Position numbers and translations under genes: made by a program
The notes under the pieces: generated by a model
The model's input: the letters and a program-made list of their open reading frames with translations, nothing else
Told to the model about the DNA's origin: nothing
Databases searched by the model: none
Source: a virus
Virus record (IMG/VR): IMGVR_UViG_3300020463_001735
Coordinates: 16,187-80,186 of that record
Length of the DNA stretch: 64,000 nt
Strand: one strand, 5' to 3'
In this document: piece by piece, positions 1 through 64,000 of the stretch
Layout of the letters: each line of letters begins with the position of its first letter
Numbering within the stretch: the first letter of the stretch is position 1

Positions 1-2
1 AT

Positions 3-167
3 ACAAAAGAAACATTCGATCCTGCGCCAAGGATTATACAAGAGTGTAAATACTATGATAAAGAAATAATTTACTTTAGAGATAAGAATATTGTAGATGG
101 TGGGAGTGTATATTGGAATAGAGATATTATTGAGCCTGATATTTCTCCAATTGTAGAAGCGTTATGA
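3..167 (+). CDS. 3' end of a hypothetical protein (partial)
   Basis: Open frame TKETFDPAPRIIQECKYY...IVEAL*; its TGA overlaps the ATG of the next gene (ATGA). Confidence 0.65.
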   Translation, partial: TKETFDPAPRIIQECKYYDKEIIYFRDKNIVDGGSVYWNRDIIEPDISPIVEAL

Positions 168-670
168 AAAAATATCTTAATGAAAGATCTATGTGCTTAC
201 ATAGCCAAAGCGGGTTTACTCCTAAAGAGTGGTTTACTTTGTATACAAAATTTCAGAATATTGAACCAAGACTAGTTCAGATATACAATTTTAATAAAAA
301 GGAACTTTCTTTTGAGATGGAAGATATTGAAGGTTTCGTGTTGTCTGATACTGACGAAGTTAAGAAACTAGAAAGATGGAAACGTAGAAAGATACAATCT
401 GAAGTGATAAGCATATGGGGAACCATACAAACTTTTAGTGTAGATGATAAACATGGTACTGGTACAGCAACATTTATACATAAAGATTATTGTACGAATA
501 ATTTAATGTATGATACAAACAAAAAACAAGTAAGATTGATCGACCCTGATGCTTTTCACAAAGAATCGCCAGGAGAATTTCCCCCTATTTGGCACGGACT
601 ATTTATAGACACCCTGTATAATACTAGCCAATGGGAAAAATACGATCATAGACTATGGGACCAACCATGA
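164..670 (+). CDS. Protein kinase-like fold phosphotransferase (APH/Kdo-kinase type)
   Basis: HKDYCTNN catalytic loop (HxDxxxxN) and LIDPD metal-binding motif. Confidence 0.65.
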   Translation: MKKYLNERSMCLHSQSGFTPKEWFTLYTKFQNIEPRLVQIYNFNKKELSFEMEDIEGFVLSDTDEVKKLERWKRRKIQSEVISIWGTIQTFSVDDKHGTGTATFIHKDYCTNNLMYDTNKKQVRLIDPDAFHKESPGEFPPIWHGLFIDTLYNTSQWEKYDHRLWDQP

Positions 671-1017
671 AGATACAACCTAGATGTTTAGCATTTAATA
701 CTAGAGACAATAAAGGAGCCGCATATACTTCAGACGGCTTTATGTTACCATGTTGTTGGATGGATGACCCTCCTGTATATAGATATGTAAAAGCATGTGG
801 ATTGAAAGACGAAGAATTACTTCTGTCAAACAACAAAAATTTAGATGATATATTCACATCAGATCAGTGGGAAAATTTTTTTCAAACACTTTTGAATGAT
901 CCAGAAAATGCTTCATATATGTGTAAAAAGAAATGTGGCATAGATATTGATAAAGATAAAGTTAGAGAAGAAGAACGTAGAGAAGTAAAGGCACAGGCAA
1001 ATGGCGCGGATTACTGA
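667..1017 (+). CDS. Stand-alone SPASM/twitch-like Fe-S domain protein
   Basis: PRC...GFMLPCCW...CKKKCG cysteine pattern; ATG at 667 overlaps the upstream stop, so preferred over 655. Confidence 0.6.
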   Translation: MKIQPRCLAFNTRDNKGAAYTSDGFMLPCCWMDDPPVYRYVKACGLKDEELLLSNNKNLDDIFTSDQWENFFQTLLNDPENASYMCKKKCGIDIDKDKVREEERREVKAQANGADY

Positions 1018-1756
1018 CGAATACGTAATAATGCAAAAACGTTGTAGGCCTAATATAGATGCATCGCATCGTTGTATATTTAGATGTCCACAATGTATTA
1101 GGCAAAAAACATCTAGTCAAGAACAGATACGCAGAAGTTTTGATCTTGAAGAGGATCAATTTAAAAAAATATTAGACTACTATGATTTTGGTATAACATT
1201 TTGTGGACAAATATCAGATCCAATCTATCATCCTAAGTTTTTAGACCTGCTTAAAATGTGTGACGGTCAAGGCAAGGCAGTACGTGTTGCAACAGTAGGT
1301 AGCGGAAAAAAAGATGCTTGGTGGGATGAAGCATATAGTTATGGCGTTGGAGAAAACGCTTGGTACTTTGGCGTAGACGGCATAGACGAAAAAAGCGAAC
1401 TATACAGGGTAGGTTCTAAGTTTCAAGATGTATGGAACAGAATGAAGCAAGGAAGAGATTTAGGTCATACCATTGTTTGGCAATATATTATTTTTGGATA
1501 CAACGAACATGAAGTAGATGACGCAATAGAAATAGCAAAACAAGAAAACTTCAGTTTATTGTTAATTAATACTAATAGAGGTTTTAATCCTGACAGTCCT
1601 TTGCTAAGAAAAAACGTAGATTTTAAATTGACTTCTCCAGATAAAAAACATTTACAAGAAAGAGTCAAAAAAGAATATTGGGGACACAAAACACAAAGTT
1701 TGGAAACTTGGCATAAGTTGCCAAGAAAACGTGCTGAAAGAATGGGTATTACATGA
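1001..1756 (+). CDS. Radical SAM protein
   Basis: CIFRCPQC (CxxxCxxC), FCGQISDP (GGEP-equivalent), FGVDG. Confidence 0.85.
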   Translation: MARITDEYVIMQKRCRPNIDASHRCIFRCPQCIRQKTSSQEQIRRSFDLEEDQFKKILDYYDFGITFCGQISDPIYHPKFLDLLKMCDGQGKAVRVATVGSGKKDAWWDEAYSYGVGENAWYFGVDGIDEKSELYRVGSKFQDVWNRMKQGRDLGHTIVWQYIIFGYNEHEVDDAIEIAKQENFSLLLINTNRGFNPDSPLLRKNVDFKLTSPDKKHLQERVKKEYWGHKTQSLETWHKLPRKRAERMGIT

Positions 1757-2505
1757 ACCAAGATTTAATTGGAAGTGAACATAGAGATACTATTGTAAAA
1801 TGGGACGGTGGAAATGATACACTTAAATTATTTATACGGAACCAAAAAGAACTAGGTGGTCAGTGGTATTACAACAACAAAAAAATTACCTACAAATACA
1901 ACACAAATGGGTTTAGAGCACAAGAATTTAATAATATAGATTGGGCTAACAGTGTTTTAGTTTTAGGTTGTTCTAATGTTTTAGGAGTCGCAAATCGTAT
2001 AGAAGATAGTGTTCCTAGTGTTTTACAAGACATATTAGGAATCCCATGTATAAACTTAGGTATAAGTGGGTCAGCAGTAGATCATGCCTGTTGGAACAGT
2101 CTAATACTGCATGAGAACTATCCGCACCCAAAAGCAATAGTTCAAGTTTGGTCTAGTACACGTAGATATACAGATTTTTTAGATGTAGGGATGGTTAAAG
2201 CTGACTATCCTATTTTTGGTGTTCCAATGTGTCCAAGCAATGTACAACCTTGGAAGTCACATTACTGCGTAAAACATTCGTGGGAATTGCGTTCTAAATT
2301 TTATGTGGCCGCAGATAGAGCTTTATGGAAAGACAAAACTATTTACTTTGAGGCAACCTTTTTTGAACACAGTGCAAAGCAATTAGAAATCCCTTGGGTA
2401 AATGAATGCGATAAGGGCAGAGATTTTGATCACCCTGGATACGGTTCTTGCAAAGCGATGGCAGAATTAATTGGTAAAAATTTAAAAGAAAGAGGTATAA
2501 AATGA
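1753..2505 (+). CDS. SGNH/GDSL-like hydrolase or acyltransferase
   Basis: LGCSN block I, NLGISGS block II, DFDHPG (DxxH). Confidence 0.65.
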   Translation: MNQDLIGSEHRDTIVKWDGGNDTLKLFIRNQKELGGQWYYNNKKITYKYNTNGFRAQEFNNIDWANSVLVLGCSNVLGVANRIEDSVPSVLQDILGIPCINLGISGSAVDHACWNSLILHENYPHPKAIVQVWSSTRRYTDFLDVGMVKADYPIFGVPMCPSNVQPWKSHYCVKHSWELRSKFYVAADRALWKDKTIYFEATFFEHSAKQLEIPWVNECDKGRDFDHPGYGSCKAMAELIGKNLKERGIK

Positions 2506-2816
2506 TTTTTTGGTTAGGATATACAATAATGTTTTTTAATGAGGGCTTTGTAATAATGCGTCATATAAGTCCTTGGTTTGCAAATAAACGTAAAAAACTA
2601 CACGAAAAATTTGGCAGAGAAAAAGTAAAACGTATACATGGATTTACTGATTGGACTTGGATAATACTAATTGCGATAGGCACATACTTAGAATATGAAA
2701 ACTGGAAACTATATGCAAGTGTTGTTCTCGGCTTTTGGTTGATCGTTGCAGTTGGAGTATATCTACCTATGTTAATAAGAAAATTAATGAAGAAAGAAAC
2801 AGGATACGTAAAATGA
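2502..2816 (+). CDS. Small membrane protein
   Basis: Two to three hydrophobic segments; coupled by ATGA overlaps on both sides. Confidence 0.6.
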   Translation: MIFWLGYTIMFFNEGFVIMRHISPWFANKRKKLHEKFGREKVKRIHGFTDWTWIILIAIGTYLEYENWKLYASVVLGFWLIVAVGVYLPMLIRKLMKKETGYVK

Positions 2817-3886
2817 TATCATATGATGGTTGGGATAGAGAATATAAACAACATAAGTCTGCATACTTAGATATTTTTGATTCATTTATGTCTCAAGCAA
2901 ACTACGAGAATAATGAGGAATTTGAAGAATATTTTGCAAACTTTATAGGCAGAAAACATGTTGTCAGTGTAGCAAGTGCAACAGATGCTTTGCATTTTAC
3001 ACTTCAAGCATACGGAATTTCTGCTAATAATGAAGTTCTTGTTACAGATTTTAGTTGGATAAGCAGTAGTGCTTGTGTCAACATGGTAGGTGCAATACCT
3101 ATATTTTGTGATATTGACATTAACACATATCATATAGATATAGAAAGTGTTAGACGTATGATCACACCAAATACAAAAGCAATAGTGTATCCACACTTGT
3201 TTGGTAGCATGTCAGACACATCTGAATTAGAAAAATTTTGTAAAGAGAAAAAAATAATTTTCATTGAAGATTCAGCACAAAGTTTAGGAAGCAGTCTTAA
3301 TGGACAAAAAGCAGGCACTATCGGAGATACTAGTGTTTTTAGTTTTAACAGTAACAAAGTCATTGCCGGTGTAAATGGTGGTGGTGTTGTAATGACAGAC
3401 GATGAAGAACTTGCCAAGCGTATAAAAATGATTAGGCGACATGGAAAAAATAAAGATTTTAGTATGCTAGGGTATAATAGTCGTATGTATGTACTTAATG
3501 CAATGATTATAAAACAAAGACTAAAATTTTACAAAGAAAATCAACTGGTGAGACAAAATATAGCAAATATCTACAACGAAGCTTTTGCAGATTTGCCATT
3601 GAAAATACAAGAAAATGGCAACGGACTTAATCATAATTATCACAAATATGTAATAAGGACAGAAAATAAAGATACTAGAAAAATGTTAAAGAACGCTTTA
3701 AAAGCAAGTATTCATTATGAAACACCTTTGTCTAAAAATAGTATGTACAATACTATGAATATGCGAAAAGATGATTGTGTAAGTTCCAAGATTGCTTCTG
3801 AAACAGTTCTGTCACTTCCTGTACATGCATGGCTAGAAGAACACGAAGTTAATTATGTAATAGACACTGTAAAAAATGCTTTATAA
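2813..3886 (+). CDS. DegT/DnrJ/EryC1/StrS PLP-dependent sugar aminotransferase
   Basis: SATDAL, IEDSAQSLG, FSFNSNK (PLP lysine), GYNSRM, LSLPVH; start at 2813 overlaps the upstream stop. Confidence 0.92.
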   Translation: MISYDGWDREYKQHKSAYLDIFDSFMSQANYENNEEFEEYFANFIGRKHVVSVASATDALHFTLQAYGISANNEVLVTDFSWISSSACVNMVGAIPIFCDIDINTYHIDIESVRRMITPNTKAIVYPHLFGSMSDTSELEKFCKEKKIIFIEDSAQSLGSSLNGQKAGTIGDTSVFSFNSNKVIAGVNGGGVVMTDDEELAKRIKMIRRHGKNKDFSMLGYNSRMYVLNAMIIKQRLKFYKENQLVRQNIANIYNEAFADLPLKIQENGNGLNHNYHKYVIRTENKDTRKMLKNALKASIHYETPLSKNSMYNTMNMRKDDCVSSKIASETVLSLPVHAWLEEHEVNYVIDTVKNAL

Positions 3887-4529
3887 AAATAAATTCGGCG
3901 AAGTAAAAATACTTGAGCCTATCGAATTGTATGATGGAAAATCTATCGGCATATCTATGTCAGGTGGGGCAGACAGCACAATGTTGTGTTACTTATTAGC
4001 AAATACAATTACCTATCAAAAACTTAATATAGAAATACAACCTTACAATGGATATGATATTTCTGTACCTACTGATTCGGCTGGTCTTCCTATTATAATA
4101 AAATATATTCAAAAAAAGTTTCCTGATGTAAAATTACATTGGCCTATTGCTTGTGTATTTGACACTAATGGAGATGATATAAAAAATACATATATAAGAC
4201 CTTTAATAGAAAGACTATACGATAAAGGTGTAGTAGATGAAGTAATACAGGCAGTATGTCTTGGACCTCCTAAAGATGTACAAGAAAGTTTTATTGGAAA
4301 TGATTATTTTAGAAGACCCGGGTATCAATTATGGGAAGAAGTAGCCCAAGCTAAGAATCATGCCCCGTTTGTAAACGTAGATAAAAGATTTATTATGCAG
4401 TGTTATAAAAGTTTTGATATTGAGGAATTAAGAGAACTAACAAATAGTTGCACAGTACCGATTGGAAATTGCGGAGAGTGTTGGTGGTGTCAGGAACGAA
4501 CTTGGGCTATAAACGAGGTAAATAAATAA
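3876..4529 (+). CDS. QueC-like PP-loop ATPase with C-terminal Zn site
   Basis: SMSGGADS PP-loop; SC...CGECWWC. Confidence 0.75.
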   Translation: MLYKNKFGEVKILEPIELYDGKSIGISMSGGADSTMLCYLLANTITYQKLNIEIQPYNGYDISVPTDSAGLPIIIKYIQKKFPDVKLHWPIACVFDTNGDDIKNTYIRPLIERLYDKGVVDEVIQAVCLGPPKDVQESFIGNDYFRRPGYQLWEEVAQAKNHAPFVNVDKRFIMQCYKSFDIEELRELTNSCTVPIGNCGECWWCQERTWAINEVNK

Positions 4530-4536
4530 TTTCATA

Positions 4537-5889
4537 ATGTCAGATCAAATTGCCAAACACATTACAAAAGGTGGTCCAGGAGATAGATATCTTGGAGGCG
4601 GAAAAGTAGACACAAGTTCATGGTTTAATGAATTTCCTTTACTAGAAGATCAAATTAGAAATCAAGATATCTGGTTTTGTAGTGCTCCTTTTCAGTTGCT
4701 TTACACAAGCACAAGAGGAGAACTATTGCCCTGCTCTTGGGCTAAAGAAGGTCTTGGACCTAATATTAAGAATGTTAAATTAGCAGACTATTTTGTTCAT
4801 GATAAAGCACTGAATAAAATGCGTAAAGAAATGACCACTCCAGGAAGCAATTTAGAAACTTGTAAAATAATGTGTAAAAATTGTTTATATCAAGAAGAAA
4901 AATATGGTAGATCGAGAAGACAAGCAAGTTTAAAAATACAAACCAACGATGTAGGTATTTGGCCCGGTATTAGTAGAGCTGTGCAAACTTTTAAAGATAC
5001 AGGAAAAGGTAGAATTACTGAACAAATATTTGAAGTACAGGTGAAAGCATTTGGCAATCAATGTAACCTTGACTGCTATATGTGTATCCCGTATGATTCA
5101 AGCACAAGATTAAAGACCATACATTCAACTGAACTTGAAGAGGAAAATATCTTTTCACAATATGCAAAAACACCAATTGAATCATTTAGAGATGAAAGAT
5201 TAGAAAATGTTATAGATCAAATTGTTGATGTAGCTCCGTATATAAAAAACTTAAAGTTCATCGGTGGCGAACCTTTGGTAATGAAACAGTTTTATGATCT
5301 CTTAGAGAAAATTGTAGCCACAGGGTATGCTAAAAACATGCTTGTCAAATATCAAACAAACATGACCGTACTTCAATTAGAAAAAATAAAACTTACAAAA
5401 TTTATTCCAGAATTTGAACTTTTTGAATTTACAGTATCTGTAGATGGTGTAGGCAAATGGAACGACTACATTAGGCGTAGATCATCATGGGACAACATAA
5501 CAGGAAACATAGATACTGTACTAAAATATCCTAATGTAAAAGTAAATATTAACGGAACTATAAGTTTCTTAAGTGTGTTAAAGTTTTATAAACTAATAGA
5601 ATGGTTTGAACAAAATGATCATAGACTAGAACAAGTAAATTGGTCAAACATAAGAGGACCAGCTAAATTGTGTGCAAATGTGTTACCTGAAAAAATTAAA
5701 CAAAAATTAATTCCAATGTATACAAATTTTCCTGATATTGTTAATGTATTGAAACAAGATAACGGTGGATTAGATTTTCAAGACACGCTTAAATACTTGC
5801 TAATGATTGATAATCATTACAGAGGAACAAAATGGGGGATGGAACTGTTTGACGTGTTTCCAGAACTAGAGGAGTTTTACAATGAGTAA
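4537..5889 (+). CDS. Radical SAM protein with N-terminal twitch/SPASM domain
   Basis: FCSAPF...PC...CKNC N-terminal domain; CNLDCYMC; GGEP; SVDG. Confidence 0.9.
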   Translation: MSDQIAKHITKGGPGDRYLGGGKVDTSSWFNEFPLLEDQIRNQDIWFCSAPFQLLYTSTRGELLPCSWAKEGLGPNIKNVKLADYFVHDKALNKMRKEMTTPGSNLETCKIMCKNCLYQEEKYGRSRRQASLKIQTNDVGIWPGISRAVQTFKDTGKGRITEQIFEVQVKAFGNQCNLDCYMCIPYDSSTRLKTIHSTELEEENIFSQYAKTPIESFRDERLENVIDQIVDVAPYIKNLKFIGGEPLVMKQFYDLLEKIVATGYAKNMLVKYQTNMTVLQLEKIKLTKFIPEFELFEFTVSVDGVGKWNDYIRRRSSWDNITGNIDTVLKYPNVKVNINGTISFLSVLKFYKLIEWFEQNDHRLEQVNWSNIRGPAKLCANVLPEKIKQKLIPMYTNFPDIVNVLKQDNGGLDFQDTLKYLLMIDNHYRGTKWGMELFDVFPELEEFYNE

Positions 5890-6580
5890 AATGGAGAAAA
5901 AACTTTTAAAGCTATTAGATAGTAGAAAGCATGTGTGGGAGTTTGATACTGAAAATATTCCAGAACAAAGCCTAGTGAAGGAATGCTTAACCAATGCATG
6001 GAAAGTTACACCGTCAAAAAATAATTTTATGCCTTATCATGTAAATGTAATAGGACCAAAGGATCAAGTTTTAAAAGATAAAATACATGCTTTGTCGAGA
6101 CTTAATAAGAAAAGAACTAACGAAAGAGCAAATGTGAATAACATAGAAAATTTTGAAGAAGACGGTTCTAACCCTAATTTTTCATTCTACAATACAGCTC
6201 CTTATGTTTTAGTTTTTAGTCAAAGAGTAGCAGAGCCAAATCCATACATTGCTAATGCTATAATTGAACAAAATGATATCTATGAACAGATGCACGAACA
6301 TCTGTTCGATGACATTCTAAGCACTACCTGTATAGAAATTGGTATGTTTATGCAGAATGCTACTGCATTCTTGTTGGAAAAAGGAATAGATACTACCTAC
6401 ATAAAATGTTATCCCTATGAATATTCGCTTTGGAAGCCTGATTTTCCTTTATTAGCAGGGCCTGTTATGCTTATTGCAGGATTAGGATATAGCAAACTTT
6501 CTAGAAGAGATGCGATGACCAACGAACAAAAAAAGCAAGATTATAAACCAGAACCTGAAGAAATTGTGAGGTGGTTTTGA
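5882..6580 (+). CDS. Nitroreductase-family flavoprotein
   Basis: SRKHVWEF...AWKVTPSKNNFMPY nitroreductase N-terminal motifs; C-terminal GLGY. Confidence 0.75.
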   Translation: MSKMEKKLLKLLDSRKHVWEFDTENIPEQSLVKECLTNAWKVTPSKNNFMPYHVNVIGPKDQVLKDKIHALSRLNKKRTNERANVNNIENFEEDGSNPNFSFYNTAPYVLVFSQRVAEPNPYIANAIIEQNDIYEQMHEHLFDDILSTTCIEIGMFMQNATAFLLEKGIDTTYIKCYPYEYSLWKPDFPLLAGPVMLIAGLGYSKLSRRDAMTNEQKKQDYKPEPEEIVRWF

Positions 6581-7146
6581 AAAATCTAAGACACTTGATA
6601 TTGTTAATAGATTTCACGGGACATCCGCCTTTGGGGGATGAACATACAAACAATTTAAGATACAGTGCATTAAACACACTAGCATTTGGACTACCAGAAG
6701 ATTTGACAGAAGACTATGTGATTATATCTGATCATTTCGATCACCGTGCATCTCATGAAAAAATTTCTGAAGTCAAAAAAATGGTTACAATAGAAAAAAG
6801 ACATACTTGGATAAACATTAATCCAGATGAACCTATTACTCCGCCAGAAATTGTAGATATGTTAAAAGAAAAATCAATTTATATTAACAATGTGATTATT
6901 GGGGGAACAAACACAGCAGGATGTGTGCTACGCAGTAGGCCTTACTCGGCCATACACTGGGCAAAATGTGGATATGATGTAAAAATATTTCTGCAGATGT
7001 GTGCAGAATATCAAATGCCAGGACACAATCAAGCTGAAAGAAATATGTATGCGTTTACAGAAATGTGGAATGAAATTAAAACACAAGGATTAACACACAA
7101 AATAGATCCGGTGACTAACATAAAAGAATTATTTAAGGAGAAATAA
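6571..7146 (+). CDS. Isochorismatase-like cysteine hydrolase
   Basis: LLID near the N-terminus; IIGGTNTAGCV (nucleophile Cys). Confidence 0.65.
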   Translation: MVLKNLRHLILLIDFTGHPPLGDEHTNNLRYSALNTLAFGLPEDLTEDYVIISDHFDHRASHEKISEVKKMVTIEKRHTWININPDEPITPPEIVDMLKEKSIYINNVIIGGTNTAGCVLRSRPYSAIHWAKCGYDVKIFLQMCAEYQMPGHNQAERNMYAFTEMWNEIKTQGLTHKIDPVTNIKELFKEK

Positions 7147-7986
7147 ATGAAGATCACACACGGTAATCAAACTATAGACCTTTTTCCAGGAGAACTACCT
7201 AAAGTTTGTCCTATATCTTTGTCAGGAGGACTTGATAGTGCTAGTTTAATGTTTTTAGTTTCTAAACATTTTCCGCAAGTACAAATTATTCCTTACACAG
7301 TTAGAGACTTAAATGCACCTTTAGACGCAGATGCGGCGGCTGATATTATAAAATGGTTTCAAAAAGAATTTCCAAACAACAATATACCTGATATTGAAAT
7401 TTATGAATTTAACGATCGCACAGAGGACTTTGTTACCTGGGCCGAATGTGACGAAGCAATGGAAAAACATCCGCAACTTGCAGGTATGCGTAGGATACAA
7501 GTATCAAAAATAATACAACTTGATCGAATATCTTGGAATTTAATGAAACGTTTTCCAGGCGGAATCAGACTAGATGGTATGACACGTAATCCGCCAACTG
7601 AAGATATGGTTATAGGCGGATTTTATGATATTGCTGAACGTCGTAGAGATAAAGAGTTAGATGAAGTTGAAACTTATAGGCCAAACGAAAACAATCCTCC
7701 ATTAGGTATATACCAGGCATATGCAAATGTAGATAAAAAATTTGTAGCAGGCGTGTATTTTGATTATGGGTTAATGGACAGTTTGTTTCCTATGACTAGA
7801 TCATGTGTTGGTACTAGAACACAAACTGAAAACTTTACTCAAGAGTGTAGTAAATGTTTTTGGTGTCATGAAAAGGCATGGGCATTTGGATGGGATGTAA
7901 AGAATTTGCCTATTATTTGGAATCCTGATACACCTACCTATCTAACAAAAGGTGGTCCAGGTGATAAAAAATTAGAGTATGCATGA
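7147..7986 (+). CDS. QueC-like PP-loop ATPase (second paralog)
   Basis: SLSGGLDS; NVDKKFV; RSC...CSKCFWC. Confidence 0.75.
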   Translation: MKITHGNQTIDLFPGELPKVCPISLSGGLDSASLMFLVSKHFPQVQIIPYTVRDLNAPLDADAAADIIKWFQKEFPNNNIPDIEIYEFNDRTEDFVTWAECDEAMEKHPQLAGMRRIQVSKIIQLDRISWNLMKRFPGGIRLDGMTRNPPTEDMVIGGFYDIAERRRDKELDEVETYRPNENNPPLGIYQAYANVDKKFVAGVYFDYGLMDSLFPMTRSCVGTRTQTENFTQECSKCFWCHEKAWAFGWDVKNLPIIWNPDTPTYLTKGGPGDKKLEYA

Positions 7987-8698
7987 TAAAATTAAAGAAG
8001 CCGTAAGAGTTACGCAAAGAGCACAGCGTAACTATGACCTAACAAAAAGTATTCCAGCACAAGATCTTGATACTATAATTTTTGCCGCGGCTAATAGTCC
8101 TAGTAAGCAAAACGAAACCCACTATAGATTGCATGTGTATACAGATCCATCAATGATAAAAAAAATACATGAATGTACAAAAAAATTTACACTAGGTATA
8201 CATCAAGCTCTTGAAGAAGGAAAAGGCGAAAACTGGTTATATGAAAATAGATCAGTAACAAATTCACAAATTTATGCAAATGCACTTTTTATCTACGAAG
8301 AAATAAAAGGTAAACCAAGGGGTGCTACCCATTTAAGAGCTGAAAGTGGTGATGACAAAAGCCGGGAATACTATGCAGAACAGAGATATTACAGTATTGG
8401 AACAAGTATAGGTAACCTTACATTGACAGCAGGTTTGTTAGGATACAAAACAGGAATATGTTCTGCTATGGATGATGATACAATAAGAGACTTGACAAAC
8501 ATACAAAATGATGTTAAAGTACTAGTAGGAGTTGGATATGCTAATGAAGGTGTTGATAGAAGATTACATCCAGAAGTATTAAATAAGCATGTACCACAAG
8601 ACAGCAGAACTGGAGGACTAAAAGAAAACTGGCGTTTTCCTAGTTTTGATAGACAATTAGAAGTGGTACTTAACAATGAGGAATACCAAGGTATATGA
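7979..8698 (+). CDS. Nitroreductase-family flavoprotein (second paralog)
   Basis: QRAQRNYD...AANSPSKQN; LGYKTGIC; GVGY. Confidence 0.75.
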   Translation: MHDKIKEAVRVTQRAQRNYDLTKSIPAQDLDTIIFAAANSPSKQNETHYRLHVYTDPSMIKKIHECTKKFTLGIHQALEEGKGENWLYENRSVTNSQIYANALFIYEEIKGKPRGATHLRAESGDDKSREYYAEQRYYSIGTSIGNLTLTAGLLGYKTGICSAMDDDTIRDLTNIQNDVKVLVGVGYANEGVDRRLHPEVLNKHVPQDSRTGGLKENWRFPSFDRQLEVVLNNEEYQGI

Positions 8699-9549
8699 CG
8701 CCTACACTAAAAGAACTTAAAGGATCACCATATCGCACAGTAGATTTCTATCTTTCTAAGTCATGCAACAAAAGTTGCCACTATTGTACTGCATGGACTT
8801 TACAGATGCGTAATTTAAATGTGGATATGGATTTAGTGCGTACAATATTAAAAGGACTAGCACCTTACAAAACAAGAATATGTTTACTAGGTGGAGAGCC
8901 TGGCCTTGCAAAAAATTTAGATGAAGTAATTGCAGAAATAAAAAAACATGAAAACTTGATTCCGCAAGTATTAAGCAACAGTTTAGTAAGAAAATTTTAT
9001 CCTCACATACTAGAGGATAGAGATATAATATATATTGAACATTTGGTTTTAGATTTTTATCAGGATAAAATAGAAAAATTAGGCAATTATCCTTTTTTGC
9101 CAAAAAATGATTTAAACAATTATAATCTTATAATTGAAACTCCTGGATATTTTAAATACAGGGATAATTTTGATCTAACAGAAATAGATCATGAAAATAC
9201 AGAATTTAAAGAATACAATTCAAGATCACCAGATTTTTTTACAGATCATGAACTTGTACAAGCTCCAGAATTAGAAAGACGTGTGTGTGCAAAGTTTCCT
9301 CAAGTACCTGTATTTGATTTTGAAATACGTAAGATTAGACATTGTAGTAGAAAAGCAATCAACGGTAGCAGTGAATTTGACATCACAGTAGAAAATATTA
9401 CAAAGATGATGAACTATGAATTATTTAATTTTGAGAAATATTGTACAACATGTATGGATATTATTCCTAAACGTCCTAAAATGCGTAGAGACGAGATTAC
9501 AGCACTTATTTCTAACGAAGTTAACTTACTAGATTTAATGGATGCATAA
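8695..9549 (+). CDS. Radical SAM protein with C-terminal Cys cluster
   Basis: CNKSCHYC, GGEP, C...C...CTTC. Confidence 0.85.
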   Translation: MTPTLKELKGSPYRTVDFYLSKSCNKSCHYCTAWTLQMRNLNVDMDLVRTILKGLAPYKTRICLLGGEPGLAKNLDEVIAEIKKHENLIPQVLSNSLVRKFYPHILEDRDIIYIEHLVLDFYQDKIEKLGNYPFLPKNDLNNYNLIIETPGYFKYRDNFDLTEIDHENTEFKEYNSRSPDFFTDHELVQAPELERRVCAKFPQVPVFDFEIRKIRHCSRKAINGSSEFDITVENITKMMNYELFNFEKYCTTCMDIIPKRPKMRRDEITALISNEVNLLDLMDA

Positions 9550-11054
9550 TGAAAATTTTCGCAGTAGCAGTTAACATTCATGATCATAACACCTATGATG
9601 GTAAGACGCATTTTCTTGCAGAGAGATATACTAGAGCAAAGCATAATCTTAATAGAGAAAATCCGCACGATCCAACTCCTAGTAGAATATTTTACAAAGA
9701 ATATATTGAACCTAAATATGGAAAACAAAATGAAATATTTGCTTTCACAGTTAGCAATCTCGGACAAGAATTTGTTATTGATTATTTAGAAGAAAATTTG
9801 CCTGATAAAAGTTTTTTAGATTTTAATCCTACAAAACTTTGGGACTATTATAAGACAGACAACTACTACTACATTGATCATCACCAAAGTCATGCCGCTT
9901 ATGCATTACTTACAAGCGAATTTAAAGAAAGTGATATTCTTGCTATAGATGGTAGAGGATGGCAATTTAATTGTATCTTCATAGATAAAAATGGATTAAT
10001 CCATAATATTAGCGATAAAGTTTCAATAGGTGGATTATGGAATAGACTATCACAAGATTTAGGCTTTGGATATTTAGGTGCAGGAAAAACAATGGGCTTA
10101 GCCGGATATGGCAAATTTGATTTTGATGTTTACAAAATGGTGCATGAATATATGAAAGATCCAAATCATAAATTACCTAAAGGATCTAGAGATATTTTAT
10201 CAAACATACCAAGAGAAGACATTGCATTTACTTTGCAAAAATATACAATAGATTTAATAAAAAAATATGTTTTTCCTTTAAAAACCTGTAACAATATTTG
10301 TATTGCAGGAGGTGTTGCATACAATGGTTATGTAAACGAAGAATTTACAAATTATTATGATAATGTCCATGTTCCTCCGGCTGCAGGAGATGAAGGTCAA
10401 TCATTAGGAACATATATGCATGCAGATTTTATGCTAAACAACAATGTTCACATACCAACTGTATATGCAGGCGCAGAACATCATATAGATGAAAAAATAT
10501 TCGAAGGTTTAAATTATGAAAAACTTCCTTTCGAAGAAATATGCACACAAGTTGCAGAGGCTATAGATAATGGACAAATAGTAGGATGGTACCAAGGATG
10601 TAGCGAAAGCGGCAACAGAGCTTTAGGCAACAGAAGCATATTAGCAGACCCAAGAGCAGATTACATACAAAAACAAATCAACAATAACGTAAAATTAAGA
10701 GAAGATTTTAGGCCATTTGCACCAAGTGTTTTAGAAGAATATTATCAAGATTACTTTGACACTAATCAACCTAGTCCGTATATGAGTAGAATTATGCCTG
10801 TAAAATCTGACAAGATACCAGGTGTAACACACGTAGACGGAACAGCAAGAATACAAACTGTGAATAGAAAATTTAATCAAAGATACTACGATGTTATTGA
10901 AGCATTTTTCAAATTGACAGGTATACCCATGTTACTGAATACTAGTTTCAATTGCCAAGAACCAATTGTAGAAACTCCTCAAGATGCAGTAAACACTTTT
11001 AACAAATGTGGTTTGACTGTTCTTGTAATAAATGATTATATTGTGAGGAAATAA
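9549..11054 (+). CDS. Carbamoyltransferase (NodU/CmcH/TobZ family)
   Basis: HHQSHA, DGRG, MGLAGYG, AGGVAYN, RALGNRSILADP, REDFRPFAP, LNTSFN. Confidence 0.93.
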   Translation: MKIFAVAVNIHDHNTYDGKTHFLAERYTRAKHNLNRENPHDPTPSRIFYKEYIEPKYGKQNEIFAFTVSNLGQEFVIDYLEENLPDKSFLDFNPTKLWDYYKTDNYYYIDHHQSHAAYALLTSEFKESDILAIDGRGWQFNCIFIDKNGLIHNISDKVSIGGLWNRLSQDLGFGYLGAGKTMGLAGYGKFDFDVYKMVHEYMKDPNHKLPKGSRDILSNIPREDIAFTLQKYTIDLIKKYVFPLKTCNNICIAGGVAYNGYVNEEFTNYYDNVHVPPAAGDEGQSLGTYMHADFMLNNNVHIPTVYAGAEHHIDEKIFEGLNYEKLPFEEICTQVAEAIDNGQIVGWYQGCSESGNRALGNRSILADPRADYIQKQINNNVKLREDFRPFAPSVLEEYYQDYFDTNQPSPYMSRIMPVKSDKIPGVTHVDGTARIQTVNRKFNQRYYDVIEAFFKLTGIPMLLNTSFNCQEPIVETPQDAVNTFNKCGLTVLVINDYIVRK

Positions 11055-12112
11055 TGTTAGATAAAGAAAATTTAAAATTTGTAAAGAATATACTAAGCGT
11101 TACAAATAAAAATGTTGAGTTAGATACAGTAGATAAAATAATGACTTATGCACGTGATGAAGATTATCCGTCATTCTTTAACACTGTGCTTGATTGTTTA
11201 GATAATGATCCTACATTTAGAATAAAATACTTACGTATACTACATAGTATAAAAGATAACAACCAATATGAACTTTTTAAAGACATAATAGGTATAAAAG
11301 ACAATGAAAAAACAGTAACCGAACTTGTAAAAATATTACCTATAATAAAAGCAATTACTGATCAAAACGAATTAGACTTTTTTAATTCTACACTTACTGT
11401 GACAAATCCTACACTTGATGTAGAAACTTTATATAATATACTTAAGACAGTAAAAGATCAGCCAGAACTTAAAGAAGATATATTTGATAGTTTTAGTGAC
11501 AATCAAATTGCATCTAAAACAGCATTATTAAGTCAAATTGATGAATTAAATTTTTTGAACAAAGATAGTAATGTTGTAATTTGGGGTAGTTGGTATGGCA
11601 GTATACTGATTCCACAACTAGTAAATCGTGTGAACAAAGTTGTGTGTATGGACATTGATGAGAAACCTTTAAATATTGCAAAGAATAGATTTTTTACAAA
11701 CTATAGAAACATAGATTATGTCAGCGGAGATGTTTTTGAAAACTACAAAGACATATATCAAAAAGTAAATTTAATTATAAACACATCATGCGAACACATG
11801 AGACCTATGGAAGAATGGCCCTGGTTTAGATTTAGTTCAATGGAGACAGATGCTGTACATCCTAAAGGATACGCTGACGACAAACCACACAGACGAAAAG
11901 TTTATCAATCAGCAAAACTATCAAGTGACTGTTACTTTGCTTTTCAATCTAACAATATGTTCGACATACAAGGACACATAAACTGTGTAAATAGTTTAGA
12001 AGAATTTAAAAAGCAATTACCAGAAAGAGCAGAAGTACTATACGAAGATGAAGTAGCCGACACAAGAGGTACTAGATATATGCTAATAGGAAAGTTCAAT
12101 CATTTAGTATAG
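11054..12112 (+). CDS. Class I SAM-dependent methyltransferase-like protein with duplicated N-terminal region
   Basis: VIWGSWYG motif I variant, MDID, INTSCEHM. Confidence 0.7.
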   Translation: MLDKENLKFVKNILSVTNKNVELDTVDKIMTYARDEDYPSFFNTVLDCLDNDPTFRIKYLRILHSIKDNNQYELFKDIIGIKDNEKTVTELVKILPIIKAITDQNELDFFNSTLTVTNPTLDVETLYNILKTVKDQPELKEDIFDSFSDNQIASKTALLSQIDELNFLNKDSNVVIWGSWYGSILIPQLVNRVNKVVCMDIDEKPLNIAKNRFFTNYRNIDYVSGDVFENYKDIYQKVNLIINTSCEHMRPMEEWPWFRFSSMETDAVHPKGYADDKPHRRKVYQSAKLSSDCYFAFQSNNMFDIQGHINCVNSLEEFKKQLPERAEVLYEDEVADTRGTRYMLIGKFNHLV

Positions 12113-12758
12113 TATTATACATATTGTAAGCAATAAGATTTTGTGTTTGTGGTCCAGGATGTCTACCATCGCTGGCATGATCTAAAAAAATATATTCAGG
12201 ATTATGAGTTTCACAAAAATTAATATATCGTATATTCACTTCATTCCAATCCGGTTCTTGAATATTGTTAAACGGTAATTCTGTCCAAATAAAATGATAA
12301 TTTTTTACACCTTTTTTATCTAGAAACAATTTTGAAAAATTAATGGCTGAATAGCTTTCTACATTTTGATTTAGATCAAAATATAAAGTTTTATAAAATG
12401 ATTTTGCCATTTTTCTTTTCAATGGATTTTTTTGTAATGTAATAGAAGATGGTTGTATGTCAATCCATCTTTTTTCATCTGTATAAAAAGTAGTTCTAGC
12501 AAAATCTGTCCAAAGTATTACAGCAATGTCATCTTTTTTATATTTTTGTTGTACAATTAAATTACAAATGTTTTTATTGCTAGTTCCAGGAAATCCTAAA
12601 TTTTTTACCGGCATCATATTTAAGAATTTACTTAGACAGGTAGGCCAAGCATATTTACTTGGATAGGGAGATCTCCCATTATTACTATTAAGACAGTCTA
12701 TCAAACCCTCACCATAAGTAATACTACATCCGAATGCCATTATTCTTTCAATGTTCAT
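12096..12758 (-). CDS. SGNH/GDSL-like protein
   Basis: FGCSITYG, NLGFPGTSN, DGRHPG. Confidence 0.7.
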   Translation of the reverse strand: MNIERIMAFGCSITYGEGLIDCLNSNNGRSPYPSKYAWPTCLSKFLNMMPVKNLGFPGTSNKNICNLIVQQKYKKDDIAVILWTDFARTTFYTDEKRWIDIQPSSITLQKNPLKRKMAKSFYKTLYFDLNQNVESYSAINFSKLFLDKKGVKNYHFIWTELPFNNIQEPDWNEVNIRYINFCETHNPEYIFLDHASDGRHPGPQTQNLIAYNMYNTILND

Positions 12759-13408
12759 TTTATAATTCCATATACTTGTGAGGCTAGATTATCATGTGCT
12801 TTTAAACCTGGATGCATATTATCTGCTCCATAATCATCTAATAACTTTAAATTTTTTATAGGAGATAAAAACCAATTAGGAACAAAATCAAGTTCTGATG
12901 ATATCATTTTTTTATCTCTACTAAAAGTAAAGTTATAAACTTTTACACCATAATTAATTAAATATCTATAACTATGATCGATAGCTACATATGTTTCATT
13001 TTGTGAATTAAATTCATTAAAAAGATGTGTATAAAATATTTTATTTAAATTTCTTCTAGCTGGTAGATTTCCTTTTCTTTTCTCAGTATAACTAGGCATA
13101 AACTGATAAGGGCTCTTTTTTTTGCTATGTAAAAAACAAGTTCTATTATGGTGTGTCCATAACACAACCACTGTATCATTTTTGTTTAAATCTGCATCTA
13201 ATATAGAATGCTGTATTTCTTTGTTTGATGCACCACACACTGCATAATTTATACACTCTAAAGATAACTTGTCGGCAAGTAAGTATGGCCAAGAAAATTT
13301 GCTTGGAGGTGGAATAGGTATACCTGGTTTATTTAATGTGCCAATGCAATCTGGTAAACCCTCTCCGTATGTATGACTACATCCGAATGCTATGAGTCTA
13401 TTCATCAA
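12755..13408 (-). CDS. SGNH/GDSL-like protein
   Basis: FGCSHTYG, NYAVCGASN, DNMHPG; tandem paralog of 12096..12758. Confidence 0.7.
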   Translation of the reverse strand: MMNRLIAFGCSHTYGEGLPDCIGTLNKPGIPIPPPSKFSWPYLLADKLSLECINYAVCGASNKEIQHSILDADLNKNDTVVVLWTHHNRTCFLHSKKKSPYQFMPSYTEKRKGNLPARRNLNKIFYTHLFNEFNSQNETYVAIDHSYRYLINYGVKVYNFTFSRDKKMISSELDFVPNWFLSPIKNLKLLDDYGADNMHPGLKAHDNLASQVYGIIK

Positions 13409-14072
13409 ACTTTTCCCTCAACCATTCAAAATTATTAATTAACCCAAGATCAGACCTCCTAGAAAGGCCAAACTCCATACCAGCGGTAGCGCCTGCCAAA
13501 GCGTATTCGCCATATGGTCTATCGTGTCCCACGGTTGTCCAAGTTTTGAGTCTTTCTTCAGTTTCATTATGTACCTGCCTTTCTATTGTTTTACTTGCTA
13601 ATTTTGCACATTCTCTAAAAGCACTGCGCCATGTGCTAAATTTGTCTGTATTAAAACACGTGATATTGCTTATTTTTTCAACCACACAGAAGTTTTTGCT
13701 AATACTTGTTGTCATATCATTAGTATTTTTATCCATTTCTAAAACTAATTTTCTTGGAAGTAATTTAATACCACCGTATCCGTAGACTAAATTATTTATT
13801 GGATTTATACTTTGCCAAACATATACAGTGTCATAACAAACATTAAAATTTTGTTTGAAATTTTCATCAAAATTAAAACTAGGCACGATATCTGCATCAC
13901 CATCTATTACATAAAACATTTTTGTATCACAAAGTTCTGCGGCTTTTACATGTGCATTATGTATTCCTTGTACATTGTCAATACGTTTTATAAAAGGAAT
14001 TATTTTTTTAAGTTTGCTAAACCTTTGTTCTTTGTCTGGTTCTTTGTAACTTATGTATACAACATCAAACAT
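13398..14072 (-). CDS. GT-A fold glycosyltransferase-like protein
   Basis: ISYKEP, AH, IDGD (DxD), YGYGG, WRSAFRE; paralog of 15495..16376. Confidence 0.6.
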   Translation of the reverse strand: MFDVVYISYKEPDKEQRFSKLKKIIPFIKRIDNVQGIHNAHVKAAELCDTKMFYVIDGDADIVPSFNFDENFKQNFNVCYDTVYVWQSINPINNLVYGYGGIKLLPRKLVLEMDKNTNDMTTSISKNFCVVEKISNITCFNTDKFSTWRSAFRECAKLASKTIERQVHNETEERLKTWTTVGHDRPYGEYALAGATAGMEFGLSRRSDLGLINNFEWLREKFDE

Positions 14073-15498
14073 TTACAAAAGCCCATTCGTCAAAGTAAGA
14101 TACAAATTCAGGAAATGTTTGTTTAAAATTAGTGCCTCTTCGCTTGTCATACTCTGTAATATATTCAACAAAGTTGTATCTTGTAAGTTGTAAATCTTTA
14201 GGATCTGCTTTGTTTTGTAACTCAATTACACTGTTATATATACGCATAATTTTTTCACTTTCATTCGGCCATTGATCAGTAGGAGCTGAATCATATGCAT
14301 CTTGTAGTGTTTTTATAATTTTTTTCATATATCTATCTAATATCTTTCTTGGTGTAATCATTATATCTAAAAATTTAGGATTTCTTACATAGGCAAAATC
14401 CATGGTAATAGTAGGTGAATGTTTTCTTAAATCATTAATATCGTTTATCATTAGATGCAGTGTAGTTGTGCTTAACATATTGACTGCACACATAATGCTT
14501 AGTTTAACACTTTTTGTATTACTTACAAGCATTTTTAAGTTTTTCAACCATAGGTCATAGTCCATACCAAATCTTACATAATTATTTTGTTCACCTTTTG
14601 CTTCTGCACTAGTATAAATTGTAAAACTTTTAATACTTTTAGTATCTTCTAAAATGTTAATTTTGTTAATAAAACTTTTCCATATTTTATGGGGAGGACA
14701 TGCATTAGTATTGATAGCGAACTCTAAATTAGGTTGAGGATTCTCTAGAAGATAGTCTATTACTTTCATAGTGTGTTTACTTAATAAAGGTTCTCCACCT
14801 GTAATTCTAAATACATGCATGTGTTTTACTGCTTCAGGAAACCATTTCCAAAATGCCTCTATATAAGGATTGTGTTCTCTTTCCAAATATTGTACCTCAT
14901 CAGGATTTATAAAACCAAATTCTCTTTTGTTTCCTTTGTAATCTGTATATTTGTAAGTTCCTTTTTCTTTTACTTCTTCAGTCCATTTGCTACTAAAAGC
15001 TGGTCCGCAGTAAGCACACTTAAAATTACACACATTACTAAAACTTATTTCAACATATTTCGGAAATATATTTTCATTGCCCTTGCTTTCCATTATTTCA
15101 TGTAAATAGGGAATACTCCAGTCTTGTATGCTTTTTGTAATTCGATCACTAAAATGATTGCTGTTATCTTCAATACGCCAACAGTAATCACATTCTACAG
15201 GACGTTCACCGTTAAGCATTTCTTGTCTTCGTTCTTTTTTAAATTCTGTATTATGTAATGCACCTGGATCTTTTTCAAGCTCGTCAAGTTTAATTTTATG
15301 TGCACCTACGTGATGACAACTGTGTGTGATACCACTACCTAAATGTGTTGTCACTTGAGTCCATTTTGCTAAACAAAATCCAGGACCAACGGCATCTAAA
15401 GAATCTTTAAGTAATTCTAATTTACGCGGATCATTTTTGTCAAATTTAAGTCGTTTTGCAAGACTTTTTGCTTTTACACGTTGCCATTCAGCTTTCAC
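14065..15498 (-). CDS. Twitch-domain radical SAM protein
   Basis: FCLAKW...SCHH...CDYCW; CNFKCAYC; TGGEP. Confidence 0.9.
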   Translation of the reverse strand: MKAEWQRVKAKSLAKRLKFDKNDPRKLELLKDSLDAVGPGFCLAKWTQVTTHLGSGITHSCHHVGAHKIKLDELEKDPGALHNTEFKKERRQEMLNGERPVECDYCWRIEDNSNHFSDRITKSIQDWSIPYLHEIMESKGNENIFPKYVEISFSNVCNFKCAYCGPAFSSKWTEEVKEKGTYKYTDYKGNKREFGFINPDEVQYLEREHNPYIEAFWKWFPEAVKHMHVFRITGGEPLLSKHTMKVIDYLLENPQPNLEFAINTNACPPHKIWKSFINKINILEDTKSIKSFTIYTSAEAKGEQNNYVRFGMDYDLWLKNLKMLVSNTKSVKLSIMCAVNMLSTTTLHLMINDINDLRKHSPTITMDFAYVRNPKFLDIMITPRKILDRYMKKIIKTLQDAYDSAPTDQWPNESEKIMRIYNSVIELQNKADPKDLQLTRYNFVEYITEYDKRRGTNFKQTFPEFVSYFDEWAFVNV

Positions 15499-16376
15499 CG
15501 TATTCTCCTAGCTGGAGGTGCGTACACTGTTTTAAAGAATTTACTTTGTTCCTCATCTAATGCAACTTTACTGATAGGTAATCCTTGCTGTTGTAATACT
15601 TCGCCATATTCAGCAATCTTTTGTTCTACAGGACAATCTTTAATCTCATTCCAGTATTCATTAAGCCATTTGAAATCTCTTGTTACAGAATGATCCCAAT
15701 CGGTTGCAAGTATCTTTTGGCAACCATCTCTAGCACCCATTATAGCATAAAGTCCATTATTAACATCTGCACCAACATTCAACCAAACAAGTAGTCTATT
15801 GTAATTTTGCCACCAAGTATTATTTGCAAGATCCTCTACCTTTGCACCTCTGTTTAGCGACATTTTGACACCTTCTCGAAATCCTGCTCTCCAAGCCTGA
15901 TGTGGTGTTGCACTAATAATGCTGGTTGAATAGTTTTCGTTTAGTTGGTAATAGTTATCAAAGTAACAAAATTCTATTAATGTATCGTCAGACCCGTCTG
16001 TGTTTTCATGTGTCTTCATATTCGCAACAAAATCCTTTGTCCACATTTTTAAACTTCCGTTACCGTATCTCAAACCATTTATGTCAATGTTACCACACCA
16101 GCTGAATTGGTAATCATCATCTACTCCCAATTCATCTAAGTCTAAAACAACATTTAAAAATTTTGGATCAATAACAGTATCACCATCTACGGTTACAAAG
16201 TGTTTTGTTTCTGATATATCTGCACAGGCTTTATGTGCCGCATCTGAGCCGTCTACTCCGTGTATGCGTTTGGCATAAGGCACTTTCGTAAGTATATCTG
16301 CATAATTTTTTTCTGCATTAGGCTCATCATATGAAAGAAAAACAATATCACAATCTCCAACTTTTATATTATTCAA
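15495..16376 (-). CDS. GT-A fold glycosyltransferase-like protein
   Basis: LSYDEP, VDGD, YGNG, WRAGFREG. Confidence 0.6.
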   Translation of the reverse strand: MNNIKVGDCDIVFLSYDEPNAEKNYADILTKVPYAKRIHGVDGSDAAHKACADISETKHFVTVDGDTVIDPKFLNVVLDLDELGVDDDYQFSWCGNIDINGLRYGNGSLKMWTKDFVANMKTHENTDGSDDTLIEFCYFDNYYQLNENYSTSIISATPHQAWRAGFREGVKMSLNRGAKVEDLANNTWWQNYNRLLVWLNVGADVNNGLYAIMGARDGCQKILATDWDHSVTRDFKWLNEYWNEIKDCPVEQKIAEYGEVLQQQGLPISKVALDEEQSKFFKTVYAPPARRIR

Positions 16377-16884
16377 TTGTTTCTCCTATTGTGTGATAGT
16401 AACTTTGCATATCGGGTTGTGTTATAATCCTGCAATTATCAAAATATTTTGTATCAAACGTAAATGGTCCATCAAAGAAATCTTGATATCTACATTCTAG
16501 TGTACAGTACAATTTGTTTGCGTTATTTAAGTGTATTACAAAAAACTTTTTAAAAGTTTGAGAAGGCGGCAGTTTATCAATGCTAAATGTATGTGTAATG
16601 CTGTAACATTTTAATTTTGGATTTTGAATAATATATATGCTGTTGGGTTTTTTATTATCCGACATTTCTACTGTGAATACATTGCTGTGTAAAGTTTGTT
16701 TGCCGTCTTTTTTCTCCATTACATAGTCATGTTTTTTCACAACTATATAATCATCAATATTTTCTACTGCATCTGCAAACTTTTCATACATCTCAGCACT
16801 TATTTCTAAATACTGCAATATGTTATCAGTTTCATTAGTAATTTTTAATATTTTACCTGTGCTATCAAAACCAACATACAACAT
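16369..16884 (-). CDS. Hypothetical protein
   Basis: 171-aa ORF overlapping its neighbours in the operon. Confidence 0.6.
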   Translation of the reverse strand: MLYVGFDSTGKILKITNETDNILQYLEISAEMYEKFADAVENIDDYIVVKKHDYVMEKKDGKQTLHSNVFTVEMSDNKKPNSIYIIQNPKLKCYSITHTFSIDKLPPSQTFKKFFVIHLNNANKLYCTLECRYQDFFDGPFTFDTKYFDNCRIITQPDMQSYYHTIGETIE

Positions 16885-17693
16885 TATTTAAAATGCTCCA
16901 ACAATTCATCTGTGAGAAATTCATCTTCCACATAATGTAACACACCTTTTTGTGTGAAGTTACCTAAATATATATTATCATCCAAATAGACATCAAGATA
17001 ATCAGTCCATTTTTCTGGAACATTTTCCCAATGTTGTGCGTGGGGTTTCATATGTGTAAAAGTAAGTGGCATTTTTAAATTAGGTAAGTCTAAAAGTTTA
17101 TATGCAATAGCACAATTCAAATCAAAACTTTGCCAATTTTGTTTTCTCTTAGGTGCAAATTGTTTATAAAAAATTTGCCAGTCTTTGCTGATAATTTCCA
17201 CTAATAGGAAAAATTCTTTTGCAATATTATTTTTTTTAAAATAGTACAATCCACTATACAAATTAGGTAAATTATTTGCAACAAAAGTTTTTCTATAGTA
17301 ATTTGTCGATACAACATCTTTTCTGTACGTAACGACATCTGTTGTAAATGCTACACTGTGTTCACTACATTTATACCACCAATCAGATATATCTTCAAGA
17401 ATTAACATGTCTGCATCCATTACGATAGTATTTTCATAAGGTGTTAAATGATAAACTTTCCATCTATTTTCTATTTTCCAGTCACTATTCACTGCAAGAT
17501 TTCCCCAAGGAATAGGAATAATTTTGTCAAATACATCTTTATATTCATTCGGTACGTTATCGTCTGTAATTAAGCTAACATTTTGATTTCTATTGTTTTT
17601 GTGTATACTACATGCTAATGCATATGCTTGTCGTACATAGTCTGTTTTATAATTATTTTCTGCTAGTATACAAAATCCATTATTCATTTGCAA
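16884..17693 (-). CDS. GT8-like glycosyltransferase
   Basis: TPYENTIVMDADM (DxD), YSGLYYFKK, HMK. Confidence 0.65.
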   Translation of the reverse strand: MQMNNGFCILAENNYKTDYVRQAYALACSIHKNNRNQNVSLITDDNVPNEYKDVFDKIIPIPWGNLAVNSDWKIENRWKVYHLTPYENTIVMDADMLILEDISDWWYKCSEHSVAFTTDVVTYRKDVVSTNYYRKTFVANNLPNLYSGLYYFKKNNIAKEFFLLVEIISKDWQIFYKQFAPKRKQNWQSFDLNCAIAYKLLDLPNLKMPLTFTHMKPHAQHWENVPEKWTDYLDVYLDDNIYLGNFTQKGVLHYVEDEFLTDELLEHFK

Positions 17694-18519
17694 AATCCTT
17701 ATCTATGTATCTATCCAAACTAAATTTATTCATTACATGCAAATCAGATCCTTTTATTGTACAAGCAAGTTCATTTTTGTCTTGTTGTAAAAGTAAAATC
17801 ATTTTTGTATCTTCTATATCTATAAGTGTATCTTTTCCTGTAATCATATACAGTGTAGGTAATACTTTGGGCCAGGCAACTGATTCATGGTTACTAAGTA
17901 TGTGGAGTGCAATGCTAAATGCAAAATCATTTCTGTATGTGTTAGAAACAATATTATACAATAATTTATAATAGCTCCAATTATCTCTTATATGTTCTAT
18001 TAGATTAAAAAGTATTTTAGTTTTGTTTGTTTTTTTAAAATAAAATACTGTAGCCCAATACATTGGAATACTTGTGTTGCTTACTAATAATTCTGCAGAA
18101 TTGTCTCTTGTGGTATTACAATCAAATGCTAATCTGTTAATTAAAAAATTGTGATTAGTTTTGAAGCATTGTAAAATACTTTTACTATTAACAACAAAGT
18201 CTGTATCTATTACCAATGTATGTTCATAAGGTGTTAAATCATAGCAAGATGCACGAGAAAAATTTTTCCAAGTAGCATCTATATATGAACTTCCGTCATA
18301 AAATTTTTTTTGTTGTGTTTCATAAGATGGTTCTACTTGTATTACTTTGTTGATATATTTTTTATAAAAAGGAAATTTTTTAAGTTGTTCAGCACTATCT
18401 GTAACTAGTGTGACGTGTAATTTTGTAAAACTTTTTACACGCTTCGCACAAAAGATTGCTTGCTTTACATAATCTATTTGTTCATTATTATTAGCAAACA
18501 GCAAAACACCTTTGTTCAT
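17680..18519 (-). CDS. GT8-like glycosyltransferase
   Basis: TPYEHTLVIDTDF, WATVFYFKK, RNDFAFS, HVMNK; paralog of 16884..17693. Confidence 0.65.
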   Translation of the reverse strand: MNKGVLLFANNNEQIDYVKQAIFCAKRVKSFTKLHVTLVTDSAEQLKKFPFYKKYINKVIQVEPSYETQQKKFYDGSSYIDATWKNFSRASCYDLTPYEHTLVIDTDFVVNSKSILQCFKTNHNFLINRLAFDCNTTRDNSAELLVSNTSIPMYWATVFYFKKTNKTKILFNLIEHIRDNWSYYKLLYNIVSNTYRNDFAFSIALHILSNHESVAWPKVLPTLYMITGKDTLIDIEDTKMILLLQQDKNELACTIKGSDLHVMNKFSLDRYIDKDFANE

Positions 18520-18860
18520 TAATCTAATAATCCCTTAATTTTTTTATTACTTTTAAACTTGTTGTATGCAATTAAATATTTGTTAGTGCTTTGTATATAA
18601 ACATCAACAATATCATCAATAAATTGTTTTGGATTTTTAATTTCTACAGGTATGCTGTTACTATCAAGTAATACTAAAGGTTTTTCTTTTGAAAGTATAA
18701 AATTGCAAAATGTAATTAAGTCAGGAGTAACTTCAAACGCACAACCATCTTGATAATGATAACAATTATCTTGGTATTGTTTTAAAAGTATATTTTTTTG
18801 ATTTTGTAATGTTTGCGAAAAATTAGCAAACTCTAATGCTTTTTCTAACTTTGAATCCAT
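18519..18860 (-). CDS. Hypothetical protein, first gene of the glycosyltransferase operon
   Basis: GGAGG RBS and a sigma70-type promoter upstream. Confidence 0.75.
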   Translation of the reverse strand: MDSKLEKALEFANFSQTLQNQKNILLKQYQDNCYHYQDGCAFEVTPDLITFCNFILSKEKPLVLLDSNSIPVEIKNPKQFIDDIVDVYIQSTNKYLIAYNKFKSNKKIKGLLD

Positions 18861-18879
18861 AAAATCCTCCTATAGCTAT

Positions 18880-18908
18880 AGTATACAGGAAGTAATGATA
18901 AAAGTCAA
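18880..18908 (-). promoter_or_regulatory. Sigma70-type promoter
   Basis: TTGACT-N17-TATACT. Confidence 0.75.
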
Positions 18909-18914
18909 GAATTA

Positions 18915-19751
18915 TTAAAGTGTAGATTGATTGGTATATGTTGGTGCTGATAAAGAAACGTTTGAACCAGATGCTCTTAAATGTTGTACATTACTTGTGG
19001 TTGTGCCTGTAACGTTTTCATCTGGATTACCACCTTTGTCGTCTTGTAAATATATTCTAAACAATATAGCACCAGTTTGACTTAGAGCTGAAATAATATA
19101 ATCATTTGCCGCATATACACCTGAGCCAGATTTTTGAAATATCTGTTGATAGCTACCAGTTAAATCTTGTTGACCTATACTTGTTCCTGAGCCAGATCCT
19201 GTAGATGTTGTATTGGTGTAGTTCATTTTTATAGTACCCATGTTTGCTAACATATTACGCCAATCAACATTAATTGAACTAGATCCGCCGGATTGACTAG
19301 CAGTAAACCTAATTTCTCCACCTGCTTTAAAAAATTGTGTTTTAGCAATATCAGAACCAAAACTTACTAATACCCTGTGTTCTAATGTTCCATTCCAAGG
19401 CGAAGTTCTTGAACTACTTGTTCCAGATTCAATTGAAAATTGTCCTGATCCAATTGAATATAAATTTGATTCAACAGTGGTCATTACTGTTGCATATTGA
19501 TTTAAATGAGCGGCTAGTATTGTATCGCCCACATCTACGTTAGTAATAGTAGGACCAGTGCCTTGTTGATGGGTATATGCTTTTGTAATATCTGTGCGTA
19601 AATTATCTAACTGATCGTCTGTAATTGTTTGGCCTACTGATACTTGTCCACTTAATAACGATTGTCCGTAGTCTGTACCCATTATGGTGTTAATTCGACT
19701 TTGAACTGTGTTATAATCGCCTGCTGTAATTGTTGCATTTTGGACTGGCAT
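18915..19751 (-). CDS. Putative virion structural or tail-associated protein
   Basis: Ser/Thr/Gly-rich; lies directly after the fibre genes; AGGAG RBS. Confidence 0.5.
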   Translation of the reverse strand: MPVQNATITAGDYNTVQSRINTIMGTDYGQSLLSGQVSVGQTITDDQLDNLRTDITKAYTHQQGTGPTITNVDVGDTILAAHLNQYATVMTTVESNLYSIGSGQFSIESGTSSSRTSPWNGTLEHRVLVSFGSDIAKTQFFKAGGEIRFTASQSGGSSSINVDWRNMLANMGTIKMNYTNTTSTGSGSGTSIGQQDLTGSYQQIFQKSGSGVYAANDYIISALSQTGAILFRIYLQDDKGGNPDENVTGTTTSNVQHLRASGSNVSLSAPTYTNQSTL

Positions 19752-19771
19752 ATAATATCTCCTATTCCTTA

Positions 19772-19800
19772 ATTATAGTACAAACAAAGATTAAAGTCAA
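19772..19800 (-). promoter_or_regulatory. Sigma70-type promoter
   Basis: TTGACT-N17-TATAAT. Confidence 0.75.
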
Positions 19801-19825
19801 CACTTTTTATTAACTACGTATTTAT

Positions 19826-21328
19826 TTATACTTTCAACACACATTCAATCAATTTTTCCGATTCATCGTCACTTGATTCTAATGCTATGCCAACCATTGC
19901 CGTTGTATGGATTGTAGAACACACGCCGTCTTGCCATGCATATATTGGTTGTCCTTTTGCTACAATACCTTTTACTCTAACAGGAACACGACCTTTTAAT
20001 GCAATATATTGTCCATCAGATTCTGAATTCATCATTAAACCTGGATCTGTTGATACTACACCAATACAAATATCACTTACCTTAGCTGGTTCTATTTCAT
20101 GATCTGGATGACTGCATACTGCTACTGCTGTTCCTGCTGGTAATTCTTCTTTTGTAGTATATTTTTCTGCAAGGTCAGCAAAACGTGAACTTGTAGCAAT
20201 GCCGTCAAATACGTTTGCTGTAATATTTCCACTTGCGTTTCTGCATGCAATAGTGTTTGGTAATGTTGTAGACACAGAAGCAGCTCTATAACTGCCGCCA
20301 TCTACTTGTAATGTGTTGGCCTGAGTTGCTGTTCCTGTAAATGTTGTGGCAAATACATTATTAAATGTGTCTGTAGCAGAACCTATTGTAACAGTTTGTA
20401 TTGAAGTACCGTCTGATTGTAATCCTGGCAACAATGCAAGTGTAGCATCTGCTTGGACACGTAAGATATTTTCTGTTGTTCCACTTAATGGCTTTGCACT
20501 TAATTTAATAGTTTTGCCTACTTCGTTTGCAATACTACCTTCATTATCATTAATAATTTTAATTTTTAGATCACTACTATCACCTATAGCAATACCTACA
20601 TCAGCAAAACTTGTCAATGTTGTAAATGCCGCTAATCCAGTTTGTACAAAATTCGATGCTTCTATACCGCCTAATTTATCAGCATTTGTTGCTGTACCGT
20701 GAAATCTATGTCCTGTAGTAGTAACGCCGTTTGCACTATTTTGTGTATTTTTAAGTGTTAATCCTCTTCTAATGACATCATATCCAGTAATAGCATTTTC
20801 AGCATCAGTTGAATCAATAGTAAATTGTATTGCACTTATTGTAAATATTACTTCATCATTTACAGTGGCTGCAATTATAGATCTATTTGTTCCACCATCA
20901 TCACGCACTGTTTTGGATTGCATTTGAGTAATACCAGATCCTGCGTCTTGTGGTCCAACTAGGATAAAATCTGTTCCGTTATAGGCATATAATTGTTCGT
21001 TGGCAGTATCCCACCAAAAGTCGCCAGCCTTTAAGCCAGTTGGGGCACTTGCACTGACCTCGGCACCGCCTGTGGTACGCCATTTTGTTCCATCATAAAA
21101 CTTTAATTTTGAATTTCCGCTATCAAACCACATTTGTCCTGATATAGCTTTTGGCGGAGCATTTGCACCGCTAAAATTTTCTAGTAAGAATACAAAATTT
21201 TCATTTTGTATTTCTCCATAACCTGCATAGTTTTTTCCAACTAGTTTAAGGTCAGTGGTTTGATCTAGAGTACCGTCTTCGACTGTACTCAGTGTTGCAT
21301 TGTTGTATCTGTTTATCGTATATGCCAT
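19826..21328 (-). CDS. Tail fibre with C-terminal autocleaving chaperone (peptidase G2/IMC-like) domain
   Basis: Shared fibre N-domain (NENF..LLENF, GQMWFD); C-terminal ADLAEKY...GVVST...IALKGRVPV. Confidence 0.75.
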   Translation of the reverse strand: MAYTINRYNNATLSTVEDGTLDQTTDLKLVGKNYAGYGEIQNENFVFLLENFSGANAPPKAISGQMWFDSGNSKLKFYDGTKWRTTGGAEVSASAPTGLKAGDFWWDTANEQLYAYNGTDFILVGPQDAGSGITQMQSKTVRDDGGTNRSIIAATVNDEVIFTISAIQFTIDSTDAENAITGYDVIRRGLTLKNTQNSANGVTTTGHRFHGTATNADKLGGIEASNFVQTGLAAFTTLTSFADVGIAIGDSSDLKIKIINDNEGSIANEVGKTIKLSAKPLSGTTENILRVQADATLALLPGLQSDGTSIQTVTIGSATDTFNNVFATTFTGTATQANTLQVDGGSYRAASVSTTLPNTIACRNASGNITANVFDGIATSSRFADLAEKYTTKEELPAGTAVAVCSHPDHEIEPAKVSDICIGVVSTDPGLMMNSESDGQYIALKGRVPVRVKGIVAKGQPIYAWQDGVCSTIHTTAMVGIALESSDDESEKLIECVLKV

Positions 21329-21364
21329 TTCTTATAACCCCTAATACATAATGTATTTATTCGT

Positions 21365-23281
21365 TTACGGTGTATATGTGTTTGTGCTTGTATGTGTCCA
21401 TGCTCCACCTGATACAGTAAACACCATTGTGTATCTGTTTGGAGTTAGGGTAGCGTTACCGCTTGCCGCAGAAAATGTCACGTCTTGCACAACTGATTGT
21501 GCATTTACTACATTATTTTTATCTACTGATACAGTAGATTTACTCATAGCGGCGTTAATATCAATACCACTAACTGATGCTGAACTATAATCAACTGCGT
21601 GTATCACTGCTTTTGCACCATTAGTTAATGTTTTAACACCCGCTGTATACATTGCTGTAAGTATAGCAATAATATTAGTTGTAGGTCCATCACCTGTTCC
21701 TGGTGGGTTTGGTGATGTCAAACCTGTAATATCTAAACTTAAAACTAGTGGTTCAATTTCCCTTGCATTATCGGTATAACCTTTAGTAGCTACGTGGCTG
21801 TCAGCTGTAGGTGATGCTACACCCGTAATTTTTTGCGTGTTAACAGCGATATCGCCACTTGTTGAAATCGATAATCCACTTGTTGATGTAATAGTTGAAC
21901 CGTTTATATTAATATTATCAACATCTAGTTGTGTCAAAGTGCCTAGTCTTGTTAAGCCGGTTGCTTGTGTTACTGTGTTATGTAATTCTGTATCAGAAAG
22001 TTTTTTTACTCCCTTGATATGATATGCAGGATTTCCTATTGTATCAGTAGCGGCTAAATCTACATTTTGATTAAATGTCCACGCTGATGTTGCATTACGC
22101 CATAAAATATCCTTAGATCCGGTTATACTATTTAAAATTACGCCTCCTTGGTCTATGGCGGCGTCAGTAGGAAGTGTACTATCGCTTGTAATACCTAGTT
22201 CTAAATTTTTTCCTTCAATCTTAAAATTAGATACATCAAATGAAAGTGTAGTACCTGTTACAGTTAAATTTCCTACAACGTCTAAATTTCCGCTTATTTT
22301 ACCATTACCTGTAACATCTAATGCCGCTGTAGGAGTTGAATTAAAAAAACCAAGGTACTGATTTGTAGAATCTATATAAAGAGCACTGTTAGTAGAGTTC
22401 CCTACTCTTATTCTCATATCAATATCGGAATCACCTGCTTGATTTTCAAATACTGTTGTTGTACCATCTATTTTTATAGCATGATATTTAGTATCTCCTA
22501 CACCAATAGCAAGTCCACCACTGTTTTTAACAAACAAACTTCCTGTCATATTTTGGTTACCAGTGGTGGCAACAAATTTTGACACATCATATTTTGTGCC
22601 AGCACCATCTACTAATGCATCTGCAGACTCTGCAGTTCCGTTGTATTTGTAAATTTCTCCTGTAGGATTGACAGGATTAAATCCAACTTTAATTAATTGT
22701 CGTTGCGGTGATTGAGAATCATTTGCATCTACAGGATATCCTGGTATTTCAAAATTATTACCTGGACGAAATTGTACACGAGAATGCACACCTGCAAGTA
22801 CACCTCCAACGAATAGTTTAAGTACTGTTCTTGTAACGTTACCATCATCAACAACACTATCTGCTTCGAATCCTGTTTTCCCTTGCCTCTGTGTGTACAT
22901 AGGTCCCACAAGTACAAGATCTGTTCCATCATAGAAATATAGTCTATTCTTAGCATCATCTATCCATAAATCACCAGCTACTAAATTTGTAGGCTCTTGG
23001 TTACTTACAATTGGTCCGCCTGCTACTTTCCAAGCACTACCATTAAAAATTTTTAATCTTGCACTTGCTGTGTCATACCATAATTGTCCTTTCAACGGGT
23101 TTGTTGGTGCACTACTGCTAGAAAAGTTTTCAAGCATTTTAATATAATTTTCATTGATGAATTCACCAAAACCTTTATAGTTTCTTCCCACTAATGTAAT
23201 GTCAGTGCTTGTTGTATCAATAGAACCATCTACAAGCGTTACTAAAAGCGTGCCATCTGTTTTGTTTAGAATGTAACTCAT
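21365..23281 (-). CDS. Tail fibre protein
   Basis: Same N-domain as its neighbours; ATKGYTD fibre motif. Confidence 0.7.
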   Translation of the reverse strand: MSYILNKTDGTLLVTLVDGSIDTTSTDITLVGRNYKGFGEFINENYIKMLENFSSSSAPTNPLKGQLWYDTASARLKIFNGSAWKVAGGPIVSNQEPTNLVAGDLWIDDAKNRLYFYDGTDLVLVGPMYTQRQGKTGFEADSVVDDGNVTRTVLKLFVGGVLAGVHSRVQFRPGNNFEIPGYPVDANDSQSPQRQLIKVGFNPVNPTGEIYKYNGTAESADALVDGAGTKYDVSKFVATTGNQNMTGSLFVKNSGGLAIGVGDTKYHAIKIDGTTTVFENQAGDSDIDMRIRVGNSTNSALYIDSTNQYLGFFNSTPTAALDVTGNGKISGNLDVVGNLTVTGTTLSFDVSNFKIEGKNLELGITSDSTLPTDAAIDQGGVILNSITGSKDILWRNATSAWTFNQNVDLAATDTIGNPAYHIKGVKKLSDTELHNTVTQATGLTRLGTLTQLDVDNININGSTITSTSGLSISTSGDIAVNTQKITGVASPTADSHVATKGYTDNAREIEPLVLSLDITGLTSPNPPGTGDGPTTNIIAILTAMYTAGVKTLTNGAKAVIHAVDYSSASVSGIDINAAMSKSTVSVDKNNVVNAQSVVQDVTFSAASGNATLTPNRYTMVFTVSGGAWTHTSTNTYTP

Positions 23282-25302
23282 TACGCACTCCTACCTGTAT
23301 AAATGATATACTTCATACTCATATAAGGATTCATTACATCTAACGGGTCGCCGTCACCTCCGTCAAGAACACCACCACTTGTTAATATACGTTGGCTATT
23401 TTGTTGTGACGCAATATCAACTGTTGATCTTTGAATTCCAGTTAGTAACGTATCTCCTGTGTTTATTTCTCGCACTGCATAAAATTGTTCTCCTGTAGGC
23501 GAACGTAGATCATGTTCATGCTCAGGTAAATTTTTTGTTGTAACAGTTTTAGTTTCGCTTCCGCCTATGCCGCCTAATGTGTCTGCTGAGTTGTTAGTGA
23601 CTGTATTTGCACTTACACCATTCATGTTATCTAATCCTAAAGGAAATCTACCTCTTAAATCCGGCACAGCAAATTTTCCAGATTCTGGAGAATCTTTAAA
23701 TGAAAAAAGAATAGCATCATATAAAGCCTGATACTCTGCTATAAGATACTCTGCTCCGTCACATAGCAACCAACCTGCAGGAGTAGCTATACCTGCATAT
23801 GGCACAATCACACCCGGCGGATTTGTTGGTACAGCTTTTAACAAATTACGTCTTGATACTTTTTTAAGTCCTGTCTGGCCTGACGTTCTATTAATTAATA
23901 TTTCATCATCTACTTGTGTTTCTGTAACACTTGTTTTGTTTGAAACAATAGTATTACTAATACTTGTTGTAAATGTTTTTACACTTCCGCCAACTTGTCC
24001 ATCAAATACAAAATCGTCAGCACTTACATCACCTGTCAACCTAAATGTTGTTGAACTTGTTAATTTATCTGCAGATCCTGCTCTACCGGATACAGTACCA
24101 CTTACATTTCCTGTAAGGTTTCCAATAAATGTTGTAGCATACATAGTCTTATATTTGTTTAATGCAGCTCCTATATTTCTAACGTTACTTTGATCAGGTT
24201 CAATATTACGTGTGTTTAAAGTATTTTCTAGTTCTGTTTGGCCACCTACAAATAAATTTTTTGCTATACCTACACCACCTTTGATAATTGCACTACCTGT
24301 ACCTATAGTTGTTGCATCTGTCGTATCATTTATTTTTAACACACCACTTTGTTGTATGTTACCTGTAACATCTAATGCTTCTTCTGGTGCTTCGTTGTTG
24401 ATACCCACTTTTAGATCACTATCAACTCTCACTACAGTTTTAGAAGTACCAGCATTTTTTACTCTTAAGTCAATGTTAGACCCTGCAACTTGATGTTGTA
24501 ATATACCAGCATTTCCTTCAATACCTATATTCATTTCTGAATTGATACCATAATTAATACCTGCGTTATTTTGAACATTAAGTCCATTTAATGTTGTGCT
24601 TACAATATCGCTTCTTAAAAAATTTCCTGCACTAACATTAACATTGTTTACAATTAAAGATTCTGCTTTTTCTGCTGTTCCGTAAAATTTTGCTGCACCG
24701 TCTCCTTTTATATCCCTAGAAGATAACGTAACACCTGGTTTAATCACAGTAAAACCTGGTATAGTTGTTTTAGGTGTAAATTCGTCCGTAGCAATTATTG
24801 CAATAGGTTGTGCATCCACTTCTATCTGTACAACATTATAAACAAGATTATCAGTTCCAGTCAGCGATACTGGTATAGGTCCTGTGTTAAGGCCATCACT
24901 AAATGTGGGGCCTACAAGCACCCACCCAGATCCGCTAAACAAGTATAACTGTTGGTTATCTGTGTCAGTCCATAAATCGCCTATTTGACTGTTCGCCGCT
25001 TCTGGTTCTGTTGTTCCTCTAATAATACCACCTACAGGAACCCAATCAGGAAGATTGTATACCTTAAGTTGTTCTTTTCCTGGAGTGCTATCATACCAAA
25101 GTTGACCTTCAACAGGGTTGCTAGGTTGTGTGGCACTTGCAAAATTTTCTAACAGATGCAAAAAGTTTTCTGCAATAGCAGTACCATATGCAGTTGTGTT
25201 TCTACCAGGAATTTTTAAATCTGTTGTTGTGTTAAGAGTGTTATCCTCAATAGTAATAGTGCCTTTGTTGGCCTGGTCTGTATATGCAATAGTATAAGCC
25301 AT
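23281..25302 (-). CDS. Tail fibre with tail-collar domain (gp10/gp12-like C-terminus)
   Basis: PGVIVPYAG...GWLLCDG...VPDLRGRF...PEHEH...YII collar signature. Confidence 0.85.
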   Translation of the reverse strand: MAYTIAYTDQANKGTITIEDNTLNTTTDLKIPGRNTTAYGTAIAENFLHLLENFASATQPSNPVEGQLWYDSTPGKEQLKVYNLPDWVPVGGIIRGTTEPEAANSQIGDLWTDTDNQQLYLFSGSGWVLVGPTFSDGLNTGPIPVSLTGTDNLVYNVVQIEVDAQPIAIIATDEFTPKTTIPGFTVIKPGVTLSSRDIKGDGAAKFYGTAEKAESLIVNNVNVSAGNFLRSDIVSTTLNGLNVQNNAGINYGINSEMNIGIEGNAGILQHQVAGSNIDLRVKNAGTSKTVVRVDSDLKVGINNEAPEEALDVTGNIQQSGVLKINDTTDATTIGTGSAIIKGGVGIAKNLFVGGQTELENTLNTRNIEPDQSNVRNIGAALNKYKTMYATTFIGNLTGNVSGTVSGRAGSADKLTSSTTFRLTGDVSADDFVFDGQVGGSVKTFTTSISNTIVSNKTSVTETQVDDEILINRTSGQTGLKKVSRRNLLKAVPTNPPGVIVPYAGIATPAGWLLCDGAEYLIAEYQALYDAILFSFKDSPESGKFAVPDLRGRFPLGLDNMNGVSANTVTNNSADTLGGIGGSETKTVTTKNLPEHEHDLRSPTGEQFYAVREINTGDTLLTGIQRSTVDIASQQNSQRILTSGGVLDGGDGDPLDVMNPYMSMKYIIYTGRSA

Positions 25303-25305
25303 TTA

Positions 25306-25920
25306 TTATCCCTCGTTGAATCCTGTTAAACTTTGAACTCTTACTGTATAATCAATTTGTACTAGTCTGTTCAAACTTTTTTGTACAGGATGAAATACAA
25401 CATGTGTTAACAATCTACCATTACCATCTTCCGCATATGCTTTTAAACCTAATTCATCAAATACGTATAAAGAATTTTGATCTGTAGCTGTATCAAATGC
25501 ATCTTGTCCGGCAGGTTCACCGTAATCAAGTAGACATGTAACTAATACATCTGTATAATTAGTACCACTAATATGTCTGGTTTCTATTTTATTACGAACA
25601 GGATCAATGTTTGACACGCTCCTATCATCTACAACTTTTTTAAAAGTTTGATTGTATAAACTTGCATTTGTTCCTGTACTGTTAGGTGTAAGATATGTAA
25701 TTATTCCTGTAGGATCTACACTAGTGCCACCATTTCCAAACGCCATTTCGTGTATCCAACCGTTTCCGCTATTTCCTAAACTTTCAGCGAGAGATAAACT
25801 TATGTTTTCATAATGTATAGCATTACGTTTATCTATAATGACTTGTCCACTTTCAGGATCATAAATTTTAATATGTCCTTGTATATACACACCTTGATGT
25901 TCGTTTATTTTATCTGTCAT
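25306..25920 (-). CDS. Putative baseplate or tail structural protein
   Basis: Lies between the giant baseplate protein and the fibres; FDELGL...HPVQKS motif; late TAAATA upstream. Confidence 0.5.
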   Translation of the reverse strand: MTDKINEHQGVYIQGHIKIYDPESGQVIIDKRNAIHYENISLSLAESLGNSGNGWIHEMAFGNGGTSVDPTGIITYLTPNSTGTNASLYNQTFKKVVDDRSVSNIDPVRNKIETRHISGTNYTDVLVTCLLDYGEPAGQDAFDTATDQNSLYVFDELGLKAYAEDGNGRLLTHVVFHPVQKSLNRLVQIDYTVRVQSLTGFNEG

Positions 25921-25939
25921 TTTGTTTTCCTACATGTAT

Positions 25940-28900
25940 TTATCGCGGCAAGTCAGTTGTTGAATTCCTTAAGAAACGAGCTATATTTCCTTTTGCTTTA
26001 CTTAGCTGTGTTCCTAAATCGCTCCAAGTTCTTCCTTGCTTTCTAATTATAATTACTTTGCTATTTTCTGGTGCAGATTGTGCAAGAGAAAGTGTTGTAC
26101 CTGATACAGTAAACTCTGGTGGAAGTGTTTGATCACCTTCTGGTGAATCCATTTGTGGAGCACTTACTGTGTTTCCACTTCCGTCAACTGTTTCAAATGT
26201 ATAACTATCAATACTATTCTTTCTCATACGCTTGCCTGCAACAAAAACTTCAAATTCGTTTACACTTGTAGGTGTCCAATCTAGTTGAAAATCTGTAGTA
26301 GTTCCGTCACCGTCTAGTGTAAGAGTAATAGTTTCATCTTTGTAAGGAATATTTTGATCTATACCTTGTTGATATATTTCTGTGCCTTCTTTATATACAT
26401 CCTTTGCACCTGTACCCATTGTAGCTCTTCTAAGTTGCTTGAGTGTATTTCCGTCTCTTACAAAATATTCAATACGTTCACCTTCAATAAAAATAATACT
26501 TGGCATATCAGGATTATCATTAGGTTGAGGTAGTTTATCGCCGTTTTCAACTTCTATAGTCTTATCCCATGGATATAAATCTCTTACAAGTAAAATATTT
26601 TCTGCTCCTGTGAGCCTTTTGTAGTGTGTCCTGTTAAGTATATCTTTAAACTGTCTCCAACCAAACTTTTGTATCAACGGTGGGTCAGCAAAATGTATAA
26701 TATCTATAGTGTCATTTTCTAATAAGTCATATGCAATTTTTATATATTTCTTATTATCTGTTACAAAGTAATCAACACTAGGTGTTAGCAGTATTCCATT
26801 TTTTACTACCCAAACATACTGAGCATCAGTAGCCGGTTTGCGTAATTCAATTAAGCCATTTCTTAAATGCCTTAGGTTATACCAACTAGCAGAGCCTTGT
26901 GTTAATTTAGTTCTTTCTACAATGTCAAATTCTTGTCTTTCTATTCCCTGTGCTTCATCGTTATTAAATGTATACACAGTAATAATATCACTTGACTCAT
27001 ATACATTATCCATGTATATCGTTCCAGGAGTGCTTATAAATTCACCTGCACTATCCCAATATCCATATGCATATTGTCCATCTTTAATTGCATATACTCT
27101 TAGCGTATCACCAGTTTCGCCTACACCAGGCAACAATGTTATTGTTGAACCTATTTGTTGATCGGGTACTGAAGAAATGTCAAATTCTCCGGCACTAACA
27201 TAATTCCATTGTACTCCATACGTAAGTTCAATATCATTCAAATATACTAACAAATCCTGATGATTGAATGTACCTAAAGGCACTTGCCATAAATCTAATC
27301 GATATTCTCTTACATCGGAAACAGCAAAATGTTGACTATATCCTGCTGTTAAGATAGTGTTATTAACTTTGACAATAGTATTATGTTGACTAGGTGTGCC
27401 ACTAAATGGAGTCTTTTCTAAAGTATATGTAAGCGAACTGCCATCTCCTATAAATGTATCAATCTGTACTGCACTATAGTTTTGTGTAGTGCCTTCGAAT
27501 ATTCCAAAATTAATTATTTTATCATTAGCAACAGGTGTTGCAAAACGTATTACAACATTTCCAGGCATATCGTGGGCACTGTCATCACTTTTAATAAGTA
27601 AAGTATCTTGTGTAACACCGTCAATAGTAGCATAATGTGTCATATTCTCTGTCCAACGAATATTTGTAAGATAATCTATTGTGCTACCATCGCCAACAAA
27701 AGTTCCATAATCTAAAACATTTTTTCCTGCTACATCTAAAGTTATGATATTTACTTTTGTATTTGCAGTAGGAGCAACATCTAAAATAATACTTTTTCTA
27801 TCTATAGAAAATATATAATCTTCCTTTGTTTTAATCTCGTTGCCTACCTTTAAAAATAGGTTATTATTAAAAGCAATATTTTGTCCAATTGCAAAAGTTT
27901 TTGTACTTCCGTCTCCAAGATAATTAAAACTTCTAATATTACTTGAACCACCTGTTGGTCTTTCGTATACTTGTATATCCACTGTATCTAAAACTTGTCC
28001 TGGAATAATTTCTTCCGGGCCTTTACTTGTGGTAGGAGTTACAAAGCCATCTCCATCTACAGTTATATCTTCTGCAGATAATCCACTAGCTGTTGTATAA
28101 GGAAAATCTCCGCCTTCTATTAATGTATCGTAACCATTAGGATCTGCTAAGAAACTTCCATCACTTGTTTTTTTACGTATTACAAGTGTATCTCCATCTG
28201 CTACTTTTATACCTAAGTTATCAAGATTAAGTATTTTTAAAGACCCGTCGCCGACAAGCGTTTCAATTATAGCGTTAGAATTTTCTATAAATGTACTACC
28301 ATCATAATTTGGATCGTCTATACGTACATTATTTTTGTAAACATTATATTCTACACCACTTTCTAAAGGTTTAGACAGTTCTATTAGTAGAGTGCTACCA
28401 TCAAAGTTAAATACTTCGTCTTCATAGGTATCATCATATGTATCCCATTTTCCGGTAAACCAACCTTCAGCATCAAATCCACCCTGATTTTCAAATCCAA
28501 AACTTTTTACTTCTACTCCACCATAATCTATACCATCCATTACTTGTGAAATATCTTTTCCTAACATACCAGTGGTAGGATCATAAAGTAAATTAACCCT
28601 GTCTTGTGCCACTAGTAAATCAGGATCTTTTTTGTATTCTATAGTAATAGCTTTTGTATCTGCAGGAGGAGTATCAAGTGTTATACGTCCTTTGAATCTT
28701 ACATAAGATTTTGTGTTATCTTGTAAATTAGTATAGGTATATTGACTATTTAAAAGCTCAGTACCACCAACTGTAATTTTTATGTTTGCAGGTTTTACAT
28801 CTATTGGCCACTTCAAATCAAATACATATTTGCTACCTGTACCAACAAAACTTTCGCTTTCATTTAACTTTGTAATTATGAAACTAGAGCTAATCCTATC

Positions 28901-31900
28901 AAATTTTACCCTTGTTAAAAAACTTCTAACAGTTTGATGACCAATTACTGCACTTATCTTTGCATCAGTTCCGTCTGGGTTGCTTCCATTTATATCTAAA
29001 GTAGGTGCACCAATGTAACCACTTCCTTCATTTACAACTTCGATTTTTACTATCTTTCCGTTAACACCTAAATAACTTTTAAATTTAGCACCTGTGCCAC
29101 CGCCTCCAACTGCTGTGATTACAGGTGGCTCAGTATATTTAGAACCGCCATCATAAATGTTTACGCTTTTAATTTCATAACTTGCGTTATCCAGCCAATG
29201 TCTATAAGGATATGTTGTAATATCTGATTCTGTACCAACTATCATATCCTGTAGTACTTGTGAAGGATGAGGTTGTATACCCCTACCTTCAACATATCTA
29301 GGTGCTAAATCAAAATCTGTAATCACTGTATTAGTAGGTTCTATCTTTTCATAACTAGAAAGATATTCACGTAATTTTGTTTTAAATGGTTTTACTTCTT
29401 CTAAATAATCCTCATAACTAGGTAAATTATCATTGTTAAATGTTATATCTTCTCTAAGTGTTCCAACATTATGTTGAGCTTTTACAAAACTAGTTTTAAA
29501 TGCCCAATCAATATAAGGTTGTTCACTAAATGCATATCTTATACTAGCAAAAAACAGTTGGTTATATTCTTCTTCAAGTTCTACAGTGAATATATCATCA
29601 CGTATTACTTCAAATATTCTACGTTGTTCTACTGTAGGTTGTGCATCATAAAACTGAACATCAAAACTTATACTATCAAACCCATTCAAATTAGCAGTAA
29701 CATCATATAAACCACGCTTAAATTGTATGGTTCCATTCTGTCTACCTATTGTTTTATAATTCACTGTGTAATCAGTTGTTATTTGTTCATCTATTTTTTG
29801 CAACAACAACCAACCACCTGTGCCTATAGTGCTTATTTTAACAATGTCACCAACTGAATCATTAAGTGGTTCTAATTGATAAGAATAATCAATTAAATAA
29901 TCTATATCAATTGTTTCATTAACACCTGTAGCGTACCAATCTGCATACTCCCAATATAGCGTTGTATTGTATGCTTGGCTTTTGATTCTGTTCCAGCTGT
30001 TTGTTTCGCTTAGTCTTTCGTAAATGGACCATTTTCCGTTAATAGTTTCATCTGCTTTTACAAGTGCCGCAAACTTTCTTACTTCTATAGTAGTAGCATC
30101 TTCATAATTTTGTCCTTGATTATTCACAACCACAGTTGTAATTTGGCCTGCATTATCTATTGTAAATGTAAAATCTGCACCTTCTCCGCTATCTCCTCTA
30201 ATAGTGTAGGTAGGCGAAACTAGATACCCTCGTCCAGGATCAGTAATAGTTACTCTTACTATTTTTCCATCCTCTATCACAGGAGTTAGAATTGCTTGTT
30301 TACTTTTTGCTACACCAATAAGTTCAATTTCTGCAAAAGTGTCTACAGATGTATCATATAATCTAGAAATAGTGCTTGGAAAATCTTCTTTATAATCTAA
30401 GCCCGTTAAGTTTTTATTTTCTACAATTAAATTTTTTATAAGCACACTGTTAACACGTTCAATGGTTTGTTTCATTGCTTCTGTGCTGTTAACAAATATA
30501 CTCTGTCTAGGTGTATTTAATATTCCATATTTCTTTTTTGCACCTAATGTAGTATCTGGTACTGGTCTGTTGTTTGTATCGTATCCTATTAAACTATCAA
30601 ACCATTTTCTTTCAATATCTCTATTAGGTTTACTGCTTGCAAGACCATCTGTCAAAATTTGATATTGATTATGCACGTTTGTATCTTGATTATCTAATGT
30701 ATAGTACTGTACACTGATTGCAACATCTTTTCCTGAAATAAGTGTATCGCAATTATTAATTGCAAATTGATTGTTACTAAAGAAACTAACAAATTTATAT
30801 CCATATGAATAAGGATCTGTAATTAATTGTGCAGTGTTAAAAGCACTTTCATTTCTAAATTCATTATTAGGTATAGTTTTCTTATCTTTTACCCAATAAA
30901 AATACTTGTCTACAGAACTTTGGCTTATACTATCATATACTTTTTTAAGAACATAGTTTGTAGTGCTTTTTGCTTGGCCACTAATTCCCTGTGATAACCC
31001 ATCATTTGTATCAGCTTGTGCATTCCATAACTCAGGAGTAAGTGTAGACTCTATCCATTCATATACATCTATCGATGCACCACTAAAAAGTTTGTTCCAA
31101 TTATTTGTACTGTATGTAACGTCATTTTGATAAGGATTTAAAAATTTTGCATTGTTTAAATCCCACCATAATTGTCCTACTTGTTCTGTGCCCCATGTGT
31201 TTAAGTTATCTACTACCACATTTGTACCTGTTGTGTACGTAGCAGGGTCATAGTATGTTTTGTATCTTAGTTCTTGTTCTGCTACTCCTGCAATTTTTCC
31301 TTGCAAGACATCAATATAATCTAAGTATGCAAGTAGCTCTTTTGTTTTTGTATCATACAAAATAACTTTTTTAATTTTATTAAGATCTACAGGATCTTTG
31401 GGTGTTCTAATATTATCATATACTGATCCTTGTATACTATAATCAACAAATGCTCCTAATTTACTTGCAGTTTCTAATCTAGGTAATCCGACATACACAT
31501 GATTTCCTCTTGCCTCTACATTTCTACCAAAATAATCTACATTTGCATTGTTTAATTGTATAATATCAGCATACAATAATTTTCCATTAAGATTTTCATA
31601 AACATAAACTACACCATCATCTACATTTGTTTTTCTAAACTTAGTAAAGCTATTATCAAACGTAGTTGGCGATCCAGTTGGAGGACTTGTAGGATCGTTT
31701 GTGTATGCAGATCCTATTTTTTTAATACTAAATACGTCTATTGTAGATTCAAAAATACTGTCTGCATTTTTACTACCAACAGCAAGCACATTTCCTGTAT
31801 ATGACACTGTTGTTCCAAATTGTTCTGCCCTTTCATTTTTTGGGCTATATAAATTTTGATCTAATACAAATTTTCCGTTTTGTTGTCTGTAAATATATAC

Positions 31901-34900
31901 AATTCCTTGATCTGCATCTTTCTGATCATCGTAAGGTGCACTTATTGCAATACTCATTCCGTCATCTGATATTGAAATACTATCTGCAAAACCTATCGTT
32001 TTGCTAGGTGCTTCTATTATCTCATCGAATTCAAAGAAACCATTGTTTACCCTATATACAACAACACCGTTTGGCTTAGATTGATCATATGTAACACTAA
32101 CAATAAGAACATCACCATTTGCATTTACATCAATTGTATTACCAAAAACTCCTAAGGCTTCTTGATTGAGCACTGTACTACCATCTGTACTATCATTAAT
32201 AACTGAAAGCGTGGTGTCATTTGGTAAGTATCCAACGTAATCTACAAGATCATCAGTGCTTGTCCAATCACTACTGTTAAAAGCACCTGCGGCTAAATTA
32301 GTACGTGCGACCAATAAAGAACCGCCTAAATAAACAATATCATTTTCTTTATATGTGCTAGAAGCACTAAACTCACCTTTAAATTTTTTATTTTTTGCAG
32401 TATCCCAATCAAACGTAACATTATTTTCTATACCTTTTTTATACTGATATATTTTTCCGTTATTACCATCTTGTGATGCATATACAAACAATCTATATAA
32501 ATCATTGTTTTTAGCACCTTTTACTGTTGTTCCTAAATATTGATTGCTTGCTCTATATTCGTTAATATAATATCCTACAGGATCATAAGTACCTGAAGGT
32601 TTACGTTCAAAAATACTAAACATACCTTCGTACAAAAGATCACTTAGATTATTTTGTGCATCAGCATCTACAGGAATAGCAAATACTTCTTCCCAATCAT
32701 TACTATCTGGTCCAGGTAAATTAGGTTGTCTAGGAATACCACTAACTTGTGCTTCGTCATAAAACCAATATTCTGACTCTAGTAAAATACTTTGTACTGT
32801 CAAAGGAATATTAGCACTATTTTGAAATACTAAAAACTTTCCTATACCAAACGGAGCATACGAAAATCCTACTGCATCAATTTGCCCAAATACACGATCT
32901 CCTTGATATATTGGATCGGCTCTACTAAGATCACCAATAAATTCTATTTCAACATTATCACCGTAATCGTTACCTAAACTAAATGTTCCATTTGTGTTTT
33001 TTACAAAGATAACACCATTTGATCCGTCTCGTATGTAAAATACAACGTCTGCTTCTGCTCCTGTACCTAGATCTCTTACACGTAAAGCATCGCCACCACC
33101 TAAAACTTTTGGTTCAAAAACATTACCGGTGGCCGGATCGGTCTTTGTAAAATTAAATTTTATATATCCATCCCAAACATCATACACTGTTTGTTCTTTA
33201 TTTGTTATTGTTGTAGTTAATCCAATATCATTTATATTTTTATATGTGTTATCACTCCATCTAGGCAGCTGATCTATAAAAAGATTAATTTTACTACCAG
33301 CACTAATATTATCGGTTAAAGTTTTAGGAGATTTCATTACGTATAAGTCACTTAACAAAGGATTGGTTGTTCCACCTGCTCCTGGTGCACCTTGATTAGT
33401 AAGTGTTCTAATATAGCTTCCTATTGTATTTTCACTGTTTATTGTGCTATCATCGTCTACATCTAATATATTAAAATATCTTCTATTTTGATTTGTTTGA
33501 CCGCTTGGAGTAAAATCTTCGTATATCAAACCTTTACCGCTATCTCCTAAAGAGCTTTCGGTAGGGCCAGTGTTATAACTTTGTCCAGCGTTTATTACCC
33601 AGTAACCTCCCCATTGTGCAGTGTAATCTGCGGCATCACTCTGTAATTTTTTCTCATATTCTCCTACAAAGTCACCGTTATTTAAAAATAGACTACCTGT
33701 GGCTGGAAAAGTTCCATTAACATCTTTCATATATATAGCTACTCTAGCTAGTTCATTGTATTTGTAAGCCACTGTACCGATAGCACCAGTGGTTTCTAAA
33801 ATATCTCCTACTATAGGCACATTAGTTGCGGCATCAACATATAATACTGCATCTACTTTATAAATAATCGGATGTTCTCCTGTTATAAAGTCTGTGCCAA
33901 CTATGGGATTATATATACTATTAAAAGGTGCAATATCTTGTATAGAACTTTTATTTTGATAAGCATTAGATCTTTGATTCCATTTTAAACTAATTGTATC
34001 ACCAATTTTTGAACCCTCGTATTGATTAAACGGAGCTCTTACTATTACATGATCTGTAGCTGTATTTGTAAAAGGATAATTACCAGTTGCTAGAACAACA
34101 GGCGCATCATCTGTTTCAGCTGTAAGTCCTAGAGCTAGTCTTATCTGTGTCACACTTGCAAAACTTTGAAAATCAATAGACGCTTCTGCGCCTTGTATGC
34201 CAACACCTGCTTTCCATATACTATTAGCATATTTTACAATGTCATTTTTAAGATAATTAGTTGTTGTAATAAATTCATCTTGATATCTAGTTTTTACTTT
34301 TGATGCATGAGGAGATCCTACGTAAATATATTTTCCATCTTCACTTACATCTACACTTGCACCAAATCTTTCTTTGTCCATAGCCGCGCCAGCTAAAGGT
34401 ACTAATTCTGCAATCAAAATAAAATTATTGCCTTGGCTGGATCTATTGTACACATTTACTTTTCCATTATCATAATCAGGTAACCCTACAGCAAGAACTG
34501 TATTCCGTTTGTTTACTGCAATACTACTTGCAAAATTATGTAATGCACTATCGTCACCGCTTTGATTTTCTACAGTCTGTTGTAAACTATAGTCTCTAGA
34601 ATTTTTTACAACAGCCCACTTATCATCTGCAGCTTTGTCTATCCAAAGAATATCTCCATCTTGTAAATTAGCTTGTGCAATCTTGTTTGCATCATCAACG
34701 TTAGAAGCCCTCACTTTTACAAAATTTGTTATATAACCAACACAACTTGCTATGTCCTCTATTTCTTCATCTGTATCATTTATCAGTGTAATTTTATCAC
34801 CTGTTACAGATTTTACTTTATAAAATCCATCTATACCAGTAACATCAAATACTCCTATAATATCGTCAACAGCTACACTACGGAATGTTTCTTTTAGATT

Positions 34901-37900
34901 CAAAGTAAAGTCATCTGTACCACCTGTAACGCTAGTAATAGCATTTGTTGTATTTGAATATTTGTATACACTCCAGGATAAGTTATCCGTTCCTACCCAT
35001 ACATAATCTCCTTGCCGCAAATTTTCAAATGTTAAATTTACAATATCATCATATGTTGAAGATATAACTTTTACATCATCTAAATCTACATAGCCTGCAT
35101 TTCTTACATATGTATCTTCTATGTATTTTGTTGGAAAAGGAGCATGTGTGTAATTATCAGTCTTTTGATATACTTCAAAAGGACGTATTTTATACACAAG
35201 GTCTGTAGAAGCACTATCAATAGTTTCAACAAGTTCTATTGGTTGAGGAGCAAGTCTAAATGAACTTTCATCTAGAATATAATCAACTTCCTGGAATGAC
35301 TCTACAGCGCCGTACTGGCCGTCCTTGATTGCCCATTCTTCATAAAATTGCAAACTATCTTTATCAGCACTTGCAAGGGCATCAAACATTTTAGTGAGAG
35401 AATTTTTCGTTCCTTTATCTTGTAACATGCCTTGATAAAATTTATATTGACTTACGTCATCATTTATAATATTTTCTAAATACTTACGCTTTTGATATCC
35501 TATCAGATGTTGAGCAAGTCTTTGTTGCTCTACATCAAAATTATCGCTATCTAAATCATAAAAATCTGTAAACTGGATTGCTTTATAATCCCAATTAGAA
35601 TATAATCCACCTACAGGTTTGTCAGTGAGCCTATTCCATTGCTTATCAATAAATGTTTCTGTGCCGGGTATCTTTTGATCGGCTGCATAATAAAATTCTT
35701 TATACTTTACAATGGCTCCTATATCATAATCTACCCAAGATTCCCATTGAACAATTTTTGCTCCGTCGTAAAAGAAACCAGGAATACTAATGCTGCCGTT
35801 CCATTCATCTGTTCTATAACCAGCAACCTTTATACGTTCTTGTCTGTATCCAGGTTCTTGATCATAAATTACATCACCAAACACTGTGCGGTTATCTAAT
35901 AACACAACATGTTCCTTTTGAACTAGAGGTAATGTTACAGCGTATATTCCGTCTGCTGTATTCCTTGTTTGTATGTAGAATTCATTTGGATTTTCTCTGC
36001 CCACTGCTAAATATTCAGAATTTAATTTTTTACCATCAGCTTTTACCAAACTGTATCCGTAAATTGTTTCATACACATTTGCAACTACACTATATTCACT
36101 TATAAATTTTAAGTATTGAGCTGCAGGTGATAATGTAATTAAAGTACCATTATCCCATCTTTGTGTAGACCAAAACATAAATTGTTTTGCACTATATTTC
36201 CAGTCTTGTACAACTGCCTCATTGCCTTCATAATTATCAAATACAAAACCTTGTTCTTCTAACCAGGATCCGTAACCTATCATAAAATCAACAACTTCTT
36301 GTAATGTGTCAAACGTAGTCCCGTATTCGACTTCTTTTATAATATCTCTGTTATAAAGTTTAGCAAAACTAGCTCTTACACCGCCGGTCATAGGTAATTC
36401 TGCTAACTTTACAGTTTTATCTCCATCTAGTGTAACTCCACTAGTATGGGACTCTGTAACTCTATAATATGCACTTTGAAATTCAACAATATATCCTTTT
36501 TCATAATACTTGTCAGAGGCCCATTTTAGAAAGTCTTCACTTATTCCTCCAATAGTTATTACAGGATCTTTTTGTTGTTTTATGACAGGATGGGTTTTAA
36601 AGGTTGCACTTGTATTGCTATATCCCTTTACTGTAAATCCTCCTATTACTTTTTCTACAATGACTCCAGAATATGCAACAGTTTTTACAGGTGTACTTGT
36701 ATTTAAAAATATTTCATAATTTTCATTTGGTATGAAAACATTACCTTCATTCGTTGGACTTCTACTATCAAGTATTAATTTAAATTTTGCCTTTTCTGTA
36801 AAAGCACCTATTTTTAATCCAATGTTGTTTTGTATAGATGATATGTTATTTTTATAATCTTCAAAACTTGTAGTCACATCAAGAAACATATAATCTGCAA
36901 CATAGTTTACAAATCCACTTGTGTATGTTTGTGCAATATCGGAAGTAGATGCAGGATAAACAATTTTATCTAGTTCTATCTGTTTACCAGTATCTTTGTA
37001 TACTAATACACCTGCTACATTCCTTATCTGTCTTTGTCTATCAAAAGCAGTAGCAAACATTTTTGATGGACAATTTAAAATGCAACTACTAATCAAACTA
37101 AATGGATACTCGCTTGACCTGCGCCAAGCACTTTCTACAGGTGCTCCGTCACCAAATTTAAAATTATCTTCTATACCTGTGCTTGTAAATCCTTGTGCAT
37201 ACCCACTAGCAAGTGGACTCAATAGTTCTCCGTTAGGACCAGATGGTATGTGATTAGTTAAACCTGGACGTTTGTATTCATCTACAAATTTAGCAACCTT
37301 GTTCGGTTCGGCTATTTTTCCTTTTTCTATATCTTGCCACATCACTAAGTTATCACCAGTGTAAGGTGCTGGACCATAATTAGTTTCCCACCATGTAGGT
37401 TTAACACTGAAGCCTAACATTTCCCAAGGATGTGTGTGAGGACGATCTGTGTCATATGCAACCATATATACTTGTCTCCAATAGCCTGGAAGAACTTTGC
37501 CAGAGGGACTCTGCATTGATTCGTAATTAAAAGTAAAAGTATCTGATCTAACAAAATTATTTTTTGTATATTCAGTATCAGCTATTTTAGTCCATTCTAT
37601 AAAATCACTTAGCATTGCTTTATCTAAATTTACTTTAGGAGTATCAACAACTCTACGGTCACCTTCGATATAGTCTGTCAAATCAAAAACAGTTGTATCG
37701 TAAGACATTTTTAAATTATTATAAATTCTATTTTCTAATTCTAGTAATAAATTATCTCTGTAATCGCCATATGCTTTTATAATACTACCATCATGTCCTT
37801 GGATTACATCTACTGTAGTTCTATATGTTGTATCTGTAAACTTAATTGGTTCATAACTTGGATATAATCCTAACTTAGTAGGAGTTGCTGGCACATAACT

Positions 37901-40807
37901 ACCATTTGTGTTTTCATATTCATATATGGAGACAATATCGTTTTCTGCCTTTGTGGCTGTAATAACAACAAATCCTTCTGTGTTAAATGTATAATCTTTT
38001 CCGTGAGTCAATTGTACTCCATTAAGATATACTGTAACTGCTTTTTTATCTAATATAGTTTTATCAAATACTTGACTTAAAGCAAAAAAAGTGTTATTAG
38101 GATCTTCTATCTCATATCTTAATTCTTTTGCTGCTCCTAATGGAACCATATCGCTAAAGAAAAACGGATTTGTTTCAGTTTTACTTTTATTCATTTCAGT
38201 AAAAATTAAATCAACATGTGTTTTTACGTCGCCTTCAAAACCTAATGTCTCCGCAACTTGCATAAATCTGCGTTTAAATTTACCATATTCTTTTCTTGCA
38301 AATTTAACACTGTTAATAACATTGCTTTCGTTGTTGGTCAAATGATAAAGAGAATGATTTATTAAACCACTGTGTTTAACAAATCTGTTTCCATATATTG
38401 TAACCTGACCTAAATCACGTAAATTACTTTTTCCAGGAAACGCACCGTCAAAATTATCTATCTCTTCAACTATAGTGCTAACATGGTCATTTACCTCACC
38501 GAGTGTAAATTCTGTTATATTCTTGTTTTTTGGATTTCTTTCTAAGTTTATAGGAAATTCATATGTGCCGTTATCATTTTTTTCTGTTGCTGATTTTGTT
38601 TTAATTAAAATCACATCATTTACTATTAGATCTTTTGTAAAAACAATTTGTTTTACATTGTTAACATCTTGTGTAGTAGTGTAATCCACACCTTGTTTTT
38701 GAATGTCATTATTTTTATAGACACGCAACCATAAGTCTGTTAATTTTGAACTTTCATTGTATTGATCAATATTAAATTCTGTTTGTGAGCCGTCATAAAC
38801 ATACTGTCTTTCTACTTTTTGTGTGCTTAGTGTTGCGGCTTTTTTATATCCTGTTTCAAATGTAAAACTATCTATTGTTGAATATTTTTTTAAAAATGCA
38901 ACATCAGAATTTATATCAACTAGACTGTTTTCAGTCTGGTATGTAAAAGTTTGTCCTAGTAGGTCAAAGTCAAAAAGTATATCACCACTATTAGTAATAT
39001 TTCTATATGACAATGCAAATCCTAGTTCAGTGTCATTTGCTCCTAATCCTTGTTTGTATGAAAATAATTTATTGCCTGTAAAGTTGCTTGAAGAGTATAC
39101 TGTTTTATCTCCATAACTTTTTCCATCTTTGTCAGATAGATCAAATAAAGGACTTACGTTTACATTTGTTTTATCTTGTCCGTTTTTCCATTGAGTACCA
39201 TTATAGAAAAACATTTTACCTTTATATACATCGCCTTGTCTAACTAGCACAGTTTCGTTTTCTATCGCATCTGTATCTGTTTCATCCACTAATGCAATTT
39301 GTGTTACACCTTGAAACGAAATAAATTTTACTTTAAAAATTTTACCATAAACACGTTCGTCTGTATCTCCTAAGAAAAGTATTCTCATACCTTCCGAAAG
39401 ATCTATGTTATCAATATTATATCCTGTTGAACCTTCAATTGTTGATCTAACATCAGAAGTAAAAATATCTACTAGGTCTACGTCTGTTTTATTTTTTGTA
39501 CCAAAATCAAAAAGTTTTATACCTGCCTCAAATTCTATAATAGGTCTACTTGCTCTATTTGTTTGATCTACTTCTATAGGTTGATTGTTTATAGATGCAC
39601 TTTTTTCAATCACATCTCGATGAAACCAACGATTATATCTACTCCATAAGTTTCCGTCTATTGCACTTCTGTTAATTAAAATGTAATCTCTTGTAAGTGG
39701 ATATCCTATGCTCTGTCCAAAAGGTAATCTATCAAATGCTCCATCATCAAAAGGATTTGTTATATTTGTTGTAAATGTTGTAGGTACATCCAATGCATCT
39801 TCTTTAATTAATTTAATTGCATTTCCTACACCTTCTACATAATATTCTCCTTCGGCGTATGTACTAGGTGTTACGTTACCAATAAAATAAATCTTCATTC
39901 CGTTTGTAAGTTCAAAACCATTTCCTGTTTTATATGTTTTTTTACCTACAACTTCAGCATCTACATCTATTTTTGTTGCTTCTTCTATGTTATAAACTTC
40001 TATCACTCCACTACTTCCAGGATCATTATCGCTAAGATAATAAATTACGTCTGGGGTACTTTGATCAAGTTTAAATTCTATCACACCTTTATCTGTTGCG
40101 TCGGATGAGTCTTGTATAATATTAAATGTTGGATCCTCTACACGCTTACTCCTAAATACTAAAGGTAATCCAGGAGCATCAACTTCAAATCTATATGTTA
40201 TGCCTCTATACAATTTTAATGTTGGATTTGGTGTTTTTCCATCAGGTGAAAATACATATGATCGATTGTCAAGATTTTCTTGAGCTGTAACAGTGTAAGT
40301 ACTAACTACATCTATAGTTTGTCCAGCAACCGGTACACTTTGCGGCCCGGTAGGCAACCAGTAGTATTCTCTAAAGTTTACAAATTTATCCCAATCAATA
40401 TGCGGATCCCAAGCATAATATTCTTGTGCATTTAGTTTGGCATGATTTTTATTGGCACCGTTAAAGTTTCCTATTTGATTTACATAATCATTATAATCTT
40501 TATAGTAGGTTGTGTTTCCTAAAGTATCTTTAATTAAACTAGCAGGTTCAAATTGATAGTCTTCACGCTGTTTTGATACATCGCCAACATAATTATCATC
40601 AGCTGTATATGCATTTGTAATTTTTCTTCCGTAGTAACCATTTACCTTTTCAGCTACGCCGGGGCGAATCATTTGATCAAATGTTGCACTTAAAAATTTT
40701 CTATTATATCTTGATCTAAAATATTTAGGTAAATGATTAATACTAGAACGTTTAATAGGCTTGTCTGCAGGAAGTGCAGGATCGTTTTGATTATCGTCGT
40801 AAGCCAT
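25940..40807 (-). CDS. Giant (4955 aa) baseplate wedge/adhesin-like structural protein at the gp7-like position
   Basis: Follows gp6; FG-GAP-like blades, YxxxDIVxY CBM5/12-like motifs, repeated GDGST modules. Confidence 0.7.
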   Translation of the reverse strand: MAYDDNQNDPALPADKPIKRSSINHLPKYFRSRYNRKFLSATFDQMIRPGVAEKVNGYYGRKITNAYTADDNYVGDVSKQREDYQFEPASLIKDTLGNTTYYKDYNDYVNQIGNFNGANKNHAKLNAQEYYAWDPHIDWDKFVNFREYYWLPTGPQSVPVAGQTIDVVSTYTVTAQENLDNRSYVFSPDGKTPNPTLKLYRGITYRFEVDAPGLPLVFRSKRVEDPTFNIIQDSSDATDKGVIEFKLDQSTPDVIYYLSDNDPGSSGVIEVYNIEEATKIDVDAEVVGKKTYKTGNGFELTNGMKIYFIGNVTPSTYAEGEYYVEGVGNAIKLIKEDALDVPTTFTTNITNPFDDGAFDRLPFGQSIGYPLTRDYILINRSAIDGNLWSRYNRWFHRDVIEKSASINNQPIEVDQTNRASRPIIEFEAGIKLFDFGTKNKTDVDLVDIFTSDVRSTIEGSTGYNIDNIDLSEGMRILFLGDTDERVYGKIFKVKFISFQGVTQIALVDETDTDAIENETVLVRQGDVYKGKMFFYNGTQWKNGQDKTNVNVSPLFDLSDKDGKSYGDKTVYSSSNFTGNKLFSYKQGLGANDTELGFALSYRNITNSGDILFDFDLLGQTFTYQTENSLVDINSDVAFLKKYSTIDSFTFETGYKKAATLSTQKVERQYVYDGSQTEFNIDQYNESSKLTDLWLRVYKNNDIQKQGVDYTTTQDVNNVKQIVFTKDLIVNDVILIKTKSATEKNDNGTYEFPINLERNPKNKNITEFTLGEVNDHVSTIVEEIDNFDGAFPGKSNLRDLGQVTIYGNRFVKHSGLINHSLYHLTNNESNVINSVKFARKEYGKFKRRFMQVAETLGFEGDVKTHVDLIFTEMNKSKTETNPFFFSDMVPLGAAKELRYEIEDPNNTFFALSQVFDKTILDKKAVTVYLNGVQLTHGKDYTFNTEGFVVITATKAENDIVSIYEYENTNGSYVPATPTKLGLYPSYEPIKFTDTTYRTTVDVIQGHDGSIIKAYGDYRDNLLLELENRIYNNLKMSYDTTVFDLTDYIEGDRRVVDTPKVNLDKAMLSDFIEWTKIADTEYTKNNFVRSDTFTFNYESMQSPSGKVLPGYWRQVYMVAYDTDRPHTHPWEMLGFSVKPTWWETNYGPAPYTGDNLVMWQDIEKGKIAEPNKVAKFVDEYKRPGLTNHIPSGPNGELLSPLASGYAQGFTSTGIEDNFKFGDGAPVESAWRRSSEYPFSLISSCILNCPSKMFATAFDRQRQIRNVAGVLVYKDTGKQIELDKIVYPASTSDIAQTYTSGFVNYVADYMFLDVTTSFEDYKNNISSIQNNIGLKIGAFTEKAKFKLILDSRSPTNEGNVFIPNENYEIFLNTSTPVKTVAYSGVIVEKVIGGFTVKGYSNTSATFKTHPVIKQQKDPVITIGGISEDFLKWASDKYYEKGYIVEFQSAYYRVTESHTSGVTLDGDKTVKLAELPMTGGVRASFAKLYNRDIIKEVEYGTTFDTLQEVVDFMIGYGSWLEEQGFVFDNYEGNEAVVQDWKYSAKQFMFWSTQRWDNGTLITLSPAAQYLKFISEYSVVANVYETIYGYSLVKADGKKLNSEYLAVGRENPNEFYIQTRNTADGIYAVTLPLVQKEHVVLLDNRTVFGDVIYDQEPGYRQERIKVAGYRTDEWNGSISIPGFFYDGAKIVQWESWVDYDIGAIVKYKEFYYAADQKIPGTETFIDKQWNRLTDKPVGGLYSNWDYKAIQFTDFYDLDSDNFDVEQQRLAQHLIGYQKRKYLENIINDDVSQYKFYQGMLQDKGTKNSLTKMFDALASADKDSLQFYEEWAIKDGQYGAVESFQEVDYILDESSFRLAPQPIELVETIDSASTDLVYKIRPFEVYQKTDNYTHAPFPTKYIEDTYVRNAGYVDLDDVKVISSTYDDIVNLTFENLRQGDYVWVGTDNLSWSVYKYSNTTNAITSVTGGTDDFTLNLKETFRSVAVDDIIGVFDVTGIDGFYKVKSVTGDKITLINDTDEEIEDIASCVGYITNFVKVRASNVDDANKIAQANLQDGDILWIDKAADDKWAVVKNSRDYSLQQTVENQSGDDSALHNFASSIAVNKRNTVLAVGLPDYDNGKVNVYNRSSQGNNFILIAELVPLAGAAMDKERFGASVDVSEDGKYIYVGSPHASKVKTRYQDEFITTTNYLKNDIVKYANSIWKAGVGIQGAEASIDFQSFASVTQIRLALGLTAETDDAPVVLATGNYPFTNTATDHVIVRAPFNQYEGSKIGDTISLKWNQRSNAYQNKSSIQDIAPFNSIYNPIVGTDFITGEHPIIYKVDAVLYVDAATNVPIVGDILETTGAIGTVAYKYNELARVAIYMKDVNGTFPATGSLFLNNGDFVGEYEKKLQSDAADYTAQWGGYWVINAGQSYNTGPTESSLGDSGKGLIYEDFTPSGQTNQNRRYFNILDVDDDSTINSENTIGSYIRTLTNQGAPGAGGTTNPLLSDLYVMKSPKTLTDNISAGSKINLFIDQLPRWSDNTYKNINDIGLTTTITNKEQTVYDVWDGYIKFNFTKTDPATGNVFEPKVLGGGDALRVRDLGTGAEADVVFYIRDGSNGVIFVKNTNGTFSLGNDYGDNVEIEFIGDLSRADPIYQGDRVFGQIDAVGFSYAPFGIGKFLVFQNSANIPLTVQSILLESEYWFYDEAQVSGIPRQPNLPGPDSNDWEEVFAIPVDADAQNNLSDLLYEGMFSIFERKPSGTYDPVGYYINEYRASNQYLGTTVKGAKNNDLYRLFVYASQDGNNGKIYQYKKGIENNVTFDWDTAKNKKFKGEFSASSTYKENDIVYLGGSLLVARTNLAAGAFNSSDWTSTDDLVDYVGYLPNDTTLSVINDSTDGSTVLNQEALGVFGNTIDVNANGDVLIVSVTYDQSKPNGVVVYRVNNGFFEFDEIIEAPSKTIGFADSISISDDGMSIAISAPYDDQKDADQGIVYIYRQQNGKFVLDQNLYSPKNERAEQFGTTVSYTGNVLAVGSKNADSIFESTIDVFSIKKIGSAYTNDPTSPPTGSPTTFDNSFTKFRKTNVDDGVVYVYENLNGKLLYADIIQLNNANVDYFGRNVEARGNHVYVGLPRLETASKLGAFVDYSIQGSVYDNIRTPKDPVDLNKIKKVILYDTKTKELLAYLDYIDVLQGKIAGVAEQELRYKTYYDPATYTTGTNVVVDNLNTWGTEQVGQLWWDLNNAKFLNPYQNDVTYSTNNWNKLFSGASIDVYEWIESTLTPELWNAQADTNDGLSQGISGQAKSTTNYVLKKVYDSISQSSVDKYFYWVKDKKTIPNNEFRNESAFNTAQLITDPYSYGYKFVSFFSNNQFAINNCDTLISGKDVAISVQYYTLDNQDTNVHNQYQILTDGLASSKPNRDIERKWFDSLIGYDTNNRPVPDTTLGAKKKYGILNTPRQSIFVNSTEAMKQTIERVNSVLIKNLIVENKNLTGLDYKEDFPSTISRLYDTSVDTFAEIELIGVAKSKQAILTPVIEDGKIVRVTITDPGRGYLVSPTYTIRGDSGEGADFTFTIDNAGQITTVVVNNQGQNYEDATTIEVRKFAALVKADETINGKWSIYERLSETNSWNRIKSQAYNTTLYWEYADWYATGVNETIDIDYLIDYSYQLEPLNDSVGDIVKISTIGTGGWLLLQKIDEQITTDYTVNYKTIGRQNGTIQFKRGLYDVTANLNGFDSISFDVQFYDAQPTVEQRRIFEVIRDDIFTVELEEEYNQLFFASIRYAFSEQPYIDWAFKTSFVKAQHNVGTLREDITFNNDNLPSYEDYLEEVKPFKTKLREYLSSYEKIEPTNTVITDFDLAPRYVEGRGIQPHPSQVLQDMIVGTESDITTYPYRHWLDNASYEIKSVNIYDGGSKYTEPPVITAVGGGGTGAKFKSYLGVNGKIVKIEVVNEGSGYIGAPTLDINGSNPDGTDAKISAVIGHQTVRSFLTRVKFDRISSSFIITKLNESESFVGTGSKYVFDLKWPIDVKPANIKITVGGTELLNSQYTYTNLQDNTKSYVRFKGRITLDTPPADTKAITIEYKKDPDLLVAQDRVNLLYDPTTGMLGKDISQVMDGIDYGGVEVKSFGFENQGGFDAEGWFTGKWDTYDDTYEDEVFNFDGSTLLIELSKPLESGVEYNVYKNNVRIDDPNYDGSTFIENSNAIIETLVGDGSLKILNLDNLGIKVADGDTLVIRKKTSDGSFLADPNGYDTLIEGGDFPYTTASGLSAEDITVDGDGFVTPTTSKGPEEIIPGQVLDTVDIQVYERPTGGSSNIRSFNYLGDGSTKTFAIGQNIAFNNNLFLKVGNEIKTKEDYIFSIDRKSIILDVAPTANTKVNIITLDVAGKNVLDYGTFVGDGSTIDYLTNIRWTENMTHYATIDGVTQDTLLIKSDDSAHDMPGNVVIRFATPVANDKIINFGIFEGTTQNYSAVQIDTFIGDGSSLTYTLEKTPFSGTPSQHNTIVKVNNTILTAGYSQHFAVSDVREYRLDLWQVPLGTFNHQDLLVYLNDIELTYGVQWNYVSAGEFDISSVPDQQIGSTITLLPGVGETGDTLRVYAIKDGQYAYGYWDSAGEFISTPGTIYMDNVYESSDIITVYTFNNDEAQGIERQEFDIVERTKLTQGSASWYNLRHLRNGLIELRKPATDAQYVWVVKNGILLTPSVDYFVTDNKKYIKIAYDLLENDTIDIIHFADPPLIQKFGWRQFKDILNRTHYKRLTGAENILLVRDLYPWDKTIEVENGDKLPQPNDNPDMPSIIFIEGERIEYFVRDGNTLKQLRRATMGTGAKDVYKEGTEIYQQGIDQNIPYKDETITLTLDGDGTTTDFQLDWTPTSVNEFEVFVAGKRMRKNSIDSYTFETVDGSGNTVSAPQMDSPEGDQTLPPEFTVSGTTLSLAQSAPENSKVIIIRKQGRTWSDLGTQLSKAKGNIARFLRNSTTDLPR

Positions 40808-43800
40808 TAGTAACCATATCCTCCGCTGGAACCACCGCCGCCACTGCTACCAGAGCCGCCGCCGCCACTAGAACTGCTTGAACTGCTTGAGCTACTAGAA
40901 CTGCTTGAGCTACTAGAACTACTTGAACTACTTGAACTACTTGAACTAGTGCTTGTGCTTGTCCTATATGAAGAACTTGCACGGGTAGACGTAGTTGCTG
41001 TTGTTGCACTTGTAATACCTGCATTAGCAGTAGTGCTTTCTGTCACTACATTTCCTGCGGCTTTTAATCTGCTTGCTGTTATAGCATCAATAATATCTAT
41101 ATCTGTGACTTGTGCTCCACTTATAAATATTTCATCTGTTTCAGATTTTATTTCATATAAACTACCAAATGTTTGTGTATCATCTTGGGGAACAATTACA
41201 AATGTTGTGAGGTCGGGTGCAAGTTGACTCATAACATACGCACTCAATTCACTAAAATAAAATCTTTCTCCAAAGTCCCAATTTTCTAAACTAAAAAATT
41301 CATTTATTGCACTGATAACTCTTGATTTGACATCGTTATCATTTAACACTTTATCAGGATTTTTAACTAATTTAAATTGTGCTTGCAAATCACCACTCGC
41401 TTTGTCTCCAAATAATACTTTATACTTTACAGGATGATATATTATTTCATCACTTATAGATTTTACTTCATTTAGTTTAACACCAAAATTTTGAAATAAT
41501 GCATCACTGCTAGGAGGTAAAGGTTTAGCAGTAATAGCGCCATCTAACCATTGCCTAAATTGTGTGTCAAAACTACGTGTAAGTATGTATGTGTCTACAA
41601 TGTTACTAGCACTAGGATCGATACGTGTGCTTGCATCTGCGCCATGTACATAATGAAATTTTAAATCAGCTCTGCCGATTTGAGCTTTATAATCATCTGT
41701 AATTGACAATGTACTTGTTGTTTTATCTAATACTTTAAATACATTTTCATCAACAAGATAAAATACTTGACTATCATCATATGCACTATATGCACCTACA
41801 GCGTTTTGATTTTGCTTTATTTGTATTTTTAATATTGTGTTACTAACATAATTAAAATCTTCTACTCCGTCTGCAGATTTCAATTTGCGTAAAAATATAA
41901 ATTTATTTAAAGGATTAGTAGTTTCATCTACTATCTCATCAAAAATTTGAGGATCATCAACCACACCATCATCATCTTCGTCAAAGAAACTTACTTGTAT
42001 TTTTTTTGAATTTACATAGCCTTCTGCATCTCTAAACTCTTCTTTTATTTCCCAATCAAAATCTACAGTAAAATTTGCTATGCTATCTGGCTTTTTGTTA
42101 ATACTTAACACACTAATTTTATCTTTAATAGTCTTTCCTGTGAGATTATTGTAGATCTTATCGCTACTATCATAATAAAATTTTACTTCTTGATCACTTT
42201 CAAAAATATACCTGCTACCACGATATGTAATTGTATATTTTTCACCATCAGTTTGGAATAATAGCAACCAACTTGCATCCAACTTTTGTCCTGATACATC
42301 TCCTGTTTTACCTATACTAAATGGTGTATTCAATCGTAAGTTTTCTTCTGATATTAGTTTCCATTCGCCGCTGGTTCTATCAAAACGTAGTCCAAAAGCA
42401 TTGTATGCAGTGACTTGATCTATAATTTGTGTCTGAACTTCATTTGTTATTTCTGAAGCAATGAAAGGTCTAATTTCTGTAAGTTGTGCTCCAGTTGGAA
42501 TAATATCATTAAGCTGTACAGCACCTATACCATCTTCGTCTACTGTTGTTCCATCGCCGGTGACAGATACTACTTTAGTCCATTTATATAATACTGCTTG
42601 CGGATGATCGGCCGCGCCTGACATCAAACTATGACTATTATCTGCCATAAAGTGTTGACCTGAAGGTGCTACAAACTTAACTAACGAACCAGGTTTTACA
42701 AACTGTAGAGTAGAAGTAGTAAATGAACCTAGTTGTATTTTTACACCAGCAGTGCTTTCAAAAATACCAGTGTTAGTATTTGTTGCATTTGTTTTACCTT
42801 GCCATAAAATATTAAGGTCAGTGATATCAATTTTTGGAAAACTATTAGAGTAAAAGTTTTTAATTAGTGTATTTCGTAATATAGGTTGTATGGTGTTGTT
42901 AATAGCACCACTTATATCAGTAGTGGTTGTAAAACTAAACATAGCTTTTGAATCTAAAAAGTCTTTATAAATTACACCGTCTGTTGCAAACATATTTGTT
43001 TTACTATACTTTCCAGTTGCATCTAAAAGATCAAAATATCTTGATATACCACTAGCTGTTCTGTTTACACTTTTTGTTTTTACAATTTCTTGGGAAATTG
43101 TTAATGGAACAATTTGATAATCTTCTGCTGTAATCATTCTGTTTTGTGTGTAATATGTAGCAGGTGCATTATTTTTTATACTTTCGCTAGTTTCACTTAC
43201 AGTAGCATTATCAACTGTATACTCTAATGAATATATAAAAGTTAAAGTTTCAACTCCTCCTGTTTTAGAAATATAAGGAACTTTTATACTGATGCCTTTC
43301 ATTTCATCTGGTGTGATAATCATACGCTGATTTTTACTTGTTCTGTAATATGTTCTAAAAGTACCTTTTGGTAAATTACCAAACACACCGTCTGAAAATA
43401 CAACTGATATTCTATCTTCGACCCTTGTCAATACACTATAAAAATTTCTAACACTTTTACTCAAACTATTATAAATTACATTATTTCCTTGAGTTGAAGC
43501 AACTTTTGACCAAAGTTCAATTTCTTGACCGTTTGTATCTAATTTGTATAACCATACATCTGTATCATTTACATTTACAGCATCAATAGCAACCACTTGA
43601 TTAGTGGTTGGATTAGTAATTGTAAAAGGTCCTTGGTCTAATGCACCTTGACGGAAGTGACTAAAAAATCCTGTGTTAGTGCTTCCATTACCTCTACCAT
43701 CATTTCTAAATAATATTGCAAAATTGTTTCCAGGAAATGGTGCTTCTTCTTCAATAACTCCATCACCTATATCTGTGCTTACGATTTCAAATCTATTATT

Positions 43801-44424
43801 TGCACCATTGACAGCTTTGTTAAAACTAAAAACAGGCACATCCTGATTTGTTGAATTAAATCTATATTGTTCTGTTGGTACTCCGGCTATAGTATCTTTT
43901 TTAAACGGACGACCAAATGTTCCATTTACAGGTAGTCCTGCGTTCATTACTAAAATAAACTGTTCATACCAATCTGGATTTGATGGATCATTCCAAAGTA
44001 TTGTTTGATTTTCTAAGTTAGTGTTGTTTGAGTCTATTATTTCTTCTGTGGTAGAAATACTTTCTATTTTCAATAGTCCGTTAGCGGCTTGATTTCTCTT
44101 TGGATTGTATGAAAGTAAACGTGCAAGACGTAACACACTTTCTCTACGCTCTGCAAGTTCAAGGAAATTTTCTCTAGCGTTTAGTTCGGTACGGAATGCA
44201 AGATTCTGTCCTAAATAAGCAATTAGATCTATTAATGCAATGTATTCACTAGATTCTATATAATCATTAAAATCCTCAGGATAATTTTCCCTGAGGTAAT
44301 TTATCATTGTTCGCCTTAAATTATCAAAGTCATAACTTTGAAAATCTGCGTTTCTGTAGCTTTGATATACTCGCTTCCAATCTTCTGCTACAAGTAATCT
44401 ATTTTGCCTATCTGTTGACGACAT
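40807..44424 (-). CDS. gp6: Baseplate wedge subunit, gp6-like
   Basis: DFDNLR..MINYL..NYPEDFNDYIESS, ENFL, LSYNPKR, QNRMITAEDY. Confidence 0.85.
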   Translation of the reverse strand: MSSTDRQNRLLVAEDWKRVYQSYRNADFQSYDFDNLRRTMINYLRENYPEDFNDYIESSEYIALIDLIAYLGQNLAFRTELNARENFLELAERRESVLRLARLLSYNPKRNQAANGLLKIESISTTEEIIDSNNTNLENQTILWNDPSNPDWYEQFILVMNAGLPVNGTFGRPFKKDTIAGVPTEQYRFNSTNQDVPVFSFNKAVNGANNRFEIVSTDIGDGVIEEEAPFPGNNFAILFRNDGRGNGSTNTGFFSHFRQGALDQGPFTITNPTTNQVVAIDAVNVNDTDVWLYKLDTNGQEIELWSKVASTQGNNVIYNSLSKSVRNFYSVLTRVEDRISVVFSDGVFGNLPKGTFRTYYRTSKNQRMIITPDEMKGISIKVPYISKTGGVETLTFIYSLEYTVDNATVSETSESIKNNAPATYYTQNRMITAEDYQIVPLTISQEIVKTKSVNRTASGISRYFDLLDATGKYSKTNMFATDGVIYKDFLDSKAMFSFTTTTDISGAINNTIQPILRNTLIKNFYSNSFPKIDITDLNILWQGKTNATNTNTGIFESTAGVKIQLGSFTTSTLQFVKPGSLVKFVAPSGQHFMADNSHSLMSGAADHPQAVLYKWTKVVSVTGDGTTVDEDGIGAVQLNDIIPTGAQLTEIRPFIASEITNEVQTQIIDQVTAYNAFGLRFDRTSGEWKLISEENLRLNTPFSIGKTGDVSGQKLDASWLLLFQTDGEKYTITYRGSRYIFESDQEVKFYYDSSDKIYNNLTGKTIKDKISVLSINKKPDSIANFTVDFDWEIKEEFRDAEGYVNSKKIQVSFFDEDDDGVVDDPQIFDEIVDETTNPLNKFIFLRKLKSADGVEDFNYVSNTILKIQIKQNQNAVGAYSAYDDSQVFYLVDENVFKVLDKTTSTLSITDDYKAQIGRADLKFHYVHGADASTRIDPSASNIVDTYILTRSFDTQFRQWLDGAITAKPLPPSSDALFQNFGVKLNEVKSISDEIIYHPVKYKVLFGDKASGDLQAQFKLVKNPDKVLNDNDVKSRVISAINEFFSLENWDFGERFYFSELSAYVMSQLAPDLTTFVIVPQDDTQTFGSLYEIKSETDEIFISGAQVTDIDIIDAITASRLKAAGNVVTESTTANAGITSATTATTSTRASSSYRTSTSTSSSSSSSSSSSSSSSSSSSSSSSSSSSGGGGSGSSGGGGSSGGYGY
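40850..40962 (-). repeat. Poly-Ser/Gly low-complexity repeat at the gp6 C-terminus
   Basis: Repeated 9/18-nt units such as GAACTACTT and GAACTGCTTGAGCTACTA on the + strand. Confidence 0.85.
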
Positions 44425-44447
44425 ATTTGCTTCCTTGTTCTATATTG

Positions 44448-44474
44448 TATTTATTATGATTGGAAAAGTGCGTA
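44448..44474 (-). promoter_or_regulatory. Late promoter with upstream TACGCAC element
   Basis: TACGCAC-N14-TAAATA upstream of gp6. Confidence 0.6.
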
Positions 44475-44481
44475 CTTTATT

Positions 44482-44931
44482 TTAGCCCAAAAAACCTGCA
44501 TTTTGATCAAACTGTAATTTTAAATTTTCAGATATATTATATGGCAAATATGATAGATCTATTTCTATTTGTAAACCACTTTCATATTGATCTATAGCAA
44601 CATTTGTTACTTGTACTCTTGGATCATAATTTACTATTGCTGTTACATTGTTAACTATTGCTTCTTTCAATTGTTCTGTTAAAGGATCGAATAATACGTC
44701 CCATATAATTGTTCCGAACTCAGGATCAGAAAGTTTTTCTCCTTGACGTATATGAAAATGATTTAATATATCTTGTTTAATAAGTGCAAGATCATAAAGC
44801 ACAGTTTCGTTATTTTCAGGGTTTACAGTAGAAATGCCTCTATACGCACGACTAGATACACCATATTGTGTACTTGTACCGGTGCCTTTTACCTCTATTT
44901 GTTTATAAAGTTGTTTTTCTTTTGTGCTCAT
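44482..44931 (-). CDS. gp25: Baseplate wedge subunit, gp25-like
   Basis: GEKLSDPEFGTIIWDVLFDP...YDPRV. Confidence 0.85.
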   Translation of the reverse strand: MSTKEKQLYKQIEVKGTGTSTQYGVSSRAYRGISTVNPENNETVLYDLALIKQDILNHFHIRQGEKLSDPEFGTIIWDVLFDPLTEQLKEAIVNNVTAIVNYDPRVQVTNVAIDQYESGLQIEIDLSYLPYNISENLKLQFDQNAGFLG

Positions 44932-44939
44932 AGTACTAT

Positions 44940-47486
44940 TTACCTTGTCCCTTTAACCTCTTGTTTGTTAGTGTTAACAGGCGGTAAAGGTTCTGCTTTA
45001 ACATTTGTGCCATCTGGCTCTAATGTGAGACTTGCCAATCTAGTAATTTGACCATTAATTAAATTATAGAAGTAACCTCTACCTGTTTTTTGTCTAAGCC
45101 CTGTCTGTGTAAGACCAGTTTTTGGATCAACAGCATCTGCATATCCAACAGCACTTTTAAATTGATTAGCTAAACTACTAATACTAGAGCTTGACCAGGT
45201 TATACTTTTAGACTTCAAATACGCAACAGCAATATCAGTTGCAATTACTGGATCATTAGCAAGGTCTGGGTTTTGTACAATGTTTGGATGACCGGAGGCT
45301 TTACCATATGTAGTGTAGTTATTCTTGAACGTAATTTGTATCATTCCTCTACCTCTATATTTGTATCCTTCGTTTGCGGCATTTCCATATCTACCGCCAT
45401 ACACCGTATTACCTATAGTAGCTGGCTTACGTGCAATAGCATTTGCTATTCTAACCTTATCAGCTCTAGTGACTTTTTTCTTAGGTTTATTAAATTCTTT
45501 AGCTGCCGCAAGTTTAAGTCTATAATCAAAAACTCTTAATAATGCACTCGCACTATAATTTAAAATTTCACTTTTTGGTTCAAAAGTACATTCATGATGT
45601 ACTTGTGCCATAGCCATAGCTACTGCTTCTGCATTGCCACCTTGTTTAGCACTTTTTGTTTCATCAAGTCCTAAGGCACTACAAAGTTGATTGACAAAGT
45701 ATCTTTCCATATCTGAAGGTGCTACTGGTTTATTTGGTTGTTCACCTATTTCACCTTCTTGTCCTGGAACAATTCCGTTGCCTTCAACTTCAACAGTTTT
45801 TCCATCTATTGTTTCTGTCTTATCGTTAGCCTGTTCTCGCCATTGTGTTGTGGTAGGACGTTGATCTTGATCGGTTTCAATAGGAGGACTAGCATTTCTG
45901 TTTACATAACTAGGAGCATCATTTGCTTTTGTGTTAGTTGCTGTAAAAATTGTTGGATTCAAATGCTCATGACCTAACCAAGGTTCGTGTTCTGGTAGTC
46001 TTACCGGAAAGGCAGCATCTAGTGCTTTTTTGGCTTTTGGCGCTACAACAGCTTCTGCTGCCATTGCGGCTGGAATGCTAGGATTTAAATCAATAGTTGC
46101 ACCAGTAATCTTTGTTGCTTTTGTGGTGTTTATATCTAATGTTTCTCCTTGTGCAAAACGTGTTGATAAATCGCTTTTTATATCAAGCATACCTTGTGCG
46201 TGTATTCTTGTATTTGTTGTTGACTTTACATCTAAGGATTCTTCAACAGTCAACTTACCATTTGCAGTGACATTAATATTTAGGTCTTTACCTGTGCTTA
46301 AATTTGCTGTATCACCTACAAGCATATTCAGTTCTGCACCTACTTGAAAATTCATATCTATACCTGTTTTAATATCAGTGCGTTGCCCTGTCCTTATTTT
46401 AGTGTTATCACCTGTATTCACATTAAAGTTTTTTCCTGCATACATATTGATATCTCTATCAGCCGCAATGTTTAAATCTAATTCAGTGTGTATGCTAATA
46501 CTATCTCTACTGTAGATATCTATTTTGCCTAAACTGGTAAGTTCTATCCAAGCAGTTCCTTTGGCATTACCTATGTAAATTAAATCTTCAGAGTTATGCA
46601 TCAACAGCTGATGTCCTGTGCGTGTACGAAGTCTAACTAATTCGTTATGTGGTACATCAGCAAAACCTTTTTTGTCTTTATCTTCTTCTACACTAACATA
46701 TTCTGCTTTTGTTTCACTAGCATACCCTGTACGCAAAATTGCAGGGTCACCGTCGTCCATAACAAATGTGGAACCACCTAATCTGTTGTAAAATCTTTGT
46801 GTACCGCCGGTTCCAGGAGAACCATATTGTGTCCTTGGTGCTCCATCTCTACGATCTTCAGGACCAGGTGTACTCCAGCCAAATACCATACTAGGTACTT
46901 CTCGTCTTGCACTAGAAGTAGTTGTTCCTCTAATACTGTCTTCAAATAATCCTTGTGTTTTTAAATTAAATTCTGCATCATCACTGTGAGGCTTTATAAA
47001 TTTTGTAGGATTTTTTCCTGCACCAGTTTCAATTTTTTTGTTGTATTCGCCTACAGGATATGGTTTTGAAGTATCATCATCATTATAGAATGAACTTGCC
47101 ATTCCAGGCAACATAAAGTTCATATATTCATCTTGCACACAACCGATCCAGTAACCTCTGCTTCGATTACCTTCAGCAAAAATGACAAGTACTTGCGTGC
47201 CTATATCTGGTGGTACTGCCCACATACCATAACTTTTTTGTGTGTACTTGTAACCTTTATTTTTTGTTAATCCAGCAAAAGGTGTTACACCATAAAAAGG
47301 TGACATATATTTTACTGTAATTATTTCTCCAGTACCTTGAGTAGAATTACCACTTTCCACTACTTTCAGTAGCTCAACTTCTAGTGACCCCATATATTTT
47401 GCATCGAGGTGATTAACAACTTTTGCAAGAAAAGGACCAGGATCTTTTATTATCTGTCCAGAGGGGCTTCTAGTTTGTTCAGACAT
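44940..47486 (-). CDS. gp5: Baseplate spike, gp5/VgrG-like, with C-terminal GH19 chitinase-fold lysozyme
   Basis: OB-fold PPDIGTQVLVIF, RTRTGH, beta-helix repeats; HE...E.LNYS...YGGRYGN...GYKYRGRGMIQIT..NY. Confidence 0.8.
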   Translation of the reverse strand: MSEQTRSPSGQIIKDPGPFLAKVVNHLDAKYMGSLEVELLKVVESGNSTQGTGEIITVKYMSPFYGVTPFAGLTKNKGYKYTQKSYGMWAVPPDIGTQVLVIFAEGNRSRGYWIGCVQDEYMNFMLPGMASSFYNDDDTSKPYPVGEYNKKIETGAGKNPTKFIKPHSDDAEFNLKTQGLFEDSIRGTTTSSARREVPSMVFGWSTPGPEDRRDGAPRTQYGSPGTGGTQRFYNRLGGSTFVMDDGDPAILRTGYASETKAEYVSVEEDKDKKGFADVPHNELVRLRTRTGHQLLMHNSEDLIYIGNAKGTAWIELTSLGKIDIYSRDSISIHTELDLNIAADRDINMYAGKNFNVNTGDNTKIRTGQRTDIKTGIDMNFQVGAELNMLVGDTANLSTGKDLNINVTANGKLTVEESLDVKSTTNTRIHAQGMLDIKSDLSTRFAQGETLDINTTKATKITGATIDLNPSIPAAMAAEAVVAPKAKKALDAAFPVRLPEHEPWLGHEHLNPTIFTATNTKANDAPSYVNRNASPPIETDQDQRPTTTQWREQANDKTETIDGKTVEVEGNGIVPGQEGEIGEQPNKPVAPSDMERYFVNQLCSALGLDETKSAKQGGNAEAVAMAMAQVHHECTFEPKSEILNYSASALLRVFDYRLKLAAAKEFNKPKKKVTRADKVRIANAIARKPATIGNTVYGGRYGNAANEGYKYRGRGMIQITFKNNYTTYGKASGHPNIVQNPDLANDPVIATDIAVAYLKSKSITWSSSSISSLANQFKSAVGYADAVDPKTGLTQTGLRQKTGRGYFYNLINGQITRLASLTLEPDGTNVKAEPLPPVNTNKQEVKGTR

Positions 47487-50137
47487 TATAATGTTCCTCT
47501 AATTCTATTAACTACTGTCGTCTCTGTTGGTTTAGGTTTACTACCCTTGTTGGTATCAGCACTTGTTGTAGTCTGGCTTGCTCCTCCGCCAGTAGAATTA
47601 GTTTTGCTTGTTTTTTCATCTTTCTTTTTACTAGGCACTTGTGTAGGATTTCCTGTTGGATCTGTGCTTTCATTCAAATTGTTTTGTTTATCACCATCTT
47701 TAACCATTCCATTTCCGTCTTGTGCTGGAACCGCCTTTGTATCTGTATCTTGATTTTTTCTACGCATACACTTTAGGCGCTGTGTAAACTTGCCGTCGGA
47801 AAAATCATTTTCAACTAGCAATACTTTATATACTCCGCTAAATGCTCCTACTGGCTTAGTTCCGAGTCCTGGAAATTCCATCCAATTTTCACCAGTATCA
47901 ATTGGAGTTCTGAAATTAAGTGTAATATCAACTTCACTACGTTGATATTCTATTGTGCCGTCTTTTGTCAAATTAATTGTTGCTGGATCTGCTTCAGCAT
48001 TATAATTACCCATTCCGCTATCAGCAATGTAGTATGGATCTCCCATTATAGTGAGATGAATTAAAATTAAATCTGTACCATTTGTTATTGCTTCGTTATA
48101 TTGCCTAGCCACTTGGTTCTGTGCATGGGTCTCACCACCCCCACCACCTGATGAATTTTGTGCTCCTGTGGTTTCAATAGTAGGGCTTGTTCCGGAGTCA
48201 CTGTTAGCATTATTTCCTTCTGCGACAGCAGTTGGTTGCTCCTCATTTCCTGCAACACTATTATTTTGTCCTGCTAGTTTACTATCTGCGTTTAGTTGAC
48301 CTTTGTCTGCATTAATTGCAAGAAAATAAGCATAATTTATTTCAATATCAAAATCTAAAATATCTTTGTTAGCACCAGTATATATGTAATTGTATTCTTT
48401 ACAAGTTTGTTGTCTTATTTGATCTATCCCAGGTGTTGCTGTGTTAGGATTGGCCATTGCACTTACATGGACTTTGTAGGGCACTAATTGATATACATAA
48501 ACTTTAGGATACTTGCCGTTAAAATTAACCCCTTCAGGTTCATCAACCATATAGATGTTTACTTCAACTCTATACCAATCTACCATTCCATTTGCATCAG
48601 GGTTGTTTACATTTTCTGCAAGTTTCCTACCATAATCTGATAAAATTACGACTTCTTCTATTATGTCTTGTATTTTTGTACCGGCAGCAAATGTAAAAGT
48701 TCTTTGATCTTCACTAATTGTTAAACTACCTCTGCTGAATACGCCTGGTTTATCTTTTACTTCTGTAAATTTAGGTTTACCAAAAGGAACATCACCCCCA
48801 TCTAAAAAACTTTTGACTATTTTAGAATTTCCTATGGCGTTAACGTTTATACTATTTTCTGCATTAGATCTTATTTGTTCACCAAACTCGCTACGTTTCA
48901 ACACAAAGCCCTTAACATTTTGCAGTTCTCTTTCTGCTACTTCAAGCATTTCGTCATCTTCTATATCTCCAAAAGCAAGTTTTATAGCCTTGGCTTTATT
49001 TGCTTCAGAAAATTCTCTAATCTCTTCACCTGCTTGTGAAAGTTTTGACTTGGTTGTAGCTCCTTGTTGATTATCTAAAGCTCCTAGTAGTACTTCTGTC
49101 ACACTAGATAATTCTTGCGGGAAAGCAATTACAAACTGATCTCCTCTCGGTGTTTGTTTAGCTTCTTCTTGTCTTACTTCTCGATCATTAAGCACAGTGG
49201 CTAAACTTCTTGGTCCAGATTGTAGTAATTCACCCACTGTTGTGCCGGTCAAACTAATATCTGTTTTAACTTTCTGTACTTGATCAGATAATGCTGTTTC
49301 GTGATAAGGCACAGCCGTTACATTGTATGAACTTCCACCTTCTTGTACATTAAATGTTACATTCATAAAATGCAATGGAAAAATACGCCTTGCTTTTGCT
49401 GGACGCATGTATTTTCCATCGTCATCAAATCCTACAAATTCAACACTAAGTACATATGGTGAGCCAACATAATTCTCATATCCTGCTTGTTTTGCGGCAA
49501 GATTAATTGTTTGCAAAAACATTCCCATGCTGTAGGGTTCAAGCACTTCAAAAGTTATATTAGTGGCGTTAGTAGCCCTACTACCGTCAGTGGGTGCAAT
49601 TACAGTTTTTATGTTAACATTGTCTATAAAATATTCTACAGCGCCAGATTGTTCAAAAGCAGTTCTAACCTTTTTTGGTCCTGCTCCTCCTCCTGACTTT
49701 AATATTAATATCTCAGGATCTGCATATCTATAGGTCAAGTCTGGATAATTTAATTCATATGGTGTCAAACATCCTAGTGTGAAAATATAATTCATACTAG
49801 AAAAATCTTCTAATTGGTTGGGAAATGGTAGGCTACCGCCTAGATCATCTATAGCACTGGCGCCGCCTGCTTGACCTAAATTACCTAAACCTGTTATTCC
49901 TATTAAATCTAAGCCGCTAGGCAATTTTACTTTGCCTGCAAGACTTTGAACAGCACTATTAACTGCCGCTTGTGCCTGGCTTTGAACTCCTGATAGTGTT
50001 CCGTTTATGTCAATATTTGCCGCTTGTTGAAGATTAGGAACTTTCGACTGTATTTCGCTTACAGCATTATCTAAACTAAGTCCACCTGCCTTTGCTCTGT
50101 TTAACAGATTCTGTGGTTTAAAATTTCCAATTGGCAT
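47486..50137 (-). CDS. Baseplate hub protein (gp27-like, putative)
   Basis: Lies between gp53 and gp5; EPYS, LTIMGDP and G.Y.V..V...F..G.FTQ.L hub-like C-terminus. Confidence 0.55.
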   Translation of the reverse strand: MPIGNFKPQNLLNRAKAGGLSLDNAVSEIQSKVPNLQQAANIDINGTLSGVQSQAQAAVNSAVQSLAGKVKLPSGLDLIGITGLGNLGQAGGASAIDDLGGSLPFPNQLEDFSSMNYIFTLGCLTPYELNYPDLTYRYADPEILILKSGGGAGPKKVRTAFEQSGAVEYFIDNVNIKTVIAPTDGSRATNATNITFEVLEPYSMGMFLQTINLAAKQAGYENYVGSPYVLSVEFVGFDDDGKYMRPAKARRIFPLHFMNVTFNVQEGGSSYNVTAVPYHETALSDQVQKVKTDISLTGTTVGELLQSGPRSLATVLNDREVRQEEAKQTPRGDQFVIAFPQELSSVTEVLLGALDNQQGATTKSKLSQAGEEIREFSEANKAKAIKLAFGDIEDDEMLEVAERELQNVKGFVLKRSEFGEQIRSNAENSINVNAIGNSKIVKSFLDGGDVPFGKPKFTEVKDKPGVFSRGSLTISEDQRTFTFAAGTKIQDIIEEVVILSDYGRKLAENVNNPDANGMVDWYRVEVNIYMVDEPEGVNFNGKYPKVYVYQLVPYKVHVSAMANPNTATPGIDQIRQQTCKEYNYIYTGANKDILDFDIEINYAYFLAINADKGQLNADSKLAGQNNSVAGNEEQPTAVAEGNNANSDSGTSPTIETTGAQNSSGGGGGETHAQNQVARQYNEAITNGTDLILIHLTIMGDPYYIADSGMGNYNAEADPATINLTKDGTIEYQRSEVDITLNFRTPIDTGENWMEFPGLGTKPVGAFSGVYKVLLVENDFSDGKFTQRLKCMRRKNQDTDTKAVPAQDGNGMVKDGDKQNNLNESTDPTGNPTQVPSKKKDEKTSKTNSTGGGASQTTTSADTNKGSKPKPTETTVVNRIRGTL

Positions 50138-50440
50138 TTATAGTCCCAATACTCTAAATAAAGACTCACCTTGCGGAATAAAAATTTCTATTCCTGGTTC
50201 CATATCATAAACCGGATCTTTAATAATATCCATGTTACGTTGTGCAAAAACCCAATACAAATTTTTATCACCGTAAAGGTCATATGCAAGTAAATCAGGT
50301 CGATATGCATATTGCGGTTCAATTGCATATCTAACATCATCTGAATTTTCAGGCACAGGCCTAATAGATAATAAATCTAGATACTGGTTGTTCTTAAAAT
50401 TTGTTTTAGCATATGCACTACTACTTCCGTATGTTGCCAT
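50138..50440 (-). CDS. gp53: Baseplate wedge protein, gp53-like (LysM-like)
   Basis: RPDLLAYDLYG...LYWVF..RN. Confidence 0.8.
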   Translation of the reverse strand: MATYGSSSAYAKTNFKNNQYLDLLSIRPVPENSDDVRYAIEPQYAYRPDLLAYDLYGDKNLYWVFAQRNMDIIKDPVYDMEPGIEIFIPQGESLFRVLGL

Positions 50441-51288
50441 TAGATGAATCCTCCATCTGCACCTTTTCCTAGTGATGCACCGCCTACAAAACTTGCTAGA
50501 CTAAATTGTTCTACTGCTTTCCTTGAATATATAGGTTGTAATGTAACTTGTATGTTGCTTTGTACAGGTACCCAAGCATTTATAGGTGATGGTACTTGTA
50601 TATAATCTACTTCTGAACCAAGTTCAACACTAAACTGTGTAATAACACAAGGCACATTATTAAACATAAAATCACCGTAACCTTTTACCTTTACTACAGG
50701 AGGTGGAGATCCTTGTTGATCTGTTGCTCCATACGCCATTTTAGTTGCACTTCGTAAAAAATGAACTGCCGCAACCCAATATGCACCTTCTCTTGCATTT
50801 TCAATGAAAAAATCTCCTACAATACTAAACTGTTCAACTCTACTGTTTTGGTATGCCATAAAGGGATAATTAGTATGTATAGGTTGTATTGCATTATAAC
50901 TAGCACTGTGGCTAATTAGTATCTGAGGAGTATAAGGAAAAATTAATCCGTTTGTTTCGTATAGGGGTTGTAAATATGGTGAAGATTCAAAGTTGTTACC
51001 TGATGGTAAACTGATTCTTACACGCCAATCATATTCATCACCTACAAAACCTACATCTGTAAATGGAGCAAATCTTTGTATTGGCATACCAAATCCTGGT
51101 AAGCCTCTACTACGTAATGCTTTACCAAATAGACTACCGGCAGCTTTAAGCGGATTTGCCTTAAAATCACTAAATGTTTTTGATAAATTTTGTTTAATAT
51201 TATTAGAACCTACAAGGCTTTCAACACTACCTTGAATGTTTCTTGCTTGTGATTTTAAGTTTGAGGCTACGGCCGGAAAATTTATCAT
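50440..51288 (-). CDS. Tail tube initiator, gp48/gp54-like
   Basis: FPYTP, GSPPPV, YG..MF.NVPCVI; heads the baseplate operon. Confidence 0.55.
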   Translation of the reverse strand: MINFPAVASNLKSQARNIQGSVESLVGSNNIKQNLSKTFSDFKANPLKAAGSLFGKALRSRGLPGFGMPIQRFAPFTDVGFVGDEYDWRVRISLPSGNNFESSPYLQPLYETNGLIFPYTPQILISHSASYNAIQPIHTNYPFMAYQNSRVEQFSIVGDFFIENAREGAYWVAAVHFLRSATKMAYGATDQQGSPPPVVKVKGYGDFMFNNVPCVITQFSVELGSEVDYIQVPSPINAWVPVQSNIQVTLQPIYSRKAVEQFSLASFVGGASLGKGADGGFI

Positions 51289-51310
51289 ATTTTTTGTACT
51301 CCTATGTAAG

Positions 51311-51337
51311 TATTTAGTTGACTTTTTAATGTGCGTA
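51311..51337 (-). promoter_or_regulatory. Late promoter with upstream TACGCAC element
   Basis: TACGCAC-N14-TAAATA upstream of the baseplate operon. Confidence 0.6.
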
Positions 51338-51346
51338 TATTATAAT
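51318..51346 (+). promoter_or_regulatory. Sigma70-type promoter for the late sigma gene
   Basis: TTGACT-N17-TATAAT followed by a GGAG RBS. Confidence 0.8.
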
Positions 51347-51369
51347 ATAACTATTAAATTGGAGAGAAA

Positions 51370-52200
51370 ATGGCAAGACGAATAAACTATTTAAACAATC
51401 GTGATATTTTATCTGAAATACACAAATCAAAAAGCACATTCTGTAGTTTTGTAGGAGATGAAGATCATCGATTTGATATAATACTTCCTAGTGTTGAAAA
51501 AATACACATAAGAACAATAGCAGAAGCAAAAAGAAATAAAGCAAAAAGATTAGCATTACATGCTTACGAGTCAGCAAAAGCAGAAGGACGCAAAGTAAAA
51601 CAAGCAGAATTCGAAATAGATTACAGAAAAATTGACAAGAAAGATTTAGTATTCAGAATAATGACGTTCGAGCATATTCCGGAAGAACCTGGTAGAAAGA
51701 AAAATCCCAAGACAGTAGCAGATACAAGAGTAAAATTAAACTTTCCTCCATTCCAACACTATAGATTTAATGAACAAGATCAACTGATTTGCGTAGGAAA
51801 GTCGCATTGGCAAGGTGGTATGGAAAACGGTGCTTTCGATCTAACACACGGAAAAGCAACAAACAAACTTGCAATGATGTGGATGAAACTTTGCGATCGT
51901 TATGCAACAAGAGGTAATGTACGTGGTTACACTTACAACGACGAAATGCGTGGACAAGCAATACTACAACTAGCACAAATAGGACTACAATTCGATGAAT
52001 CAAAATCAAACAACCCTTTTGCTTATTACACCGCTGCTGTTACTAATAGCTTTGTACGTGTTATAAACTTAGAAAAACGTAATCAAAATATTAGAGACGA
52101 CATTCTCGAAATGAATGATATGAATCCAAGTTACACTAGACAGCATGCAGGTGAATGGGAAGCGGCTATAAAAAGAGAAAAAGAGATGTCAAAAAAGTAG
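51370..52200 (+). CDS. gp55: Late-transcription sigma factor, gp55-like
   Basis: NYLNN, N.RGYTYNDEM, FDESKSNNPFAYYT. Confidence 0.85.
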   Translation: MARRINYLNNRDILSEIHKSKSTFCSFVGDEDHRFDIILPSVEKIHIRTIAEAKRNKAKRLALHAYESAKAEGRKVKQAEFEIDYRKIDKKDLVFRIMTFEHIPEEPGRKKNPKTVADTRVKLNFPPFQHYRFNEQDQLICVGKSHWQGGMENGAFDLTHGKATNKLAMMWMKLCDRYATRGNVRGYTYNDEMRGQAILQLAQIGLQFDESKSNNPFAYYTAAVTNSFVRVINLEKRNQNIRDDILEMNDMNPSYTRQHAGEWEAAIKREKEMSKK

Positions 52201-52229
52201 TTGACTTTATACACAAACTATTGTATAAT
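52201..52229 (+). promoter_or_regulatory. Sigma70-type promoter for gp47/gp46
   Basis: TTGACT-N17-TATAAT followed by a GAGGA RBS. Confidence 0.8.
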
Positions 52230-52255
52230 AAAGAAAAATACGAGAGGACTCTAAA

Positions 52256-53266
52256 TTGTTTAATAAAGCGGCTGTCTTTACCGACATTCATTTTGGTTTA
52301 AAAGGCAACTCTAAAGTACATAATGAAGATTGTGAACGTTTTATTGATTGGTATATAGAACAAGCACAAAAAAATAACTGTGACACTGGAATATTTTGTG
52401 GTGATTGGCACCACAATAGAAACAGTCTTAATTTAACTACAATGGATGTTACTATCCGATGTATGGAAAAACTAGGAGAAGTATTTGAAAATTTTTACTT
52501 CTTTGACGGCAATCACGATTTATACTATAAAGATCGACGTGATGTTAACTCTACTGCTTTTAGCAAATATATTCCTGGAATTACATTTATAGATAAAATT
52601 ACAACTATAGAAGATGTTACTCTTGTACCGTGGCTAGTAGGCGAAGAATGGAAAAAAATTCCTAAAATTAAAAGCAAGTATATGTTTGGTCATTTTGAAC
52701 TACCTAGTTTCTATATGAATGCAATGGTTCAAATGCCTGATACAGGAGAACTGCAAGCAAAGCATTTTGAACATCAAGAATATGTATTTTCAGGACATTT
52801 TCATAAAAGACAAAAACAAGGAAAAGTACATTATATTGGTAATGCACTTCCGCATAACTATGCAGATGCTTGGGATGATAATAGAGGAATGATGATCCTT
52901 GACAGAAAAAACAATGCTGAGCCAGAATATTTAAACTGGACAGCCTGTCCCAAGTATAGGACTACAACATTAAGTAAACTACTTGATCCAGATTCAGATA
53001 TAATTAAATCTGACATGTATCTGCGTGTAACACTTGACTTGCCTATCTCTTACGAAGAAGCACAATTTATAAAAGAAACATATATTAACAATCACAAGTG
53101 TAGAGAAATAACACTTATTCCACAAAAACAAATTGAAGAAATATCTACAGAACTTGACATCAGCAAATTTGAGTCAGTAGATGAAATTGTAAGTAAAGAA
53201 ATATCTGCTATTGACAGCGATAATTTTAACAAAAAAATGCTATTGGACATCTATAACGAACTATGA
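52256..53266 (+). CDS. gp47: Recombination endonuclease subunit (Mre11/SbcD-like)
   Basis: TDIHFG, GDW, GNHD, SGHFH metallophosphoesterase motifs. Confidence 0.92.
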   Translation: MFNKAAVFTDIHFGLKGNSKVHNEDCERFIDWYIEQAQKNNCDTGIFCGDWHHNRNSLNLTTMDVTIRCMEKLGEVFENFYFFDGNHDLYYKDRRDVNSTAFSKYIPGITFIDKITTIEDVTLVPWLVGEEWKKIPKIKSKYMFGHFELPSFYMNAMVQMPDTGELQAKHFEHQEYVFSGHFHKRQKQGKVHYIGNALPHNYADAWDDNRGMMILDRKNNAEPEYLNWTACPKYRTTTLSKLLDPDSDIIKSDMYLRVTLDLPISYEEAQFIKETYINNHKCREITLIPQKQIEEISTELDISKFESVDEIVSKEISAIDSDNFNKKMLLDIYNEL

Positions 53267-55035
53267 TAAAAGTAAAAGATTTAACAGTAAAAAACTTTAT
53301 GAGTGTTGGTAATCAAACGCAGGCTGTTGATTTCAACAAAGAGCAACTGACACTCGTGCTTGGTGAAAATCTCGATCAAGGAGGTGACGATTCAGGCTCA
53401 CGTAACGGTACAGGCAAAACAACAATTATTAACGCATTGTCTTACGCACTGTACGGCCAAGCATTGACCAACATCAAACGAAATAATCTTATCAATAAGA
53501 CTAACTCTAAAGGTATGTTGGTCACTCTACACTTCGAAAAAGACAATCAAGATTTTCGAATAGAACGCGGACGTTCTCCTAATGTGTTAAGATTTTATAT
53601 AGACAATCAAGAACAAGAACTAATTGATGAATCACAAGGCGATAGCCGTAGAACACAAGAATATATAAATGACTTGTTAGGAATGAGTCATGACATGTTC
53701 AAACATGTTGTTGCACTTAACACTTACACAGAACCTTTTTTAAGCATGCGGCAAAATGATCAACGTGCTATTATTGAACAGCTATTAGGTATAACTATTC
53801 TGTCAGAAAAAGCTGAAAGCCTTAAGGATCAAATAAGACAAACGAAAGATGCAACAACACAAGAAACTCTTAAAATTGAAGCAATACAAACTGCTAATAG
53901 TAAAATTGAAACAACTATAAACAGTCTTAAAAATAATCAACGTGCCTGGCAAGCTAAAAAAATAAAAGATATAGAAAAACTACAAATTAGTATAGATGAA
54001 TTAGTGCGTGTTGACATTGAAAAAGAATTAGAAGCACATGAAAAATTACAAAATTGGACAGAGTTAAACAGTGCAATTACGGCTCTTAACAAAGAAAAAG
54101 GCACACTAGAGAGTGCATTACTACGTGCTACTAAGTCTGTAGATAAAGTTGAAAAAGACATCGCAAATTTACAAGACGCTGTATGTTATGCATGTGGTCA
54201 AGAGCTACATGAAGATAAAAAACAAGAAATTGTAGGAAATAAAAATAAAGAATTAAACGACGCAATGTCATATCAAGTAGAAGTTGCTGGTAAGTTAGAT
54301 GAAATTATTAGAGGTTTGAATGATATCGGAAACATTAACGGAAAACCGCAAACGTTTTATGAGACAATAAGAGAAGCATATGATCATAGAAATAACCTTG
54401 AAGGATTGCGTACAAGTTTAAGAAACAAAGAACAAGATAATGATCCATATCAACCACAGATAGACGAACTGTCAACAACGGCAATGCAGGAACTAGATTG
54501 GACACCTGTAAACGATTTAACAAATTATAAAGATCATCAAGAATTTTTACTTAAACTTCTTACTAACAAAGACTCTTTTATACGTAAAAAAATTATTGAT
54601 CAAAATCTTGCATATCTAAACAATAGATTAACCTATTACTTAGACAAATTAGGATTGCCGCATCAGGTTGTTTTTATGAATGATTTAAACGTTGAAATTA
54701 CACAACTTGGACAAGATCTTGACTTTGATAATTTGAGTAGAGGTGAACGTAACAGATTAATACTTGGTATGAGTTTTTCTTTTAGAGATGTTTGGGAAAG
54801 TTTATACCAGAATGTAAATTTATTGTTTATTGACGAATTGATAGATTCAGGAATGGATACAGCTGGTGTAGAAAGTTCTCTAGCTGTAATCAAAAAGATG
54901 GGCCGAGAGAGGGATAAAAATGTATTCCTTATTTCACATAAGGATGAACTAATAGGCAGAGTCAATCATTTAATGAAAGTTATAAAAGAAAATGGCTTTA
55001 CATCATATGAGAATGATATTGAGATAATAGAATGA
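53263..55035 (+). CDS. gp46: Recombination ATPase subunit (Rad50/SbcC-like)
   Basis: KNFMSVGN, NGTGKT Walker A, CYACGQ zinc hook, LSRGE, LFIDE, ISH. Confidence 0.93.
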   Translation: MIKVKDLTVKNFMSVGNQTQAVDFNKEQLTLVLGENLDQGGDDSGSRNGTGKTTIINALSYALYGQALTNIKRNNLINKTNSKGMLVTLHFEKDNQDFRIERGRSPNVLRFYIDNQEQELIDESQGDSRRTQEYINDLLGMSHDMFKHVVALNTYTEPFLSMRQNDQRAIIEQLLGITILSEKAESLKDQIRQTKDATTQETLKIEAIQTANSKIETTINSLKNNQRAWQAKKIKDIEKLQISIDELVRVDIEKELEAHEKLQNWTELNSAITALNKEKGTLESALLRATKSVDKVEKDIANLQDAVCYACGQELHEDKKQEIVGNKNKELNDAMSYQVEVAGKLDEIIRGLNDIGNINGKPQTFYETIREAYDHRNNLEGLRTSLRNKEQDNDPYQPQIDELSTTAMQELDWTPVNDLTNYKDHQEFLLKLLTNKDSFIRKKIIDQNLAYLNNRLTYYLDKLGLPHQVVFMNDLNVEITQLGQDLDFDNLSRGERNRLILGMSFSFRDVWESLYQNVNLLFIDELIDSGMDTAGVESSLAVIKKMGRERDKNVFLISHKDELIGRVNHLMKVIKENGFTSYENDIEIIE

Positions 55036-55244
55036 GTATAGAAGACGATATACACGATAAGTTGACGAAGGCTTATATGCAGTATTTCAAGGCTAACGAA
55101 AAATTTGAAAGCCGTAACTCTGTACGCACACATAGAGAAACAAGACGCTGGTTGCGTGAAATCAGAAGTCTTGCTAAGTTGCGTATGGATGAAATACACA
55201 TTAAGCACAACACAAGTCGTGTAACCAAAAAAGAAGGCAACTAA
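55032..55244 (+). CDS. Small basic helical protein (possibly Hc1-like)
   Basis: 70 aa, Arg/Lys-rich; ATGA-coupled to gp46. Confidence 0.5.
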   Translation: MSIEDDIHDKLTKAYMQYFKANEKFESRNSVRTHRETRRWLREIRSLAKLRMDEIHIKHNTSRVTKKEGN

Positions 55245-55268
55245 GGCTAAAGATCGGTATATAAGTTC

Positions 55269-55694
55269 ATGCAGTGGACTTATAACGGTAAAGTGATAGA
55301 CTCTATATCCGAAGAGTATGAAGGATTTGTGTATCTTATTACTAACACCACTACCGGGCAGAAATATGTAGGCAAAAAACTAGCAAAGTTTAAAACTACT
55401 AAGCCACCATTAAAAGGCAAAAAAAATAAAAGACGAGGCTACAAAGAAAGCGATTGGAGAGACTATTGGGGATCTTCAGATAGATTGCAACAAGACGTAG
55501 ACAAGTTAGGCCCAAAAAAATTCACAAGAGAAATACTTTATTTTTGTAAAAGCAGAGCAGAAATGAGTTACATAGAGGCTAGAGAACAATTTGACCGCCG
55601 TGTGTTAGAGACGAATGATTATTACAACGGTATTATAAATGTTAGAGTTGGCGGTTCAGATAAGTTGCGTAAGGCACTACTAGAAAAAAAATAG
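55269..55694 (+). CDS. Minimal GIY-YIG (Seg-like) endonuclease domain protein
   Basis: GFVY...YVG, YWGSS, conserved Glu (YIEARE), YYN. Confidence 0.8.
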   Translation: MQWTYNGKVIDSISEEYEGFVYLITNTTTGQKYVGKKLAKFKTTKPPLKGKKNKRRGYKESDWRDYWGSSDRLQQDVDKLGPKKFTREILYFCKSRAEMSYIEAREQFDRRVLETNDYYNGIINVRVGGSDKLRKALLEKK

Positions 55695-55978
55695 GCAAAC
55701 CAGGACACTATTGATCGTATGATCCGCTTTGAGACTGCGTACCTCGCCGTCAGATACTAGCGAGTCCAATAAGCTGTATGCTACAAAAACCCTAAGCACT
55801 AGGAACGAAGCTAGGGATAGCACTATTAAGTGTGATGTCGACGTAGGTTGGGAAAGGTCAGAGCCCAGTAGCATAGTTAAATACCTACTTCCGATCTCGG
55901 CTGTGCGAACTCACATGAAGCTTGAGGTAGATGGAACCGCTGTTAGGTTCCGTCTGACTGAACAATCTACATGAAACG
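55695..55978 (+). ncRNA. Putative structured ncRNA with a pseudoknot (family unknown)
   Basis: GC-richer intergenic region with 8-9 helices, including TATGCTAC/GTAGCATA crossed by GTAGGT/ACCTAC and an 11-bp stem at 55928-55956; G-U pairs favour the + strand. Confidence 0.6.
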
Positions 55979-56056
55979 TAAGTGCTTCGCACTTATTATT
56001 AAACGAAGTTAATAGTTTGAGCGAAAGCGAAAACTAATTGCTACGAAGTAGCAATT
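55979..56056. repeat. Four abutting hairpins with C-GAA-G or GCGAAAGC loops
   Basis: TAAGTGC-TTC-GCACTTA; TATTAAAC-GAA-GTTAATA; TAGTTT-GA-GCGAAAGC-GA-AAACTA; AATTGCTAC-GAA-GTAGCAATT. Confidence 0.85.
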
Positions 56057-56086
56057 GATAAATATATTAGCAACAAGGAACGCAGA

Positions 56087-57085
56087 ATGTTTGTGAGTGA
56101 AATACTAAGTGAAACCGAGTATAAGGTAACAGTGTCTGGTACTGGTCAAAGTAAAAGTTTTAATGTTATAAATGTAGATACTGGTGAAACTGTAGGTAGA
56201 CATAGAAACAGTGCTATGGCAAATAAACAGAAGCAATCACTTGTCAAAAAACTACCTACTCCTGCAGATAAACTTAAAAAAATAGCAAATACAAAAGGGC
56301 AAACTGTTGATAGAGCTAAAGGCGTCAGAGCAGCAGACCAATATCTAGACAAGAAAGATAAAGCTAAAGATATAGCTAAAAAGGGCAAAAATCCAAAAGA
56401 GCTAGGAAAAGGATTTTTAAAAAAATTAGGATTAGGTCCGCAGAAATGGTTTGGACCATTTCTACAATTCTACATATCGATTGATCAAATAGGAACTTTA
56501 ATTTATAATTTTAATGACATTTATATAAAATCAGGATGTAATGCTAGAGATCCATCAGTAAATGCTTATCACAGGGCTATAGGCCAGGAAGTGACAGGTA
56601 TTTTTATTGCTACTGCCGCATCTGCGTTAGCTGGCGGCGCCGCATCACGAGGACTTAAGAAGATAAAGGATCTTAAGACTACGCTCCAACTAATAGGAAA
56701 CATCACTGTTGCTGCACCTGTTGTTGGATGGATAGCTAGGGTAATTTCTTTTATAGGAATCGAAGCCGCTTTCTATGCACTAGGAAAAGCATTAGGTAGC
56801 AGTAAACTTGCAGAAGGAATGGCTGATTGGTTTATGACAACAGCTTTTACAAAAGCACAATTAGTAGACTATGTAGCAACTTTTGATCCTGAAACATATA
56901 AAGTTTGTCAAAGAAGAGATGAAAATTTTGTTGATTCAACAGATGAAGATGAATACTTTGTAGAACAAACAGTAAGCAAAACTGCTGTCAAAAATGATGT
57001 TATGAAGATTATCAAGGATGATCCTAAATTAATGTCAATGGTGAAAAAAATAAAATCTCAAAAAACTAAAGCAAAGGCAACTTAG
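56087..57085 (+). CDS. Hypothetical late protein, possibly an internal head or ejected protein
   Basis: TAAATA at 56059-56064; N-terminus MFVSEILSE; basic region and hydrophobic Gly/Ala hairpin. Confidence 0.55.
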   Translation: MFVSEILSETEYKVTVSGTGQSKSFNVINVDTGETVGRHRNSAMANKQKQSLVKKLPTPADKLKKIANTKGQTVDRAKGVRAADQYLDKKDKAKDIAKKGKNPKELGKGFLKKLGLGPQKWFGPFLQFYISIDQIGTLIYNFNDIYIKSGCNARDPSVNAYHRAIGQEVTGIFIATAASALAGGAASRGLKKIKDLKTTLQLIGNITVAAPVVGWIARVISFIGIEAAFYALGKALGSSKLAEGMADWFMTTAFTKAQLVDYVATFDPETYKVCQRRDENFVDSTDEDEYFVEQTVSKTAVKNDVMKIIKDDPKLMSMVKKIKSQKTKAKAT

Positions 57086-57302
57086 TTTCTTTTACAACTT
57101 CAATATTATCTTTAGCAATACGATTAAGAATGTCTCTATCTTCTTTAGTAATTCTAAACATTAAATCTTCGTAAGTAAAACTGCCACGCATATACCAACC
57201 TAGTCGATATACATCATCTTTGATTTGTTTGATTTCGTTTTCGTAATGTCTAGCTAATTCTAAGAGATCAGATTCCTCGAGCGTAACGATCGAACTCCGA
57301 AA
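57066..57302 (-). CDS. gp51-like baseplate hub assembly module, probably reached by -1 frameshift (absent from the ORF track)
   Basis: Open frame FRSSIVTLEESDLLELARHYENEIKQIKDDVYRLGWYMRGSFTYEDLM...ETKLPLL*; first ATG only at 57191. Confidence 0.7.
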   Translation of the reverse strand, partial: FRSSIVTLEESDLLELARHYENEIKQIKDDVYRLGWYMRGSFTYEDLMFRITKEDRDILNRIAKDNIEVVKETKLPLL

Positions 57303-58117
57303 AAATTTGAGTAATCCATGTCGAGTTGTGTTTTGTAAGTTTCTTTACAATCTTCGTTAGTGCATGTCACTTCAAATTTAGGCAATTTCCATGATTCTGT
57401 CATGCTCATGATTGTTTCTTTTATTTTGTTGTAAAACTCTACATCATTTTCACTTACCCATGCTTTTATTACTTCTGGATCAGCTTCTTTGTCTTCACCG
57501 TCTACAATTTCACTTATATGCGACAGTGCTACTTGTATGTTTAAATTAGCTGATGCATGAAGCAAATCATTTAGTTGCTTATCCCGTTCGGTATTTTCCA
57601 AAGGTAATTGATCTACAGATGCAATTTGTTTTTGTAATGTGTAGCTTTGTATAGAAAAATCTGTTGTTTGTTTATATGTGATAGGTTTCAGAAAAAACTC
57701 TAAATCTCTTATTACAAATGATTGCTTGATTTCGTATTCGTTAACTAATTTTAATAAATTTTGCAGATTAATCTCAGCTTCGTTTTCTGTGCCACACTTA
57801 GGACATTTTGTACTAATTGGAATAGTTTCTCCATATGTTGCTATTCTAATGGATAATAGTACATAATCAATATCATATCCTACCAATTGCCAAGGATCTA
57901 ATATATCAGGTATACAACTGTTAATAACTTGTGCTGTAGCTTCGCCTGAAAATAACGCATCAGGAGTTCGTAGTAACATTTCGTCCATTGCCGTCATACC
58001 GAACACAGGTAATGATTCAACTTTTTCACATACTGACGAATCGTAAAATTTTCCTTCTGTAGGTAAATCAATAAACAATCTAGGTTGTCTTTTGTGCTTG
58101 TCGAGAAAACTACTCAC
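57260..58117 (-). CDS. gp26: Baseplate hub assembly protein, gp26-like
   Basis: RQPRLFIDLP.EG.FY, MTAMDE, D.DY.L..IRIATYG, CPKC...CTNEDC, terminal NFF. Confidence 0.75.
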   Translation of the reverse strand: MSSFLDKHKRQPRLFIDLPTEGKFYDSSVCEKVESLPVFGMTAMDEMLLRTPDALFSGEATAQVINSCIPDILDPWQLVGYDIDYVLLSIRIATYGETIPISTKCPKCGTENEAEINLQNLLKLVNEYEIKQSFVIRDLEFFLKPITYKQTTDFSIQSYTLQKQIASVDQLPLENTERDKQLNDLLHASANLNIQVALSHISEIVDGEDKEADPEVIKAWVSENDVEFYNKIKETIMSMTESWKLPKFEVTCTNEDCKETYKTQLDMDYSNFFGVRSLRSRNLIS

Positions 58118-58130
58118 TTTATAACTCCGA

Positions 58131-58152
58131 TAAATACTTTATAAAGTATTTA
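58131..58152. promoter_or_regulatory. Palindromic bidirectional late promoter
   Basis: Perfect 22-bp palindrome TAAATACTTTATAAAGTATTTA between the divergent gp26 and tape measure genes. Confidence 0.7.
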
Positions 58153-58181
58153 CTAATATAAGTAATATAGGAGTATTATAA

Positions 58182-60155
58182 GTGGCTGAAGTAAGCGGTG
58201 CACAAATTGATGCACTTACAAGTGCATTAGAAAAACTTGAAGGTAAACTTGCATCAGGGGGACCTGCCCCTGGACAAGGAAGCACCAGCAATCCTATCAA
58301 AAACTCTAGTATCGGAAAAGATTTGTCAAATTTAGCAGGTGGCGTAGCTACAGGAACTGCTAAAATACGTGATTTTGGTAAAGCTATACCTCTTGGTTTG
58401 TTAGGTAGCTTTGGCGAAAACCTTTCAAATGCAGGACTTGCTGTAATAGACTATGTAGTAGGCACTAAAGCAGAATTTGAAGGTTTAAGCAAAGTTGGTG
58501 CTGGTTTAACTGGCGATTTGGGCTTGTTACAAGTAACGGCGGCAGAAACTCGCATGTCTTTACCCGAATTTTCAAAAATGATTAAAAGTAACAGCACTTT
58601 GCTGGCACAATTTGGTGGCGGTATGACAGACAGCGTTCAAAAATTTGCTAAATTAAGTGATGCAATGTTTAAGGGCGAAGATGCACCTATCAACACTTTT
58701 ATGCGTTTAGGCATGTCTATTGAAGAATCTAATGAATTTATGTTACAGTCACTGGCTGTAAATCAACGTTCTCAAAGATTTAGACAGATGGATGAAGCAA
58801 GTCAGTTAAGGACTGCTCAAGATTATGCAAAAAATTTAGACCTCATATCAAAACTGACAGGAAAAAGTGCTAAAGAACTTCAAAAAGAAGCTGATGCTAG
58901 AATGAATGAAGGCGACATAAACGCTACAATGCGTTTAGCCGAAAGACAAGGTGCTGAAGGTGTAACTGAAGCATTCCAAGCTGTTCAAGGAAATTTGAGT
59001 CAATTACCGCAAGCGGCGCAAGCAATGTTAAAACAAACATTGAATTTAGGCGGTCCTATAGATGCACAAACATCTATGTTTGCATCATTAAATCCAAAAA
59101 CGGCTCAGCTTGCTAGAGAATTTGATAAGATTGTTAAAGATACATCCATAAGTGGAGATGAACGTAAAAAGTTATTGGAAGCTAAAGCTAAAGAAATGAC
59201 TGCCGCGGCAGCACAAGAAAGTCAGTCTACACAAAACTTACAGATTGCAAGAACAGCGGCTGTAACCGAAGCTGGAGCGATAGCGGCTGGATCGTTACAA
59301 GAAATGGACAAATTAATTAATGCAATAGGACAACATGCAGATACTATTGGTAAAAATTTAGGCGAAACCGGCGCACATTTTTCAACGTTTAACAGTTTAA
59401 TGAACAAACTACAAACAGAACAAAACCAGCAATTATCTGATTCAGGATCTGCAACAGCGGCAATGAGAGCAGTAACAGAGACACAGCAGGCTATTGCTAA
59501 TACAAGTAGTGCAGTTAGAGTAACTATGGGTAAACAGTTAAAAGATAATACTACAATTACCGATGCTTTATCAACTGTAGCGAAATCGTTAGACGATGCA
59601 CAATTAGCAACAAAGCTAGATAATCTTTCAAATGCATTAGGGAACATTAATACAAGCCTTAATCAGAAAGCGGAAGCAAAAGGTTTGGGGCTACCTGAGG
59701 ATGCTGGTAAAGACGAAATAGCCAAAAAAATAAAAGAACTTGCTGATAAAGCTCCAGAAGGTGTTGTGGATCCAGGCGATACCTGGTATCAAAAGCTGGG
59801 CAAAAATATACTAGGATTTTTTAGTGATGACAAGCCAGCGGAAAGAGCAACAGGTGGTGGTATGACCTCTGGAGCATTGTACAATTACAATGAAGCTCAA
59901 CAACCACTCAGCGGAGAAATAATTAAAGCCACAGGTAGTGAAACAATGCTTAGTGCAGAACAGTCAAATAATTTGATTACACAAGCAGTTAGTCAAAGTA
60001 GCCAAGATTTTGGAAAACTAAACGAAACTATGTCTGCCGTAAGTGACAAGCTAGATGTAATGATAGCGATAAATACTACACAAAATAAAAATCAAAAGCA
60101 AACGATTGATGCAATCCATGCTAAAGGAAACATGCTAAGAGGTATAGGCGCATGA
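58182..60155 (+). CDS. Tape measure protein (putative)
   Basis: Ala/Gln/Leu-rich helical 657 aa; C-terminal RATGG...Y..NE....GE motif; next to the gp26/51-like genes. Confidence 0.65.
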   Translation: MAEVSGAQIDALTSALEKLEGKLASGGPAPGQGSTSNPIKNSSIGKDLSNLAGGVATGTAKIRDFGKAIPLGLLGSFGENLSNAGLAVIDYVVGTKAEFEGLSKVGAGLTGDLGLLQVTAAETRMSLPEFSKMIKSNSTLLAQFGGGMTDSVQKFAKLSDAMFKGEDAPINTFMRLGMSIEESNEFMLQSLAVNQRSQRFRQMDEASQLRTAQDYAKNLDLISKLTGKSAKELQKEADARMNEGDINATMRLAERQGAEGVTEAFQAVQGNLSQLPQAAQAMLKQTLNLGGPIDAQTSMFASLNPKTAQLAREFDKIVKDTSISGDERKKLLEAKAKEMTAAAAQESQSTQNLQIARTAAVTEAGAIAAGSLQEMDKLINAIGQHADTIGKNLGETGAHFSTFNSLMNKLQTEQNQQLSDSGSATAAMRAVTETQQAIANTSSAVRVTMGKQLKDNTTITDALSTVAKSLDDAQLATKLDNLSNALGNINTSLNQKAEAKGLGLPEDAGKDEIAKKIKELADKAPEGVVDPGDTWYQKLGKNILGFFSDDKPAERATGGGMTSGALYNYNEAQQPLSGEIIKATGSETMLSAEQSNNLITQAVSQSSQDFGKLNETMSAVSDKLDVMIAINTTQNKNQKQTIDAIHAKGNMLRGIGA

Positions 60156-61900
60156 GTTGGAAAAAATATTTTACACCATTAGATGCAACAAACAATCCAG
60201 ACGGTGGCTACAGTGCCATGGGAGGCCCTTCTAGTGCTTCAGGAGTAGGACCTGCTAGATCAAACTATTCTAGTTTTTTGCCAGATGTATACGTAGGATC
60301 ACCAAATAGAGTAGAACGCTATGGGCAATACAACACAATGGATATGGATTCCGAAGTAAATGCCGCATTAGATATACTTGCAGAATTTTGCACACAACAA
60401 AGCGAAGAAAATGGAACTAATTTTACTTTTAATTTTAACAAGAGTGCAACAAATTCAGAAATAACAATACTAGGACAATATTTAAAACAATGGTGTAAAA
60501 TGAATCAATTCGAAACCAGAATGTTTCGAATTTTTCGTAATGTATTTAAAATGGGTGATGCATTCTTTATGCGTGATCCAGAAACAAAAAAACTTTTCCA
60601 TGTAGATTCTGCAAAAGTTACAAAAATTATTGTTAACGAGTCAGAAGGCAAAAAACCTGAACAATATATTATTAAAGATATTAATCTAAATTTTAGAGAT
60701 TTAGTTGCAACTAAACCTTATACTACAAATGGCGATGCAACAGCACCAGGTAGTTCTTACAATATTGGAGGCGCAAGGGGACAGGTAGGAAGCACAAGCA
60801 TATCAAACAGTTCAAGATTCAACAAAGAACAAGGTGAAATTGCTGTAGACGCAGATAACATGATGCATCTAAGTTTATCTGAAGGATTAGATAATAATGC
60901 ACCTTTTGGAAACAGCTTGCTTGAAAGCATTTTTAAAGTTTACAAACAAAAAGAATTACTAGAAGATGCTATAATTATATACAGAGTACAGAGAGCACCA
61001 GAACGCAGAGTATTCTACGTTGATGTGGGTAACATGCCGTCACACTTAGCTATGCAATTTGTAGAGCGTGTAAAGACAGAAATACATCAAAGACGTATTC
61101 CATCGTCAACAGGCGGAGGTACAAATGTCATAGACAGTTCTTATAATCCGCTGTCAATCAACGAAGATTACTTTTTCCCACAAACTGCAGAAGGACGTGG
61201 ATCAAAGGTTGAAACACTTCCTGGAGGTACTAACCTAGGAGAAATTGATGACCTTAGATATTTTACTAATAAGCTCGTACGCGGTTTACGAATACCTTCC
61301 AGCTATCTCCCTACAGGTGCTGATGAAGGCACTAATGCCTTCCAGGACGGAAGAGTCGGAACTGCATTTATACAAGAATTAAGATTTAACACATACTGTG
61401 AAAGACTACAGAACTTAATTATAGAAGATTTTAATCAAGAATTTAAAAGATATTTGTTGGAAAAAGGTGTTAATATTGATACATCAATGTTTGATCTAAA
61501 ATTTCTTCCACCTCAAAACTTTGCCGCGTATAGACAATCCGAAGTAGATAATGCAAGAGTACCAACATACCAACAAATGGCTCAAATTCCACATATTTCA
61601 AATAGATTTGCTATGAAGCGTTTCTTAGGTATGAGTGCAGAAGAGATTGCAGAAAATGAACGTATGTGGAAAGAAGAAAATGCAGAAAATATTACAGCAC
61701 CTCCGGTAGATGGAGCCGCAGAAATGAGAAGTGTAGGTATTAATTCAGCAGGTATTAGTGCAGATATTGCAGGTGCAGAAGATATTGCAACTGATGGAGA
61801 AGAACCTGAAGTAGGTGCAGATGACGCTGGGCCTGAAACAGCAACAGGAGATGCGCCGGCTGCTGGAGCAGCACCTCCAGCAACGGATCAAACGATATAA
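60152..61900 (+). CDS. gp20: Portal protein, T4 gp20-like
   Basis: LLEDAIIIYRVQRAPERRVFYVDVGNMP, EDYFFP, ETLPGG.NLGEIDD. Confidence 0.95.
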   Translation: MSWKKYFTPLDATNNPDGGYSAMGGPSSASGVGPARSNYSSFLPDVYVGSPNRVERYGQYNTMDMDSEVNAALDILAEFCTQQSEENGTNFTFNFNKSATNSEITILGQYLKQWCKMNQFETRMFRIFRNVFKMGDAFFMRDPETKKLFHVDSAKVTKIIVNESEGKKPEQYIIKDINLNFRDLVATKPYTTNGDATAPGSSYNIGGARGQVGSTSISNSSRFNKEQGEIAVDADNMMHLSLSEGLDNNAPFGNSLLESIFKVYKQKELLEDAIIIYRVQRAPERRVFYVDVGNMPSHLAMQFVERVKTEIHQRRIPSSTGGGTNVIDSSYNPLSINEDYFFPQTAEGRGSKVETLPGGTNLGEIDDLRYFTNKLVRGLRIPSSYLPTGADEGTNAFQDGRVGTAFIQELRFNTYCERLQNLIIEDFNQEFKRYLLEKGVNIDTSMFDLKFLPPQNFAAYRQSEVDNARVPTYQQMAQIPHISNRFAMKRFLGMSAEEIAENERMWKEENAENITAPPVDGAAEMRSVGINSAGISADIAGAEDIATDGEEPEVGADDAGPETATGDAPAAGAAPPATDQTI

Positions 61901-61903
61901 ATA
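61896..61903 (+). promoter_or_regulatory. T4-type late promoter
   Basis: Exact TATAAATA upstream of 61909. Confidence 0.6.
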
Positions 61904-61908
61904 ATACT

Positions 61909-62157
61909 ATGATACTAAGAGAACTATTTTATTACGATAAAGAAACTTTAGAACCTGTAGAAGACAACAGGTATGATCCTCTTAGCGACGATAGCATCTT
62001 AGATATCGACGATACAAGAAAAACAAGATTAACACTTAACCAAATCAACCGAGCAAGGAAAGCAAGCGAACTACATATTAAAGAAAAGCAAGAAGAACTT
62101 GACTTTATTAGACAAATGTATGGAATAGCCGCACAGCAAGCCGCAGCCGGGATGTAA
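61909..62157 (+). CDS. Small head-cluster protein
   Basis: 82 aa directly after the portal gene; TRKTRLTL..IN..R...MYG. Confidence 0.65.
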   Translation: MILRELFYYDKETLEPVEDNRYDPLSDDSILDIDDTRKTRLTLNQINRARKASELHIKEKQEELDFIRQMYGIAAQQAAAGM

Positions 62158-62160
62158 GAT

Positions 62161-62889
62161 TTGGTAAAGATCGACAAGCACCAGTACACAAAAGAAGAAT
62201 GGCACCGTATTCGAGACGCAAGACGTCGAGAAAAAGCAATTAAGCGTGGGCTTACACCACCTCCTGTAAAAAATGATCCACATTCTAACCTAAAAAGAAG
62301 TAAACATCAAGCATTTGTACTAGGTAATGGTACTAGTAGGGTAGATATCATACCAGATGAACTTATACTTCATGGAAAAATTTACGGCTGTAACGCAATA
62401 TACAGAACTTTTGTTCCGGATTACTTGGTAGCTGTTGATGTAAAAATGGTTTTAGAAATAAACAAAGCCAAATATCAACATAAACACACAGTCTGGACCA
62501 ATCCAAACAAAGCATTTCAGTCTATGAAGGGATTAAATTTCTTTCAACCAAGTAAAGGATGGTCAAGTGGACCCACAGCATTATGGTTTGCTAGTCAGCA
62601 TGGATACGAAAAACTGTATATACTAGGATTTGATTATAAAGGACTAAATGACGGAAGCAAATTTAATAATATATACGCTGATACACCAAACTATAAAAAA
62701 AGTTTGGATGGAGCAACATTTTATGGTAATTGGCTTAGACAGACAAAACAAGTTATAAAAGAAAATCCAAATATTCAATATATTCGTGTTAAACTAGCTG
62801 ATAATTTTGAGCCAGAAGAACTAAATATTTTTCTAAATTACAAGACGATCACTGTCGATCAGTTCAAAAAACAGCTAAATCTTAGCTAA
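62161..62889 (+). CDS. Maf/DUF115-like (sialyltransferase-fold) transferase
   Basis: VLGNGTS, YGCNA, PDYLVAVD, SSGPTAL, YILGFD. Confidence 0.6.
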   Translation: MVKIDKHQYTKEEWHRIRDARRREKAIKRGLTPPPVKNDPHSNLKRSKHQAFVLGNGTSRVDIIPDELILHGKIYGCNAIYRTFVPDYLVAVDVKMVLEINKAKYQHKHTVWTNPNKAFQSMKGLNFFQPSKGWSSGPTALWFASQHGYEKLYILGFDYKGLNDGSKFNNIYADTPNYKKSLDGATFYGNWLRQTKQVIKENPNIQYIRVKLADNFEPEELNIFLNYKTITVDQFKKQLNLS

Positions 62890-62932
62890 AATCGGTCGGT
62901 GTAACAAAAACGGCCCATTTTTGGCGTATTTC

Positions 62933-62961
62933 TACGCACTTTTTCTCCTCTTTACTAAATA
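62933..62961 (+). promoter_or_regulatory. Late promoter with upstream TACGCAC element
   Basis: TACGCAC-N16-TAAATA upstream of the head core gene. Confidence 0.55.
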
Positions 62962-63014
62962 CTATTGACAGCCTAGCCATAGGTACATTTAAAAAACATA
63001 AACAGGAGAAGAAA

Positions 63015-64000
63015 ATGGCAGATCGTAACAAGTTTGAAGAAATGCTTGAGCGCCTAGTCAATGAAGACAAAGCTGGTGCAGAAGAGCTATTTCACGAAAT
63101 TGTGGTTGAAAAATCACGTGATATTTATGAAGGACTACTAGAATCAGATCTAGAGGACGAAGTTGATGAAACAACTGATGAAGAAGTAGATGAGACAAAA
63201 GATGAAGAAGTCGATGAAGCTACTGACGAAGAAGTTGATGAAACAAAAGATGAAGAAGTAGACGAAGCTAACGACGAAGAAGTCGATGAAGCTAAGGATG
63301 AAGAGACAAATGAAGAATTTGATCTTGATGAGTTTGAAGTTGCTGAAGAAGATCCAACAGACGATATGATGTCAGACATGGAGCCAAAAGGCGATATGGA
63401 CATGGATATGGACATGGATATGGATGACGAAGAAGGCGACGGCGACGAAGATATCGAAGATCGTGTAGTTGATCTTGAAGACGCCCTTGATGATCTAAAG
63501 GCAGAATTTGAAAAAATGATGTCAGATGATGACGAAGGTGGCGAAGACGACATGGATGACATGGGTGACGACGAAGGTGAAGATGATGCAGAAGAAGAGT
63601 CATTTGAACTAGAAGCTGCTGATGAAGAAGTTGATGAAACAAAAGACGAAGAAGTTGACGAAGCATCAGATGAAGAAGTTGAAGAAGCACCTAAGTCAGA
63701 CGCAGAACAAATGCGTGAATATGTTGAGAAAGTAAACGTATCACACAGCGATACAGCAGACAATAAAAAGTCTCCAATAGCTGGTAAAAATGATATGGGT
63801 GGCTCAGCATCTAACATTGCCGCAGGTAGTTCAGATGAAAAAGGTCGCACTGCACCAACTTCAAAAGAAGATTCCGCTGGAAATAGAAATACTCCAGGCG
63901 GTATGAGTGCCAAAAAAGGCACTAAAAACGAACCTGGTCATGGCGCTGAAAAGAAGTCAAAGCCAGAGACAGCCGACAATAAAAAGCCAATAATTGGCGG
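63015..64000 (+). CDS. Highly acidic prohead core/scaffold-type protein (partial, absent from the ORF track)
   Basis: AGGAG RBS; MADRNKFEEML...; frame open to the window end; DEEVDE(T/A)x repeats. Confidence 0.8.
   Translation, partial: MADRNKFEEMLERLVNEDKAGAEELFHEIVVEKSRDIYEGLLESDLEDEVDETTDEEVDETKDEEVDEATDEEVDETKDEEVDEANDEEVDEAKDEETNEEFDLDEFEVAEEDPTDDMMSDMEPKGDMDMDMDMDMDDEEGDGDEDIEDRVVDLEDALDDLKAEFEKMMSDDDEGGEDDMDDMGDDEGEDDAEEESFELEAADEEVDETKDEEVDEASDEEVEEAPKSDAEQMREYVEKVNVSHSDTADNKKSPIAGKNDMGGSASNIAAGSSDEKGRTAPTSKEDSAGNRNTPGGMSAKKGTKNEPGHGAEKKSKPETADNKKPIIG
63156..63305 (+). repeat. 24-nt tandem repeat encoding DEEVDE(T/A)x (about 6 copies, about 3 more near 63620-63690)
   Basis: GAYGAAGAAGTNGAYGAR units. 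Confidence 0.85.

What the first reader, a model, noticed from the sequence alone, without database searches (positions are those of the whole stretch)
55269..55978. Minimal GIY-YIG nuclease followed directly by a ~285-nt pseudoknotted RNA-like element: candidate nuclease-RNA system
Seen: the 141-aa protein is essentially only a GIY-YIG catalytic domain with a Lys/Arg-rich insertion (KTTKPPLKGKKNKRRG). A non-coding, GC-richer stretch starts at its stop codon, in a genome whose other intergenic gaps are under about 130 nt, and much of it is base-paired. Helices: GATC/GATC (55713-24) and CTCGC/GCGAG (55743-64). An 8-bp helix TATGCTAC/GTAGCATA (55777-84/55868-75) closes a junction of three hairpins (55790-816, 55820-33, 55849-67). 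GTAGGT (55843-48) inside that junction pairs with ACCTAC (55883-88) outside it, forming a pseudoknot. Further hairpins lie at 55891-900 and 55902-15, with an 11-bp stem at 55928-56. Known: Seg/I-TevI homing endonucleases get specificity from C-terminal DNA-binding domains, which are absent here. A compact nuclease beside a pseudoknotted RNA is the layout of IscB/TnpB OMEGA systems, which use RuvC/HNH rather than GIY-YIG. Inference: the RNA may be a scaffold or guide for this nuclease, a ribozyme, or an R-loop primer RNA for replication. Adjacency could also be coincidental.
Basis: partly seen in the sequence, partly recalled or inferred. Interest (0 to 1): 0.85.

Follow-up and report, generated by a model that had tools for sequence, protein, structure and literature searches.

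The report
Twin-box phage RNA behind nuclease gene
The gene-free stretch after a small DNA-cutting-enzyme gene of this uncultured marine T4-like phage encodes a real, knotted RNA of about 300 bases from an uncatalogued family. The enzyme is common without the RNA and is sometimes replaced by an unrelated nuclease, so nothing shows that the RNA guides it, and the RNA's job is unknown.

Summary
The observation largely holds. Window 55695-56086 is the longest ORF-free and most GC-rich stretch of the 64-kb window. It is conserved behind the same 141-aa GIY-YIG gene in hundreds of IMG/VR contigs, and it folds into covarying helices on the + strand. No Rfam family matches the window, although relatives carry Rfam Polynucleobacter-1 as their 5' domain.

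Two 7-nt 'boxes' (55913-19 and 55969-75) stay identical to each other in 244 of 251 homologues while changing between lineages. No complementary partner was found.

The guide-RNA reading is not supported:
- The protein family (PHROG 447, I-TevI-like fold) occurs in 765 phage records without the RNA.
- It is more conserved than gp46.
- Six relatives carry a PD-(D/E)XK nuclease in the same slot before the same RNA.

The most likely reading is an independent structured non-coding RNA at the end of the recombination-gene operon, with unknown function. This scan reached the same 'twin-box RNA' reading earlier on other genomes. The PD-(D/E)XK replacement was not in the excerpts of those notes that I saw.

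The parts
55269..55694 (+). 141-aa stand-alone GIY-YIG nuclease gene (SegE-type catalytic domain, PHROG 447)
   Evidence: Pfam PF19835, E 3.9e-33. PHROG 447, E 9.5e-37. AF2 model pLDDT 94. Best PDB fold is the I-TevI catalytic domain 1LN0 (prob 0.97, TM 0.68 on target). Residues F20, Y22, Y33, G35, K37, R87, E103 and N120 are invariant in 32 homologues.
55703..55767 (+). RNA 5' domain. Closing helix GGAC/GTCC (55703-06/55764-67), hairpin GATC/GATC (55713-16/55721-24), and helix CGCT/AGCG (55725-28/55759-62) around a conserved TTGAG...TCAGATACT internal loop and an inner hairpin.
   Evidence: On alignment A5 (26 sequences), 97.3% of cells are paired, 9 of 15 pairs have compensatory changes, and 0 of 500 shuffles do as well.
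55777..55875 (+). Core junction. It contains helix P-A (55777-84/55868-75), hairpin H1 (55790-94/55812-16, with a conserved loop containing AGGAACGAAGC), variable-length hairpin H2 (55820-33), the invariant strand GATGTCGACGTAGGT, and hairpin H3 (55849-52/55864-67).
   Evidence: Covariation on A1 and A2. The 32-nt pattern spanning 55835-55866 matches exactly (IUPAC pattern, four degenerate positions) in at least 120 IMG/VR contigs.
55843..55888 (+). Pseudoknot: GTAGGT (55843-48) pairs with ACCTAC (55883-88).
   Evidence: Paired in 115/115 sequences. One compensatory T-A to C-G event (L064/L145) and 6 G-C to G-U changes. The rival partner ATCTAC (55965-70) is broken in L064/L145.
55856..55959 (+). 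Probable second long-range pairing: H3 loop GGTCAG (55856-61) with CTGACT (55954-59).
   Evidence: 100% paired in 115 sequences. There are 18 one-sided changes, all wobble-compatible, and no breaks, but also no double compensatory change. This pairing is inferred.
55909..55920 (+). Twin box 1: ACTC followed by the 7-mer ACATGAA (55913-19).
   Evidence: The 7-mer is identical to box 2 in 244 of 251 homologues across 17 different 7-mers. Normalised mutual information with the box 2 columns is 1.0, 1.0, 1.0 and 0.83. No other column comes close.
55929..55955 (+). 10-bp hairpin H6: AGATGGAACC / GGTTCCGTCT.
   Evidence: 96.6% paired. Only G-U-type one-sided changes occur, which fits an RNA read from the + strand.
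55965..55976 (+). Twin box 2: ATCT followed by the 7-mer ACATGAA (55969-75).
   Evidence: As for box 1.
55980..55994 (+). Hairpin T1: AAGTGC-TTC-GCACTT, followed by a T/A-rich tail. It is a likely 3' end, weak terminator or stabiliser.
   Evidence: The stem covaries strongly and most relatives have a TTCG loop. It did not pass the simple + strand terminator scan.
56013..56064 (+). Conserved stem TAGTTT/AAACTA (56013-18/56031-36) around GAGCGAAAGCGA, then a variable 9-bp hairpin (56037-56056), then a T4-late-promoter-like ATAAATA (56058-64) before the variable gene at 56087.
   Evidence: Conservation and compensatory changes in A1. The late-promoter reading rests on my own knowledge of the T4 TATAAATA consensus.

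Best explanation
Window 55700-55995 (possibly extending to about 56060) encodes a member of an uncatalogued family of large structured non-coding RNAs ('twin-box RNA'). The family belongs to uncultured marine Kyanoviridae-like (pelagimyophage / Melnitz-related) phages.

The RNA is read from the + strand. It is made either as the 3' end of the gp47-gp46-GIY early operon or from a promoter of its own. It folds into:
- a 5' domain;
- a junction closed by a long helix and locked by a pseudoknot, with probably a second loop-to-strand pairing;
- a 3' domain that presents two identical single-stranded 7-nt boxes, each just 3' of a helix, ahead of a stable terminal hairpin.

The mechanism I think most likely is a trans-acting scaffold. 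Its invariant core holds the two boxes as equivalent recognition sites for one partner present twice, or for a dimer, either protein or nucleic acid. This step is inferred and the partner is unknown.

The upstream 141-aa GIY-YIG protein is an independent, strongly conserved housekeeping nuclease of the recombination module. It may be structure-specific. It is not a homing endonuclease and not an RNA-guided enzyme. Its adjacency to the RNA reflects conserved synteny at the end of that module.
For: THE RNA IS REAL AND CONSERVED
- It was found in 58 of the 80 loci fetched through the protein; many of the rest end before it. The core pattern occurs in at least 120 IMG/VR contigs.
- Covariation on 115 sequences: 87.6% of cells paired against 81.1% in shuffles, 403 double-change cells against 112, and 0 of 500 shuffles as good. 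Versions with the partner slid by 1-3 columns are only 36-41% paired.
- The 5' domain is 97% paired with 9 of 15 pairs compensatory.
- Hairpin insertions vary in length at one fixed site, next to 32 invariant bases.

IT IS NON-CODING
- Only 22 of 118 distinct homologues keep any open frame across the core, and indel lengths are not multiples of 3.

STRAND
- Many G-U and U-G pairs would be A-C mismatches on the other strand.

IT IS NOT CATALOGUED
- No Rfam hit at gathering score, nor at E up to 10. No tRNA or tmRNA was found.

TWIN BOXES
- The flanks ACTC and ATCT stay different in almost all 251 sequences (box 1 reads GCTC in six), which argues for selection on the 7-mer rather than gene conversion.

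THE NUCLEASE IS INDEPENDENT
- 765 phage records carry the family, while blastn finds the RNA region in none of 50,697 phage records.
- The complete genomes of Melnitz, ACG-2014d and phiN3 have the gene without the RNA.
- The protein is 82-97% identical where gp46 is 59-96%.
- A PD-(D/E)XK nuclease (PF24608) replaces it before the same RNA in L212, L218, L233, L256, L289 and L305.
- In L292 the nuclease gene is inverted and a TTGACT-N17-TATATA promoter-like site precedes the RNA.

EXPRESSION
- Metatranscriptome contigs from three studies cover the nuclease gene, and those of one study (two runs) also cover the core. This is weak evidence.
Against: - No transcript ends, abundance or processing could be shown. 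The RNA-library data are contigs, may contain DNA, and their depth over the core is inflated by conservation.
- No partner for the boxes was found, so the scaffold mechanism is inference only.
- Much of the core never varies, so the pseudoknot rests on one compensatory event and the second long-range pairing on one-sided changes only.
- In both RNA classes the RNA always follows a small DNA nuclease gene of one fold or another, apart from the inverted case. This could still mean a functional tie to 'a nuclease' that these data cannot see.
- Single-sequence folding energy is unremarkable (z = -2.0).
Confidence: 0.55

Rival explanations
1. The RNA is a cofactor of the upstream nuclease. It would act as a guide or scaffold that supplies the DNA specificity the 141-aa GIY-YIG protein lacks.
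For: - The RNA lies directly behind the GIY gene in 76/76 loci of the window's class and 71/78 of the second class.
- The protein lacks NUMOD or HTH DNA-binding modules.
- It has a conserved basic beta-hairpin.
- Where GIY is missing, another small nuclease takes its place.
Against: - The protein family occurs in 765 phage records, including three complete genomes, without the RNA.
- An unrelated PD-(D/E)XK fold precedes the same RNA, so the RNA is not tailored to the GIY fold.
- There is no hypervariable guide-like segment. The variable parts are hairpin insertions.
- The boxes take only 17 forms, and L305 (PDDEXK) shares its box with GIY loci.
- The boxes do not covary with the GIY start region.
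- Synteny alone explains the adjacency, since gp46 is also always upstream.
Confidence: 0.05
2. The RNA is a cis-acting element of the operon's 3' end. It would be a ligand- or protein-sensing switch or attenuator that controls read-through past hairpin T1 into the variable downstream gene, or an elaborate 3' stabiliser of the early mRNA.
For: - An invariant, pseudoknotted, aptamer-like core lies directly upstream of a stable covarying hairpin with a U/A-rich tail.
- Box 2 abuts that hairpin.
- GTAGGT has three similar possible partners: ACCTAC, ACTCAC and ATCTAC. This would allow alternative folds.
Against: - The downstream gene differs between relatives and appears to have its own late-promoter-like site (56058-64).
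- No sequence complementary to the boxes exists in cis that could serve as an anti-terminator.
- T1 is a weak terminator by the simple scan.
- A mere stabiliser would not need 300 nt with invariant junctions.
Confidence: 0.2
3. The RNA is a ribozyme or self-processing RNA. The two identical boxes would be equivalent cleavage or ligation sites, releasing or circularising the hairpin-bearing segment of about 56 nt between them.
For: - The core is invariant and double-pseudoknotted with variable peripheral hairpins, as in known ribozymes.
- Identity of two sites is what a single active site acting twice would require.
Against: - No Rfam ribozyme family matches.
- No internal guide complementary to the boxes was found.
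- No box-to-box joint appears in four metatranscriptome runs, although contigs are a weak test.
Confidence: 0.08
4. The conserved feature acts at the DNA or R-loop level. It would be a replication origin, primer RNA or recombination hot-spot next to the gp46/gp47 recombination genes, with the boxes as re-annealing or crossover sites.
For: - It lies at a boundary with a hypervariable region.
- 18 of 80 contigs end within 150 nt after the GIY stop.
- RNA modules are mosaic between relatives.
- Structure-specific nucleases sit next door.
- A requirement for identity of short direct repeats recalls crossover cores of site-specific recombination and template-jump sites (my own knowledge).
Against: - G-U-tolerant covariation and long-range pseudoknots point to a folded single RNA strand rather than duplex DNA.
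- Contig breaks are expected wherever conserved sequence abuts variable sequence in mixed populations.
- No recombinase or initiator gene is linked.
- 56 bp is very short for a DNA excision loop.
Confidence: 0.08
5. The stretch is a decayed coding remnant, for example a lost C-terminal DNA-binding domain of a Seg-like gene, or it encodes the 81-aa ORF at 55729-55974.
For: An 81-aa ORF spans the core in this window.
Against: - The ORF is open in only a minority of homologues and indels ignore the reading frame.
- The short protein form is the conserved family length of 138-152 aa.
Confidence: 0.01

Closest known systems
Polynucleobacter-1 RNA motif (Rfam RF01718; Weinberg et al. 2010, PMC2864571)
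   Same: In relatives L017 and L079 a full-length Polynucleobacter-1 match (72-73 bits, gathering score 37) starts exactly at the GIY stop codon. It forms the 5' domain of an RNA whose 3' twin-box domain is homologous to the window's. It too is a candidate structured RNA of unknown function from aquatic metagenomes.
   Different: The window has no match to this model even at E up to 10. Its 5' domain is a different module. The conserved core junction, pseudoknot and twin boxes are not part of the Rfam model.
I-TevI catalytic domain and T4 Seg-type free-standing GIY-YIG homing endonucleases
   Same: It shares the GIY-YIG fold (1LN0 is the top PDB fold match), matches the SegE_GIY-YIG Pfam domain, and conserves Tyr/Tyr/Arg/Glu/Asn positions.
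   Different: It has no C-terminal DNA-binding module. It is syntenic and more conserved than gp46 rather than sporadic. The family profile is 148 aa. A true HEG (246 aa, GIY-YIG plus NUMOD3) is seen separately in L289.
IscB/TnpB OMEGA RNAs and HEARO RNA (my own knowledge)
   Same: A compact nuclease gene lies next to a large structured non-coding RNA.
   Different: The nuclease fold is different (GIY-YIG or PD-(D/E)XK, not RuvC/HNH). There is no transposon end and no variable guide segment. The nuclease is widespread without the RNA. No Rfam HEARO or OMEGA match was found.
Large 'ornate' phage-associated RNAs of unknown function such as GOLLD and ROOL (my own knowledge; the preprint 10.1101/2024.12.08.627333 was listed but not read)
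   Same: It is phage-borne, several hundred nucleotides long, has multiple pseudoknots and variable peripheral hairpins around invariant junctions, and has no known function.
   Different: There is no sequence or model match. It is smaller. It sits at a fixed position behind a nuclease gene. It has the twin-box feature.

Membership tests
GIY-YIG nuclease superfamily (SegE_GIY-YIG, PF19835) | Profile match above the curated cut-off over the whole domain | tested here: met
   114.7 bits against a cut-off of 25, profile 1-123/123.
GIY-YIG nuclease superfamily (SegE_GIY-YIG, PF19835) | GIY and YIG motifs plus conserved Arg, Glu and Asn of the active site | tested here: met
   F20-V21-Y22, Y33-x-G35, R87, E103 and N120 are invariant or nearly so in 32 homologues at 42-86% identity. 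Mapping them onto I-TevI residues is inferred from the fold match.
Homing endonuclease (Seg / I-TevI type) | A separate DNA-binding module (NUMOD, zinc finger or HTH) that gives site specificity | tested here: not met
   Only the catalytic domain is present. The family profile is 148 aa long.
Homing endonuclease (Seg / I-TevI type) | Sporadic, mobile distribution among close relatives | tested here: not met
   The gene is present and syntenic after gp46 in 76/76 loci, and is more conserved than gp46.
RNA-guided nuclease systems (IscB/TnpB-OMEGA-like) | Obligate co-occurrence of nuclease and RNA | tested here: not met
   The nuclease occurs without the RNA in 765 phage records and three complete genomes. 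The RNA occurs with a different nuclease in 6 loci.
RNA-guided nuclease systems (IscB/TnpB-OMEGA-like) | A variable guide segment at one end of a constant scaffold | tested here: not met
   Variation is confined to hairpin insertions, module swaps and the two 7-nt boxes, which take 17 forms.
Rfam Polynucleobacter-1 (RF01718) | Covariance-model score at or above gathering (37 bits) | tested here: not met
   No hit in the window at E up to 10. The threshold is met only in relatives L017 and L079.
Group I intron carrying a GIY-YIG ORF | Interrupts a host gene and matches a group I core model | tested here: not met
   No Rfam Intron_gpI hit. The flanks are a 70-aa ORF and a variable gene, not split exons.
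tmRNA (known in the related phage Melnitz, PMC9004378) | tRNA-like domain and tag reading frame detectable by ARAGORN or Rfam | tested here: not met
   ARAGORN finds none in the window, and there is no Rfam tmRNA hit.
Structured non-coding RNA (generic) | Base pairs maintained by compensatory changes beyond shuffled and slid controls | tested here: met
   0 of 500 shuffles reach the observed values, and slid controls are 30-41% paired against 88-97%.
Structured non-coding RNA (generic) | A discrete transcript | tested here: inconclusive
   Only assembled metatranscriptome contigs were available. They cover the region but show no ends or strand.

The most novel reading that the evidence does not exclude
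The RNA works together with whichever small structure-specific DNA nuclease sits upstream (GIY-YIG or PD-(D/E)XK). It might act as an R-loop or branch-forming RNA, or as a templating RNA whose two identical boxes are re-annealing (jump) sites for a polymerase. That would be comparable in logic to the direct repeats that flank the template of defence-associated reverse-transcriptase RNAs (my own knowledge). If so, nuclease plus RNA would form a new kind of phage recombination, replication or counter-defence module.
Probability: 0.07. Interest if true: 0.9.

Novelty: new variant of a known kind. Interest (0 to 1): 0.6.

Why it matters
If confirmed, this is a large, double-pseudoknotted RNA family carried by hundreds of abundant, uncultured ocean phages and missing from RNA catalogues. 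It has one feature for which I know no precedent among catalogued bacterial or phage RNAs: two short single-stranded boxes that must stay identical to each other while drifting between lineages. That constraint is a concrete handle for finding the RNA's partner.

The work also reassigns a widespread phage protein family, usually mis-annotated 'NAD synthetase' or 'homing endonuclease'. The better fit is a conserved stand-alone GIY-YIG nuclease of the recombination module that is interchangeable with a PD-(D/E)XK nuclease.

Tried and rejected
- Rfam at gathering score on the whole window, and at E up to 10 on 55200-56200: only chance-level hits.
- ARAGORN: no tRNA or tmRNA.
- blastn of 55000-56300 against 50,697 phage records: no match.
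- PDB sequence searches with the protein and with a 32-sequence profile: no hit.
- Cis partner for the boxes: exact 7-mer complements show no consistent position. With G-U allowed, the only recurrent site is the 3' strand of helix P-A in some lineages. It is absent in the window's lineage, so I judged it coincidental.
- Boxes against the GIY start-codon context: no covariation.
- Box motif elsewhere in the window: 13 matches against 16.5 expected.
- Coding readings (the 81-aa ORF, small ORFs starting at the box AUGs, ribosomal bypass between the boxes): frames are not conserved. Some relatives hit a stop almost at once or, as in L175, have no AUG in the box.
- Box palindromes as dimerisation sites: the idea fails for most variants on inspection.
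- RNAalifold's alternative AGCC/GGCT pairing: departures only by unpaired cells. The alternative TAGAT/ATCTA pairing fits worse than the extended hairpin.
- Metatranscriptome contigs: no cover beyond 55988 and no box-to-box joint. I draw no conclusion from either, because relatives diverge there and contigs drop rare forms.
- Endonuclease VII (PF02945) and PDDEXK_15 (PF24608) were not found in Melnitz or ACG-2014d. Neither search hit any control genome, so this is only a lead for the resolvase idea.
- Genome-collection scan with the core pattern: only three MAG contigs, all with gp46/GIY context. These are probably phage DNA in the bins, not a cellular origin.
Full report
CONTEXT
The window is part of an 80-kb IMG/VR virus record. 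It comes from a T4-like marine phage. The local gene order on the + strand is:
- a gp47-like Mre11-type phosphoesterase (52256-53266);
- a gp46-like Rad50-type ATPase (53263-55035);
- a 70-aa ORF;
- the 141-aa GIY-YIG gene (55269-55694);
- 392 nt without a credible gene;
- a 332-aa gene that differs between relatives.

The closest cultured relative of the GIY protein is the OM43 phage Melnitz (Kyanoviridae, 63% identity). The 392-nt stretch is the largest stretch free of ORFs of 90 aa or more in the window. Its GC is 0.43 against 0.338 overall, peaking at 0.47.

IS THE ELEMENT REAL?
A search with the protein found at least 598 IMG/VR stretches encoding a relative; the best 80, all 82-97% identical, were fetched. 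The non-coding element was recovered by nhmmer in 58 of those 80 loci; many of the rest end before it. A 32-nt pattern from the core (55835-55866) matches exactly, allowing four degenerate positions, in at least 120 further contigs.

The alignments show the hallmarks of a structured RNA. Long invariant single-stranded blocks are present. Hairpins of very different length, 0 to about 130 nt, are inserted at one fixed point. Helices change sequence while keeping their pairing.

- 87.6% of cells paired, against 81.1% in column shuffles;
- 403 double-change cells, against 112;
- 0 of 500 shuffles as good as the observed values;
- 36-41% paired when the 3' partners are slid by 1-3 columns.

The element is non-coding. 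Only 22 of 118 distinct homologues keep any frame open from the core to box 2, and length differences ignore the reading frame. The 81-aa ORF in this window is therefore fortuitous.

HELIX-BY-HELIX CHECK
Supported:
- The 8-bp helix 55777-84/55868-75. Its inner five pairs have three to four pair types each.
- Hairpin 55790-816.
- The base of the variable hairpin at 55820-33.
- The stem 55929-38/55946-55. It is 96.6% paired with only G-U-type one-sided changes.
- The terminal hairpin 55980-94.

Compatible but weakly tested, because the bases hardly vary:
- Hairpin 55849-67, with one compensatory change.
- The pseudoknot GTAGGT/ACCTAC. It is paired in 115/115 sequences and has one compensatory T-A to C-G event, in L064/L145. 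That same event breaks RNAalifold's rival partner ATCTAC.

Added here:
- A probable second long-range pairing, GGTCAG (55856-61, in the hairpin loop) with CTGACT (55954-59). It is 100% paired, with 18 wobble-compatible one-sided changes and no breaks.

Not supported:
- Hairpins 55891-900 and 55902-15.
- CTCGC/GCGAG at 55743-64 (60% paired).

In place of that last helix, the 5' part forms a well-supported domain. On this domain 97.3% of cells are paired, 9 of 15 pairs are compensatory, and 0 of 500 shuffles do as well.

The many G-U pairs favour an RNA read from the + strand.

TWIN BOXES
ACTC-ACATGAA (55909-19) and ATCT-ACATGAA (55965-75) lie 54-67 nt apart in relatives. The 7-mers take 10 forms in the window's class and 7 in a second class. 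They are identical to each other in 244 of 251 sequences. The four variable box columns have normalised mutual information of 1.0, 1.0, 1.0 and 0.83 with their twins, and no other column comes near that.

The flanking tetramers differ between the two boxes in almost every sequence (box 1 reads GCTC in six), which argues for selection on the 7-mer rather than gene conversion. I found:
- no complementary partner in cis;
- no covariation with the nuclease start region;
- no enrichment of the motif in the genome;
- no conserved small ORF;
- no box-to-box junction in RNA-library contigs.

The constraint remains unexplained. Two equivalent recognition sites for one partner is the simplest reading.

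WHAT IS KNOWN THAT RESEMBLES IT?
Rfam has nothing for the window. In more distant relatives (L017, L079) the first 141 nt after the nuclease stop codon are a full-length match to Polynucleobacter-1 (RF01718, 72-73 bits). That is a candidate RNA of unknown function described by Weinberg et al. 2010 (PMC2864571). Those relatives share the window's twin-box 3' domain.

The family is therefore modular. At least three 5' modules and many hairpin inserts are exchanged around a constant architecture. This mosaicism explains why 18 of 80 contigs end within 150 nt after the nuclease gene.

THE NUCLEASE
The protein is a complete SegE-type GIY-YIG domain. It belongs to PHROG 447, which has a 148-aa profile and is mis-named 'NAD synthetase'. 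The model is confident (pLDDT 94), and the I-TevI catalytic domain is its best PDB fold match. The active-site-type residues are invariant.

The family occurs in 765 phage records, including cyanophages, Felixounaviruses, rhizobiophages and Melnitz. In those records it is followed by ordinary genes after 28-148 nt.

The RNA is absent from the phage collection. It is also absent from the complete genomes of Melnitz, ACG-2014d and phiN3. Within the lineage the protein is more conserved than gp46. This is the profile of a housekeeping enzyme, not of a selfish homing endonuclease and not of an enzyme that depends on this RNA.

THE NUCLEASE SLOT
Scanning for the second RNA class gave 78 loci with room upstream. 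Of these, 71 have the GIY gene. In six (L212, L218, L233, L256, L289, L305) the slot between gp46 and the RNA holds a protein of 168-188 aa instead. That protein belongs to PF24608, 'phage putative PDDEXK endonuclease', and to PHROG 244, annotated as resolvase-like. In L292 the GIY gene is inverted and a sigma-70-like promoter precedes the RNA.

So the RNA is not tied to the GIY fold, and it can be a transcription unit of its own. Equally, it is always next to some small DNA nuclease. I read this as a 'recombination-nuclease slot' at the end of the gp47-gp46 module, with the RNA gene after it. The small GIY protein may be the structure-specific nuclease of these phages. Melnitz and ACG-2014d show no endonuclease VII or PDDEXK_15 match, but neither search hit any control genome, so this is only a lead.

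EXPRESSION
Nine RNA-library runs from six studies hold 4-14% of the sampled words of 54800-56400. Four of them were laid on the stretch. Their contigs, from three studies, cover the nuclease gene, and the two runs of one study also cover gp46 and the RNA core. Summed depth peaks on the core. Depth over a conserved block is inflated by related strains, DNA carry-over cannot be excluded, and contigs show no ends or strand. I count this as weak support only.

VERDICT
The guide-RNA interpretation is not supported. The element is a member of a novel, widespread 'twin-box' RNA family of unknown function.

Earlier follow-ups in this scan reached the same reading on other genomes. My analysis was made before I read them and agrees with them. 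It adds window-specific coordinates, the corrected 5' domain, and the PD-(D/E)XK replacement, which was not in the excerpts of those notes that I saw.

Noticed in passing
L212, L218, L233, L256, L289, L305 (gene directly upstream of the RNA, e.g. L212:5046-5549 minus strand): A PF24608 PD-(D/E)XK nuclease of 168-188 aa (PHROG 244, resolvase-like) occupies the slot between gp46 and the twin-box RNA in place of the GIY-YIG gene. This is a non-orthologous replacement of one small nuclease by another.
   Followed up: partly
L292 (GIY at about 1123-1554 on the strand opposite to the RNA): The GIY gene is inverted relative to the RNA, and a TTGACT-N17-TATATA promoter-like site lies just upstream of the RNA's 5' domain. 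A gp26-like gene precedes them. This may be a true rearrangement or an assembly chimera.
   Followed up: no
L289:10060-10797 (minus strand): A typical free-standing homing endonuclease (246 aa, GIY-YIG N-terminus plus NUMOD3) is inserted just upstream of the PD-(D/E)XK gene. This shows what a true HEG looks like in this neighbourhood.
   Followed up: partly
window 56013-56064: After the terminal hairpin comes a conserved stem TAGTTT/AAACTA enclosing GAGCGAAAGCGA (compensatory changes in relatives), then a variable 9-bp hairpin, then ATAAATA resembling a T4 late promoter. Another first-reader note (e1-6105145) reads these as DNA mini-hairpins. On the minus strand two of them score as terminator-like.
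   Followed up: partly
window 56087-57085 and the homologous positions in relatives: The gene downstream of the RNA is hypervariable. Only 2 of the first 80 loci (3 of about 160 checked) have a recognisable homologue, at 23-52% identity. Many contigs break in or just after the RNA's 5' part.
   Followed up: partly
L205 (JBDNIA010000124.1), L206 and L207 (PBPT01000016.1, PBPT01000082.1): The gp46-GIY-RNA locus occurs on contigs binned into a Crocinitomicaceae MAG and, twice, into a Neomarinimicrobiota MAG (contigs of 335 kb and 153 kb). These are probably phage DNA in the bins or chimeric contigs.
   Followed up: no
window 55269-55694 and the phage records: This GIY-YIG family (PHROG 447) is annotated 'NAD synthetase' in many GenBank phage records. 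Nothing seen here supports that name.
   Followed up: partly
window 55245-55268: Just before the GIY start codon the window reads GGTATATAAGTTC, while most relatives read GTAAGTAAGTTC or similar. The conserved TAAGT-containing motif so close to the start codon is unexplained.
   Followed up: no
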